Below are positions 1 to 64,000 of a DNA stretch of 64,000 nt, piece by piece. Each line of letters starts with the position of its first letter. Position 1 is the stretch's first letter. The notes under the pieces were generated by a model. It saw nothing but the letters and a program-made list of their open reading frames with translations, searched no databases and was not told the DNA's origin. This DNA is from Cystobasidiomycetes sp. EMM_F5 (taxonomy: Eukaryota). The position numbers and the translations under genes are program-made. Location: assembly GCA_051047955.1 (NCBI GenBank), contig JBPGPT010000008.1:558001-622000 (forward strand), read 5' to 3'.

Positions 1-143
1 AAGTATAGTGGCGTGCGAAGCCGGCGAATATGTTTAAATAGTCAAATAGAAGGCTACATTAATGTACTATGCTATTATATTGTACAAGAGCATCGGAGTT
101 TGAAATCATTCCAAATCGATCCAAATCTTGGTCACAGCAGTCT

Positions 144-2125
144 TCAGCCACTTCGATAATACCAGACGGGCCCAACAGGCGACAACTCCTCGCGATTGAC
201 ATCGCTCCATATTCCGTAGACGCCACGGCCGCCGACTTCGACACCGGCAGTGGACCACCTGTCCTCGCCTCCGTATCTAAGCGAAGATCGAGTCAGCCAA
301 GGTTCAAGGCTAGGGAGTGGTCAAGCTACACGTACCGCACTATAAAATTCCAATAGCGACTTCCATCCTCAAGCATCTCGACCTTGCCGGTAAAAGTTGA
401 GCCGTGCGGTCCTGTACTCTGACCCTTGAAGCGCAAAGGCGGGTAGGCCATGCCTTGATGCGCCTCTTCCTCTTCCTCTGTCTCGTCCACCAAGGATAAT
501 CTCATAGAATTGACCCCTCCGACGGCCTCTGCGACATCAGCAAGACTTTGCAACGCCCCGCCCCGATTCAGTCTCCGCAACACTTCCGCGTCATCCTCTT
601 CATCGTCCTCAGACGTGCTCTCTTCGCCATTCGGGACGAAATCTGAATCTTCCTCCTCGTCCGAAAGATCTTGGTGCGCTTCGGGTGAAGCTAGTGGACT
701 TGCTTGATCCGAGGGACCAGCCTCGCTATTTACCGTTGATGACTCAGTATCTACGGTCTCTCCAGCTGGTAGGAACTCTTCCAGCGCATCTGTCACGATA
801 TTCTGCATGGCTAGCAGATTATTTCGTCGATCCATGTGATTGTAGGCGAAAAAGTCGCTGTTTGTCAGAGGCGAAGAACTGTGAGACTTGGGTAATGTGT
901 CGGGGTAGCGCGTTCAAAAACTCACGAATAATCGAGGAAAGCGTATATATAGCTCCACTCTCCTTCTACCGCCGCCCAATCCCGACCCGGGCCTGGCTGC
1001 TTCCAAAAGACTGCATGCTCGAAACCGTATGGCAACATTCTCATCTCATCTTCAGTGCCCCACTAGAGTATTGTTCAGCTTGAGTCAAAGTATTATACGC
1101 TGGCATTGTCTCACCTGCCGCCATGCGCTTTCGATATTCAAGGACATGACCATACTGATATTATCCAACATCTTGTAGTCCGGCAGCAATGTTGTTTTTC
1201 CATTTGAAGTCTTGGTCTGCATAAAGGGTCCCCATAGATTATCGTCTGAAAAGTTGGCAATCCTGTATATCTCAGAGCGATGTGCAAGTCCATCCGAATA
1301 TTTCAGTTTGCGAATGTGTGCTCGATTTAGTGCGGCCAATCGTAAGCGAGCAGCCTGTTGCGCGCAACACTTAGCCGCAGACTTGGACAGAGGTAGACAA
1401 GAGGATTGGCCGCCTGGAGGATCTAGAAGAATGCGTGGGTCCAGCCAGTCGGCGATGTTTGCCTTGGAGCTCAATAGTCGGCGTAGGAAGGTCACATTGT
1501 TTGAGTCGCGGGCATCATTCGATAGATTACTGGAGGTCAGAAGGATGTCTAGCAGGACGCTTGTTACTGCAGCGCGATTGGCTGCTTTAATCGAAGCGTG
1601 AGGGCTATTAACGATACCCCGCGCACGTATCCGGGATTTGACGAGTCGTGCATAGTCTGGCACTTCGCTTTGCATATCGAAGCACGTCCTTGTACTTCCC
1701 TTCAGTATATCCTGCTCGGGATGGGTAAACACCTTTTCGGTGTTCCATTCGTAGCCGCCTCGCCGGCAAGTATTGAGGTCATCGAACAGATTGTGGAAGA
1801 GCCGGCAGTAGAGAGTCGCATTAGTCGCGGGATCAACGTGCGCATGTAATGCTCTGCAGGTCTGAGAGAGTGCCGCAACGTCTACGGGATCGAGGCAGTA
1901 CATGATGCCCTGGACAATGTCGTCGATGCTGAAGAACATATCCCGAGTCTTGTCTGATGCTGGCCCCGCCATGGCTAGCATCCTTCGTCTCTTGGTATCC
2001 AGGACAGACTCCTCGCCAGCTGGTCGTTTCAGTCGCTGTGCCCGCGTCAGCATTGATAGAGCAGAAACAAGATGTATGTGCCCGAAGTGCGGCGATAAGT
2101 CGGCAATCTCGCAAACAGATCGCAT
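144..2125 (-). CDS. F-box domain protein, copy 1 (multi-exon; fungal F-box family with uncharacterised C-terminal domain)
   Basis: F-box-like motif DDIVQGIMYCLDPVDVAALSQTCRAL in ORF 1085..2125. Spliced downstream exons give RDWAAVEGEWSYIYAFLDY, YPPLRFKG and a last exon YGGEDRWSTAGVEVGGRGVYGIWSD...PVGPVWYYRSG* (stop 144-146). Start is either 2125 or 2053. Confidence 0.8.
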
Positions 2126-2286
2126 AGCGATTACAAGTGGATTCGGTACATCAGCATATGATTATCAAATATTAAATCTATGCTACAGCCCGTCTGAAGA
2201 TCCGATGTCATTCTGAGCGTTCAAAGCAATACCGCCACCCATTCTTACTATTCCACGCACAAATACCTGTCAGTTAGAATACCGCA

Positions 2287-3884
2287 TCATCTCCGCTTCA
2301 TCCACCATACAGGTCCGCATCTGTCCAATTACATCAGCAACGGTCAAGCAGATATCTGAGGTGGGGTCAGCGGTGACTTACGGACTCAATCCATCATTCT
2401 GTGCTTGATTCACATCCGTCCAAGCACCATACATGCCTCGCTGGCCTACCTCGACACACTCGTGCCTCCATCTATCCATGCCGTCGTATCTATCCAACAG
2501 ACAATTAGTAGTGTCTTCGTATGCATAATCGAAAGCAGCGCACCGAGAGACTATACTCCAGTGCCGGTGTCCATTCTTCATCATGCGCACTGTACCTCTG
2601 ATAGCAACATCCATGCCATCGGCCTGTGCATCCCCTCTGAAACGTAACGGAGGGTACGGTATCCCAGCGTACGCCTTGATTTCTGTTTCCGTCGGTTCCT
2701 CCAGTTCAAGACGTACGAGTCGCCATCCCATAGCTTCCACCACACCGTCCAGAGAAGGCGGACTAGCCCTACTAGACAATCGAGCAGAGTATCGGGTCGG
2801 GCTAGCCGACGCAGCGAACTGCGCTCGTGATAGATCGCCAAATATCTCCAGCTTTAGATTGTATTGGAAAAAGTCTGAGAAATCGATAAAGACGTATGTG
2901 TATGCATATTCTCCTTCAACGTTTGCCCAGTCTCGGACATCTGGCGTGGGAGCAGGCGTCCAAGGAATTGAACGCACAATGCCGAAATCATTCTCTTCAC
3001 CAGTCGAACCCTCGAGACGCAGCGGACTTGAAGGGTCAATGCCCTACGGGTTAAACGAAGTGCAAATGTTAGCCGTGTCATATAAACTTGGGCGTTGTAT
3101 AAAGTGGACTCACGTGTATCGTAAGCGATTTTGAACGAATACCAGTCACGATCGCAATGTTTTCGACCATCTGCCAGTCGATGTGCAGGTTCTGAGTCGT
3201 ACTTGACCGGCGATGGAAAGGTCCATACCCGTTCATCTCGGTGAAGTTTCCGACCCTATACAAAGCCTCCCGGTACGGAGTTCCTTCCGAGTACCGCAGA
3301 CTACATGCGACTTCGTGCGAATATGCGACTCGGAGCTGAGAGGCAATCTCTGAGCATTGTAGTGGGTTTGGCACTTTTGCCTCTTCATTCATTTGAAAAC
3401 CATCCAAGGGGTATTCGGGAGCGGGGTGAGTGTTGATATGATTGAGTAGCCAAGCTTGATTATTTCCATCTGAAGTTGATGACGATGTTGCGGATTTAAG
3501 GATATCCAGCATGGTGGTCAGCACAAACAGTCTTTCCCGTTCCTGCTTGCGGAGTCAGCTTGAGCGTATAAACACACCCCCGTCACCACTCACTTTTACA
3601 TCCTTATGGCTGCTGGCGATAATCTTTGTAGCCCTTGTGCGACTCTTGACTTTGTCGGCATGGTTGATTGTGTCATCTGTGCGGGAAGCGTCCCAGAGGC
3701 GCGCATAACACAGCTTCCACAGCAGGTAGTTATCCTCGAAAGGCTCTACGAGGCTCCGGAGAGCTTTACACGATGCGGAGACTGCAGCGAGATCAACAGG
3801 GTCCAGATAGGATAGGGTCTTGAAGAGCAGCTCGGACGATAAGCCGAGCAATGGACAGGACGGGCTTGGTGGATATGCAGACAT
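2287..3884 (-). CDS. F-box domain protein, copy 2 (tandem paralogue)
   Basis: Canonical F-box LLGLSSELLFKTLSYLDPVDLAAVSASCKAL. Shares RDWANVEGEY, YPPLRFRG, RW..E.VEVG..G.YGAW.D and P.GP.WW blocks with copy 1. Last exon PCGPVWWMKRR*. Confidence 0.85.
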
Positions 3885-4105
3885 GGATGGATAAGTGGTG
3901 GTATCACAGAGATGCTACAGCGTATGTTGGAGCTAATCACAACCCAAGTCCGAACTGCGTCGGCATTTCGAGCATGGCTATCCGGTGGCGACAACATGTA
4001 CAACGTCAACGACTTCTTGTCCGGTTACCTTGTCGAGAATGCCCATAAATGCAAAAATTTCTCGCTCAAAGTGCCCGCTGATATCTCTTTCCAACACTCC
4101 AACTC

Positions 4106-5245
4106 ATGGCAGAACAATCTCCGACCGTGCTGGGTGTGCACCCTCGTGCAGATGATGACATGATTGACGCGGCCGACAGACCAAAACCGCCTGTCCGACA
4201 GCGTCAAACCTTCCAGGACAGCTGTCATGAAGAACCGGACGTTATCCTAGTGTACGTGCCATCGAAGTTTGCGACTTGCTCCACATTTGACGTTATCGTC
4301 ACTCCTTGAGCAGGTCTGACGATGGCGTTGAATTTCCGGCACACAAATCACAGTTGAGAGCGACATGCGATCTCTTTGCCGACATGTTTGAGCTGGCCCA
4401 GCGTGACAAAGGTGTCCCCGCCACTCAAATCACGGCCCTTCCTGAAATCCCTCTACTAGAGTCTGCACGCATTGCCGCATTGGTTCTTCCTCTCGCCTAC
4501 AGAAAGAGTCCTGCGAGCTTGTGCGAGCTGAGTGCTCCCATTCTGATGGGCTGTCTGAGGTTTGCCCATCGCCTCGGTATGCCATTGGTGGTAGATTGCA
4601 TAGAAAGCTATCTCATTTCGTTATAGTACATAGACTCGCTAAGGCACGACATGATCCAGACTGACGCCATATTTGCCAGCACATCGACCACATCCAGATT
4701 CTCTTATTGGCATGAAGACGTGTATGTAATGGCATGTCAGCTTGAACAAAACCGGTTGCGGCAAGCAATGCTACCGCAAATGGTCTGTAAATATAGCCTG
4801 ATGCAAGCGTTTGATCTATTGGATGAGCTCGGCGACTCATCATATGTCAGACCACTGGTGAGTTTGCAGTATGATCATATTTCGATTATCTGATAGGTTG
4901 CCTACTCAGCACGATGCGAAAGCAAGAGCCGTTATCGAATTTCAGTATATTCTTGATGGTTCTCTGGAAGAAGGTCCCTTCAATAACTCTCTTGCGTGTG
5001 ATTGCCCATCCGCAGACCAAAATTGCGATTTCAAGGATGAATTGATCGCAATCTACTACAACATTTACAGCTATTGCAGAGGCGAAGCAGAATCCACATA
5101 CAAAATGACGGAAGCTCTTCAAAAGGTATCTAAGGGAATCACTAAAATGAAACATAGCTGCGATCACTGGGAGAAACTCGATTCTAGCATCCAGAAGATG
5201 ATCCCTTTATGGGACCGAATGGTGGTGAATCCCTCCTACGTGTGA
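4106..5245 (+). CDS. BTB/POZ domain protein, copy 1 (4 exons)
   Basis: DVILV|SDDGVEFPAHKSQLRATCDLFADMF...PEIPLLESA matches the fungal BTB signature (S.DGV.F.VHK..L...S..F.DMF). GT-AG introns join ORFs 4106, 4306, 4651 and 4871. Confidence 0.8.
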
Positions 5246-5737
5246 CAAGCATCAACTTCGGGTACATCTCGAGAGGCGTTCATTGTATGGAGACGCTTTC
5301 ATATGGTCAGCAGCAAGATGAAGAGATGTTGGACACGGACATATTTCATGGCCAGTCGCGCATAGCTTCCGCTTGGCCAGATGGGAACACACCAATTGCG
5401 CTGGCTATCTCTTACAAAAGTTGTCGATAAATCTCAGCTATCTGGCCGCAGGGACTTTACATGTCAGTTATCATAATCTCTCTGACTGATCAGCTGCCGA
5501 TAGACGAAGCGGGAATGATGAGAATGCAGACATGGATGATTGTAACGGTACGAAGAAACTAAACGTATGTAGCGCATTAAACACCGAGCCCCGCTGTTTT
5601 GTTAGCGATTCGGCTAGATCCGTCTGAGTCAATGTCAACGTCTCCGTCTCCGCAAACGGTCAACATGCCCCGAGACCATGCAATTAATACCTTTGCCCTT
5701 TGATGCGTTATAATGTCTTCTCCAACCTCTCCGACTG

Positions 5738-6840
5738 ATAGCAGAGCAGTCTCAAGTCGTGCCGAGCGTGCGAGCTCGCGAAGCTGATTTTGACGATGGT
5801 CGACTGCCTTCACCTCCGCCTGCTCGACAACGCCGCAAATTTCAACACAGCTGCAGCGAGGACCCGGATCTGATACTGATGTGCGGTTTCGTCAATGCGC
5901 AGTTTCCCGTCGCCAGTCTGAGACGGACCATCTCTCTTCCAGCTCCGACGATGGCATCGAGTTTCCCGCTCACAAAAGTCGCCTGGTCACGGCGTGCGAT
6001 CTGTTCGCAGACATGTTTGACATTGCAAACCCGAATATAAGGGACTCTGCGTCGGAAAGCCCCGACGATATCCTCGAAGTTCCCTTGCTCGAATGCGCGC
6101 AAGCCATCGGCTTCGTCCTCCCGCTGGCTTACCGAAACGGCCCCGGAAACTTGTCTGGACAAGACTACGATACCCTGATGCGGTGTCTGAAATTTGCCCA
6201 TCGGCTAGGTATGCCTCTGGTAGTCGACTGTATCGCGCATTACCTCTTCCCACAGTACGTCGCCTTGTCGTGCGCGTCCGACACCATATTGTCTGATTCT
6301 GGACTAAACTCACAGCATAGGAGATCATACCCGTGAGATCTATCGTACGGCCTGTGAGCTGGACATCGAGCGGCTGCGGGATAGGGCCTTGCCAGACATG
6401 ATTACTGAATACAGTCTCCTGGACGCTTTTGATCTTTCCACCGAGCTTGGTACAACCCAAGCAAGAGTCATTGTGGGGGTTTTAACCCTCTATTGAATAT
6501 TCAGCCCGTTAATCTGCATCACCTTCAGCACCAAAAGAAGCGAAAAAACATAAAGGCCTTTCAGAAGATTCTCGATGACCTTCAAGCACCTTCACCTCAT
6601 AAGTACTCTGTACGGTGCAAATGCACACATCCCGACAACATACCGGACATGACGCAGCAGATTGGGGCAGTCTATTGCAACCTGTACAGCTATTGTATGG
6701 GCGAAGATGAGGTCGGAATGGTCACGGCTCTCGAGGAAATGCAGACAGAAGCCAAGACTTTCAAGCACCACTGCCCTCATTGGAAATCGATTGAACCCAG
6801 CACACAGCGACTGATAACGCTATGGCAGGAGATGTCCTAA
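5738..6840 (+). pseudogene. BTB/POZ domain protein, copy 2; start codon appears mutated to ATA (possible pseudogene or non-AUG start)
   Basis: DLILI|SDDGIEFPAHKSRLVTACDLFADMF with the same intron layout as copy 1. The position homologous to copy 1's ATG GCA GAA CAA TCT reads ATA GCA GAG CAG TCT (5738), with an in-frame TAA 9 codons upstream. Confidence 0.6.
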
Positions 6841-7125
6841 ATCTAGCACGAAGGCACCACAACGGATGAATTGTCATCCTTCCGCATTGTCTGCGGCAGT
6901 GTCCAGCTGGAATATTGCTATGCAGGGGTCTGTGCCACACTCATCGACGAACGTTCGGTGTAATTGACAGACGCGACTTTGTAAGAAAATTGTGCATAAT
7001 TGCCTCTTTTTCGACACTGCAATTGGATTGCAGTCGGTCATGCTGCGCACTCGTTGTTCTGTCCGATTAGGTATGCCATGGCACAGTGCACAACATCGCA
7101 AGCCTTTCCTACCCGAATGGTAAAG

Positions 7126-8306
7126 CTATTGACGAGGGATTCCGCGAACGACAACTGCAGGCTGTCCGACACATTCAAAGTCCAAACTCCGCCTGAACCC
7201 TCTGCGCGTACTCCACGAAGACAACTCCATCTTTCTTTGTCGACGTAACAAGCAGCGTGTGGCTATAAGCGACCCCATCAGCACGACCAGTACTGATGGC
7301 ACGCCGACAGCCAGACCGATAATCGTACTCTTTGGCACTGATGTTGCGCCTATCGTATCAGGAAGACTGACAGGAGCTTGCATGCTTGCCATTGATGCGG
7401 TGCTACTAGCTACTGATGGTAGACTTGACGTCACCGAAGCCGTATCAAGGGTACTCATCGCATCCGTACGGCCGGGGCTTGAAGTCGCTCTGGATATCGG
7501 TGATTGAGATTGCATTCCGGTTGTGAAGCCAGAGACATTTGCTCCGTTCACCATCACCTGTACCGTCTGTGCGGACAGGGCTTCCGAACTCCTGCTCGTT
7601 GGTGTCCCGGGTAAGGCGCTTGAGACTGTAGCGGACGCAGGTGCTAGAGGATTGTCGGAGCTCAAGAAAGCATCTGGTAGAGGTGAGGGAACGGGTACTA
7701 CACTTGCAGATGAAGGTCTACGCTCGAAGTCAGCAACCGAATAATCATAACCGGCAAAATCCGCATACCCTGCTCGCGTTTCGTGCCCTATTTCGAATCT
7801 GGCAAAATCTACTGCTTCTCCCGGTTCTCCAGTGTGTTCGATGCGAATACAGTGCTGAGGAAGGGAAGCATCGAGTGCTGGCACAAAGCCTGAGTCGAAA
7901 AGCGTCTGGTTGACAAGTTTGCCGTCGCTGCCTGAACTTCGTGACGTGCCAATGAATGTGAGAGTGTCAAGAGTGATCAGGAATGAGCTGCTTCCTCCGT
8001 TTGCACGAGCTCCGATGATATGGACAGTACTGCCTGTGGGCAATAATGTAAGATGAGTGGCTACAGAATGTATCAGCCCATTGAAGGTGCACCTGTAAAG
8101 TTGAGAGAGATGGAAGAGCCTGGAGAGATGGAGAATCTCCCTTGCCCGTCCGATGTGGTTTTCCACTGGTCTTCCGGTTCGTAGATGATCCGGCTGTCTC
8201 TGAATGTGACGTTCTCGAAGACGGGCGCAGCCTGTGAGCGTATGAACAGCGAAGAGGTCAGACCAAGAGCGAGAGTAGCGAGAGTCTTGCGAAGAGAGGG
8301 CATCAT
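7126..8306 (-). CDS. Secreted/single-pass membrane protein with Ser/Thr-rich stalk (cell-surface, Mid2-like architecture)
   Basis: Signal-like N-terminus MMPSLRKTLATLALGLTSSLFIRSQA. One intron after LNFTG. S/T-rich region, then TM helix IIGLAVGVPSVLVVLMGSLIA followed by a basic RRQRK stop-transfer segment. Confidence 0.75.
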
Positions 8307-8585
8307 ATGGGGTATAGAATGAGGCGCAGCCTGAGAATGTCGTCCTGCGACTGTGCAGAAACGTGCAGGAAAGCGAGACCTGCTCGATGATCAGAATACA
8401 ATCAGTCAGTCAATTGGTACTCAACCATCAGCATCGTCAGCGCAATCCCTCAGTATCCTTTCGTCAATTTACACGTCGCCGTCATGAAATTCTGCCTATC
8501 TACCATGCGACCGAAAGAAATCAGCACGTCAGCTCGATATTTCTTGACATTCTGATGACCCTGACATCAACAGAAGACCTCTGCA

Positions 8586-10672
8586 ATGGCGGCCCATTGT
8601 ACGCTGAGCCGCTCATCACAAGTCATTGACGGCTAATAACGCCCTCTTGAAATGTCGATGTCGCAGTGTCCGAGAAAGCAAAGGGAAAACGGCGAGCTGT
8701 TGATGCGGATACTGACGATATCGACATGGGCGATGGCTACGATGTGCCAATGCAGGAGTACGGCGCTCCTGACGGGAATGACTCAATGTCGCGTTGGCCG
8801 CAAACAGAAAGCTTTCAAATGGATCTCGAGAGTTCTGACGACGAGCAGGATAACGCATCTACCTCAGCATCTCTTCGTAGTGACGACGAGGTCATGGAGA
8901 TGTTGCGCAGTCCAGAAGGACGGATCAAAGGCTCGAAGCGGACAGGCCCGTCACAGTCACAACATACAAACGGGTCTTTCGTCAAGCACAAACGGAAGCG
9001 GAACAGCACATCAGATGTTTCTGATAATGAGGACGTGTCTGACACGAGTACAGGATGTTCTGAACCTGAACGAGAGCTTGGAGGTTCGATATCACGCGCC
9101 GCTCGGATGCGGGCTGCTTCCACAGAAGACGATGGTATACGCTCATCGAGTTCGTCATCCAGCAGCTCGTCAGACTACGACGAGCCGGATAAGTCTACAT
9201 ATACAAAAGAACAGCCTGCACATTCAGCTTTCAGAAACGGAAAGTCAGGCAAATCGTTCGTGACTGCTTCTCGCGGCGAAGCTTACCTCCATGCAATGTC
9301 AAGACCCGCAAAGAATTCAAATAAGAAGCTGTCTGATACATTCACGATACACAAACCATTCACACAGAAATCGCTACTCGCGGCTTTGAGTAAGGCTGAT
9401 TCCGCCTCCGGCTCAACCACTGGTGGTATGGCTTCGCACACCCAGCAGCAATTGCAAGACATCGAGAATGCATACCGTAATTTCTTTCAGCAATGGTCAT
9501 TCGAACTAGCCGAGGGCTTTTCCGTCTTGTTGTACGGACTCGGTTCGAAGATACGCGTCTTGGAAGCCTTTGGAAAACACCTTGTGCAGAAGGAGCGACG
9601 AAAGCACAATCAAGCGCATCGACGTGGCAAGGTCATTATCATACGAGGCTTCATGGCAGCTCTTAGTCTGGATCAGCTTCTACGATCACTCGAAGAAGCT
9701 CTTCTTCCTGCTGGTATGCTGGACGAAGCTGCACGACAAGGCAAATCCGCTGCAAAGCTTGACCAGCGCCTCAGCAGCCTCCTTAGCTATCTGACTAGTC
9801 GCGCATGCCCTTGGACGACCGACAGGCCAATTTGGCTGATCGTCCACAATATTGACGGGGTTGCGCTCAGACCTTTTCGAGCGCAAAATATATTGTCGAG
9901 CTTGGCTGCATGTCCGGCAGTACGCGTGTTAGCGTCATTCGATCATGTCAAAGCACCAATACTCATGACGACGTTCACTGCGCGCAGCAGAAGTCGCTTC
10001 GGCACACCCCCTTTAGATCAGCAGGACGACAGTGGTGCAGTCCATCTATCAGACGACGAATCGCCTCGCCAGACCCAAACAAAGCGTCATAGAGGCTTCA
10101 ATGCCATATATCATCACATCCCTACTTGGCAGCCGTACACCGTCGAGAGCTTACTCAGCGGAGCTCTAGCTTCGGTTGTCCCGCCAGCCGTATTCATGTC
10201 TGATGCCCATATTACCGCTTCTGCCATGAACGGAGCAGGAAGAGGGTCGTCTGAAGATCGCGCGAAGGCAGCCTACTTCGTATTGGCCAGCTTACCGCAA
10301 AAGTCAAAGCGTGTCTTCCGAACCCTAGCGGAGAGGCAAATGGCTCTAATGAGCACAGCCTCATCTGCGGCCTCAAATGGCGTAGATGTCGAGAGAACGC
10401 CAACTTACGCAACGAGCTACGCTACCCTTTTCGCTATTGCGCGGGACGAGCTTTTCTTGGGTAACGTCATACAGCTGGAGGCTTTATTGCGAGAGTTCCG
10501 CGATCATCACGTCGTTCTATCTAGCTTGAACCGGCCGGAAGGCAACGTGGAGGATGGTGATGGCGTCTCAGATAGAGATAGGGCAGAAGCGGGCCAAAGA
10601 GCTGGCGAGTGGCTCTGGATCCCAATCGACAAGGAAGATCTCGAAGAACTGCTGGAAAGGTTGCAAACGTGA
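8586..10672 (+). CDS. ORC2: Origin recognition complex subunit 2
   Basis: ORC2 motifs FQQWSFELAEGFSVLLYGLGSK, LIVHNIDG..LR, ASFDHVKAP and LLREFRDH. A short first exon ATGGCGGCCCATT (8586) is spliced to TGTCCGAG, giving MAAHLSEKAKGK. Confidence 0.93.
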
Positions 10673-10835
10673 TAGCAAGCATGAAAAACTCCCATGGAGG
10701 CTATGTCTTGCGTATTAGCGTACTCTCCCATCACAATTACTGCGGAAATGCCAAAGTCTACCGAATATAACGACTACCACGCTCAAGCCAAATCTTCCCA
10801 CTGTCCACTGTTTAGCATGCCTGAATCATTCCAAG

Positions 10836-13800
10836 CTATCTCAGACGCGATTTGAGCGGTGTCACCAGGGGCGAATCAGCAACTGCGTCCAGGTTGAAAT
10901 AACTCCCAGTTGTTGATAACATCTGGCAATCCGACACATAGCTTAGCGCTTGCTAGGAAAATCGAGAAGGCAGCGTACCGGAGACTCGTGAGACAGCAGG
11001 GACAGCCCGTCCAGAGACCCGGAGCGACGTCTTCCGCGTTGTGCTGATCCGGGTGCAGTAGCTTGCAGCAAAACATCACGGATAGAACCTTTCTTGAGCA
11101 GCGCCTTTTCCAGACTAGCAGTTTTCTGCATCTCACAATAGTCTCACTGTCAGCTGTACGCACAGAGGACGTCAAGTGTCAATACCTTTCGTTCTTCGGC
11201 CAATTGTGCAAGAGCATCTTGTTGCACCGCTCTAGATCTATCCAGACTGTTCTGCAAGTGCAACAGCTTGTCTGACCACTCTCTCGCAGCTAGTCTCCTC
11301 TCGGATTTGAGTGCGGTCGCGGTATCCTCGTTGGCCAGGATAACCCGGAACTCCCGACATTGCTAATGTCCTTGCATCAGACCTCGTAGCAGGAACTCGG
11401 TCGTGTGCGACCCACCCTTTCCAATTCTTCGTTGCGTTTCTTCAGCGCATCAATCGCTGAGTTCTCCGATCCTGTCGTTGGATCTGCCGAGTTCGGTCGA
11501 GAAGCCAGGTCTGCTTTGAGAGCAGCAATCTCGTCTTGCTGACGCTCATTAGTCTCTTCTAGCTCGCCGATCCGATCTTGTGCGTCAAGCAGTTGTTCCT
11601 GGAGCTGCAGGTGACCATATACATATAGCAGACTACATTCAATCAAAGACGCGAAGCTGTCTTTACCTCACTTACGTATGGAAGCTCGGCGGGTTTTACA
11701 GGCTTGACTGGACTGACAGGCCTCGGTGCCTCATCTCTCGCATCATCAATATTTTTCGCGTTGACGATATATGCACGAATTTTGGCCATGTCTTCTTTGG
11801 CTTTTGCAACTTCGGTATTGACCGGTGCTCCTGTACGCTCCGCGTAGCTTCCGCTGTTCTGACGAGGCGTGGCAGGTGCAGATGGTGTTCCGGTCGCCTG
11901 CTCCAGCTGCGAAATGTACGCAGTCATCTCGGCAATCTAGGAAGTAAAGTAGTACATCAACCTAGAGCGACTAGCTAGCATATGGTGAGTCCCATCATCG
12001 ACTTACAGTCTGCTCGTATCGACAGATGAGCGCCTTGTCGCCAACGACTTCGTTCCTCTCCGCGTGTAGTGTCACTTTCTTGACTCTCTGAGCGAACTTG
12101 AGAGTACTCGTACTCTCCTGTACGGCCAGGGGACTAGGATTGATGGTGCAGATCACTGCCACACGAGCTTCGCCCGACAAACTAGGTTGTAGTATCTGCG
12201 TGAGTTTGCTGTCACGGTACGGGATGTGCGCCGGAGCCTTGTGTTCAGTCAACGCTGCAATGACCTTCTCAAGCGTCAGCAACGATTTGTTGATGAAGGC
12301 TCCTTCCATCCGCCGATCCGCTTGAGATGTTGCTTTTTCTGAACCAGCTAGATCAATCAAGGACAATCGAGAAGTCACAACTGCTCGGTCATCGTTGTTG
12401 TTCCCCAAGCGATGCAGACCTGGCGTTTGAGGTCGATTGAACATCCCGCTCGTTCTCGCGTGTGACCGTGATTCGACATCGCGTGATTCAATTACCTGCT
12501 CAGAGCACTTAGTAAAGTCCGCAAGATTATGCAATGCGTCACTGTCTCACCATCTGAAAGACGGTATGACTTCTCGAGCTCCGAGCATTATAGTCCGTCT
12601 GTCCCGTATGCCTATTCAGTTCACCTCTCGCTAAGAGTTGCGAAACATGCTGTTCGTTTGTGACGACTTCTTCGCGCAGTGGCGAGACAAAGAACCGTCG
12701 TTTGTCGTCTTGCCGTACTTTGACCTGGCCTGCAGTCTCGGGTGCTAACAGATCCTTCAGCTGTTCATTGTAGATTTCGATATAGGAAGCGCGCAAGAGG
12801 AATTCCTTGCGGGGATGAGATCGAATGTAGGCGAAAATATCCGAGACTGCTTGAGGTATAATACCAGGATTCTCTGAAGTTCCGCTCTGCGCACAGACCC
12901 TCAGTATATGCATGTACTCCTGGTCTCATGAACTCACCAGCGTGAATGTCTTGCCTGAAGCCGTTTGGCCGTAGGCAAAAATGACGGCATCGAAGCCATT
13001 CATGGCAGACCCGATAAGCTCTTTCGCTGCATCTTCATAGACGTTTTTGTTGCCGGAACCCGTCACAACAGCATCTGATAGGAAAATGCGTCGGCAATCT
13101 TGGAGTTATGTTGGTCTGAGGGAGACTATACTCACCGAAATGATAGTCTGACACTTGTTTGGTCTCGTCCGCTAATGTTATCAGTCCAGTCTCAGAGTCT
13201 GCAATCCAAGCTTCTTCGAGATGTGCAGGGTTGACATATCCGCTTGAGAGCATTGCGGGACCAACAGCCGGCGGCCGGACTCTTACGCATACCAACACGT
13301 TTTCCTGTCTTGGTGCGTTCAAGACTGAACCGGCAACAGACACGACTCTGGAATGTCCCAGTCTCAAATTTGCTAGAGCGCCGTTCAGTTGACTACCGCT
13401 TGGTGAGTCCCCGTCATCATCGATACTGGCCGCACTGCCATTAGGATCTGCACGTATGATACTTTCTGGACCATAGTCGTCCATCCGAGAAGCAGGGCGC
13501 GATATACCTCCTGATGCATGGTCGCCTCCAGCTCTGCTTGCTGGTCTGGCGATAGAAGCTGGTACAGCAGGAACTGCCGGCCTAGTTATGGATTTCGAGC
13601 GTGGCCGAGCAGAGGAGGATGGAGTTTGTGGGAGACGCGCATGCGAAGATGACAGAGACGAGCTTGGCCTATCTGCATTCTCAGCCCCGGGCACTGCTAC
13701 TTTTCTTTTCGGTGCCGAACCAGAGGTGACCCTCGCCCGAGCTCGGAGGTCTGACGCAGAAATCATGTTGTTTAGTCTTGGAGTTGGGGGAACGAAGGAC

Positions 13801-14306
13801 GAGGATGGAGACATGATGTCCTCTGGAGAAGCAGGTGCAATCTGCCGCGTGTACCGCTTTCCTGCTCCGAGCATGGTCGACGGCGGTTTGTTGTTGTTTA
13901 CTGCATTCAGCCTGGCTGAGACTGGCCGGGAGGAGGATATGGCAGACCCAGCGTCGCTCGAGCCGCATAGAGGTGACGCTGGAGGGTTCAAGGTATCGTA
14001 ATTATTCTGCTTTAGTATACTCTTTGCACCGTTTGCAGGCTGGAGGTGCTCCATCTTTGCGGCTGAAGCGGTCCAGTTGGCCAGTGCCGACGAAGTGAGC
14101 GGCTGGGCCATTACACCTGGTCTACCGAGTCCTACGCTGCTCTGGGCTGTACTGAACGCATCTGCCTTGCTCGTCGTCGCTGGCTTTGGCGTTGTTGGTC
14201 CACCCTTTCGGACGGGCATGAATGGCGATCTTGCGGCAGTTGAGCCATTGATGGCTGATGCTGCCATCAGATGAGCGCCAGATTGGCCGTGTCCAGCGTT
14301 CTCCAT
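10836..14306 (-). CDS. Kinesin motor protein, kinesin-7 (CENP-E/Kip2)-like, with long disordered N-terminus and C-terminal coiled coil
   Basis: [11 protein letters not shown]-loop [12 protein letters not shown] (about 12945-12985), [14 protein letters not shown], switch I NARSSRSH, switch [18 protein letters not shown]. The 3' end is approximate. Confidence 0.9.
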
Positions 14307-14465
14307 GTTGTCGCTTTGTCTGAAGGGATCATTAGAAGAGCTCGAATACAAATTCACATAATCTTTGAATGATCGAAAACTAGTCGCGTTCAGAGATTCT
14401 AATCGCTCCCTTTTGATCCAATCCAAACCCGACCTGACACCCCTTTCTCGCTGTAAATATGTACA

Positions 14466-17400
14466 ATGACCATTCTGTTTGCAGATGTATGCCTCCTCTT
14501 GGATAGAATAGCCCGCATTAAACCCGTTAGGGCGGGCGAATCAGCCAGCAATTCGGGTAACACCACAACCCCAATTGCAATCTTCAGAACATGGCTGGCC
14601 CATCTGAAGAACGCTACCCCAGCTCAGGGTCTCATCTTGTTCCGCTTGATATTTCCTGAAGACGATATCAGACGACGGTACGGCCTCCAGGAAGACCTCC
14701 TGTCCCGCGAGATTGTAAAGGCTTTGTCACTACCTGCGGGTGCTCTTGGAGCCTGGAAGCACGATGTACCGTCTTGGAGCGATGAGGATCGTCTTATTGG
14801 GCCTCATACACCGACCGGCTGCCTCGGACTGGCAATCCAGAACACTCTTGAAGCGCGACGACATGCATCGATTATCCGCTCCCAATCTCTGCCTATCGAG
14901 CGAGTCGACGCTCTCCTCGACCAGCTGGCCTCATTCTGTCCCTTCTCCTCCGCCGACATTCTCGCGACCAAGCGGGAAGAAGGTCGACAATGGGCACGCT
15001 CGCCCATTTTATCGGCACTCTTCGAATCGCTCTCCGCTCGCGAAGCAGCCTACATGACGCAGATCATATTGAGAGATCTGTCGCCAATCATATATCCCGT
15101 GTCTAGCTCAAGCACAGACGTTTCTCTCGTCAGCTACAACAGCTCATCGCTGCAGGTGCTGGAATTGCAATCCGCATTGAAAGAGTGGTCATGGGTGCTA
15201 CCCGCCATATACAGAGTGAGAGCAGACTTGGATAGCGCTTTCAATGCTCTCAAGGCAAACGACATTCGTTCGAGTCCGTTTATTTCCGTGCATGTGGCTT
15301 CACTAGACTGACAGACTTTGAATGATAGGGTCTGCGTACACGGGTAGCGAGCGGACGGAGCTTCTGAGTCATCTAGCGCGACCAGAATTACGCACTCGCA
15401 TAGATATTCCGAAAGCCAGCAAAGGACGATCCTGTCGCCAAGTTGCGGAGATCTGTGCCAATGTTGATACTTTTAGCAGCTCCGCAGACGGCGTCCATGG
15501 TGGAAAAGTGTACTTGGAAACAAAGTATGACGGCGAACGAATGCAGATACATGTCGATCTGGACAATATTGCAAACCCGATTACAATCTTTAGCAAGAGT
15601 AAGCGGGATTCGACGATGGACAGGGCTAGGACGCATCCGTGAGTACAAGAAATCGTATGCACAGGAGTCCTCTGACAATACTCTCAGCATCATCTTGGCT
15701 GCTCTGAGTGCTTCTCCGTTTCTGTCTACGGCCTGCCGTCCGACTTCCCTCCTACTAGACCGGTTAAGCGACTTAAATTGCAGAAAGAGGACGGATAGTG
15801 TCCGGACCGCAATACTAGAAGCAGAAATGGTGGCCTATAACGAACACACTGAAAAGATCGATGAATTCGCCTATGTGGCAGAGTGTGCGCACGGACCTTC
15901 CGCCGTAGCGAATGCATTCAAAGGCGTACATGGGCATGATGGACCCAGCTTCGTTTGGAAGACGAGTAATTCTCACGAAGTGCAGACCGACGATGCATTG
16001 TTGGAGTCCAGTCAGACGAGTAGTGCGGGACAGCTTTTGGAGCAGGATGCGGGCGCGGCGACCAAGCGGCATCTGGCAATTGTCTTTTTCGACTGTCTAT
16101 ATCTGAATGGAAAAAATCTGATGCAGCGTACGTCTAAACGGTAGACCGGACACTAGGAAGCGCTAAGTGCTATCATGCTTGCAGTACCTTATAGCGAAAG
16201 GCGGAGTAAACTAGAGCAGCTCATTGAGCCAATCGAGGGCTACGTAGGTCATGTTGCCTGTTTCGTTGTTATTCGGTCGTTTGACACATCTCACAGAGCA
16301 TGCTGGCTGCACGAAGCTGCATCGACTTTCGCAGGGAAGGCTTTCAAGCCGGCTACGAGGTAAGCTCGGCTTACGCCGTGCCTACCTATCTAAAGCTGAG
16401 ATCGACATCCTTGGGTCCACAGAAACTCGTCCGAGCCTTCGCGCGGTGTATTGTGGACCGTCAAGGTATATATCTCCCCTGCTCGCTCGCCGCCAGTGCG
16501 CTTCTGAGTCGTCGGTTGTACCGCAGAGGGTCTAATGATCAAGCCTGCGCATGCGGTATATAATGACTGCCGTCCTGGATGCCAATGGATCAAGCTTAAG
16601 CGCGACTATATACCTGGATTGGGGGATACGATTTCTTGCTGCATCGCTGCGGCGTCTTGGACAAAAGAGCGTGGCCGAGAGCTACGAGGTAAGTCCTCCC
16701 AATACTCAGACAATGTTATGTATGGGCTGACATCGGGCCGCACAGTACCAAGCTCGTGCTTTACGACGTTCTACGTTGGGCTTCTTGAGAATACCTGGGA
16801 GCTCGAGGTGAGGTATACTGAGATTTGCAGTAGACGCAAATAAGTTGAACGTGATACATCTTGCATCCGTAGAACGGAAGCGAAGTCCGACCTCGCTATC
16901 ACGTATTGTTCTCGGTATCGCATCTGGCAAGCCGCGAGATGCTGCTGCACGCAAATAACCGCATAGCGACGCAGGGAGGCCTGACCAAGCAAGTTTGGGT
17001 GAGTTGCAATATGACCCTCGTAGAGGTATCCGCAGTTGAATAGTTAGATTCGCCCTTTTTCAGTCGACCCGCATGCGGAAAAGTTGGGATTTCGACCTGA
17101 CTTTTGCTCCTGGTATCGAGCGAGAAGTCAGCTTCATCCTCCGACAACCACTGGTATTTGAGCTTTTCGGAGCGGGTTTCACTAGAGAGCGCGGCGGGAA
17201 AAACTATCAGCTGAGATTCCCGAGAGTCTCCGCTATACATCATAGCAGACAACTCGACGAGTGCGTTAATCTGCAAGATCTGCAGCGACTAGGTCGGGAA
17301 TCGTCAACGTACGTCGATTCCGAAGCGGAAGATGAGATATCGGATTTATGGAGTCGGTATTCTTCTTCGTCCGCTCTCTCGGGGGAAGACAACATCTCAC

Positions 17401-18131
17401 CTATGCGCAAGAAGAATGTAGGATGGCGAGAGCAGCAAGAAGAGGAATGGGTACAGCGACTCCTAAAAGCAGACAGACCAAAGTCACACAAGAGGAAGAA
17501 GAGTGTCACATCGCCAGTCGCAACGTCAAAGACAAGGCATCGCAAGTCACCGTCGACAGACGCGAAATCGAGGATGCGACACACAAATTTGCTTGCTGGC
17601 CTGCAGGAAATGTCTCTAACGCCGCCACCACCGCGTTCACCCCAGGCAGCTAAAGTCGTAAATTGCCCTCCCTCGGAGCGTACTCGGGATCCAGTGCAGA
17701 TCCCATGGGCTGTTCTGAAACCCTCCCAACGCATGCCATCCGAGTGCGGACAGGCCTCCTCCTCAGCAGCGGCAATCTGCTGGGTGACTGTTCCAAGAAG
17801 AGTCGATGTAGTCGGCCGCCTCCCGATATGCGGGCGTCTTCATTCGTTGTCCGCACTGATGACAGGAGCGGGTTACAGATCCACATTGGACACATCTGCG
17901 GCTATCGTAGGCGGCCCTGACGAAGTGAAAATACAGTATCGCACAGCTGTCATTCTAACGAGCCGACAAGCCTCGCTGGATGTACTCCAGATACTACGGA
18001 CGAGCTGGAGCCGGCAAGTGGCCGATTCGTCGACTGTGATGCTGGTACATGTGGACACTCTGTTGGCATCGGTGGACAATTTAAGTCAATTGAACGCGAT
18101 TCCAGATGAGTGTATCATAGCGCGTCTGTAG
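14466..18131 (+). CDS. ATP-dependent DNA ligase (divergent, ligase IV-like core; no clear BRCT repeats)
   Basis: N-terminal DNA-binding-domain-like region (FRLIFPEDDIRRRYGLQE). Nucleotidyltransferase motifs I ETKYDGERMQIH, III ILEAEMV, IIIa IVFFDCLY, IV EGLMIK (spliced), V WIKLKRDY, VI LRFPRV. Confidence 0.88.
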
Positions 18132-18216
18132 GATGCAGGCCTCCGTGTAGCATAGATGAGTATCAGTCAAGAATATCTCCACATCAGCCCATCTTTGGTC
18201 TCGTGCAAGCCATCAA

Positions 18217-19810
18217 TGACGCTCAACAATGACCTGTTCTTCAGCACGAGCATCCTCGAGAGCCACGCCGAGATGAACCCAGGCAATGTGCTGCCCATCT
18301 TCAAGGACGGGCGGGCAGACGTCGACGACGAGGCGGAGCTGAGCGATGGGAGCAGCAAGGACGAGGCTGGGGAGGCAGCGAGAGCGGGCAGCAAGCGCAA
18401 GAGGCCTGGCGGGAAAGGGCGACGCAAGATTCCCATCGGTGGGTGGAGAGTGAGAGCAGTGTGAAGCTGGCGTCGAGCTGAGTATGTGGATCAAGAATAC
18501 ATATCAGACAAGGGCAAGCGGGCAATCACCTTTTCAAAGCGGAAAGCGGGCATCTTTACAAAGGTAGGCAGCAGTATCAATGGCCATTCATTAGCTGCGA
18601 AAGCCTGACGCGTTACCGCCTTTCTTTCCGTGTCGCAGGCGTCTGAACTGAGCAAACTGACGGGATCAAACCTGCTCCTGCTCGTCGTGAGCGAGTCTGG
18701 CGTAGTGTACACGTATACGACGGAGAAGTGTGAGTGAATGTATGCCGCTTTTGGCCGCAGGGCTCCAGGCTAAGCTCGAGTCTTTGTATGCTACACGCCA
18801 CAGTCGAACCCCTCGTATCGCAGTCCGCTGGCCGCAACATGATTGCAGCATGTCTGAACGGCACAATATCATTAGCCAACGATCCGTCTGCTTCCCTGAC
18901 GATGAACGCGCCGAAACAGCCAAGACGAGGCGGACAGATTATGCTCAAAGGTGCCTTCGGAGGCGGCAGTATTCCAGACAAAGCAAGACAGAACACCAAA
19001 GAACGTCACTCGAATCACGACGCTGATCATTCAGCAGACTCGCCAGATCCACCAGCCGTTTCGCCAGGCTTGAATCAGCTTGGATCGACTTCCCAGTCCA
19101 CATCTGGCAGTTCTCTACCTCCGCTACCTAAACCTCCAAGTCACGATGATCAGAAGCGAGAGCAGTATTCCAAGGAGCACCCAGTGCATCTCGATCCCAA
19201 TCTATCCGGCTTTGGAGACGCATCATCCTTCTCCCGCCTACCTCCGCATGATATTCCCATACAACAATCTACGACGACAGACGGGGATGGATCAGACGCA
19301 CCGCTTGATCTCGACGATGATGGCTGTCTGGACAGGCTTCGAGGCGTACGACGATCACTTTCCATCGAACGGCAATTTGAACAGCGAGTCGCATCCAGTG
19401 GGGAAGTGCCACTCCAAACGGGCATGTCGTATGAAAGACACACATCGGCTTCCACTACACCCTCCATCGATCTACACGCGACATTTCCATTCGACTTTTC
19501 GACAAGCGGAAGAAGTAGCTTCTTTGCCCAGTCATCTCAGTCTGCGTCTGGAAGTCGTACGCCGACGACTGGGGATATCCCTATACTGCCTGAAATACCG
19601 ACGTCTATAGCTTCCACGTCATCTCGTCTTGATGAGCGTCAGAGCACAAGGACGACTTCGCAAGATCGTGGCAGCACGATTCGTCGCGGGGGCGGCAGTA
19701 ACGGCGCTGATACGGACGCCTCGCACATGCCAAACCTCAACGACATACATCCGCGTGTGTCGTACACCCAGTCTGCTGATGCGTGGTCTAGGTCAGTCAT
19801 CGTCGCGTGA
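18217..19810 (+). CDS. SRF-type MADS-box transcription factor (Mcm1-like, divergent)
   Basis: Spliced MADS box KGRRKIPI|EYISDKGKRAITFSKRKAGIFTK|ASELSKLTGSNLLLLVVSESGVVYTYTTEK, then a SAM-like segment EPLVSQSAGRNMIAACLN. Start codon uncertain (18157/18217/18273). Confidence 0.85.
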
Positions 19811-20188
19811 AAGTGCAGGCATTTGGCTCAACCGTGTATTCTCTGTTTGATTACCAGCTTCAATTCGAACAAGTCGAGTCTATTCACGACGGCGAAGACT
19901 TCAAACGATAAGCGACCGTCATTATGACATTGGCTTGGCAACGGAGTCTGCTTCGTTGCTTTCAGCGTGGGTGTAACCGAGTGGATGCTTCGTGGGCGTT
20001 GTAGCGTAGGGACGGGTCGACAGACCGTGTGCAATGACTGCCTCGCTTGCTTGCCGGATCTGTGAATATTGCATTGTGTAACGTAGCACGTTGCGGTATC
20101 ATCGGTACGCGGTGCCTGAATGAGCATGCTGGCCGAGTGCTCGGTCACCTCGCTCCATCTGATATCATCTCGGCGTCGACGCAATCCG

Positions 20189-20220
20189 TCTCTCTCTCTC
20201 ACTCTCACTCTCTCTCTTTC
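20189..20220 (+). repeat. Imperfect (CT)n microsatellite upstream of the SnoaL-like gene
   Basis: tctctctctctcactctcactctctctctttc immediately 5' of the ATG at 20241. Confidence 0.7.
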
Positions 20221-20240
20221 CTTCCAACCAAGTCGCAAAC

Positions 20241-20898
20241 ATGGCTCCACCAGTCCTCCAATCCAACGCCGACGTGCAGGCCATCTTTGACGCCTGGAAC
20301 GGCGGGGACGCTGCAAAGGTAATGACGATATTCACGCCCGAGCTCGCCTCGTCGTCCGAGTTTGCTCAGTGGGGAGCTGCAATGGCGTGGGTCTGTCTGG
20401 CCGTGTCCCACTCGGTCGTTGGTCGCTGATGTTGACGGGATACATCAACAGACAATACAACGGCTACTACGAGCAAAAGATGGAGTTTCTCGGAGGGTGG
20501 TTCACCGACAAGGACTGCCTGTTGCAGCAGAGGGAGAACATGACTTGCGTCAAGTGAGCCAGAGTGCCTCGTTCTCGCTGCCAACGTGCCGCATATATAC
20601 TGACACACGACAAATGACGCTCCCCGCCGTCGATTCCTCTTATTCACCCTTCTGTTCTCCGCAGAGACGGTTGTCCTTCGCCCTATCTGTCGCTGCGCAC
20701 ACCTCGCGTCCTCAAGGAGGGAGAAGTCGTTTCTAGAGAGTTCATGTAAGGATGCTCATTTATCGATGCACATCGCATGCTGAATGCCAAAACAATACTC
20801 ACCCGTGTCGTCTGTCCAGCGTCCTCTACAAGTTTGATCAAGAGACTGGCAAAGTCAAAGAAGCAAAGAATTTTGTAGAGTTCTTCTTCCACGAGTAA
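20241..20898 (+). CDS. Small NTF2/SnoaL-like fold protein, copy 1 (4 exons)
   Basis: Spliced product MAPPVLQSNADVQAIFDAWNGGDAAKVMTIFTP...KEGEVVSREFIVLYKFDQETGKVKEAKNFVEFFFHE*. The 'AWN.GD....f.p' start and 'F...GKV.E' end are typical of SnoaL/NTF2-like domains. Confidence 0.7.
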
Positions 20899-21748
20899 CA
20901 TGCCGGCATATTGATCATCACAGCACCAGCGTGAGATACATGTCAAGATGTGCAGACGTCACATATCAATGCTCAAGCGTGTACCTATGCCAAATGTATC
21001 AGAAAGCGTAAGATACGTTGATACCCCGTTGTCTCGCTGTAGCCATTCAAAACGCAATTCACCAATGCTGAGAGCAATATGCATTCACTTGTCCTGCAAT
21101 ACAGGCACATCTTGTAGGACACCGGCTGCCATAGAACCGCGCACTCCTGAAACTGTCAGATGCTGTAATTGCGGAGACTCTCGAGGCACACTTACACGAA
21201 GCCTTTAGTACTTCCCATCAATTTGAAAGACCTTGTACACCTGTGAAGCCTGTGTGCGAATGCTTCTACTCTCTCTGGCTACACAAGATGCATCCCCACA
21301 GTGCCCTCGTGCTGACTTCCCGGTCATGTCCTCCTGACAGGCCCCAGATGTTGCAATCCCAAAGCACAATCAACTTGAACGAGCAAATAGTACCATTCGC
21401 AATCGCTCCACAGGCTTGACACGAGCTCACAATGACACTAACCAACTGCAATCTGCCAACCTCCCCGAAAAACGTACTGGCTGCCCACGTCGCAGGCCAG
21501 AGGTTGTTAGACGCTCCCGCTTTCGACCGCGTCCTGCCGTACTGACCTAGTCCAACGTCCCCGAAAACCTGCTGACGAGCCTGCTGCTGACTACATTCTC
21601 GCCGAATGATGCTGCATCTGCGCAAAGTCGTCCTGCGTCCTCAGCTATCGTAAAATATCTCTCCGCCTCCTCTTATCCATTCACCATTCCCCGCTTCATC
21701 TCATCAAACGACGCAATCTGTCCAGCACCACCCTCCATCGTGATCGTA

Positions 21749-22383
21749 ATGGCCCGTCCTGTCCTAACCTCTGACGCCGACGCCAGCGCTGTATTGGCCG
21801 CATGGGATGCCGGCGACATGGCTACAGCAATGTCCATGTTTGCCCCGTCTTTGCTCGCATCTGGAGAGTTTGCTAAACAAGGAGCTATGATGGCGTGAGT
21901 CATCTGTCTCCTCCTCTGTACCCTTCTCGACTGATGCTTTACACACACACTTCTTCAGGCAGTACAAAGGTTCCTATGATCAGAAACACGACTTGATCAA
22001 GGGCTGGTACACAGAGAAAGACTGCGTCATCAGACTAAAGATCACTGCAACGTGCATCAAGTAAGTGGTAACCCGGAGGCATCGTGTATATGTCTATACA
22101 GAGTGTCTTGCTCGGCGGTTTCGCCTCGCTGACGCTTATTGTCCCTGATGTGCCGCCGCCAACGCAGAGACGGTTGCCCCGCTCCCTACCTGTCCCTTGC
22201 CGAGGCCCGTGTGCTCAAGCAGGGAGAAGTAGTATCGGTCGAATTCTGGTACGAGCGTCACGTACTCCCCAGCGACTCTCTACTCCAGCTAACATGGCCA
22301 CTATCCGTAGCGCCATTCACACATTCGATGAGGAGACTGGCAAGGTCAAGGAATCGACGCATTTCTCTCAGCACTCCTTCTAG
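21749..22383 (+). CDS. Small NTF2/SnoaL-like fold protein, copy 2 (tandem paralogue, same 3 intron positions)
   Basis: MARPVLTSDADASAVLAAWDAGDMATAMSMFAP...DGCPAPYLSLAEARVLKQGEVVSVEFCAIHTFDEETGKVKESTHFSQHSF*. Confidence 0.72.
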
Positions 22384-22573
22384 ACATCTTGTGTCGTGAC
22401 GGCAGCCAAAGTGGTCATGAACCATGCTCTTGCGTGGCATGCTTGTATTGGTATGGTGTACCGTATGCTTGCGCAAAGTACAGCAAGGCTCAAGCGTGAA
22501 TTCTGCGTATTCCCCAACATCAGATGTTTGCGTTGTACCCTTCGACTGGTAACGAAGTAGGCGTGCATAAAGC

Positions 22574-23552
22574 TCATGCGTGAATCTACGGGTTCGACCG
22601 TCATCAACGCTTGCGTCCGATGCTGACTCGGCACAGTACTTGCACTCACCAGACTGGCCAGCAGAGTCCATTCCTTCAGACTTGCAATGTACGGGTCGTC
22701 ACCCATATCTGGCAGAGTATCGGGATGCCATAGTAGAATATCCTTGAATGCGGCGACCGGCGTGAGTGTTCGTTGAGTGCGCTCTCGCTCGCCGTCATTC
22801 ACGTCCGGAACTTCGTGCGTGTTTAAGATGGATTTAGGTGTTGATGGTTGGCTGTGGACTTGGGGGAGGACAAATGATGGAAATGGAGGCGGAGTTGTTT
22901 GCCGAGTAAGAATCTCATCGTCAACCACAATCTCGGGCTTTGCTTGTTTTCCAGTAAATTCGTCTGATGTCTCCACTGGCATCGCGCCTGCCATTTTATG
23001 ATCTGTCGCATCGGTATTGATATGCTCATTTGCCAGGGTGATAGATGCTCCACTCTCCTCCGATTTGACTTGCACAGCAGCGTTTACACTGCTCCCTCTA
23101 TTCTTCTTTGCATTCGCTGCTGCCATCTTATCTGCCAGCTTCATCCTCTTCTTTGGGGGTTGCTGAGCAGCACTCTGCGGCACAGTGTGCTTTCTGGGAG
23201 ATCTCCTAGGCGACGACTGGCCATCGTTGTTAGGTAGTACTGACCCAACACTGACCATCTTTTCCCTCGTCGACTGCCCATTCGCCCTTCCAATCCCTAC
23301 ACCGTCGCTCTTCCACACCCGGCCAGCGTACCCCTCCGGCAGCCTTACTCGCACTCCCCGCAGCCTCCTCCCTCTAAAGTGCGCAGTGAACGTGTCATCG
23401 TCCCCCTCGTCGACGCCAAAGTACGCAGACACCTCTGCTGGTCCATCGTAGGCCACACTGCACGGGACGAGATGGGGAGCTGGAATGACTGGTAGGGCGG
23501 TGGATGGGGTGGATGCGAGGATGGTGGGCAGCAGGGCAGCAGCATTGGACAT
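22574..23552 (-). CDS. RNH203: Ribonuclease H2 subunit C
   Basis: PHLVPCSVAYDGPAEVSAYF, AHFRGRRLRG..V.LPEGYAG, FKDILLWHPD...DDPYIASLKEW. Last micro-exon IHA* (stop 22574-22576). Confidence 0.85.
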
Positions 23553-23576
23553 TGTTGGCGCGAATGAGACCCATCA

Positions 23577-23582
23577 ACGCGT
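23577..23582. promoter_or_regulatory. MCB-like element (ACGCGT) in the RNH203/MPS1 divergent promoter
   Basis: Exact ACGCGT plus nearby CGCG cores (about 23559, about 23742) between two cell-cycle/replication genes. A 6-mer can occur by chance. Confidence 0.3.
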
Positions 23583-23845
23583 TTCAATTCAATTGAAAAG
23601 TCAATGTAAACCATTTCCTCCATTTCAAACGATATCGACACCGGACAAAGACGCAGTAGACGGATATGAGCAGTAGAATGCAAATATTGAATAACAGTCA
23701 TGCTATATTGCCTGCAGACTGGGTTGTGTCGTGATATCAGTCGCGTGGTCAATCTGATCGAGTGTTTTGAATGGCCAATTCAGATGATTGACAGGTTTGC
23801 ATCAAATCATAAACTACTCTCAACACACACACTGGATGCTCGACC

Positions 23846-26800
23846 ATGGCTGGAATGACGAGCAGCCCGTCTCTCGACAGCGTAGCCTCGTCGTCGTCGG
23901 GCGGGAGTGGAAACGGCAATGGGAGTGGAAGCAGGTTTAATCGGCTGCTGTCCAAGCTGGCCTCGAGCAATAACACCAGCAGTGATGCAAGCACTCGCAG
24001 ACCCTCTCCCGTCTCCTCTGCAGCCTCCTCGTCGTCCCCCTCCCTCCGCACCTCCATCGACCAGTACCGTCAACAAACAAACAACAACATGACGACGGCA
24101 ACAACGCCAGTCAGGTACACATTCAGCACTACCCGGGACGGGAATCTATCGCCCACGCTGATGGATACCGACGAGATGACGCCGCTGCGTCCCCCAGTCT
24201 TTGAGAGCAGGTTTATGCGAGAATTGGAAGCGGGGGTGAATCCCGACGAAGCGAGGTCGTCTCAAACGTCCACATCGACATCTCCACGGCCTCCGCTAGG
24301 CATGTCGTACTCTTCCCCGTCAGCTGTACATGCACCTTCAGCCGGTCAACTACAACCAAAACACACACGCTCTCCGTCCGTAAATTCCATAATGTCATAT
24401 AAAACATCATCCAACAGGTCGTCTACGTCGGCCTCCTCGACCCGACAGCCGGGCAACGTACCTCCGTCTTCGTACAGGCCTTCCCCTCCAGCATCAGTAA
24501 GGCTAGGGAGGATACCCAGTATATCGGAACTGCACAATGACACCAGCGACAAGGAGAACCTCCCATACCATCAACAAGCTCGCTATGCAGAGCTACCTCG
24601 CGCATCTCCTCATCAAAGCCACAGAAAGACTGCCTCGCTCATGCTAGAAACGACCGGGAAACGCGAATCTCCGGGTCCATTGAACGCAGACAAAGTCGGT
24701 AGATTAGATAGAGATCACCTTGACGCCCCTCATGATGTACACGATATCCATGAGAGTATACCAGCCCGCTCGCATTCATCACTCGGATTCCGCACAACAA
24801 CCGACGACGACGATGTCATGGAGGGGAGGTCGTCTATGCATATTGCATCTCGACCATTAAAGCCGAAAGACGTCAACTCGGCCCCTCTTACTCAAGATCC
24901 AAATCAGAGTATTGGCGTCAATGGCACAAAATTCGGAAACTTCGCACGGTCCGCCTCGAATGCTCTAGGAAGTCTGACGCGGAAAAGGTCCATCGATGGC
25001 CTCAGCTTGCTCAATGCTACGAATTGCGAAACGAAGCCGGTATCCGGTTCATCATCGTCTTGGAATAATGACATGGGCTCCGCTTCCAGTCCAACACATA
25101 ATGAATCGGAGCGTGTGTCTATGAGCGTACGGAGCGCTAGTGCACTAGGCATTTCCGACGTACGAAATCATCACCCTCTTTCAGCCCTGCCGCCATCTTA
25201 TGCTTCCCGACCCGTACTCGGCAACAGACTACTCTCAAACGAAAGTATAACCGATGTTTCCGTTCCCGTCTCCACAACAGACGGAACCAGTCTTGCGCGA
25301 AGTAACAGTCAGTCCAAATCAACCCCTGGATTCCCTCGTGTTCCACTAGGTGCCTCCACTAGCACTACTGCTACTTCATCAACGACACTGGCATCGGGCT
25401 TGAGTGAATCGAGCAAGAGGTTCAGGTCTGCTTTTCGACTGAATAAGAATCGGATGGCGAGCGCAAACAGTACGGGAGAACAGGGTGGTTCTGGGACAGG
25501 AATGGGTAACGCAATGCTTGTTGGTGGTGTTACGCCTGGCATGGGTATGAGGAGGGCTATGCGGGTACCGTTGGGCGCTCAGCAGGATGCTGAAGAGGAG
25601 GATGGGAGCGATAATAAGCAATGTAAGTGCGAACATTCGCAACTTAACCGTAAGTAACGCATTCGACTGACACATTGAAATGATGGTAGCTCCGGACGAT
25701 AACAGTCGAGCTATGCGCAGCTTGGAGAGTAACAGCAGCGGCAACGGATACGTCACAAACCTTAGCAATATCACAGATGTCTCCCCGCCAGCACAGGGTG
25801 TGGATGTTGGTGAACGACTTCGCAAAGGAGACACTTCAACTGCAATGATGGCATTGCGCGACAGTGCACAAGAACGAGCTCAACTCGTTAGTACATCGTC
25901 GTACGATATATCTGTCTCAGCAAGAGGGCCTTCCATGCCGCAGGAGCAGGAAGCGGAGTCAACACAGTCAAGAACGGACAATCAAGCAGATGCGCATTCC
26001 GATACGCTAGTTCCGGCCGATACGAGAGATGGACGACGTACGAGGGCTGCTGCAGGCAACAACGAGTATCGAGTCTATTCTGACCAAGAGGGTGCAGACG
26101 AGGTCGAAGTCATTCTCGATATCGCACAGCCCACAACGACCGATAATGATGTTAATCAGGATAAGGAGAACAACCACGTCGACCAGCGTTATGCTGCTGC
26201 TGCTTTGACGAAGACTTCCATGCCTCTACTTGGTGCGGCAGATTTGCGAAATTCCAGGACCGCAGACCGTCATGTGCTCGGCGAGGTCAAGCGCTTGCTT
26301 CAGCCGCAAGTTTCCAATGTTGATGTTCTTTCGGCCAAATTACCTTCGCTGTCGCTGGAAGGCAGACAACATACTCAAGTTCCGTTCAGTCAGCCTTTGC
26401 CGCAACCTCCGCAAAGAATTGGCAAATCCTCCTCGTCGTCCTCGAATGGAGGTTACGGGTATCATCCAGCAGACAGACAAATCATCAGCAATGACTATGC
26501 CGTTCCAACGAAGCAGAGTGGAGATACCCCACCAGATTCACATTCGGCTGCTAGCTATGCGGCTGCATATCGTCCTGCTCCGGGCTTGCCTTTACAGCAC
26601 CTGGCTCAACTCCCTCACAAAAGCGCAGTGCATTCCGCTACTGCTGCTAGTGAACAGCCTGCTCCGACTGCATCCCGTAAAACCGCTGGACTCGTCACCG
26701 TCAAAGGAAAGACGTACACTCGGATGGGTTTGCTTGGCAAGGGAGGAAGCAGCAAGGTCTTCCGTGTCTCAGATCGGGAGCATCAGATTTTCGCGCTAAA

Positions 26801-27842
26801 AAAGGTCGACCTGGGTAAAGGCGCAGACAGCGAAACGTATCAAGCGTTCTTGAACGAGATTGATCTATTGGAGAGGCTGAAAGGTCACGACCGGATCATC
26901 CAGCTCGTCGCATCCGAAGTCAATGAAGCGCGGAGAAGTCTCATCATGGTCATGGAGATCGGCGAGATTGACATGAATGCGTTGCTTCAAGAACGTCAAG
27001 GCAAGAGAGTATCAATGAACTTTATCAGACACACCTGGGAGCAGATGCTCGAAGCCGTCAATGTCATACACGATGTCGGCATCGTGCATACAGACCTCAA
27101 GCCCGCCAATTTCGTGCTGGTCAAAGGCGCTTTAAAGCTTATCGACTTCGGTATCGCTAAGGCCATTCCAAATGATACTACCAACATTGCTCGCGATCAG
27201 CAGGTACTGTATAAGCAGTAGGATCTCATGAACCGCAAGCTGACGTGGTTCAATTTGCAGATTGGTACTGCTAATTACATGTCTCCAGAAGCACTGTCTC
27301 CGCACATGGCTCAGGGACCGCGTGGTGAAAGGGTCATGAAACTCGGAAGACCCTCAGACGTCTGGTCGCTTGGCTGCATTCTATATCAGATTGTATATGG
27401 GCACACGCCGTTCGGACGCATCAAGAATCTTGCAGCGAAAATGGCTGCCATTCAGACGCCAGGGTTTCAGATTGACTTTCCCGCCCAAACGATTCCAATT
27501 ACCCTGAAAGGCGAACCGCTACGAGAACTGGCCGTCATGGTTGAGGACGATTTGCTACGATGCATGAAGAATTGCCTTCGCTATGATCCCAAAAAGCGAG
27601 CCACTATTCCACAATTACTAGAAGACCCTTTTCTTCGCAACGAAAGCTCATCCTGCAAGTTAGATTCCAGCAACAAGCCTCGCGACAACGATGCCGACGA
27701 GAGTCCAATTGATCCCGAAACGATTGCGCACATTATCAGCAAAACACTCCAGTGGTCCCAAGGTCGCCTTCCCAGCCGAAACGAGCAAGAACGCTTCGTC
27801 GAAGCCATAGTTCGCCAAATTCAGCATCAAACAGCACGGTAG
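23846..27842 (+). CDS. MPS1: Mps1/TTK spindle-checkpoint dual-specificity kinase
   Basis: VTVKGKTYTRMGLLGKGGSSKVFRV, HTDLKPANFVLVKGALKLIDFGIAKAIPNDTTNIARDQQ|IGTANYMSPE, KLGRPSDVWSLGCILYQIVYGHTPF. Long disordered N-terminus. Confidence 0.95.
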
Positions 27843-28208
27843 CTTGCATATCAAAGGCGCCCACATCACAATAAAAAGCCGCATGCATCCCTTCAGGGAT
27901 GGGCGTGATTTAGTGTATTATACTGTATTTTCACAGTGGGTCTTGGAGGAGTGATGGATGAAGGCTTTGGGTGTGGCTGACAGTTGGTCTGCTTGTTGCT
28001 TGTACAAAGACGTTGTATGAATGCCATAAATTCAGTTTCGCCAAGAAATTGCGGGAGGCTCAGACAAGCGATTGACTGTTAAAATGCCAACACTTTGATG
28101 GTAATATATGCACTGTACAATGATGCCTCCTATACAGCATAATGCGAAATTCGATGCAACTGCCTACACCAAGAAATGAAATGAACGCGAATATTCAAGT
28201 GGGTGGCT

Positions 28209-31200
28209 CTATTTCCGGTCGTTTGATCTGCCTTGAGCGGTTGCTGAGCCAGGGGTACCTGTTGCAGGCGTTTCCGGACCCGCACTCGGACTCGGACCCC
28301 ATAGCATATTGCTTCCGACTGTCCACAGAGCGCCGACAAGGCCGACCGCGCGATTAACGACTCCTTTTTGACCCTCTTCGTCATCGTCTGATAAGTCAAA
28401 ACCGTACGAATAGCCATTAGACGCGGGATCGGACAACTCGCCGTCATCATAGCTGCTCTTGCGGGCTGCTTTCTTTGACGCCTCCGGCGAAGTTGGAGAA
28501 GATTGCGAGCGCATTGGCCGCCAAATACGAGCCACCGATGTGTAGGCGGGCTTGTTGCCAGCAGGTGACCCGGGATCAGGCGACAAGGTTCTCAAGAGAG
28601 AGGCTCGAGCCGGAGACGAGGAGCTTTCATTGTCCGATGCATTGCTCGGGCGTCGACCTTGCTTAGCTTGACCGTCCTTGTCTGACCAGCGCAACTGTGT
28701 ATTGATGGGTTTCTGAGCTTTGTCCTTTCCACCAAGATCACCAGTAGCAATGAGGGCGGCTCCATTCACGCCTTCTGCGAGACTGGGCAGATTGACGGCG
28801 CTCGCAAATGTGGGCGTACTTGGGAGGAAGGGCGAGTGGAACAGTTTTGCAGCCTCCTCGTCTTCCGATTCGGCACCATCTCTTGAACGGGCGATGGGTA
28901 CGGATGTTCGACTCCTCAGTCCACCGATGTACTCGTCGTTCGCAGAGGTAGAAGCCTTTGAATGGTATGCAGCATTTGCAGATGTCCCTTCCTTGCCTGT
29001 GCCGGTGGTTGCGATACCGGCAGCGCGGGCAAAGAGACCTGCAAGGCCTCGACCTACGTTCGCTGCTTTAGACGTAGGTCGCGAATCAAAATCCTCTCCG
29101 TCGCGTTCAGCTGTATATTCGTTGGCAGTATGCGGTGTATGTTCGATGTGCCCCCCATCGTCGTCACTATCATCTTGCTGACTGCGTGCATTGGCAGCTC
29201 GAAGAGCCGATGACGAATTTGACGGCGATAGCTTACTGCCAGTGACGCGGCTTTGTGGGGTCGAGTCGACATCTAGCTGAAAATCCATATGCGCGGCGTC
29301 ATCTTCGCTATCGTATAGATTATTACGAATCCGAGAAGATTCTTGCTGCTGCGGCCGAGCATCTCGTTGACGGGATCGTGGAATGTCCACAGGCTGTGAC
29401 TGCATGACGGCGGTTCCAGTGCCCAATTGGTTCAGACTGGCGGCAGGTGGGGGCGAGTAGGAAGGGACAGGAGAAAGCGAGTGTCCACCCGATGCGGATC
29501 GCGTGCGTCCAGACGGGTATGTATAGTGCTCGCTATTGAGAGAAGCTGTTGAACCTCCGCCACCAACGCGGTCCAGCAAAGACGATGACGACGAGCCTCT
29601 CGAAATAGAACGACCTCGAGTTGGCTCGTTAGCTGATGAGACGCTGTCACCATGAGCAACAGCATTCGGAGGGAATTTATCTAAGTATTCCGATCTGATC
29701 AGTCTGACAACTGCAACATAGTATATTCAGACAATCGGACTTACCAGCACTTCTTCCCCTTGAGGAGCCAGAGGCGTGAGAATTGTTTGGCATGTAGTCA
29801 AGAGTAGATCCACCTGGAGGTGTATCCTGTGCAGATCCGGTGCCGCTACCATACGGTGTTGATTCGTCACTGTCGTCATCTGCAAACATAGCCGCATGGG
29901 CTCTGCTCGCTCGGGTAGAAGCAGGTGGTACAGGAGGATAGTACTCATCAGACCCAGTAGCTGATCTATGATCTCTTTTCTTGAGGATGGATTTAGTGGG
30001 CACACCACCTCGGAAGGACGAAGGAGAAGTCGAGAGACCAAAGCTTCCCGGGCCATCGACCGAGAGGCCCGGCGACATGGCTGGCGAGACGGCGGCCGAA
30101 GAATTCGCTGAAGTAGATGAAGAGCTTCCCGGCGTGGCGCTAGTACTGTGATATGGTGGTGTTGTTTCGCCGTCCTGCATGTCTTCATCAAACATAGGAA
30201 GTTCGATTTCTCCTGTCGTTGAATCCTCCTGAGGTGCGGACACGGCAATGCGCAAGCCTTCTTCAGCTGAACTAGCCTGTGACTTTCCGTCTGTCCCTGT
30301 AGCCTGTCCGGCTTTGTTGACCGTCGCGCTCCTGCTCGGTACAGTATTATAAAAGTCGTCATTCTGCATGTCCTCATCTGGTGATTCGTCATGCGAAACT
30401 GGCGTTGGAGCAGGCCGATCCGGCGGTATCTGTACAGCTCCTCCAGGATGCCCAGGCGCTGGACCCAAGCCTAAATGCTCTTCCGCATCGAATACGTAGT
30501 TTACTTCAGTGCCGTACAATGCCTTGATGTGACCATCTTCGAGCACGACAATCGGAGTTGGGCCGGGTAGCAATTCAAACTCTTTCAGTGTCGTCGGCGC
30601 TAGCTTCGCAATAGTATGAGGCTCAAGCTTCTCTTCCGGTTGCGGTGCGCCCGGTTTGCTGCCGCCTTGTCTGGGTATAACTGAACCTGGGAAAAATCTG
30701 GCATTCGGATCGGACGGCGATAAGAAGGGTTTCATGAATGAGGGAGAGCGCGGAGACGAGGACCGGAAGGTGAGTACTTCCTCCTCATCGTCATCATCAT
30801 CCGACCCTTCCGACGAGGACGAAGTTGTATGACCCCTGTTGGTAGCTTGATTCACGCTGAGAGAATTGTTGCCGCTGCCACTGCCACTGGCGACTGGGCC
30901 TCCGTAGCGGTTGTATGGAGCACCGGCGGTAGTCTGTGTCCCTAGACCGCGAGCTGCTAGCAGTCTAGCTTGCTGCTGCTGCTGGAAATCATCTTCGACG
31001 TCTATGGATATACATTGGTCTACACGGTGATTAAAGGTGATATGTCGCTTCTTTGGCGGATGCGCGTTCTGCGAGTTGCGATGATGTCCCAGGTGCTGTG
31101 CTTCGTGCGACAAGTTGCGCCTCGTACTTGGTCTCCGTACGGGTGATCGTGATGAAGAAGAGGAAGAAGCAGAGGGCAGGTCGTAGGGTGTACCTCCAGC

Positions 31201-32556
31201 CGAGGCGTTTGCATCACCTGCCGAGTTGGAGGTCGAGTTTGCAAGAGCCGAGTCGGAAGCAGAGCCTGCAAGAGACGATGCGTGATGATCGCGCAGAATG
31301 CCGGCTAACGGAGGATCACTACCGCTACCTGAGCGCGCCCTTCCCCCTTCGCCGCTCGACGAGGTAGAACCGCTGCTGTTTTGCCTAGCTTTGTGCCCTT
31401 TCCTAGGCGAAGTATCTGATGGATGTGACGCGTCCGTATCCATGCCGATCGTAGTATCGCCGTCTTCTTCCTGAGCATCATCACCCATCCTCGTATCCTG
31501 TTGCGCATCGTACCCCTCGTCTTCAGAGTTCTCGAACGAACTGCTGACGCTCTCTACCGCTGGGCTCGCTGCGCCAGACGAAGGCACAGATAGTATATCG
31601 CTCAGTGATCGATGCTTGAGTATCGGTTTTATGATACCACGTCCATGCATATGCTGTGCCAGATGCGCTTTGCCACGGCTGGCTTGGCTGCCGGTGCTGG
31701 TGTGACTCCGCGAGGGTGAAACAAGAGGCACACCAGATATGGGGAGGAGTGACTTGTCGAGGCCAAGATAGTCTTCCGCTGTAGCTGCCTTTGCTGCGGG
31801 AACGGGATCGACTGCGGTATGTAGTGGGCCATATAACCACGTCACGTCAGAGTCTTTCAGCCTGCGGATAACGATATTCGACAAAATGGAGAGGATGGTT
31901 GCGTATAACCCAGCGGTTGTGTGGTATGTCACGGAGACAGAGGAGAGAAAGACTGCACAGTCAGCGGCCACTCGACATTTCCCACGACGGGTCGCACAAG
32001 GCCAGACCAAACTCTCGACCCACCAGTTGAGCGTCTCTGGCGATATCGTCTTTAGCTTTCCCCTCTGCTTTGCCCAAGTTCTCCACGAGGCATTCTCGAG
32101 CCTGACCCCGTTTGCAATTTCCGACTTGTGCTTTGTCATTGCCTTCCACGAGGTCCACACGTCGTCCTCCTGCCAGTCGTGGCTGAGGTAGTCTACGCAT
32201 ATCGAGGGCAGCCTCGTCTGGACGTTGCTGTCGTCGGGTACGTGCTGCTCAAAGTACGACTCTGACCGGGTCGACGACGAGCCGGGAATGAAGGGCGACA
32301 CTGCGACGACGGTCAGTGACGATGCGAGGTATACGCTGGGCTCCCATGACCCACTCGAGACATTGTACGGATACGCGGGAACCACGACCGAATGGGGCCT
32401 ATCTGTCGAGCTGCTGGCGTTGCTGCTGACCGAGCCATGACGGTCATGGCGGTAGCTGGGGGGTTGATTAGCTGCGTTAGTGCCAGTATGGCTGCCAGTG
32501 TTGCCGTTCCCATTCCCGTTCCCGCTATTGCTATTGCTATTGCTGCCTTCGCCCAT
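28209..32556 (-). CDS. REG1: Reg1-like protein phosphatase 1 regulatory subunit (DUF1752 domain)
   Basis: VDYLSHDWQEDDVWTSWK...NGVRLENASWRTWAKQR..LKTISPETLNW|LKDSDVTWLYGPL, KPILKHRS and the RVxF-like KKRHITFNHRVDQCISID. Confidence 0.88.
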
Positions 32557-32967
32557 CCTGGCTGCTCAATCTCTCCGTCAAATCGGGCTTGCTTCGATAT
32601 CGGCCTGAATCGCTCCCTTGGTCGTCGATACCGTGTCCAGTCTAGCTATCCCACCTCGTCGCAGGCTGTTGAAGCTGCGTTATTGCAAGTCGGAGATGGT
32701 GCCCGATTGTAATGGCAATGCGATGATTTGACTGACAGAGTGCCCTTGGCCCGTCGTTGTCAGGGTTGTATCTTGTATCCTGCTTGCGTCTGGTCTCGTC
32801 GTCGTCCCTCGCACGGCTTTCCGCCGCGAGTTGGTCTCGGATAAGTCGGCTTCAAGTCTCAATAATGCAAGGTCAGATGACTTTTTACATTACAAGTTAC
32901 TCTGCATCGAGTTATCGTGGAGATGCGCGGATACTGCGACTACGCACATCTCACTCCGTGTATGACT

Positions 32968-35900
32968 TTATCCCATGATGCACCGCGAGGCAGTTCTCCA
33001 CCCGAGCTCGACATTCTCCACCCACTCCCCGTCACCCTCCCATCCTCGCTGATTCACATCGCTCGACCCGACGTCAATCGCTTCCCGGATCCACCGGAGT
33101 GACTGCGACTGCCGTTCAGACAGTGTCGCTCTCCACGACTCGCTCGGCGTCCACGCTGCGTGCGAGAGCGGCTCGTGGATGAGCAGATTGATGGCCAACT
33201 GTATGCCCAGGAGAATAGGCAGGTGCATGGCTAGATTACCCCACTCAGTACACTCAACATCGTACACTGAACTTCCCGTGCACTCACTCGGTTGGCTGTT
33301 GAGCATATAGATCAACGCCGGCAGTGCCAGTGCATCTGATGAAGAGCCAGCAAAGGAAGCCAAGGTGGTCTTTGCTTCGTCAGGATGCAGCATAGCAGCC
33401 AGCTCCCACTGTAAGAGCAAACCTCATCGTCATTAGCACTACGGACGATTCACTTTCACCCCATCTGACCCACCATGCCCGGCTTGACATCTACGACGTC
33501 ATCAGTCCCAAAGCAGCAGGTTTCCTCTTCGTTGTCCTCGCTCGAAAAACCCAGCAATGCTCTTTGGATCTTGACGACCGCCATTCCCAATGGACCCGCA
33601 AGTTTGGCTGGGCCTGCAGCAGGTAGCCATTCAAGCGGGGCAGCCGAGACCAGGAATGTGGCAAGGACACGGTCAGTGTCTGCCGACTTGCAAGAAGGGA
33701 AGAAAGGGCGGGCAGAATAAGAAATGATATCTTGTACGATATCGGAACAAGGCGAACCGTCTTCGATTAGACTTGGTAGTCTTGTAGTTTCGTCCCCTAG
33801 GATTCGTCGCAGCCAGCCGTTCGTGTCGATATCAAACATCCCACGTACACCATGTGCGTGTTCAAGGCATGCTCGGTATACCTCAGGCGCAGCTTCGAGC
33901 CAGCCTTCAAAACTATCTACCTCGGACATTCGTGTAGTCAGATCAAGCGGCTGTATGGCAGTGGCGTAATAGTCTTGAGCAGTGAGAATCGCTGCTTCGC
34001 TTTGTGATGATGTCAGATACTGCATGTAAGGCTCTGCCAGTCTTGTATCGAGCTCTGCGCTAAAAGGTGTGGAAATCTCGTTGATGCTGTCTACTAGCAA
34101 AGACTTTGCCCAGGCCTTCATGACTGCAATTTCTCGCATGGTGAATGCGCTATAGATGTAAAACTTGACGTCAGCTTCGTCACATGGTTATGGGAGACCA
34201 TCACGACTCACCCAAACATACGCCCGCCCCACTCACACTCTCTGATCAGTCTACTTTTATCCGAATCCTGACCTCTCCGAATCCACACTGGACTATCCGC
34301 CAAAGCGCGCATAAACGTCTCGCCTCCATCGCCTTCGAGATGCTCTTCGTCCAACCATTCTCCTATCCGCTTCCCGCCGATCCTGCCGGGTGCTGTACAA
34401 TGCAGTCCCTTTGCGGCATGGCTTTTTGCTCTGAAAATCGAGAGTAACTCATTCTCCAATTTTTCTCTGTGGTCTCTTGATGATGCTCCAGTATTTGTGT
34501 CGAACGGTCCGTATATGTCTTCGTGAGATAGAGGAATACCTCTTGTCCAACATTCAGGATCGGGTGTAGGGCCTTCTTCAGCAAGTTCTTTGAACGTCCT
34601 CGGTGTCGTTCTCACACTGTCAGCGAGCACATAACCCGACTGCACGCGCTTCCACAATCTCGCAACTTCAGCCTCGGTAGCGCCATTATCGATAGCAGAA
34701 GAGAGGAAATCAGATACCGCCATGCGAGCCATGGCGGAATGGCCTGAATGACAATTATCGATGGATATATGGAGGACAAAGTAGTACGGATCGATGGATA
34801 GCTCACGGAGCTCGTGTGAGGTGACGAGGAGATGATAAGGCAAACCCTCGTAGGATAGCTGTGCCGAGTCGAGATTCGGAATAAGTCACGCACATCTTTG
34901 ATATCGCAAGAACCACTTACATTGAAACCGAGCATCTCTGGCAAGAATTCGTCTGGACTGATCGACATGGCCAGCTGGAGCATAGCTGCTACATACGGCT
35001 GCTTGTTTGGCAATTGACCTCTTTCATCCAGGTTCCACGGATAGAAGCCTTCTTCATCCGCTTTTGGTGTAACTGCATTGGCAAGCGAGTCCATGAGGCG
35101 CTCATACACTGCGCAGTGTTCTTTTTCGAGATCGCCATCGCCTAATTCTTCTGAAAGGACTTGCCAGGACACACGCGCCCCACAACGAGCAGAGGCAGCT
35201 GAGTGAGCCTGTTTTGTCTTGACAGTGTCGAGCCCAGTCGTCGTTTGGAAAGCCGATTGTAGCCAGCTACCATCGACGTATTTGACGACCTGATAGCAAG
35301 GAGATTCAATTACATTATTTCCAGGAATGGCACGTCTTGTCGAAGACTTACTGCACTCTGTTTGCACCATCTCTCTGCATCCAGTCGGTCTTTGAACATT
35401 TCTCGTTGTCCGCCGCTGGCTTTTCTCCGAGCGAGATACGCCTCGAATCGCTTCGCAGTATTGGAGTGCTGACGTGCTAGCCAGTCTTGAAATTGACCAT
35501 CTTGGAACGTCTCACCTAGGGAGAGAATACAGTCGGGATTACTCCTGAGTGAAGGTTCAGTAATCGGATTGAGGAGGGATGAGACAAATGTCAAGAGAAA
35601 TCTTCTCGCTAGAAGCGGTGCTTGCGGGTAGTAGGACAGGTTGTGACATCTGTAGTATAATTCGGGTATGGATACACTGTCTTTTCTCGGATCGATCTCT
35701 TCGTGCTCGAAATGTACAGTCTGCAGAGTTGCCTGCTTTTCGGGGTCGGCCAAGTGTTTGGCGTCTAATGGCTCGACGAGGGTGTGGGAGGAGGATGTCG
35801 ATGCGGAAGACAGAGACAGGGATCGATTGTTCAGTGCACTACCTCCGCCGCCGCCAATAACGACTCTTCTCCGGGCTGGTCTGCTCAATGATCGATTGCG

Positions 35901-36038
35901 GGCGCTTCTCTCCTGCTCGTCGCTCCCGCTGCTGGCCGGACTGCTGCTTCTGCTGCCAGAGCTTCGCCCTCCGTTCGCAGAGCTTGACGGTGGCGACGGG
36001 TCTACGTCTCTGGCCATCCATCCAAACAGTCGATTCAT
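32968..36038 (-). CDS. Heme-oxygenase-like diiron oxidase/oxygenase (HDO; iron-containing redox enzyme family), about 930 aa, 5 exons
   Basis: KYVDGSWLQ, WQVLSEELGDGDLEKEHCAVY, FLPEMLGFN|LSYEGLP, LRELSIDPYYFVLHISIDNCHSGH give an E/H/E/H/D/H ligand set. Followed by W..G....S.L......GGRMFG|AFT and a long helical C-terminal half. Confidence 0.8.
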
Positions 36039-36264
36039 GCTGGAGGTCAGGGAGCTTCAGTAATTCTTCAGTGTAGTACTGAGTGTAGTCAGTCTGTAAA
36101 AAGAAGTCCAATCCAGCTCAATCCTTTCAGCCTTTCTTGTTCAATCACGGATCGTCTTGGTCACGAGCCTGATCGTCACTCGCCGATGGGCTGCTATACA
36201 GTTTGTGACATAGTGTGGGGCGAAACAGCTTCCATTGCAACGTTGTGGGTTATGCACACGCTGT

Positions 36265-37175
36265 CTAGATGTAGCGCTGCTCCTGGAGATATCTCACCAT
36301 CTGCTGCACTCCCTCGTCAATCGTCGTCGAGTCCGTCTTGATGTGCAGCTCCGGAGACTCGGGAGCCTCGTATGGTGCAGATATCCCAGTGAAGTCTGTG
36401 CAGAGCCTCAAGCGCATCAGCGTCTCTGTCGCCTTGTTTGTCCTGACGCTCAGATCCGACCCACCCTTGATCTCCCCCGCTCTGGCCTTTTTGTACAGTC
36501 CCTTTGGATCCCGCTTCTCCACGCTCTCTAGGCTAGCGTCCACGAATACTTCGATGAAAGGTAGTCCAGCCTCTACGTGTAACTTCCTCGCCAAATCTCG
36601 GTCGGCCTTGTATGGCGATATGAAGGCGGTAATGGCGATCGTGGACGACGATGCAAACAGCTTGGACACTTCGCCTATCCGTCGGATATTCTCCACTCTA
36701 TCAGCAGGCGAGAATCCGAGATCCTTGTTCAAGCCAAACCGGATATTGTCGCCGTCTAGACGGAACGCTCGCTTGCCCAGTTGGAGGATGGCAGATTCGA
36801 GCGCGACGCCGAGCGTAGATTTGCCAGAGGCTGGGAAACGATGAGGGGCAACTGTTAGTGAGTGCGTATGCTTCGCCTGCTGTAAACGCCCACCGCTCAG
36901 CCCCGTCAGCCATACGGTTGCGCCCTGCTGGCCAGTCAAGTTTGTCCGGTCTTCATGGGTGACGGTGGAAGCGCTGCGAATGGCGTATAGTCATGATCCA
37001 GGCATATGTAGGAAGCAGAGTGATTGCAGAGTATCGCAGCCCATTGCAGAGTCGTAAATGTCGACAGAGATGCAGCGGATGATCGAGAATTTTATCATTC
37101 CAAAGTCAGCATTGCGATACAGGATACCGCATGCTAAGGCTGATGGACGTACTGCCAGGTGATGTTTGTTGCCAT
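36265..37175 (-). CDS. MET14: Adenylyl-sulfate (APS) kinase
   Basis: MATNITW|HAS, VWLTGLS|ASGKST P-loop, [56 protein letters not shown]. Confidence 0.96.
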
Positions 37176-37525
37176 TGTGGAGTTGGGTAATAAGGTATCT
37201 TTTGACTCAAAGTGGTCAGTGCAAAGATGGTTAAATGTTATTTCGAAGCGATGGCGCAAGAAACCTGAAGTTGGAGAACTCATCAATCTTTGACAACATA
37301 GTCATTCTCATACATACTATCCCGGACACTACCAAACCAACGACGACTGCAACGAAAGAAGCAACAGACCTTCGGTAATCCATAGAAACGTGCAGAAGGC
37401 TATGAAGCGAAGACGAAAACCACTCTGGCCAATTCTTGCAGCGCAAACACTCGCATAGAGTTGAGGTCCTGATAGGGAGGAAGCAGCCGACGTGCTGAGC
37501 AGGAAGAGCGTTACCGACTCCGACT

Positions 37526-38555
37526 TCAGTACGTCGACTTGTCCCATGACGGATCTTGCAAGAAGGTGATGAGTGTCTTGGAGCCCGTCTGAGTACATCA
37601 TATATCATAATGATGTATAGTGTGTCAGTGTAAACTGCTCACACATTCGGTCGCGATGATGGACTGCCCACCTGTAGTAAAGGATGACCGGCGACAATTT
37701 GCAAGAACCGCTCCAGCCCTTCTCTTCGCGTCTCGATGACCTCGTCTGTGAAGCGATTTGTAAACACCTTGCCCGGGAGAGGTGGAATGTTAACCCGTGT
37801 CGACTCTCGTTCGAGAATGTCGCGAAATGCTTCAAAGTCGGAACTGGGGCAGTGTGACAGCAGAATGAAACGCGCGCATACGCATATCAGCTCAGTCTCA
37901 CGAGTAATGTGCCTATGCCTGTCAACCTACTACCGCCGCCGCACAGACGAGTACTTGACCTTGAATGCGGGGATATTGGTCTGTAAGAGGAATAGTCAGA
38001 ACCAATCGCTGGGTCTACACAGTATGCATTGGGGTAATGTATAGACTCACCCTGCACATTATCTCGTAGTCTGTGTACATTTTGCGACCAAAATCTGGAG
38101 ATGGCAATTATACAATGCTGTCACCATCAGACATGTGCGCGGTCCGCGTAGAGGACGCTAGACTTGCCGTGCGTTCTTGGGTCTCTCACTAATCACGGAA
38201 ACAAGATGATTGGTTTATCAGCTTATCCATCCCGCGCAGGGTGCACATGCCTCTATCGTTGCGCACCTTCAATCTCGAGATAATTCTCGGGCACGGCGTA
38301 CAGATCCTCTACCTCTGCTCTTCTCCCGATCTTTGGATCAATCTGTTGTTGGTAGCTGACTGCGCCTGCGTTTCCATTCTCATCGTTTGCATCGGATCCA
38401 TCGATACCGTTGTGTGACGATGACCCTGCCACAGCACCCGACGAGGACGCGGAAGGTAGAAAGTTGTCGTAGCCGAATCCGCCAGAACTGAAGCTGTACC
38501 CGGGAATGATACTGTTTGTAGCGTGGCTTCCTTCGATACGCGCGAATGCCTGCAT
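37526..38555 (-). CDS. SNX3: Sorting nexin 3 (PX domain)
   Basis: Spliced [81 protein letters not shown]...GHPLLQ|TGSK...[10 protein letters not shown]. Confidence 0.93.
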
Positions 38556-38851
38556 GGCCTGGTATCTATATCGACTGCGCTTGGCTGATGTTCAGGTAGT
38601 CGAGCCGTTTCCTTAAACGATGTGCTGACAATCAACAGTCTGCAGTAAGGTCAGGTCGTTCAGATTCAAGACTCGTTATCGCTTCAGTGTTTGATGTGAA
38701 GATAATCCCGGCCAGCCTGTGCCGTCAAGGGTGGCGGTCCCCGGGCCAGCACTTGCATTTCGTAATCAAACATCTTGGTTGCTTCCACCCACTTCTATCG
38801 GACAGTTGACTATGCTACACGGTGATTCTAGTTATTATTCTACATTCGAGG

Positions 38852-40476
38852 TCAAGTTGAGCATCGCTCCCACCGTCGACGCTCGTTGATGCTTGCAGAA
38901 GGAGCCACACTCCCTCCTCCTACGCCCAATTGTGCCATCTGCGCGTTTCTCAGCAGAGTAGACTGAAGCATCTGCTCGTTGAGACTTGCGCGAGAGAAGC
39001 ATTGTTGAGCGTCGTTACTCGGTCGCGGTGGCCCTATTCCAGCCAGAGACGGCGAGCTATACCACGAGTACTGCGACATCGAGTGTCTAAGGCGGTATTC
39101 GTCTTCATACGGCGTCATGGTATGTGCTTCTTGATGTAGAAGCGGGGTCGGCGAGCGATAATAGCGGGGATCAAACCATTGTCCACCACCCTGAGAATAG
39201 CTTAGCGCAGGTAGACGCGGTGGCATGTCCATGTACGACGTCGGGCAATGCACGAATGCCTCGGATAGATATCCGCTGTGGTATGGCGCTTCTGCCGCAA
39301 AGGCGGGCATTGGCGTTCCAACGCGAGACGTCGTGTATAGCGGGGCAAGCTGTCGCGTGACGACTGGAGTCGAATACAAGGGAACCATCGGCGGTGGGTT
39401 TGTGTGCTGAAGGACAAACGGCGGAGATGCTTCTGGTTCAAAGTACCGCTGATGTCCTTCCCCCTCATCGAAATGATCTGGTGCAAATCGCGCGCCATAT
39501 GCACTCGCAGACTGTTTCTCCGAGAGGAGAGACGATCTTCGGCTCGATACGCTGAGCCGTCTTAGAACACTCCGGCTGTCCGCCCATCCTTCATCCGATG
39601 GCAACAGGATGGGTCGTTCTTGTTTACGGGAGAAGCAGGGCATTCTCGCAAAACACTGCAGTACGGCAACGATACACACCAGCATTGCGAGTGCTGTAAT
39701 GACATAGACAGAGAGTCAGGATGGGATTGTGAAATGACAAATCGTGAATGCTGCTCACAAGCAATAATGGTTATAATAACAGCGACCGGAAACCACTTGT
39801 TATGGCTGTCGTACACTGCCCAGAAGCTTGAAGGGCTCGAAGCTGCTGCAGAGGTACTTGAAGCTGTGACTGTCGCTGTAGTCAAGGTTGATGATGATGC
39901 GTTGATTTGCGAAGAAGATCCCAGTCTTGTTCGGCTCGACTGTGATGCAGCGGTAACGCTAGTCGCAAAGCTGACGGAAGTCGTACTCACCAGGCCAGAG
40001 ACTATGGCAGTAGTGGAGGAGACGAGTGTAGATACGGAGACTGAGAGGCTCGTTGGAGACGAAGACGTAGCCGATGCGCTCGATAGCGTCGCCGCACTCG
40101 GCATGCTCGGCGCCATAGTAGAGTGAGCAGCCCTAACTCGTGTTGTCGGCATGACCGTCTGTAGGAACTGACTCGCCACTCCAGGCTGCTGTATATCGTA
40201 GTAATCACTTGCATCCAAGTTGCTCGCCGAAGGGTATGCGCCGGCGGAAACATAGCTGTTGGCAATGTCGAGATCGTCTTGTGCTCGAGCTAGGGCTTGT
40301 TGGGCGCTCGCTCGGTCTGAATAGTCTTCTTCGTCCGAATACTCCCTGTGCCGCCGCCGTTTCGTTGGCCTCTCTTCAGCAGTCTTCGGAGTTGATGTAT
40401 CGCACAATGCTAGCTTTGCGTGCAGCAGTGCAGCTCCGAGCAATGTGAGCTGGTATCTGCTGCCTTGTTTGTGCAT
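38852..40476 (-). CDS. Single-pass membrane protein with signal peptide, Ser/Thr-rich ectodomain and Pro/Tyr-rich cytoplasmic tail
   Basis: N-terminal LTLLGAALLHAKLALC, S/T-rich stretch, TM segment WFPVAVIITIIA|LAMLVCIVAVLQCF split by an intron (about 39693-39757). Confidence 0.7.
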
Positions 40477-41131
40477 CTTCTGCTTTATGTATAAACGGTT
40501 TTTGGGTATAAGTCACGAGACCAGCTCGTGGTGCTGACCAGCAGCAATGGAAGTACTGCTGCTTATGGACTTATTGTAGGGGGAAACGGTAACGTCAGTG
40601 CCATTCAGAAGTCAAGAAAGCAAAGAAGCGAGAGAGGACGAGTCTGCGAGCTCCACCCCGGTGGCTGGCACTTGTCATGCAGGATCGTCATGCCGCACCG
40701 ACAAGCCACTTGCAACGTTTGCATTGCCGGTGCTGCTAGTATCCGGATGGAGGCGGTCATGCATGGTGCTCATTTCGATCAAGATGGCGGGTCAGCGCTC
40801 ACAATCAACGCCAGCGCAGCCGTCGACGCATGTACAGGTTACGCGTCTTTGGATTATACGCGGTATGAAGCAGGAAAGATACCGCTTTGATTCGCTCTGT
40901 CGGTAAACAAAGTATACAGTAGTATGAGATGACAGCTAGGATCACAGACTGCTTCAGAAAATCGCTGCAAAGTCAAAATAAGTCGTCGGGGAAGTAGAGA
41001 GAGTATTGAGGTCACTGGCAGGAAACAGCAAGATATATCAAGGTTTCTGCTGTAATGAGCGAGTACTGCGATACGAGGATGAGGTGCATTTGAAGTGCTC
41101 GCACGCTTAGCGATATACGTACGAACGAGTC

Positions 41132-41670
41132 TCAGCGCGACGATGTCCTGGCTGCTCGTTCGGCATCTTCTTTGGCTTGTTTCGCAGCTGCTACTGATTG
41201 TGCCGCATTTGGGCGAGTTCGAAGGAGGTAATGTAAGACTGTCGCGCTTGTTCTAATGTCCACGCGGAGAGCTGCAAACATATTGAACAGCGAGTTCGAT
41301 GGCTGAGTGGGATGTAGAGCAACATTTAGACTGCGAGAGTCGATTTCTCCAAGAAACCCAGGCGATGCCGGGCGTGTCCCGGTTATGTACGTCAAAGGTG
41401 TTTGCGAGGCTGCTGTGCAAGCGAGTGACCTCGAGAACGAACTGATTGCTGACAGGCGTGACATGTTCTGCTGTAAAAAGGATACCAGGCATGTTTCTCT
41501 TGATCTGTATTCATCTGTCGGAAGAGCAATGGCTCTCTGGACAGTAAACTGCCCCGATGTCGTTAGCTTCAGCGGTGTATATGTCAAGGACGTGTGTCAG
41601 ATAGACTTCAGTCAGCCTGAATTCCTCATTTCCCGCATCTTCAATCTTGCTGCTTTTAGAGCTCTCCGCC
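41132..41670 (-). CDS. Hypothetical small protein (exon structure unresolved)
   Basis: ORF 41132..41587 with a plausible helical C-terminus, and an upstream ATG near 41670 with splice-like signals. No family recognised. Confidence 0.35.
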
Positions 41671-41744
41671 ATTTGCATTTGCCCTTGCCTTTCTGCTTCT
41701 GCCCAGCAATCCCACTCTACTCCCGTCAGCGGTCGTCAGCAGCC

Positions 41745-42201
41745 ATGGCTATTGCGTGAGTCTTCATTTCAGTTGTTGATCGTCGAGTAGTGCTGACTCC
41801 AAACTGTCGGCGTGCAGACCAATGTGAGTTTTATCCAAAGCAGTCAAGTTGACGCAGAGCAGGCAGCCGAGAGCCGCGAACCTGGCATACGGGACAGCAG
41901 CCTGGACGTCGAGGATACTATCGACACTCACGCTGACCTCACTCACGTCTCATCGCAGCACCGGCAAGTTCAGGAAGCGCCTCATCCTCGATCTGTCCGT
42001 CTCAATGGGACTCGGAGTCGCAGCAGGGTACGCCTGGTGGTACGGCTGGCACGTAAAGAAGAGTGCGTGAAAGTTATATTCCGCTGGGCAAGCCCTCGAA
42101 AACTCCCGCTGACTCGCTCGTGTGCGCCCGTTTACTCAGTCGAAATCCGTGATCAATGGTACCTCCAGCAGGAGCGGGAAAAGGCATCGCAGTCGTCGTA
42201 G
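41745..42201 (+). CDS. COX9: Cytochrome c oxidase subunit Cox9 (VIIa-like)
   Basis: Spliced MAIA|PI|TGKFRKRLILDLSVSMGLGVAAGYAWWYGWHVKK|IEIRDQWYLQQEREKASQSS*. Requires a 6-nt exon at 41818-41823. Confidence 0.88.
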
Positions 42202-42465
42202 TATGGCTCCGTACGATTCATGCTGTCATATAGCTCGAGTGAGGAGCGTGCAAGAGATGGCGTTTGACATCTGGGTCCCCGGGCAGCAAACAGTACTCTA
42301 GTGCGCAGACCAGACTATAACACGTTCGGAATCTAAAAGTGCTCCACTGGAAGGCCAGAAACTGTTCCTACTGACCAGCTGACTGCCTCAACTACTGACG
42401 TCCTCGCCTTTACACTTAGTCGATGACCATCACACATGATGAGAGGACTACTAGCTCGGACATGC

Positions 42466-43132
42466 TCAGTGATCACTATCTTTGCAGATTTTGAGAACGG
42501 ATTTCGGGTCTATCGAAGGCTGCAGATGGTTGTAGACGGTCTGTACAATGACTTGATGGTCTTCCTCCTGAGTAAGTCCAGTCACTGTAATCACTGCCAC
42601 GATCCCAACGACGTCCTTGATTCGGACTGGAAATCCGCCGCCTGGATGAGATGGATCAGCATCGGACATGTGTGGAGCTTGGCGTATCGTTAGAGCGTAA
42701 CTTACCGTGTATGGCGTACTTGGCCGCATTCTCCGCCCCCCATCCGAGCATGAATCTACGCGCAAAAGCTTCCTCGTCTCCACCATATTTACGGTTGGCA
42801 GCCCATGTAGATGTTCCCCATCGAATGACTGTGTTTCTTTTGCGAACAACCCATTGCTCATTGTCGAGGCCAAAATGAACCGGCCTTTCGTTGTACCCGC
42901 TCGAAGCGATTCTCCGAAAGACAGACGTTGGTCCGTTCACGAGCGATATGTCGACGAGCGCAGAGACTGGCTTGCCCAATCCTTCTATGGCCTTTGTAAT
43001 GTTGTCGCCGATTTCCTGGATCTCCTTGACGCCAAACTTGTCGAAGAGTAGCCGTTCCTCCAAGGCAAGTACCTCTGACAGCTCACTCAACGGCGCATGG
43101 AGCACGTATCCTTGTCGAGATTGATTGGACAT
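42466..43132 (-). CDS. UPF0303 / heme-degrading (GlcG/HbpS-like) domain protein, YBR137W-like
   Basis: DNEQWVVRKRNTVIRWGTSTW, YAIH|GGGFPVRIKDV.GIVAVITVTGLTQEEDHQVIV. Confidence 0.85.
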
Positions 43133-43398
43133 AATGCACAAGCTGAGCTTTAGTTGAGGCTGAAGAGCCCAGAGTCTGCCCGATCCCTTACAGGTGTATA
43201 GCACCGGGAACGGAAGGCGGGCTAGGGTTTCGCTATGCACAGCTATCCTACTGATTACTGATACTGACTTCCTCCCGTCTTGGTCTAACCCGAGGTATTC
43301 TGCTGAGCTCGCTCCATCAAAGTAAACTATGACGTACGCGAAGCCAGTACTATGCTTCTCCAGAACAGCTGCCGGTGGACGAGGCAAGCTCTACTCCT

Positions 43399-44112
43399 AT
43401 GCCTATGCCAGCTATACCTCTCGTTGATCCAGATGCCGCTCTCTTCTTGGACGGAGGCTCTAAGCGGCCATCACACGTAAACAGAAGATCAAGACCCTTA
43501 CTTACGGAGTCATCAGTCTCTGAGGGGAAATTGCGTATCCAGAAGCTTCAGGAAAACGTCGATGTCAACTTTCAGGCATGCTTGAGCATGCTTGAGACAT
43601 CCGTAATTACCGGGATTCTGAAAGTCTGACCATGACAGATTCCTCGCATGGGCAAAAGGCAGCTGTGGATGCAATCAAGTCGTCCGACGCAGTCAAGCTT
43701 CATACCAGGTCAAATCAGAAGTCAATGGTGTGATGCGGTACGCGTATTGGCCCAGTTTTCAAAGCGAGCTAGCATCTGATAATACAATCGGGCTTAGCTC
43801 AAGAAAGACGCCCGGGCCTCATAGTTCTTTGATATATGTGACGCAACCTGCATTGCTGTCAATTGTATGAACCGAGCATGGACCAACAAGGGCTGCAAGA
43901 GCAAGAAGCGCAAGGCAAAAGCAGAGAGTGAGGAAATGCAAGCCGACACAGATCAGAGAATTCGGAAACCACAAGTCCCCAACGCAGCCTCGAGGCAAGT
44001 TATCACTTTGATAATTCACTGCTCCTGCGATACTGGATGGCCCAGTTTGAGAAGCCGGCTGCCGGCGTGGCAGGGATGCAATGTTTACGCATGCGCTGGA
44101 ATGCTTATGTAG
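43399..44112 (+). CDS. Hypothetical protein (multi-exon; weak resemblance to Mediator Med22, not established)
   Basis: ORF 43375..43629 with helical LQENVDVNFQACLSMLETS, splice-like signals, and a downstream ORF 43867..44112. Could not be spliced unambiguously. Confidence 0.3.
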
Positions 44113-44256
44113 CAATGGCAGAGGTTACTTTCCCTTCTTTCTTGGTGTAAGCGCGACACTCGCACTGTCACTGCCGTGTTCTTCGCTGCAATCGATAATA
44201 TAGCAACAATCGGTCTCCTCTTCTACTGCGCCGCTAGTGGAACATCACTGTCGTAA

Positions 44257-46213
44257 TCAGATTCGCACGTCCGCCGCTGCAAACAGCTTGAATGTTCTTG
44301 ACCACTCGCCTGTTGCGAGGAACTTGCCATCTGTAGAATAATTTCATTTCAGCGCTTAATAATATGCGTACACGGCGTAGACTTACTCTGGCTAAGATCT
44401 AAGCTCATGACGCGTCCGCCCGCGTCGGAGTTGATACTCTTGACGAGTTGCCAGTCGTCGGCTGACCACAGTTTGACATTGCCGTCATACCCTGACGAAG
44501 CAAGGTACATGCCTGACAACGGGACAGGTGTTGTCGTACTACTTCGCGCGCCCCATTCTGCTGAAGGTGTGGAAGCTTCCATCGCTTCGTCGACGGCCAT
44601 TGCAGCTGCAATAGGGTCTGGTTTGCTTTCCTCCTCGCCATCCGCATCTTCCTTCTTGATGCCATTGATACCGTTTGTCTGAGGTACAGTTTTCGCAGGT
44701 GCGATGGTAGTAGGAAAGTTCTTTAGGCCCTCTTCAGCTTTGAAGAAGCGGACATCCGACACTGTACTCCTGTGCGCATGAATGGTGTATAGGCATTTTA
44801 TCATTCTCAGATCCCAGATCTTGACTGTGTCGTCGTTCGACCCGCTTGCTAGTTGATAGCCTGTACCAGGTGACCAGTCCAACGCGAGTATATCCCGAAT
44901 ATGCCCGTCGAGGACCATCACTGACCGGCCCGACCGAACATCCCAGACTCGACCTATCGCATCCAATCCACCTGAAGCGATCAGTGATCCTTCTTCGGGC
45001 TGGAAGGCCACAGTGTAGACTTCTTTGCTATGCCCTTCTTGTAATAACAGCTCCTTGCCGGCATTGACGTCCCACATTCGCCATGTTCCGTCATATGAAG
45101 CAGACGCTAAATACCTGCCAGAGGGGTGGAAAGACATTTTGCACACCCGATGATTGTGTCCGGAAAGTGTACCGATAGGTCTGGACGGCTTTTTTACGGC
45201 CGGATCTGCATCTAGTCTGGAAATATCAAAGATGGTATTCGCCTTCAAATGAGGTCTATGACTCGATGCATACAGAGGGTTCACTTACCCCGCTAGATTC
45301 CAGAGTTGTATGTTGAAATCGGCTCCACTGGTCGCGAGATTGAGGGCTTCTCTGCTTTGACCAACAGTAGCACGCGGATGCCACAAGACAGCTCCCAATC
45401 GTTCTCCATTATGCCCTTTCAGCTCTTCCAGCTGTCTGCAGCCCGGTACGTCCCATAACTTGGCTGTTCCACTCCAAGACGCTGTAGCTAGCATGCTAGA
45501 ATCCGGAGAGAACCGCACCGAGCATATTGGACGGTCGTCGGCAAATTGTGATCCGAGTGTAGTATATGTCTGCGAAACAATACAAGGCGTATGATGAGGG
45601 TCGAGTCAGGGCAGGACAGCGATTCGCGCTTTCCTACCTTTAATTCCGCAAACACGGCTTTCCGCGTGTCCATTATCCTCGCTAACGGCAAGTTTGCTTC
45701 TTTCCTCTGCCTTTCCACTCTCCGTTTCGCTCGGGGTAGAGAGTATGAAGCGATGTACCTCCTTGCTTGTTCGAGTGATGCTGTCCCTTCCGTGTAAAAC
45801 TCCTCTTCCTTTTCCTCCTCGGACGAGTCGTCATCATCGTCGTCACTGCTTCCCATCTCCCCATCCAGACCAGCTGCCGTACGCTGTTTGAATATAATTT
45901 GCCGTAATCGCTCTCTCCGGTCTTCACGCTTTTCTCCAAACAAACATATCGGCTCGCCCGCTTTCCGCAGCGCTCGCTTGACGTCGAGATCATTTGTCGG
46001 TAGAGCCAACTTTCGTGAGGCGGATTTGCGGTCTAGTTCAGCCAGCAGGCCAGCTGCTGAGGGGTCCTCGCCGATAGCATCATATGTCACGCCAGATGTC
46101 CCGACGAGGTCATCAAAGTCAATGCCCTGCGTTTGCGACGACGCACAGAGAGGAGCATATCATCAGCACAGGTCTGTAATTACTGTTCGGGTTTGAATGC
46201 GCACATCTGCCAT
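44257..46213 (-). CDS. PRP4: U4/U6 snRNP WD40 protein Prp4 (PRPF4)
   Basis: PRP4/SFM domain [52 protein letters not shown], and WD repeats ([48 protein letters not shown]). Confidence 0.94.
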
Positions 46214-46476
46214 TTTCTCTGACGCTAAGCACCAATTTCAATGCAGCTTTGACTAGCCGGGGAATATAAAGATGTCAGATTATCACTTGCAGACTGTCAG
46301 ATGTCAGAATAGACTGTTCAGCGTGGAGCTCAGGCGTTCAGTGTCAGTATAATGCCAACCTGCAGCCATGACACTTGATCGGATACAAGATATCCCTCTG
46401 CTCTTTCCCAACTCAACCAACTCTGCGGAAATCAGCGACTGCGACATCTCTGGCTGCCCTCAGCGTCGCCGTCAGC

Positions 46477-47818
46477 ATGGCCGACGAGCTTGGGCGGGAG
46501 TGGTCTGCGTCGCCAGGCAGGTCGCGCAGTCCAGGCGATTTATTGGGCGTTACGGCAATGATGGGAGGCAGCAGCAATAGCAATATCAGCAATAATATAA
46601 ACAGAACGTCAAGTCCCTCCCACGGCGGTACTGGGGTTGGTCCAGCTGGAGCGGCATCGTCGTCGTCCAATTCAAACACTGGCAGCGGATCAAAGCATCT
46701 GCTGCTATCGCCCAGTGCCGCTACTTCAACAGCGACATCCCCAGCCATGCTGTCGCTCGCTGCCGCTATCGCTGCTCCAGCCGGATTACCCGCGTCAGTC
46801 TCGCAAAACGCAGCCAATCCTACAGCCAATACGAATGGAAGCAATGGAAATGGCCAGTCTCCCGCAGGACCACAGACCGAGAATGAAAAGGTCTATTGGC
46901 TGATTGTCGAGCTCCTGTCCCCGACAACGAGAGAAGCTGCCCTTCTCGAACTCTCGAAAAAGCGAGAACAGTGGGATGATTTAGCCCTTGTCTTGTGGCA
47001 TTCGTTTGGTGTGTGCTCTCATCAACAGTACATTGGTACTATGGACTGACTCTGTCCTGCCCAGGCGTCATGTCGGCATTGCTACAGGAGATTGTGTCGG
47101 TGTATCCGCTGTTGGCTCCGGCTTCACTTACAGCCGCCGCAAGCAACAGGGTGTGCAATGCGCTCGCCCTGCTGCAGTGTGTTGCATCACACAACGACAC
47201 TCGCTCTCTGTTTCTGCAAGCGCATATCCCACTCTTCCTCTACCCATTCCTAAATACTACCTCCAAGACGCGGCCATTCGAGTATCTACGCTTGACTTCC
47301 CTCGGCGTCATCGGAGCGCTCGTCAAGCAAAATGACAACAGCGACGTCATCAACTTTCTCCTATCCACCGAGATTATTCCGCTGTGTCTGCGAATTATGG
47401 AAACGGGTTCAGAGCTCAGCAAGACTGTTGCCATTTTCATTGTGCAAAAGATCCTGCTCGACGAGATGGGACTGGCGTACATCTGTCAGACGTACGAACG
47501 CTTCTATGCTGTTGGTACGGTATTGTCCAACATGGTCACGCAGCTCGTAGAGACGCGTGCGGTCAGACTACTCAAACATGTAGTGAGATGCTACCTCCGC
47601 CTGTCGGATAATTTGAGAGCAAGAGAGGCACTCCGAGCATGCCTTCCAGAAGCTTTGCGGGATGGCAGCTTTGCGCAATTACTGAGTAAGCTTGACTGCA
47701 TGTTGGCATGGGTGATCTCGTCTTAACTGTGCTCTGTGCAGAGAACGATACTCCTACAAAACGAGCACTCGCATCGCTCCTCCTTGCATTGAGCGACAGA
47801 GTCGAGTCTTCTGCTTGA
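46477..47818 (+). CDS. CAF40: CCR4-NOT subunit Rcd1/Caf40 (CNOT9)
   Basis: [92 protein letters not shown]. Confidence 0.96.
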
Positions 47819-48129
47819 GCGCGTTGCCCATCTATATACCGACTGCGAAACATTGTAAGACAAAGACAAAAGCAAGCCAGATGAATGTTGTTGACATTAC
47901 CAGGTCGTTGTTGCGCATTATAATGTCAAAAGCAAGCGCTTACTACTGCGTCCTCGCAAATGTTTAGGCCTTTTGAGTGCTATGCCGGTCCTATTTTCAG
48001 CTGGATCAGGGCAGCCTGATAGGAGTTGAGCGGGTTTGACGATGTGCACCGCCCACTCGGCTGGGCGTTGATGTGTGAATGTTGTGAATCGTTGCTTTAA
48101 ATCTCCTTCTTTCCTTTCCTTTCCTCACA

Positions 48130-48936
48130 ATGTCAAACTACTACATCGACAGCGGACCCGGAACTGCGGGCTACGAAGCCGGGTGGACCAATATCGCTTT
48201 CCAGACGACGGCAGCCGAAGTGCGCAAGTGAGTGCCGTTGCGAGAGGATGCGCAGACTCTTTCGTATCTCATTGTCCACTTTACAGCGGATTCACCCAGG
48301 CTCTCGACACGGCAAATGCAGCAAGAGCGGAGATTGGATGGCCACCGTACCGCTGTCCAGTGCCCGTCCCTCCAAATACCCAAGTGGGATCGTGCGTAAT
48401 GATCACATTGTTGCATACTCTGTCCCCGCATTCTCGACTGAAATCTCCGTGTTTGGCTGCCCAGACCTCATCTTCACAATGCACATCCAGGTTCTCCGCT
48501 CAACCTGGATAGACGCAACCGCGGCTTAGGCCCTCCCGAACTTGGCGATACTCCGTGGGTACAGAGCAGTATCAGCAACAGCAGCAGCAGCACCAGTACT
48601 CAGAATCACTCGCAAGCAAATAACGACCACGCGTCGGTCCAAGACAATCATGTCCAACATCTTCATCAGCCCGCTGCCTTCCAGCCTCCTCCACCCGCTG
48701 CCTTTCAGCCAACATATCCGCGGCATGACCGGTATCCAGAGCCGCAGTACGGTTACGCGGCACCTCATCAGCCGGCACCTCATCAGCAGTATGCACAACC
48801 CCCGCAGTACCTTTACGCGGTTCCTCAACAGCAGCAGAGTCCTATTCAGCGTTTACGTAAGTCTACCCTCGCCTCGTCGCGGTACAACTCCCCGCCTGAC
48901 TCATACCTTGTCCTAGTTCATTTTTTCTGTTTTTGA
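48130..48936 (+). CDS. Orphan protein, copy 1: N-terminal domain with two N..R..xG.PP motifs, P/Q/Y-rich tail and hydrophobic Cys-containing C-terminus
   Basis: Hand-spliced MSNYYIDSG...EVRN|GFTQALDTANAARAEIGWPPY...QVGS|PHLHNAHPGSPLNLDRRNRGLGPPELG...YAQPPQYLYAVPQQQQ...HFFCF*. Frame supported by third-position substitutions versus copy 2. Confidence 0.65.
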
Positions 48937-49342
48937 AGCGTAGATGTAAGCGAGATTGAGCGATGCTTGCGTGTCCGGCGGTACATGGGGGAAGTGAGTA
49001 AATCTGTTGTAAGGGTTTATGTAGGGGAATCAGTATCAGCGGACGCGTTCTATCCTAGGTCTTTTGGTGTGAGTCATAGTCAATATTCGTAATCGATTTA
49101 TACTGTGGAATGTGTGCGCAATCTCATTTTGACCCAAGTGGCCAACAGCGTTGCCGTACCAGTGGTCGACGAATGCCGGGCTGATACGCAGTACTGGTAG
49201 CAAGCTTATCATATGCTGTGCACCACCCTTTGGGTTGCCGATATTGCCGTCCACTCCGAGATCATTTCACGAACAAACTGGAGGCCGCTCTTCTTGACTT
49301 CCTTTGCACTACTGCCTCCGAATTGAATTGCGCAATGTCTGG

Positions 49343-49734
49343 ATGGGTCATAAATCGGCGGCGGGGATGCGCACTTTGCAGCCGCTCACGTCAAGAAGTA
49401 GGTGAAAATGTCTGGAGCGTGAAATTGACAGTACCCATTCGCTGATGTGGGCGCGGTCATGTTATACCAGTGATTTTATCGCGGCTCTGGAAACGTCAAA
49501 CGCCGAAAGGGCTCGAATCGGATGGCCGCCTTACCCGCTATCATTTCCAATTCCTTATACTGTCCAAGCAGGAACGTACGCGATGACTCGTCGTCTGATT
49601 CGCATGCATCGATCGCGTCTGAATGACGGTGTCTCCATGGACGACAGCCCGGATTTGCACTTGTACATCCAGGATCTCCCTCAAACCTGGATAGACGTAT
49701 TCGCGGTTTGGGGCCTCCGGAGCTTGACCACTAG
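49343..49734 (+). pseudogene. Orphan protein, copy 2: short paralogue with a 1-nt frameshift in exon 3
   Basis: DFIAALETSNAERARIGWPPY matches copy 1, with the same two phase-2 introns. Exon 3 has 18 nt instead of 19 before the shared CATCCAGG, shifting HPGSPSNLDRRIRGLGPPELDH* out of frame. Confidence 0.55.
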
Positions 49735-50086
49735 GCATGGATCTGAGGAAGCATCAGCTACAGCACAGTCATGTACAAGTCCAGGCGGCGTCTTAGCGAC
49801 TCTCGATTCGACGCTTCTGCTCCTGCTCATGGGTGTGCTGAGAGACTTTGGGCTATACGAGAATAGTGGGATCAGTCGGACGGTTAGTGACCCGGTCATA
49901 AGTTGTTAAACTTCTTAGTAACTGATGTCAGCGTTGTGAGAGAGAGACTATCGTAATCTCCATATTTGGTTATAAGACCACCGACAAGTCTTTATGTCGT
50001 GCGATAATGCTCGACACACTTTATGCATTGAAGACAGGTCAAGACCGTCCTTGAGCTAGCTGAACTATTATAATAGGCTTTTCTGT

Positions 50087-51715
50087 TCAACCAGAGGAAG
50101 CGGGAGCGGCCGATCCAGCCTTCTGAGGACCATTCTTGATGAATGCAACGCCCTTTGAAATGTTGCTCTTGAGTTCGGGCAGGCATGCATCGATGAGCTT
50201 CTGCTCGGACGCATCGAGTTTGCCGACTGGGTGGATCTTTTCTACACCATTCTTGCCGAGCTCGATCTGAGAGCTGAAGAACTCGACGCCCTCGTACAAG
50301 TCGGAAGCGACGAAGGAGGGTGTGGTCTAGGAGAAGGACACCGGTAGATCAGTTGTCGAATACCCTTCAGAGGTGTTGTGAGTATGATTTGCTTACCAAG
50401 CCAGACTCGCCGTTGAGAGCTCGGAGGAGCGAGTCAGTGAAGACGGCACCTACAGACGGCACGCTTAGCCGGAAAAGACGAATGCACAACGCGCTGTCTT
50501 CTACATACCAGCATAAGCCATGGAGAGAGTAGCAGAACCAGCACCGTCCTTTGCCTTTACAACCTCATCACCACCAAACTGGATACGCTTTACGAGATCT
50601 GCGACCTTTTGGCCACCCTCAGAAAGGATGGAAGCAGCGTCCTTCTGTTGGGAGAGGAGCGGTACAATAGTGACACCGGAGTGACCACCAACGACGGTGA
50701 CGTTGACGTCCTTGGGGTCCTTGCCAGATAGGCCGGAAACGAAAGCCGAAGCACGAACAACGTCGAGGGTGGTTACACCAAACAGACGCTTGGGGTCGTA
50801 GACGCCTGCATTCTTGAATACCTCGGCGCAAATGGGAACGGTTGAGTTGACTGGGTTGGCAATGATGGCCAGGAATGCCTTTGGGCAGTGCTTGGCGCAA
50901 GCCTCGGCCAGATCGCGGACGATGGAGGCGTTGGTCTGGACAGTGAGCAGATTAAGTGACGGGTAGTACAGGCGATGTGAAATGTGCGCACGTTGAATAA
51001 ATCGTCACGGGTCATGCCTGGCTTGCGGGGAACACCAGCTGGGATGACGACAATTTCGGCACCTTCGAGGGTTTTTTTCAGACCATCATTGTCTGGCAGG
51101 AAGCCTTCGACCTTGGCGGGAGTGCTGAGGGAAAGCAAATTGAGCTCGTCGTTTCGCGGTGTCTATTCGATTCTGCTCACTTGATGTGGGAGACATCTGC
51201 GGCGACACCGGGCGAGCCTATCGAAAGTCCGAATGAACGGGCATCAGCGGGAACACGACGAATGACCACCATTCTTCCACACCTCGGATATCGTAGCACG
51301 TCAAGTGCGATACGAGTGGATTTTGCTGCAGCGGTCAAGGGAAGTCCGTCAAAGTCAGGAGCACGAAGCGCGGAAATCGAGACGACACACCTTGAGCAGC
51401 ATTGATAAGGGTTGACCGATTCCACCAGCGCTTCCTGTGTAGTCAATAAGTCAGTACACCGTCTGGGGCTTCAATGATTTCTGTTACAATTACCTGGGAG
51501 CGTGAATTTGAGCGGGGTGGTCGCAGGTCAGTCTTTGAAAGCGGGAAAAGCGACTAGGTCATTGATTACCTAGCACGGCGACTGTGGATAGTACATGTCA
51601 GTATTCACTCAAGTCCTCCCTGCCCTGCTATGAACCCACCCTTTGTATTTGATCTCGCCGAGGTCGCAAAACCGCGGGCGATGTGCGATTTGAGCATGGT
51701 AATTCTGGCGAGCAT
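50087..51715 (-). CDS. MDH1: Mitochondrial malate dehydrogenase (intron-rich)
   Basis: Presequence [102 protein letters not shown]. Confidence 0.97.
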
Positions 51716-52597
51716 ATTGGGGCAGACTGTGTGTAGCTGTGTGCAAGTGTAGGCTGTTGTACTTTGCTGACTTGTGAGTAATGATGCAAAAAGAAGAGGA
51801 ATCAACCTCGAAAAGGTCCATTGCAGTTGCAAGTTGGAAGGCGACGAGGACCACGTCAGAAGTCTACATCGATGGAAGCCTTGAGCGCAGCTGCGTGTCC
51901 ATGCAAAGCTGTACTGGACACGAAAGCATCAATCTTTCAAGTTCCCGTTTGATGCCAGCTTTACACATCCCAATGCTCCATTGTATCAATCATAAGCTAA
52001 AGATCCACACCCGCACAGCTTTCTACAGCACGAAACTGCACAACTACATCATTACCCATCGCATCACCTTGTACTGCTGTGTCACCTCTCCGCGACTCCT
52101 AAACTCGTTGATCCCTGAAAACAGTCATGGAAACGCTGCGCAGTTTGAATCACGCTGCTTGGAGAAGTGATAAGTAGGCTGATGGACAAGTGTCTGAGGA
52201 TATACTCACAGACGCGCATTGGGAACTCCGTCCTCTTCCACCTCTTTGCTCACCTCGAGGATACGCCCAACTTCCCCGCAATCTCGGGATGGCTAGTCAA
52301 GTTCTGAACGGTCCGTGTCTTGCCTTACCTCATACTTCACCAGGTCTCGGCCCATGAAAGCACGACTGTGAGCGCAGGGATCAGCGGCAACGTCTTCGAG
52401 CGTCGAAGGTCTGGTTTGGTCTGGACCGGACCTAATACCCGTCGGCAAAAGCAGTCGAGGGTCTGCATCTCGGCAAACCTCTCGTTTGCATCGTTGAGAC
52501 TCTCCTCTCATCCACTCTCTTCTCATCCATTTGCTTTCAGTAATCTAGTCACAATTGTCCACCCCCCTCACTCATCACTACTACCCTTCCAAGCAGA

Positions 52598-52950
52598 ATG
52601 CCTCCGACTGTCGGTGCAGGGATCGCCGGGCAGTTGAGCGTGAAGGAAGTCGTGGCAAGAACCTCACAACAAATAGGTGTGTCCGTTCCATGCACATGTA
52701 CTCTGCACGTCGTAGCAAGGAGGCTCAACGTGCTTCTTATCTTTGTCAGCTGGCCAAACAGGCGGCGGAGACAGCAGCGGAGGGGAAGGAGATGGTGGAG
52801 ATGCTGGAGATGTAAGTGGGTTTGCTGAGGACTGCCCACTTCATACAGCATACACTGAAAATGTTGCGCTTTCGTCCACGTCGGCAGGACGGTTGCTGCG
52901 ACAGCTGTTGCGAGTGCTGCAGCCTCTTGAGCGATTGCTGCATCTCCTGA
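52598..52950 (+). CDS. 67-aa Gly/Asp-rich protein with Cys-rich tail ending in a CaaX-type motif (3 exons)
   Basis: Exons 52598-52676, 52750-52811 and 52888-52950 with GT-AG introns (second donor GTAAGT) give MPPTVGAGIAGQLSVKEVVARTSQQIAGQTGGGDSSGGEGDGGDAGDDGCCDSCCECCSLLSDCCIS*. Confidence 0.72.
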
Positions 52951-53198
52951 CCATCAAGCTGCCGGAATGCAGTACAAGACAGGAGCAGGGGTATTCTGAA
53001 GAGATCCTTCCACGTGAGATGGAGCTGGCGCAGGATACAGAAAACAACGTGCAAAGGAGTAAACGGATGGACGGAAGGAGACGGAGAGTGTTTGCATAGT
53101 GAACTCAGCAACATTACGAATGCCAGCCTGTATCGAGTCACTTTGACGCGCACCATTTGTGCTTTTCATCTTTCAAAGCTTTTTGACTGTTCACAACC

Positions 53199-56100
53199 AT
53201 GACCCGCCCACGGTGGATGGACTATGAGCCGTCCATTGTGCTGGACGACGATGACCATGTCGAGGATGTTGCTGTCCAGTCAAAGGTCGAGGCCGCCTTG
53301 CAATGCCTCCTCGATACTGAAGTTGATAAACATCGTCAATCCAAGCTGAGGGTGGATGAGCTGGTGCTGCTGGAGCGCGAGGCATGCTACAAGGTGAGCA
53401 TCGTGATTGGACTGCTCAAATATCCCGCTGACCGTGTATCGCTTCCCAATATGTTGCTCGCTAACCCGCGTTTGTTGACGTTTGTTTACTCGCAGCTGTC
53501 ATTGGAAACTGCCCGGGCAGACGCAATGGAGGACAGCTTGAAGGCCATGACGGCTCAGCTGGCACTCGAGCATACGCGGAGAGACAACCTGCAGCAGGCA
53601 CTGGACTCGACGCGCTCAAAGTTGGATGGCCTGGAGAGGGAGAGCAAGACTCGTACAAGAGACGCAGAATCCAGCGAATGGCATCAGTTGGACGGGCTGA
53701 ATCGTCAACTTGACGCACTACAAAAGAAGCTAAAGGTCGCTGCGGACGGCGAAGCATTCTGGAAGGATAGGGCAAGGACGGCTGAACTGGCAGTCGAGAA
53801 CGCCACTCGCAACAATAACAAGACTACGCGACATGACGAAGGTGTCGTAAAATTGCAGGATGCACCATGTATTGCCTGTATAGCACAAAGAGAGGAAAAC
53901 GAAACGCTCGGAACACAACTCCGACAGTCTCAAGCCAATTTAGAGTCAATCTCCTCAGCCAAGCATACAGCCGACAGCAAGAATCTACAATTATCAAATG
54001 CTCTGGCAGCCTTGGAGAAGACACTAGCGAGCCGCACAGCTGAACTTCAAGACGAGCTACAGGATGCGCGGCAGGATCTGGCCATCTTTACAGTACAGAG
54101 TGAAGAGCAAGTAAACGAGCTCGAGAGGAGACTGCACGAGTATGAGCAAGCGACAACCGCCAATGTCGCAGATATCGCCGGCACGCGTCGTCGACTCGAG
54201 GAACAGCTCGTCGTAAATGACAGCCTGCTGACCCAGCTCGCGGAAGCGGAAAGGCGGATGGACGATGCGGAGAGCCGTCTGGTCGAGGTTTTCAAGGACA
54301 AATCACGGGAAGTGCCCTCGAGCGTCGCGGCATCGCCAAATTCCTCTCAGATCTTACTTGACACTCCGGACGCCTCGCTTGAGCGGGGCGACAAGGAAGT
54401 TCTGTCTAATCGCTTGGCATTATGTCAGGAAGAGTTACGGATTGCTCAGAGTGATAAAACAGCGCTCGAAAACGACTGTGAAGCACTGTCGCTGCAAGTG
54501 ACCCACTTGACGAGCGAGTTGCAGGTGCGCGACGAACGCATCTCTGGGTTATCCGATGATCGCGAAGTCAATGACAATGCAAGCATTGCGACATATCAGC
54601 ATCTTCAAGCAGAATGCAAGACTTTGACGGAAGCGCTCAAAGACCGGGAAGAGGATATCTTCTCCACTCGCGCCGAACTCGAAAGTCTGAAACGGGACGC
54701 CCTCTCTCTGCGGGATCAGCTCCAGTCACAGTCAGCACAGTCGTCATCGCCCCGCCAACATCGTCGGCCATCATCCATACCTTTTTGTCCTTCTCCACTC
54801 CGTCAAGCTAGTTTCCCACCTCCATCCTATTCTTCGACTGTCGGAGCAAAGTTGTCAAGTCTGTCGATGCGAGATAATCAAGAACAAGCTGTTGTACTTG
54901 TGGCGAGACTCAGACAGGAGAGGGATGATGCGATCGATCAGCTCGAATACCACGTTGCCGAGAGTGCGGTTGCGAATAAGGCGCTGCAGGAAGATTTGGC
55001 AGTCTTGAAAAACGAGAAGAGTGAATTGGATCAGCTTCTGCAAAATTTTAAGACTGTGGTGAAGAAGAAGGAGGATCTTCTGGCAGCTGCAGATGCTGAC
55101 GTCCAGAGACTCTTGGTAGCGGAGAAAGACTTGAGTTCGACAGTACTTGCGCTGCAAATCAAGCTCCAAGAGGGAGACACCGCCCACCAAGGTACTCTAC
55201 AGCAGTTGCAAGATCTTGAGAACGAGATTGGAAGTCTTGACAGCGAGAGAGATAGGCAAAAGCTGGAGCTTGCTCGTACATGCGAGGATCGTCGGGTTGC
55301 CCAAGGCACCGTTACATTGTTACGAGCATCGCACGATGCTTTGCAAGCGCAGATACTGGACAGCGAGCTTCACTGGCATACAGCCGCCAACAACATGAAG
55401 CAGAAAACTGATATGTATCACGCGGAGCGCACTGGCCTCGAAATTGAAATTTCTGCCAAACAGCAAGAATTTAAAGCTGTCGAAGAGAAGCTCGCTGATA
55501 CGGCAATGCAGCTCGAGGGAGCTCAGAATCTGGCATTGCAATTGGAGACGCAACTGAAAGAGCAAGCTGTTCGATCCGAACTCTGCGAGGCGGAGACCCA
55601 AAAAGTCGTTATTCGCTTGGAATCCGAGCTAGCGGACATCATGGCTCAGCGTACTCGTGATACGGGAGAACATGTGCGAGCTCAACAAAAGTTGCAAGAC
55701 TCGCTAGACCAAGCCGCCGTATCGTACCGCCACGCTCACGATACTATTGGACGCCTCCAGCTCCAATTGGCGGATCAGGCGGTGCTCATAGAAGAGTCTG
55801 CAGCGGAGACAGAGGCCAGCGCTGCATCCGCCGATGGTGTTACAAAATTGGTAATCGCATTGGCAATATCGGCACGAGACGCAACGCGACTTCGCGCGAC
55901 GATGCGATCATTGCTTGCCGCGGCAGTGATAAAGACTGGCCGACTGAGTGACGAAATTAGCAGAAGGATTGGTATGCAGCAAGCCAATGAGAGCTTATCT
56001 GCCGAAGCAGCGGAGCAGCAATTGACTCTGGACAGCGTAACTGCGCGCCTTACACAGCTGGTCGATCATGTTCATAGCAGCGATGAGGCCACTGCCGTCC

Positions 56101-57525
56101 TTCGAGCTCAATACGAAGAAGCATTACAGCGTAACGGACAACTCGAAGCAAAGCTGTCGCAAATGGATCACCAAGATTCTGCTGGCCTCCTAATCGATCT
56201 TGCTTCCCGGAATCGCGAGATAGAGCAACTTCGACACAAATATGCAATCGCACAACAAGACCTGGAAGTATCTCAAGTAGACTTGAGAAAGGCTCTGGCG
56301 GAGATTGATGCACTTCGGAATGAGCTTCACCTTCAACAGGAGGAAGGCAGAGATCTCGTTGCGGACTTTAACCGCTTATCTGGAGAGATGGAGCAGCTTG
56401 AACAACAGGATCAAACTAGGCGAGTGCAACAATTATTTCACTCTTCGCCGATCTGCTGCTAATTGACATCTTCCTCCGCTCGACAGGAGCATGCACAGTG
56501 AAACTCAGGAGAGAAAGCTCGCCGAAGCTGTGGAACACAATAAAGAGCTAGCCCTGCAGAGGGATGAGCTAGTTGTAAGCTTGAGTGACCTGGAAAGTAG
56601 ACTGAAAGACCTTGCTGCAGACTTGGAAAATAGACAGGCAGAAATGGAGGAGGTCAGTCCACCTGATCCTGTTTGAATTACTTTTCTCTAACATTGCTGG
56701 CAGACGGACGATCGATATCTCGAATCGTTAAAGAAGATCAAGAAACAGGATATTCAGCTAGACAAGCTTCGCGTACGGGTCGAGGCACTTTCACGTGCTA
56801 ATACTCTGCTTTCTCAAGCCGTTCCTCCCAGCGTCTTGCCGGACGTTATGGCTCCCGCTCCCTCATCTGCCACGAAACGCGGTCTGCCTGATGATTTCGT
56901 GGCGAAAGACTTGGGTCCTGCCGCCATCATTACCACAAACTCCCGCTCTTTGACCATTGCTTCAGAAGTCGAGGTCAAAGCTCACGAATTCGCCGTCAAG
57001 TCCGACGCCAGCGGAGCGCGGGTTGTGGATACTCAGATGATGGTGCACAGCGTCGTGGCGGTGGAAATTCCCGAGCAACCCCCGCAAGCACTAGTAACAG
57101 CATTTGATTCCGCCGAAAAGCCTCGAAGGTTGTCAAGCAGGCCGATCTCGAGAGCTCCGACAGCCCCTTTGGGAGCAGCGAGACCTAGACAGCCTCTTTC
57201 TGCATTGTCAACGCAACCGCGCAGTACAGCTACGCAAAAGGAAGTTCAAAAGTCGGAGAAAGCCGCTGTGGAGCCACTCAAAGCGGTCAAGCTACCTCCA
57301 ACGATTACGGAGCAACCGACGAAAGCATCCAGTCAGCCTCTTAGACCGATAGCTCCGCTTGGATCACGTCCGGCATATAAACCGACCGCTGCGCTTGGCT
57401 CGAAAGGTCTTAGTAGCAGATCTAGCATAGCTGCACAACAACAGCAGAGAAGTACCGACACTAAAGCTCTCCTTGCAAGTCTTCAAGTGCTCAAAAGACC
57501 CGCGGCGCAATTGGATCAGCAATAA
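53199..57525 (+). CDS. Large coiled-coil protein of unknown function (more than 1200 aa) with disordered basic C-terminus
   Basis: 1087-aa heptad-rich ORF plus downstream exons (about 56488-56652, about 56704-57525). No catalytic motif recognised. Confidence 0.8.
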
Positions 57526-57734
57526 CCAGTATCTTGCATTCGCTGCGTATCCCGTCCGGAACACTATGATGTCTTTCGTAACGGGCCTCGAATGACCAAT
57601 CATTGTAGCGATATCAGTTTTTGCTTGCTGGAGGAATCAACCTGTTTATACATATCCTGTCGTTGTACTATTACAGCCAGTCTGCACTCTGAACAGTGGC
57701 TGCATTGCTACAAACTCATCGGCGCGGAATGTGT

Positions 57735-59331
57735 TTATCTCCGCTTTTCAGTCTTTGGCAGTGAGAGCATTGCAGGTGCGCTCCCCGCATGCGTTAGACT
57801 TGGTCGGTCTGTTGCATCGCGTAGATGCTGGGTAAAGAATCGCTCATGCGCTAGTTGTTGCTCGTGCTGCGCGTGATATTGGGTGTGTGATCGTCGATAC
57901 GAGGTTATTGTCGTGTTTGTAAACGAGATGATGAGAAATAAAACGGCCAGAAGGAAGAGCTGCGGTACTCTTGTTAGCACATCACAATGGGGTGCGCTAA
58001 AAACTGCAGTGGCGCTTACCATCGTCCTCCACGACACCGTCTCTACAAAGCCATTCACTACTTCCGCTAGCGTTTCCGCTCCGACTCTTGCCACGCCTAC
58101 GACTTTTGGGTTTCTATTCATACAATGTTCCCACTCCCTACATGACCTGTCCATAGCCGGTACTCTCGTCTCAGGAGCACATCGATTCGCCATGTACGCC
58201 TCCGAGCAGTGCAAGATTGACTGATGCAATTCCATCGAGACTTCCTTTGTACGATCCGAGATGTCGCCGCGCAGCATGATGACGAATGAGATGAGGAGAT
58301 AGAGACCTAGCAGGACCAGAAATAGATTAAAGGCGAATTGAAGGTAGCCAAGAAGAATGTAGGGTCCTTCTTCTCGCCACCATGTGCTAGGTTGCGGGAT
58401 GCTGCCTTTGGAGTCGACGGAGGGTGTGTATGGAGAGGGAATAGAAAGTGATGTCGGACCAAAGTTGAAAGAGTCGCTGCTTTTTGAGGGATCGTATGTT
58501 TGTGAGGGAAAATGATAGTTGTGGTTGTGTAGAGATAGATGGACTGGCTGCTGCGTTTCTGTGCGCCGGTCTTTCCGCCGCTGGGATTGTAGACAGACGT
58601 TGTCAGCACACTCAATACGAACATTTCGCGTTTCGGGCAAGCGGCGTACCAGCATATTGCGTATTGGCGCTGCCGTGCCGGAAGATGCTCGCGTTTGTGC
58701 ACTTGTTGCGCTCTTTGCGTCCTCGACACCATTGTCACTTTCTCTTTCCTCCTGGTCATCTGTTATTGTCGCAGATGCAAGCTTGGCTACCTGCCAATCT
58801 TTCCGTTTTCCCCTCTCCTTCTTTTCTCTAACTACCGCTCCCGCTGCAATTTCTCTAGCGACTGGGTGCATTTCCACATCTCCGACGTCTGTCCTCTGAA
58901 CACTATCATGTGGCTTGTCGTCGACTTCCATATCTTGTGTCTGTACCTCCTCCCCAGAGGACGGTATCGAAGCTGAATGAAACATAAAGGGCGTGTAGGT
59001 CGACGATGCAGCGGAAGTGGAAGCGGATTTATACGTCAAGGCCAGAGGACTTTTTAGATGCAAACTCGTCGAAGCACAGCTCCAATCATCCACGTCCATT
59101 TCCCCATGATGCCCTGCAGACGAGGAGACCGAATACGAGGGGAGAGCATCAGAAACGGGTCATTAGTCTCATCGCACAGCGATATGATGGACAGGAATGC
59201 AGCGCACGCTTCCGTGGAGGCTGGTTCTCCTTGTCGTCTAGCGACCAGCCAGACGCCCGCATTGAGCGCGACGTTGATGGCGCTGGCAGGGTACGGCGCG
59301 GTGGAGCTACGCCGATGAGCGAGGACGACAT
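57735..59331 (-). CDS. BRR6: Brr6/Brl1 nuclear-envelope protein
   Basis: TM YLQFAFNLFLVLLGLYLL, four-Cys luminal domain CSEAYMANRC...RVPAMDRSCREWEHCMNRNP, AETLAEVVNGFVETVSWRT, second TM. First exon at 59331 splices as RKR|HHGEMDVD. Confidence 0.9.
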
Positions 59332-59444
59332 GGTGCATGTAGTGGCAGTATTAGGCGTCGAGGGAGTGACCGCCAGTCGGATTATTGGAAAGATGTGGTT
59401 TCAAAATGCAAATTACGGGTTACTTTCAATCCAACACCTGCAAT

Positions 59445-60736
59445 ATGGCAGAAGCTGGTAGAGGTGGGCTGCGATAACAGTATGGGAGCATATGACCATG
59501 TCTGAGCACCATTATACCCGCAGAGGTAGAGCTGCAGGCTCCATCCGACGCCATTACCGCAGCCAGCTTCCACCCGACAGACCCAGACCGGCTGCTCGTT
59601 TCCTCATGGGACAATGTGGGTGTGATTGTGTTAAAAGTACACTTAAATACCCCGCTGAAGTGTCGAATTGGCAGACCATACGCCTCTACAGCCCGTCCTC
59701 GCCGACGAGCGTCACCAGCTATACACCGTCAAGAGGACCCGTTCTGGATGTAGGATGGGGCGCAGACAGCTCAAAAGCATACAGTGCGTGTCTGGACAAG
59801 ACTCTGGTCGAGTGGGTTTGGAAGAATCGGCCGGCATATGGCTGGAATGGCTGATGGGGAATTGCATTGAAATCCTGCAGAACCGATCTGGCGACATCAA
59901 CGCACAGAGTAATTGCAGTGCACGATGACGCAGTGAGATGCGTAACATACCTGCAGTCTTCCAGTGAGCATGCTCCGAGTACAAGTTTCAAGCAAGGTAT
60001 TCAGCTAATCTGTGAATTTGCAGACTGCCTCGTATCGGCCGGATGGGATAGCACACTCCGCCTACACGATCCCCGCAGCTCAACACCATCCAACACGGCA
60101 TCCAGCGTCATCCTCAAACTCCCTTCAAAGGCCTTTTCTATGGATGCAGCTGGCGACAAGCTAGTTATCGCCATGGCACAACGGCACGTCGCCATCTATG
60201 ACCAACGCATGCTCGGTGAAGCAACTTCCAAACTCCCAACGCAAACAACAGTCGAACCTTTCCAATCGCGCGAAAACAGCCTGAAGTTTATGACGAGGAG
60301 TGTGAGGTGTATGCCAAACGGGAAGGGGTATGCGAGCAGTTCTATTGAAGGGAGGGTAGCAGTCGAGTATTTCGACATGGACTCTGCGACGCAAAAAGGG
60401 CATTTCGCATTCAAGTGTCATCGAAGCGCAGTGGACGGCGTCGACACCGTCTATCCCGTCAATGCACTCGCCTTCCATCCGTCCCAGGGGACGTTTGCGA
60501 CGGGAGGAGGGGACGCAGTGGTGTCGATCTGGGATCCACAAGCAAAGAAGAGGTTGAGGCAGTTGCCGAAATATCCAGCGAGCGTATCGGCGCTGTCGTT
60601 CAATGCGGACGGGACAAAACTGGCTATTGCCTGTGCGGTGGTGGAAGAGGAACAGCAACCTACGCCGGCGGGAGCAAAGAATGCGTTGGTGGTGAGGACA
60701 GTCGGTGATGATTGCAAGCCAAAGACGAAGGCGTGA
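59445..60736 (+). CDS. BUB3: Spindle checkpoint WD40 protein Bub3
   Basis: MAEA|EVELQAPSDAITAASFHP...LLVSSWD, RENSLKFMTRSVRCMPNGKGYASSSIEGRVAVEYFD, FAFKCHR, VYPVNALAFHP..GTFATGGGD, KKRLRQLPKY. Confidence 0.93.
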
Positions 60737-61012
60737 TGCGTAAAGAAGTGGTTTCGACGTTGTTGGAGACGGTGTAAATTGGAATGGAATTCAAGGTCGT
60801 CATCGGAATGAGCTTGTTGTGGGATTGCCTTGCCGTGTAAGTTATTGTGATTGCGTGCATTCCTGTGCATGCATTTCAAGTGTTTGTTGTTTGTTTTGAT
60901 CGACGGTGTCATTATAAATTGACAATCCCATTTCTCTACTCCTCTTTCCTCTGCTCACACTGCTCCTCTTCAACACTTTTAATCAACAACAACCAACCAA
61001 CCAACATTTACA

Positions 61013-61673
<661 letters not shown>

Positions 61674-62194
61674 TGAGCGGAGTCTATGTCGATATGCTCA
61701 CGCGTCGACGTCTCACGACTCGTACCCTCTACTGGATGCCCGGCTGTTCACTCGATCTATCCCATCGTCCCTGCTACCCGTCATTGTCAATTGGTCAATA
61801 ACAACCCTGGCTACCGGTCCACCGTCTGTCGTCTCTTACGACGACAATCACACTCTCTTTCGCCATTCCACCCGTCCAGTATGTGCTAGTGTCGCGTCGA
61901 CTTCAATCTGATGTTGGCTATACACCTCGCCCTGGCTATTCCTGATACAAATCTTGTCTTTGTTTCACATGTTTGTTTCCTGTCAAAGAGGGCAGCAGCG
62001 TTGTATTTTCGTTTACAATCCACCTGCTTCGTCTAGCCTCGACGTGTCTGTCTTCTGTTTGCTCTCAATGATATCGAGGATGAAGTCTTGAAGTGCTCGT
62101 ATTCGACCATCCAACATGTTGAATTCGTAACAGTGCTGCCAGTCTTCTCTGCCGTAGTTCTCTGTAGCCATATCCAACCCACTGCTCCCTCAAG

Positions 62195-64000
62195 ATGCTC
62201 GAACGACTGGTTTGTCGCTGTCCAAGCTGCCTGGCCGGCTGTATGGTCACTGTCCGCGAGCTGATCGAACGCGTTGTATGATGCACAGGAAGTGTACAAT
62301 TTCAAGAGCTACAAGGGGCATCAAGTGATGTGAGGCATGTTCGCGTTGAGCTTGCACACGGAAAGCTGATATACCTCGTCTTTTCCGCGTCGGAATCCGA
62401 CATCATTCACGCTGTGGATGTTGCAGAGGACCCTTCAAGCCGTTCTCATGCATCATTGGACCCAATGGAGCTGGCAAGTCCAATCTCATGGATGCTATCT
62501 CCTTCGTCCTCGGTGTCAGATCTGCCCAGCTCCGTTCAAATCAGCTGAAAGATCTCATATATCGAGCTGGGACGCGGCATGAAGATGGAGAGAATGGCAA
62601 TGGGGCGGACGAGATGATTGTGGACGGCAAAGGACGTCGGAGGAATGGGGCGGTGGATGATGACGATGAAGGACAGGCGAGAAAGGCATGGGTAATGGCA
62701 GTCTATGTCGACAAGGAGGACAAGGAGTGGAAATACCAACGCATGTGAGTATTATTATTCCTTCTCAATCATGGTGCACTAGCTGACGTTAATCTCTTTG
62801 TCTCCGTCAGTATCTCTGCAGCCGGTCAATCGGAATACCGCCTCAATGGCAAGACTGTCAAGGCAGACGCGTACAATGCGACCCTCGAAAAACAGAACAT
62901 TCTCGTCAAGGCAAGAAACTTTCTCGTCTTTCAAGGAGATGTAGAGGCCGTTGCGTCACAATCGCCAAAGGATCTCACCAAGCTTATTGAGCAGATTAGC
63001 GGGTCCGGTTTGGCATCAAAGCTTAGACACAGACACTGCTTGCTGATACAAACGCCCCAAACGCAGCTCATTGGATCTACGCGCAGAATACGAAGAAGCA
63101 AAACTCATTCAGGATCGTGCTGTCGAAGTGTCGACACAAAATTTCAACAAGCGACGTGGTATAAACTCTGAAATCAAGCAATTCAAAGAACAAAAGAGCG
63201 AAGCGGAACGGTTTGCAAATCTGCGGACGGAACATGAGGCCGCTATCGTCCACCACCTGCTGTGGAAGCTGTATCATGCGCAAAATAGTATAAAGGAACA
63301 GCGGGAAAAGGTCGATGAGATTGAGCAGGGTCTCGGGCAGAGTAGAGAAGCCATCGTCAAAAAAGAGGAGAATCTCAAGACTGCCCGAAAGGAGGTTGCG
63401 AGTGCTGAAAAGGCGTTCAAGAAGCACGAAAAGAAGGTCAAAGAAGCGGAGAAGCGGCTTGAAGAGAAGGTCAGTGGGCTGGTTGGTCGAGAGAATTGCG
63501 CAATATGCTGAGCGAAGGCTGGTCTCTACAACAGCGACCATTCTTGCTGGAAACAGATGCGGAAATTAAGCACATCTCCAAAAAGCTCAAAAAGGTTCAA
63601 GACGTGATCGATGTGGTCGAGCGAGAACGGACCGACAAGTCCGGAAACGTCGTTTCCTTGGAAGCTGAATTAGCCAAAGTCGAAAAGGCAGCACAAAAGT
63701 ACTATGAAGAAATGCGTCGGAAATCAGCTGTGTCTGCAGCTGTGTCCGGCTTGACGCTCTCAGAGGACGATCTACACGAGTATAATCGCTTAAAAGGCTC
63801 ATCGAGTAGGAAGGCAGTCAAGGAACGTGCAGATTTGGAAGATTGCGAAAGAAGCCTCAAGACCGATACATCGGACTTGAATGGACTCAAGGATAAAGCA
63901 GAACAAGCCTGTTTCAAATTGGACAAGGCGAAAACGGAGGAGGCTAGTCTGGATGAGCGTAATGCAACGGTCCGTGCGCATATGATCGGTTTCGTGATAT
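62195..64000 (+). CDS. SMC1: Cohesin subunit SMC1 (5' part; runs off the window)
   Basis: [99 protein letters not shown], then coiled coil. Confidence 0.96.

Follow-up and report, generated by a model that had tools for sequence, protein, structure and literature searches.

Two abutting introns around a putative zero-length exon in a malate dehydrogenase gene from a yeast of the Pucciniomycotina

In a Pucciniomycotina yeast, the malate dehydrogenase gene carries an intervening sequence of 135 nt that appears to consist of two complete, abutting U2-type introns around a zero-length exon, and that on balance would most often be removed in two steps. The whole of the 135 nt leaves the mRNA. The anatomy of the sequence, the non-randomness of its internal signals and the absence of any retained base at the junction are established, whereas the order and number of the splicing reactions are inferred.

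The gene lies on the minus strand of the analysed stretch of DNA (64 kb, hereafter the window), where nine exons, when joined, give an open frame of 1065 nt coding for 354 residues. The intervening sequences measure, in 5' to 3' order, 58, 135, 65, 65, 56, 56, 59 and 70 nt, so that all but the 135-nt one fall between 56 and 70 nt. The exons and the first intron are the following:

51715-51640, minus strand: exon 1, with the ATG at 51715, coding for a basic N-terminal leader and covered by a spliced contig of run X1 (record 7)
51639-51582, minus strand: intron 1, 58 nt, GTGGGT..TACTGAC..CACAG, missing from the spliced X1 contig
51581-51570, minus strand: exon 2, a micro-exon of 12 nt, TCGCCGTGCTAG, coding for VAVL and the first base of a Gly codon
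51434-51391, minus strand: exon 3, beginning GAAGCGCTGG, which completes the Gly codon and codes for the NAD-binding glycine motif
51325-51283, minus strand: exon 4
51217-51181, minus strand: exon 5
51124-50992, minus strand: exon 6
50935-50509, minus strand: exon 7
50449-50397, minus strand: exon 8
50326-50087, minus strand: exon 9, with the stop codon at 50089-50087

When the large exons are used singly as queries, they match the Pfam domains Ldh_1_N (PF00056) and Ldh_1_C (PF02866) as well as solved mitochondrial and glyoxysomal malate dehydrogenases (E ~1e-49), and the joined frame contains the N-terminal GxGxxG motif; on these domains and this motif the predicted product is an NAD-dependent malate dehydrogenase of the mitochondrial/glyoxysomal type, in which the leader coded by exon 1 would be a mitochondrial presequence. 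Among named organisms, the 142-residue exon comes closest to a Cyphobasidiales metagenome-assembled genome, with 87% identity, followed by Mixia osmundae with 78%, which assigns the window to a yeast of the Pucciniomycotina and not to an ascomycete. An alternative start within intron 1 or within the first part of the compound, which would give a leaderless form, was rejected, the ATGs found there running into stops or lying in the wrong frame. Three intron units are packed inside 205 nt at the 5' end of the gene (the 58-nt intron 1 and then the 135-nt compound, with the micro-exon between them), a stretch in which the more distant relatives show a single intron at most.

The compound can be divided into two units, each of which holds a full set of splice signals:

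51569-51435, minus strand: compound intervening sequence, 135 nt, splitting at CAG|GTAATT between 51494 and 51493
51569-51494, minus strand: unit A, 76 nt, made up of the donor GTAATC, 31 nt, the branch motif ACTGAC (51532-51527), 28 nt and the acceptor CCCAG
51494|51493, minus strand: putative zero-length exon, where the internal 3' splice site abuts the internal 5' splice site (CAG|GTAATT)
51493-51435, minus strand: unit B, 59 nt, made up of the donor GTAATT, 32 nt, the branch motif ACTGAC (51455-51450), 10 nt and the acceptor CACAG

These positions and letters, with the division into 76 and 59 nt and the two sets of donors, branch motifs and acceptors, had been given in a preliminary description of the DNA and agree with it throughout. 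The branch A, as placed by the match to ACTGAC rather than by branch mapping, lies 34 nt from the 3' end in unit A and 16 nt from it in unit B, and in both units alike the first AG downstream of ACTGAC is the unit's own end. The distance of 34 nt belongs to the upper tail of the local introns described below, being reached or exceeded in 6 of 47. Thus what characterizes a zero-nucleotide exon at the sequence level is found here, namely a YAG|GT abutment, a branch motif serving the internal acceptor and no base of the junction in the mRNA. The interrupted splice signal that defines a stwintron is lacking: the donor of A, the acceptor of B and the two ACTGAC motifs are all intact, the units lying end to end and not one within the other. 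The predicted RNA structure over the 135 nt is nothing special (-25.4 kcal/mol, z -1.34), 22 of 200 shuffled sequences folding as well.

That nothing is kept between the two units is supported by homologous proteins and by a spliced contig. Nine full-length homologues could be aligned over the junction with no gap, all of them reading VAVLGxxGGIGQP. Among 80 metagenome loci, 66 hold GGIGQ; 61 of these have the motif uninterrupted and equally spaced, the other five have an intron within it, and extra residues occur in none (ten KAVV-type rows of this count, missed by the search pattern, were tallied by eye). In run X1, a contig of 247 nt with a depth of 6.1 skips the introns at 51390-51326 and 51282-51218 exactly, and spliced contigs also skip 50991-50936 exactly. 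In the X1 contig exactly 20 letters separate the end of exon 1 from position 51426, namely the 12-nt micro-exon, unchanged, and eight letters in place of 51434-51427; it therefore joins the micro-exon straight to exon 3, with no base kept between the units. Over exon 1 together with the leader, just 3 of 120 letters depart from the window, so that the contig comes from a very close relative. The predicted direct joining of the 12-nt exon to exon 3, with zero coding bases at CAG|GTAATT, is thereby confirmed, and with it the corresponding claim of the preliminary description, borne out by the ungapped homologues and by the close relative's contig alike. Run X1 has no cover on 51435-51611 and no piece on unit A or B, its contigs showing the final joined form without being able to show absence. 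In run X2 a depth of 2.3 is found in the 51494-51552 bin only.

Run X1 is labelled "DNA?", yet it contains contigs, from several organisms, in which four intervening sequences of the gene are precisely left out; because of this, the run behaves like a community RNA sample. At the start of exon 3, the first eight nucleotides (51434-51427) differ from the X1 contig at five positions, giving Gly-Ser-Ala here and Gly-Ala-Ala there, the latter being the state of most homologues, and the exon flanks of this stretch are 97-99% identical. The cluster of changes adjoins the acceptor of unit B and looks like two compensating small indels. Exon 3 of the close relative starts with GT, so that an AG|GT would result on the exon side too.

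For a local standard of comparison, introns were predicted in the window by a parser with strand masks, which gave 27 genes and 61 introns. Checked against the malate dehydrogenase gene, five of its six intron lengths agreed with the curated ones, while exons 1 and 2 and the 135-nt intron were missed; in the final sample (n = 62) the parser's six calls in this gene are replaced by seven curated introns. Four earlier intron samples had been dropped: one in which 382 introns were chained as one gene, one with merged genes and wrong strands, one of 14 introns from open reading frame bridging and one of 20, mostly false, from a flank filter. In the final sample the median length is 65 nt (range 45-146 nt), with at least 130 nt in only 3 of 62 introns, and 76 and 59 nt both fall within the bulk, in keeping with the earlier remark that each half is of typical intron size with its own donor, branch and acceptor. 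Scored with weight matrices, the signals of the compound are as follows:

51494 (end of A), minus strand: internal acceptor, 7.13 bits, 85th percentile of 62 introns
51532-51527, minus strand: branch motif of A, 7.40 bits, 48th percentile of 62 introns
51493 (start of B), minus strand: internal donor, 3.53 bits, 10th percentile of 62 introns
51569 (start of A), minus strand: outer donor, 3.00 bits, 10th percentile of 62 introns
51435 (end of B), minus strand: outer acceptor, 5.69 bits

The internal donor owes its weakness to the missing G at +5, which is lacking in the donors of both units and is found in 57 of 61 predicted donors, a statistic that leans towards this base as the sample is partly predicted by a crude parser that rewards it.

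Against chance, 40,000 random 135-mers with intron composition were scored. An AG|GT leaving at least 45 nt on each side was present in 3,259 of them, a YAG|GTR with an upstream CTRAY in 172, and all three observed scores (internal acceptor, branch, internal donor) were reached by a single one, with thresholds that were fixed after the case had been seen and matrices that derive from partly predicted introns. Nor does an internal AG|GT occur in any of the six other predicted introns of 102-146 nt in the window. Even allowing for the post hoc thresholds, the internal splice signals of the 135-nt sequence are not accidental.

Three routes would lead to the same mRNA. If unit A left first, the micro-exon would be joined to GTAATT, regenerating a 5' splice site (TAG|GTAATT) from which unit B would then be removed; this order is recursive splicing proper. 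If unit B left first, the acceptor of A would come to adjoin exon 3, and A would be removed afterwards. In the third route, the donor of A would be used with the branch and acceptor of B in a single step, possibly in parallel with the others. Since the three routes yield an identical mRNA, only intermediates or lariats discriminate between them. Removal would proceed mostly by two ordinary short-intron splicing reactions, and the recursive version through the zero-length exon is plausible.

The main competing explanation is that the compound is one ordinary intron of 135 nt, spliced in that single reaction, with internal sites that are fortuitous or are no longer used, being left over, for instance, from an insertion or from a time when there were two introns. 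This we consider possible although rather unlikely. A length of 135 nt can evidently be spliced at once, given that none of the six other predicted introns of at least 95 nt in the window (102-146 nt) has an internal AG|GT; the same count answers the suggestion, made in the preliminary description, to scan for double-length introns with an internal branch and YAG|GTRA, which in the window found no further case. Four of these long introns are:

17744-17878, plus strand: predicted intron, 135 nt, without internal AG|GT (parser)
36831-36963, minus strand: predicted intron, 133 nt, without internal AG|GT (parser)
44226-44371, minus strand: predicted intron, 146 nt, without internal AG|GT (parser)
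4577-4697, plus strand: predicted intron, 121 nt, without internal AG|GT (parser)

Some of them may conceal skipped micro-exons. One-step removal is also favoured by the weakness of the internal donor. Among the contigs of runs X1, X2, X5 and X6 there is none with only A or only B removed, which, contigs being unable to show rare forms, counts for neither side. Fortuitous sites, however, are made very unlikely by the single success among 40,000 random sequences. Moreover, the internal donor is at least the equal of the outer one, which the gene cannot do without, and the internal acceptor outscores its outer counterpart (7.13 versus 5.69 bits), so that a spliceosome that pairs sites across short introns (intron definition) would have no reason to skip the internal sites and should handle A and B as separate introns. 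It counts in favour of the two-intron reading, too, that either unit, if kept, would bring an early stop. Two-step removal is supported, in addition, by precedent in short-intron fungi, comparable internal pairs being used in Cryptococcus neoformans and Schizosaccharomyces pombe according to the available text of the reports cited below.

A further suggestion, that the double layout serves as a control point at which slow or incomplete removal produces early-stop transcripts that are degraded, tuning the level of the enzyme, we regard as improbable. The donors of both units are indeed weak, and retention of A, B or both is predicted to end translation early, after VAVLGNQ or VAVLGNCNRNH, that is, with a stop 2 or 6 codons past the Gly codon if A or B is kept. 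Any retained intron of a coding region acts alike, however, so that the layout is not needed for the effect, and the gene codes for a housekeeping enzyme.

As to how the compound arose, a direct repeat of 7 nt flanks unit A:

51571-51565, minus strand: AGGTAAT, copy 1, the last 2 nt of the micro-exon and the first 5 nt of A
51495-51489, minus strand: AGGTAAT, copy 2, spanning the junction of the units (last 2 nt of A, first 5 nt of B) in register with copy 1

The longest equivalent at 55 predicted introns is 5 nt. GTAAT donors are found in none of the 62 introns of the sample, only 13 of 1,891 pairs of donors are identical from -2 to +5, and a T at +5 occurs in 2 of 61 predicted donors. Where the G at +5 is missing, AA at +3 and +4 may have to make up for it. 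Since AG|GT is fixed by function and the AA is perhaps needed as well, the repeat is weaker than it appears, and what is truly shared may be one rare T at +5. Published routes of intron gain include, in the portions of the source that were available, insertion into AGGT with duplication and repair of staggered breaks leaving short direct repeats (PMC3443670). The flanking direct repeat that supplies a splice site in introner-like elements is present around A in the form of AGGTAAT, part of which is forced by the splice consensus.

The repeat hints at an origin by insertion, the likely one here, although this is held less firmly than the anatomy. Some 69 nt would have entered an existing intron at its 5' junction with duplication of AG|GTAAT, which would have cloned the unusual donor, created the abutment and so explained the rare T at +5 in both donors. 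In this specific form, with unit A as a recent arrival placed exactly at an older intron's 5' splice junction, from which it copied 7 nt and with them the unusual donor, the proposal is speculative and stands well short of even chances. Other copies of A, B or intron 1 were absent from the window, where the best other matches of A and B were 12-15 nt long. A recent tandem duplication between A and B was rejected, as their global alignment is no better than that of shuffled sequences (116 of 500 reach it).

An alignment of orthologous malate dehydrogenase introns, which had also been suggested, found no intron at the exact position of the compound in more distant relatives, as represented by the metagenome loci, five of which (L003, L006, L008, L020 and L028) stop short of the N-terminal exons. 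An exact 17-nt search of a collection of prokaryote genomes gave five bacterial matches, all due to chance. The nearest introns lie 9 nt downstream, as a single intron in the same phase, in L004 (3095-3293), L005 (90-196), L014 and L021, or 1 nt away, in phase 2, in L009 (about 336-472); most metagenome malate dehydrogenase loci have no intron near this point. In fungal malate dehydrogenase genes from metagenomes, introns thus seem to occur repeatedly in the DNA that codes for the glycine motif.

The preliminary description had proposed a different origin, in which the junction is the remnant of a micro-exon that once separated two introns and shrank to zero length. A 12-nt micro-exon does sit directly upstream, and the intron that some relatives have 9 nt downstream in the same phase makes two introns with a 9-nt exon conceivable, but these 9 nt fall downstream of B and not between A and B. 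With extra residues here in no homologue and the relatives' nearby introns at other positions, the idea of an eroded micro-exon is without support; shrinkage to zero would, moreover, have altered a glycine motif of fixed spacing, and we hold this origin to be very improbable.

If the insertion proposal were true, a splice junction already in use could still serve as a proto-splice site, fungi with short introns would acquire their zero-length exons when introns are gained more than once at the same point, and the sequence itself would display how a recursive splice site comes into being; the 7-nt repeat is in any case a testable clue to how abutting sites arise. For annotation, the warning is that double-length introns of intron-rich yeasts may hide two splicing events. 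Malate dehydrogenase is highly expressed in most cells, so splicing intermediates should be easy to seek.

The layout has precedents, which are compared here as far as the available text of the sources goes. The first descriptions of zero-nucleotide exons concern long introns of animals (10.1101/006163). As at the ratchet points of Drosophila and vertebrates, the juxtaposed acceptor and donor would provide a new 5' splice site once the first step is complete (10.1101/006163, PMC5126111); ratchet points, however, lie in introns of many kilobases and have a strong donor of the GTAAGT type, whereas here the intron is of 135 nt and the donor is GTAATT. With the stwintrons of filamentous fungi and Lipomyces the compound has in common that it is built of two U2 introns in a fungus (PMC6616335, PMC7138796). 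In a stwintron, by contrast, the inner intron is lodged within a splice signal of the outer one, which can therefore be removed only afterwards, while abutting units could leave in either order or in one step. Stwintrons are thought to arise through new splice sites or donor duplication (PMC6616335, PMC7138796), and their authors count abutting U2 introns as a recognised class apart from the nested ones (PMC6616335). Compound introns can be removed in one or two steps, the one-step alternative having been seen in L. starkeyi (PMC7138796).

In fungi, recursive splicing through zero-nucleotide exons has already been published, so that the mechanism is not new there. The preliminary description was right that stwintrons are nested; its other statement, that recursive sites are known mainly from long animal introns, overlooked the cases of C. 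neoformans and S. pombe. In the full-text literature that was searched, with supplements that may list more, the fungal zero-length exons were BOT1 of C. neoformans and two cases in S. pombe, and for recursive splicing in Pucciniomycotina and other basidiomycetes the term was absent from the best 12 of 6,309 matching papers. One of the two S. pombe cases is the intron of 336 nt in SPNCRNA.445 (10.1101/226894), in which, as here, a 3' splice site adjoins a 5' splice site within a fungal intron that is fully removed; SPNCRNA.445 is a non-coding snoRNA host whose case is conserved across Schizosaccharomyces and rests on experiment, whereas the present one lies in the coding region of an enzyme and has been read from the sequence.

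The closest likeness is to BOT1 of C. neoformans (CNAG_07884), in which spliceosome profiling identified an intron of 375 nt, composed of 210 and 165 nt around a zero-nucleotide exon, as spliced recursively (10.1101/224170). Both are found in a basidiomycete yeast with short introns, and in both a seemingly single intron is made of two around a zero-nucleotide pivot of which the mRNA keeps nothing. BOT1 is backed by junction, branch and 3'-end data, whereas the malate dehydrogenase case is known from its letters, and at 375 nt the BOT1 intron is longer than the norm of its genome, unlike the 135-nt compound, whose halves are of normal intron size. The malate dehydrogenase compound would thus be a well-formed, putative and unusually short case of a known layout: if verified, it would be far shorter than the published fungal cases (336-375 nt), and the normal size of both halves would argue that the cell treats them as two ordinary introns and not as the splitting of an overlong one.
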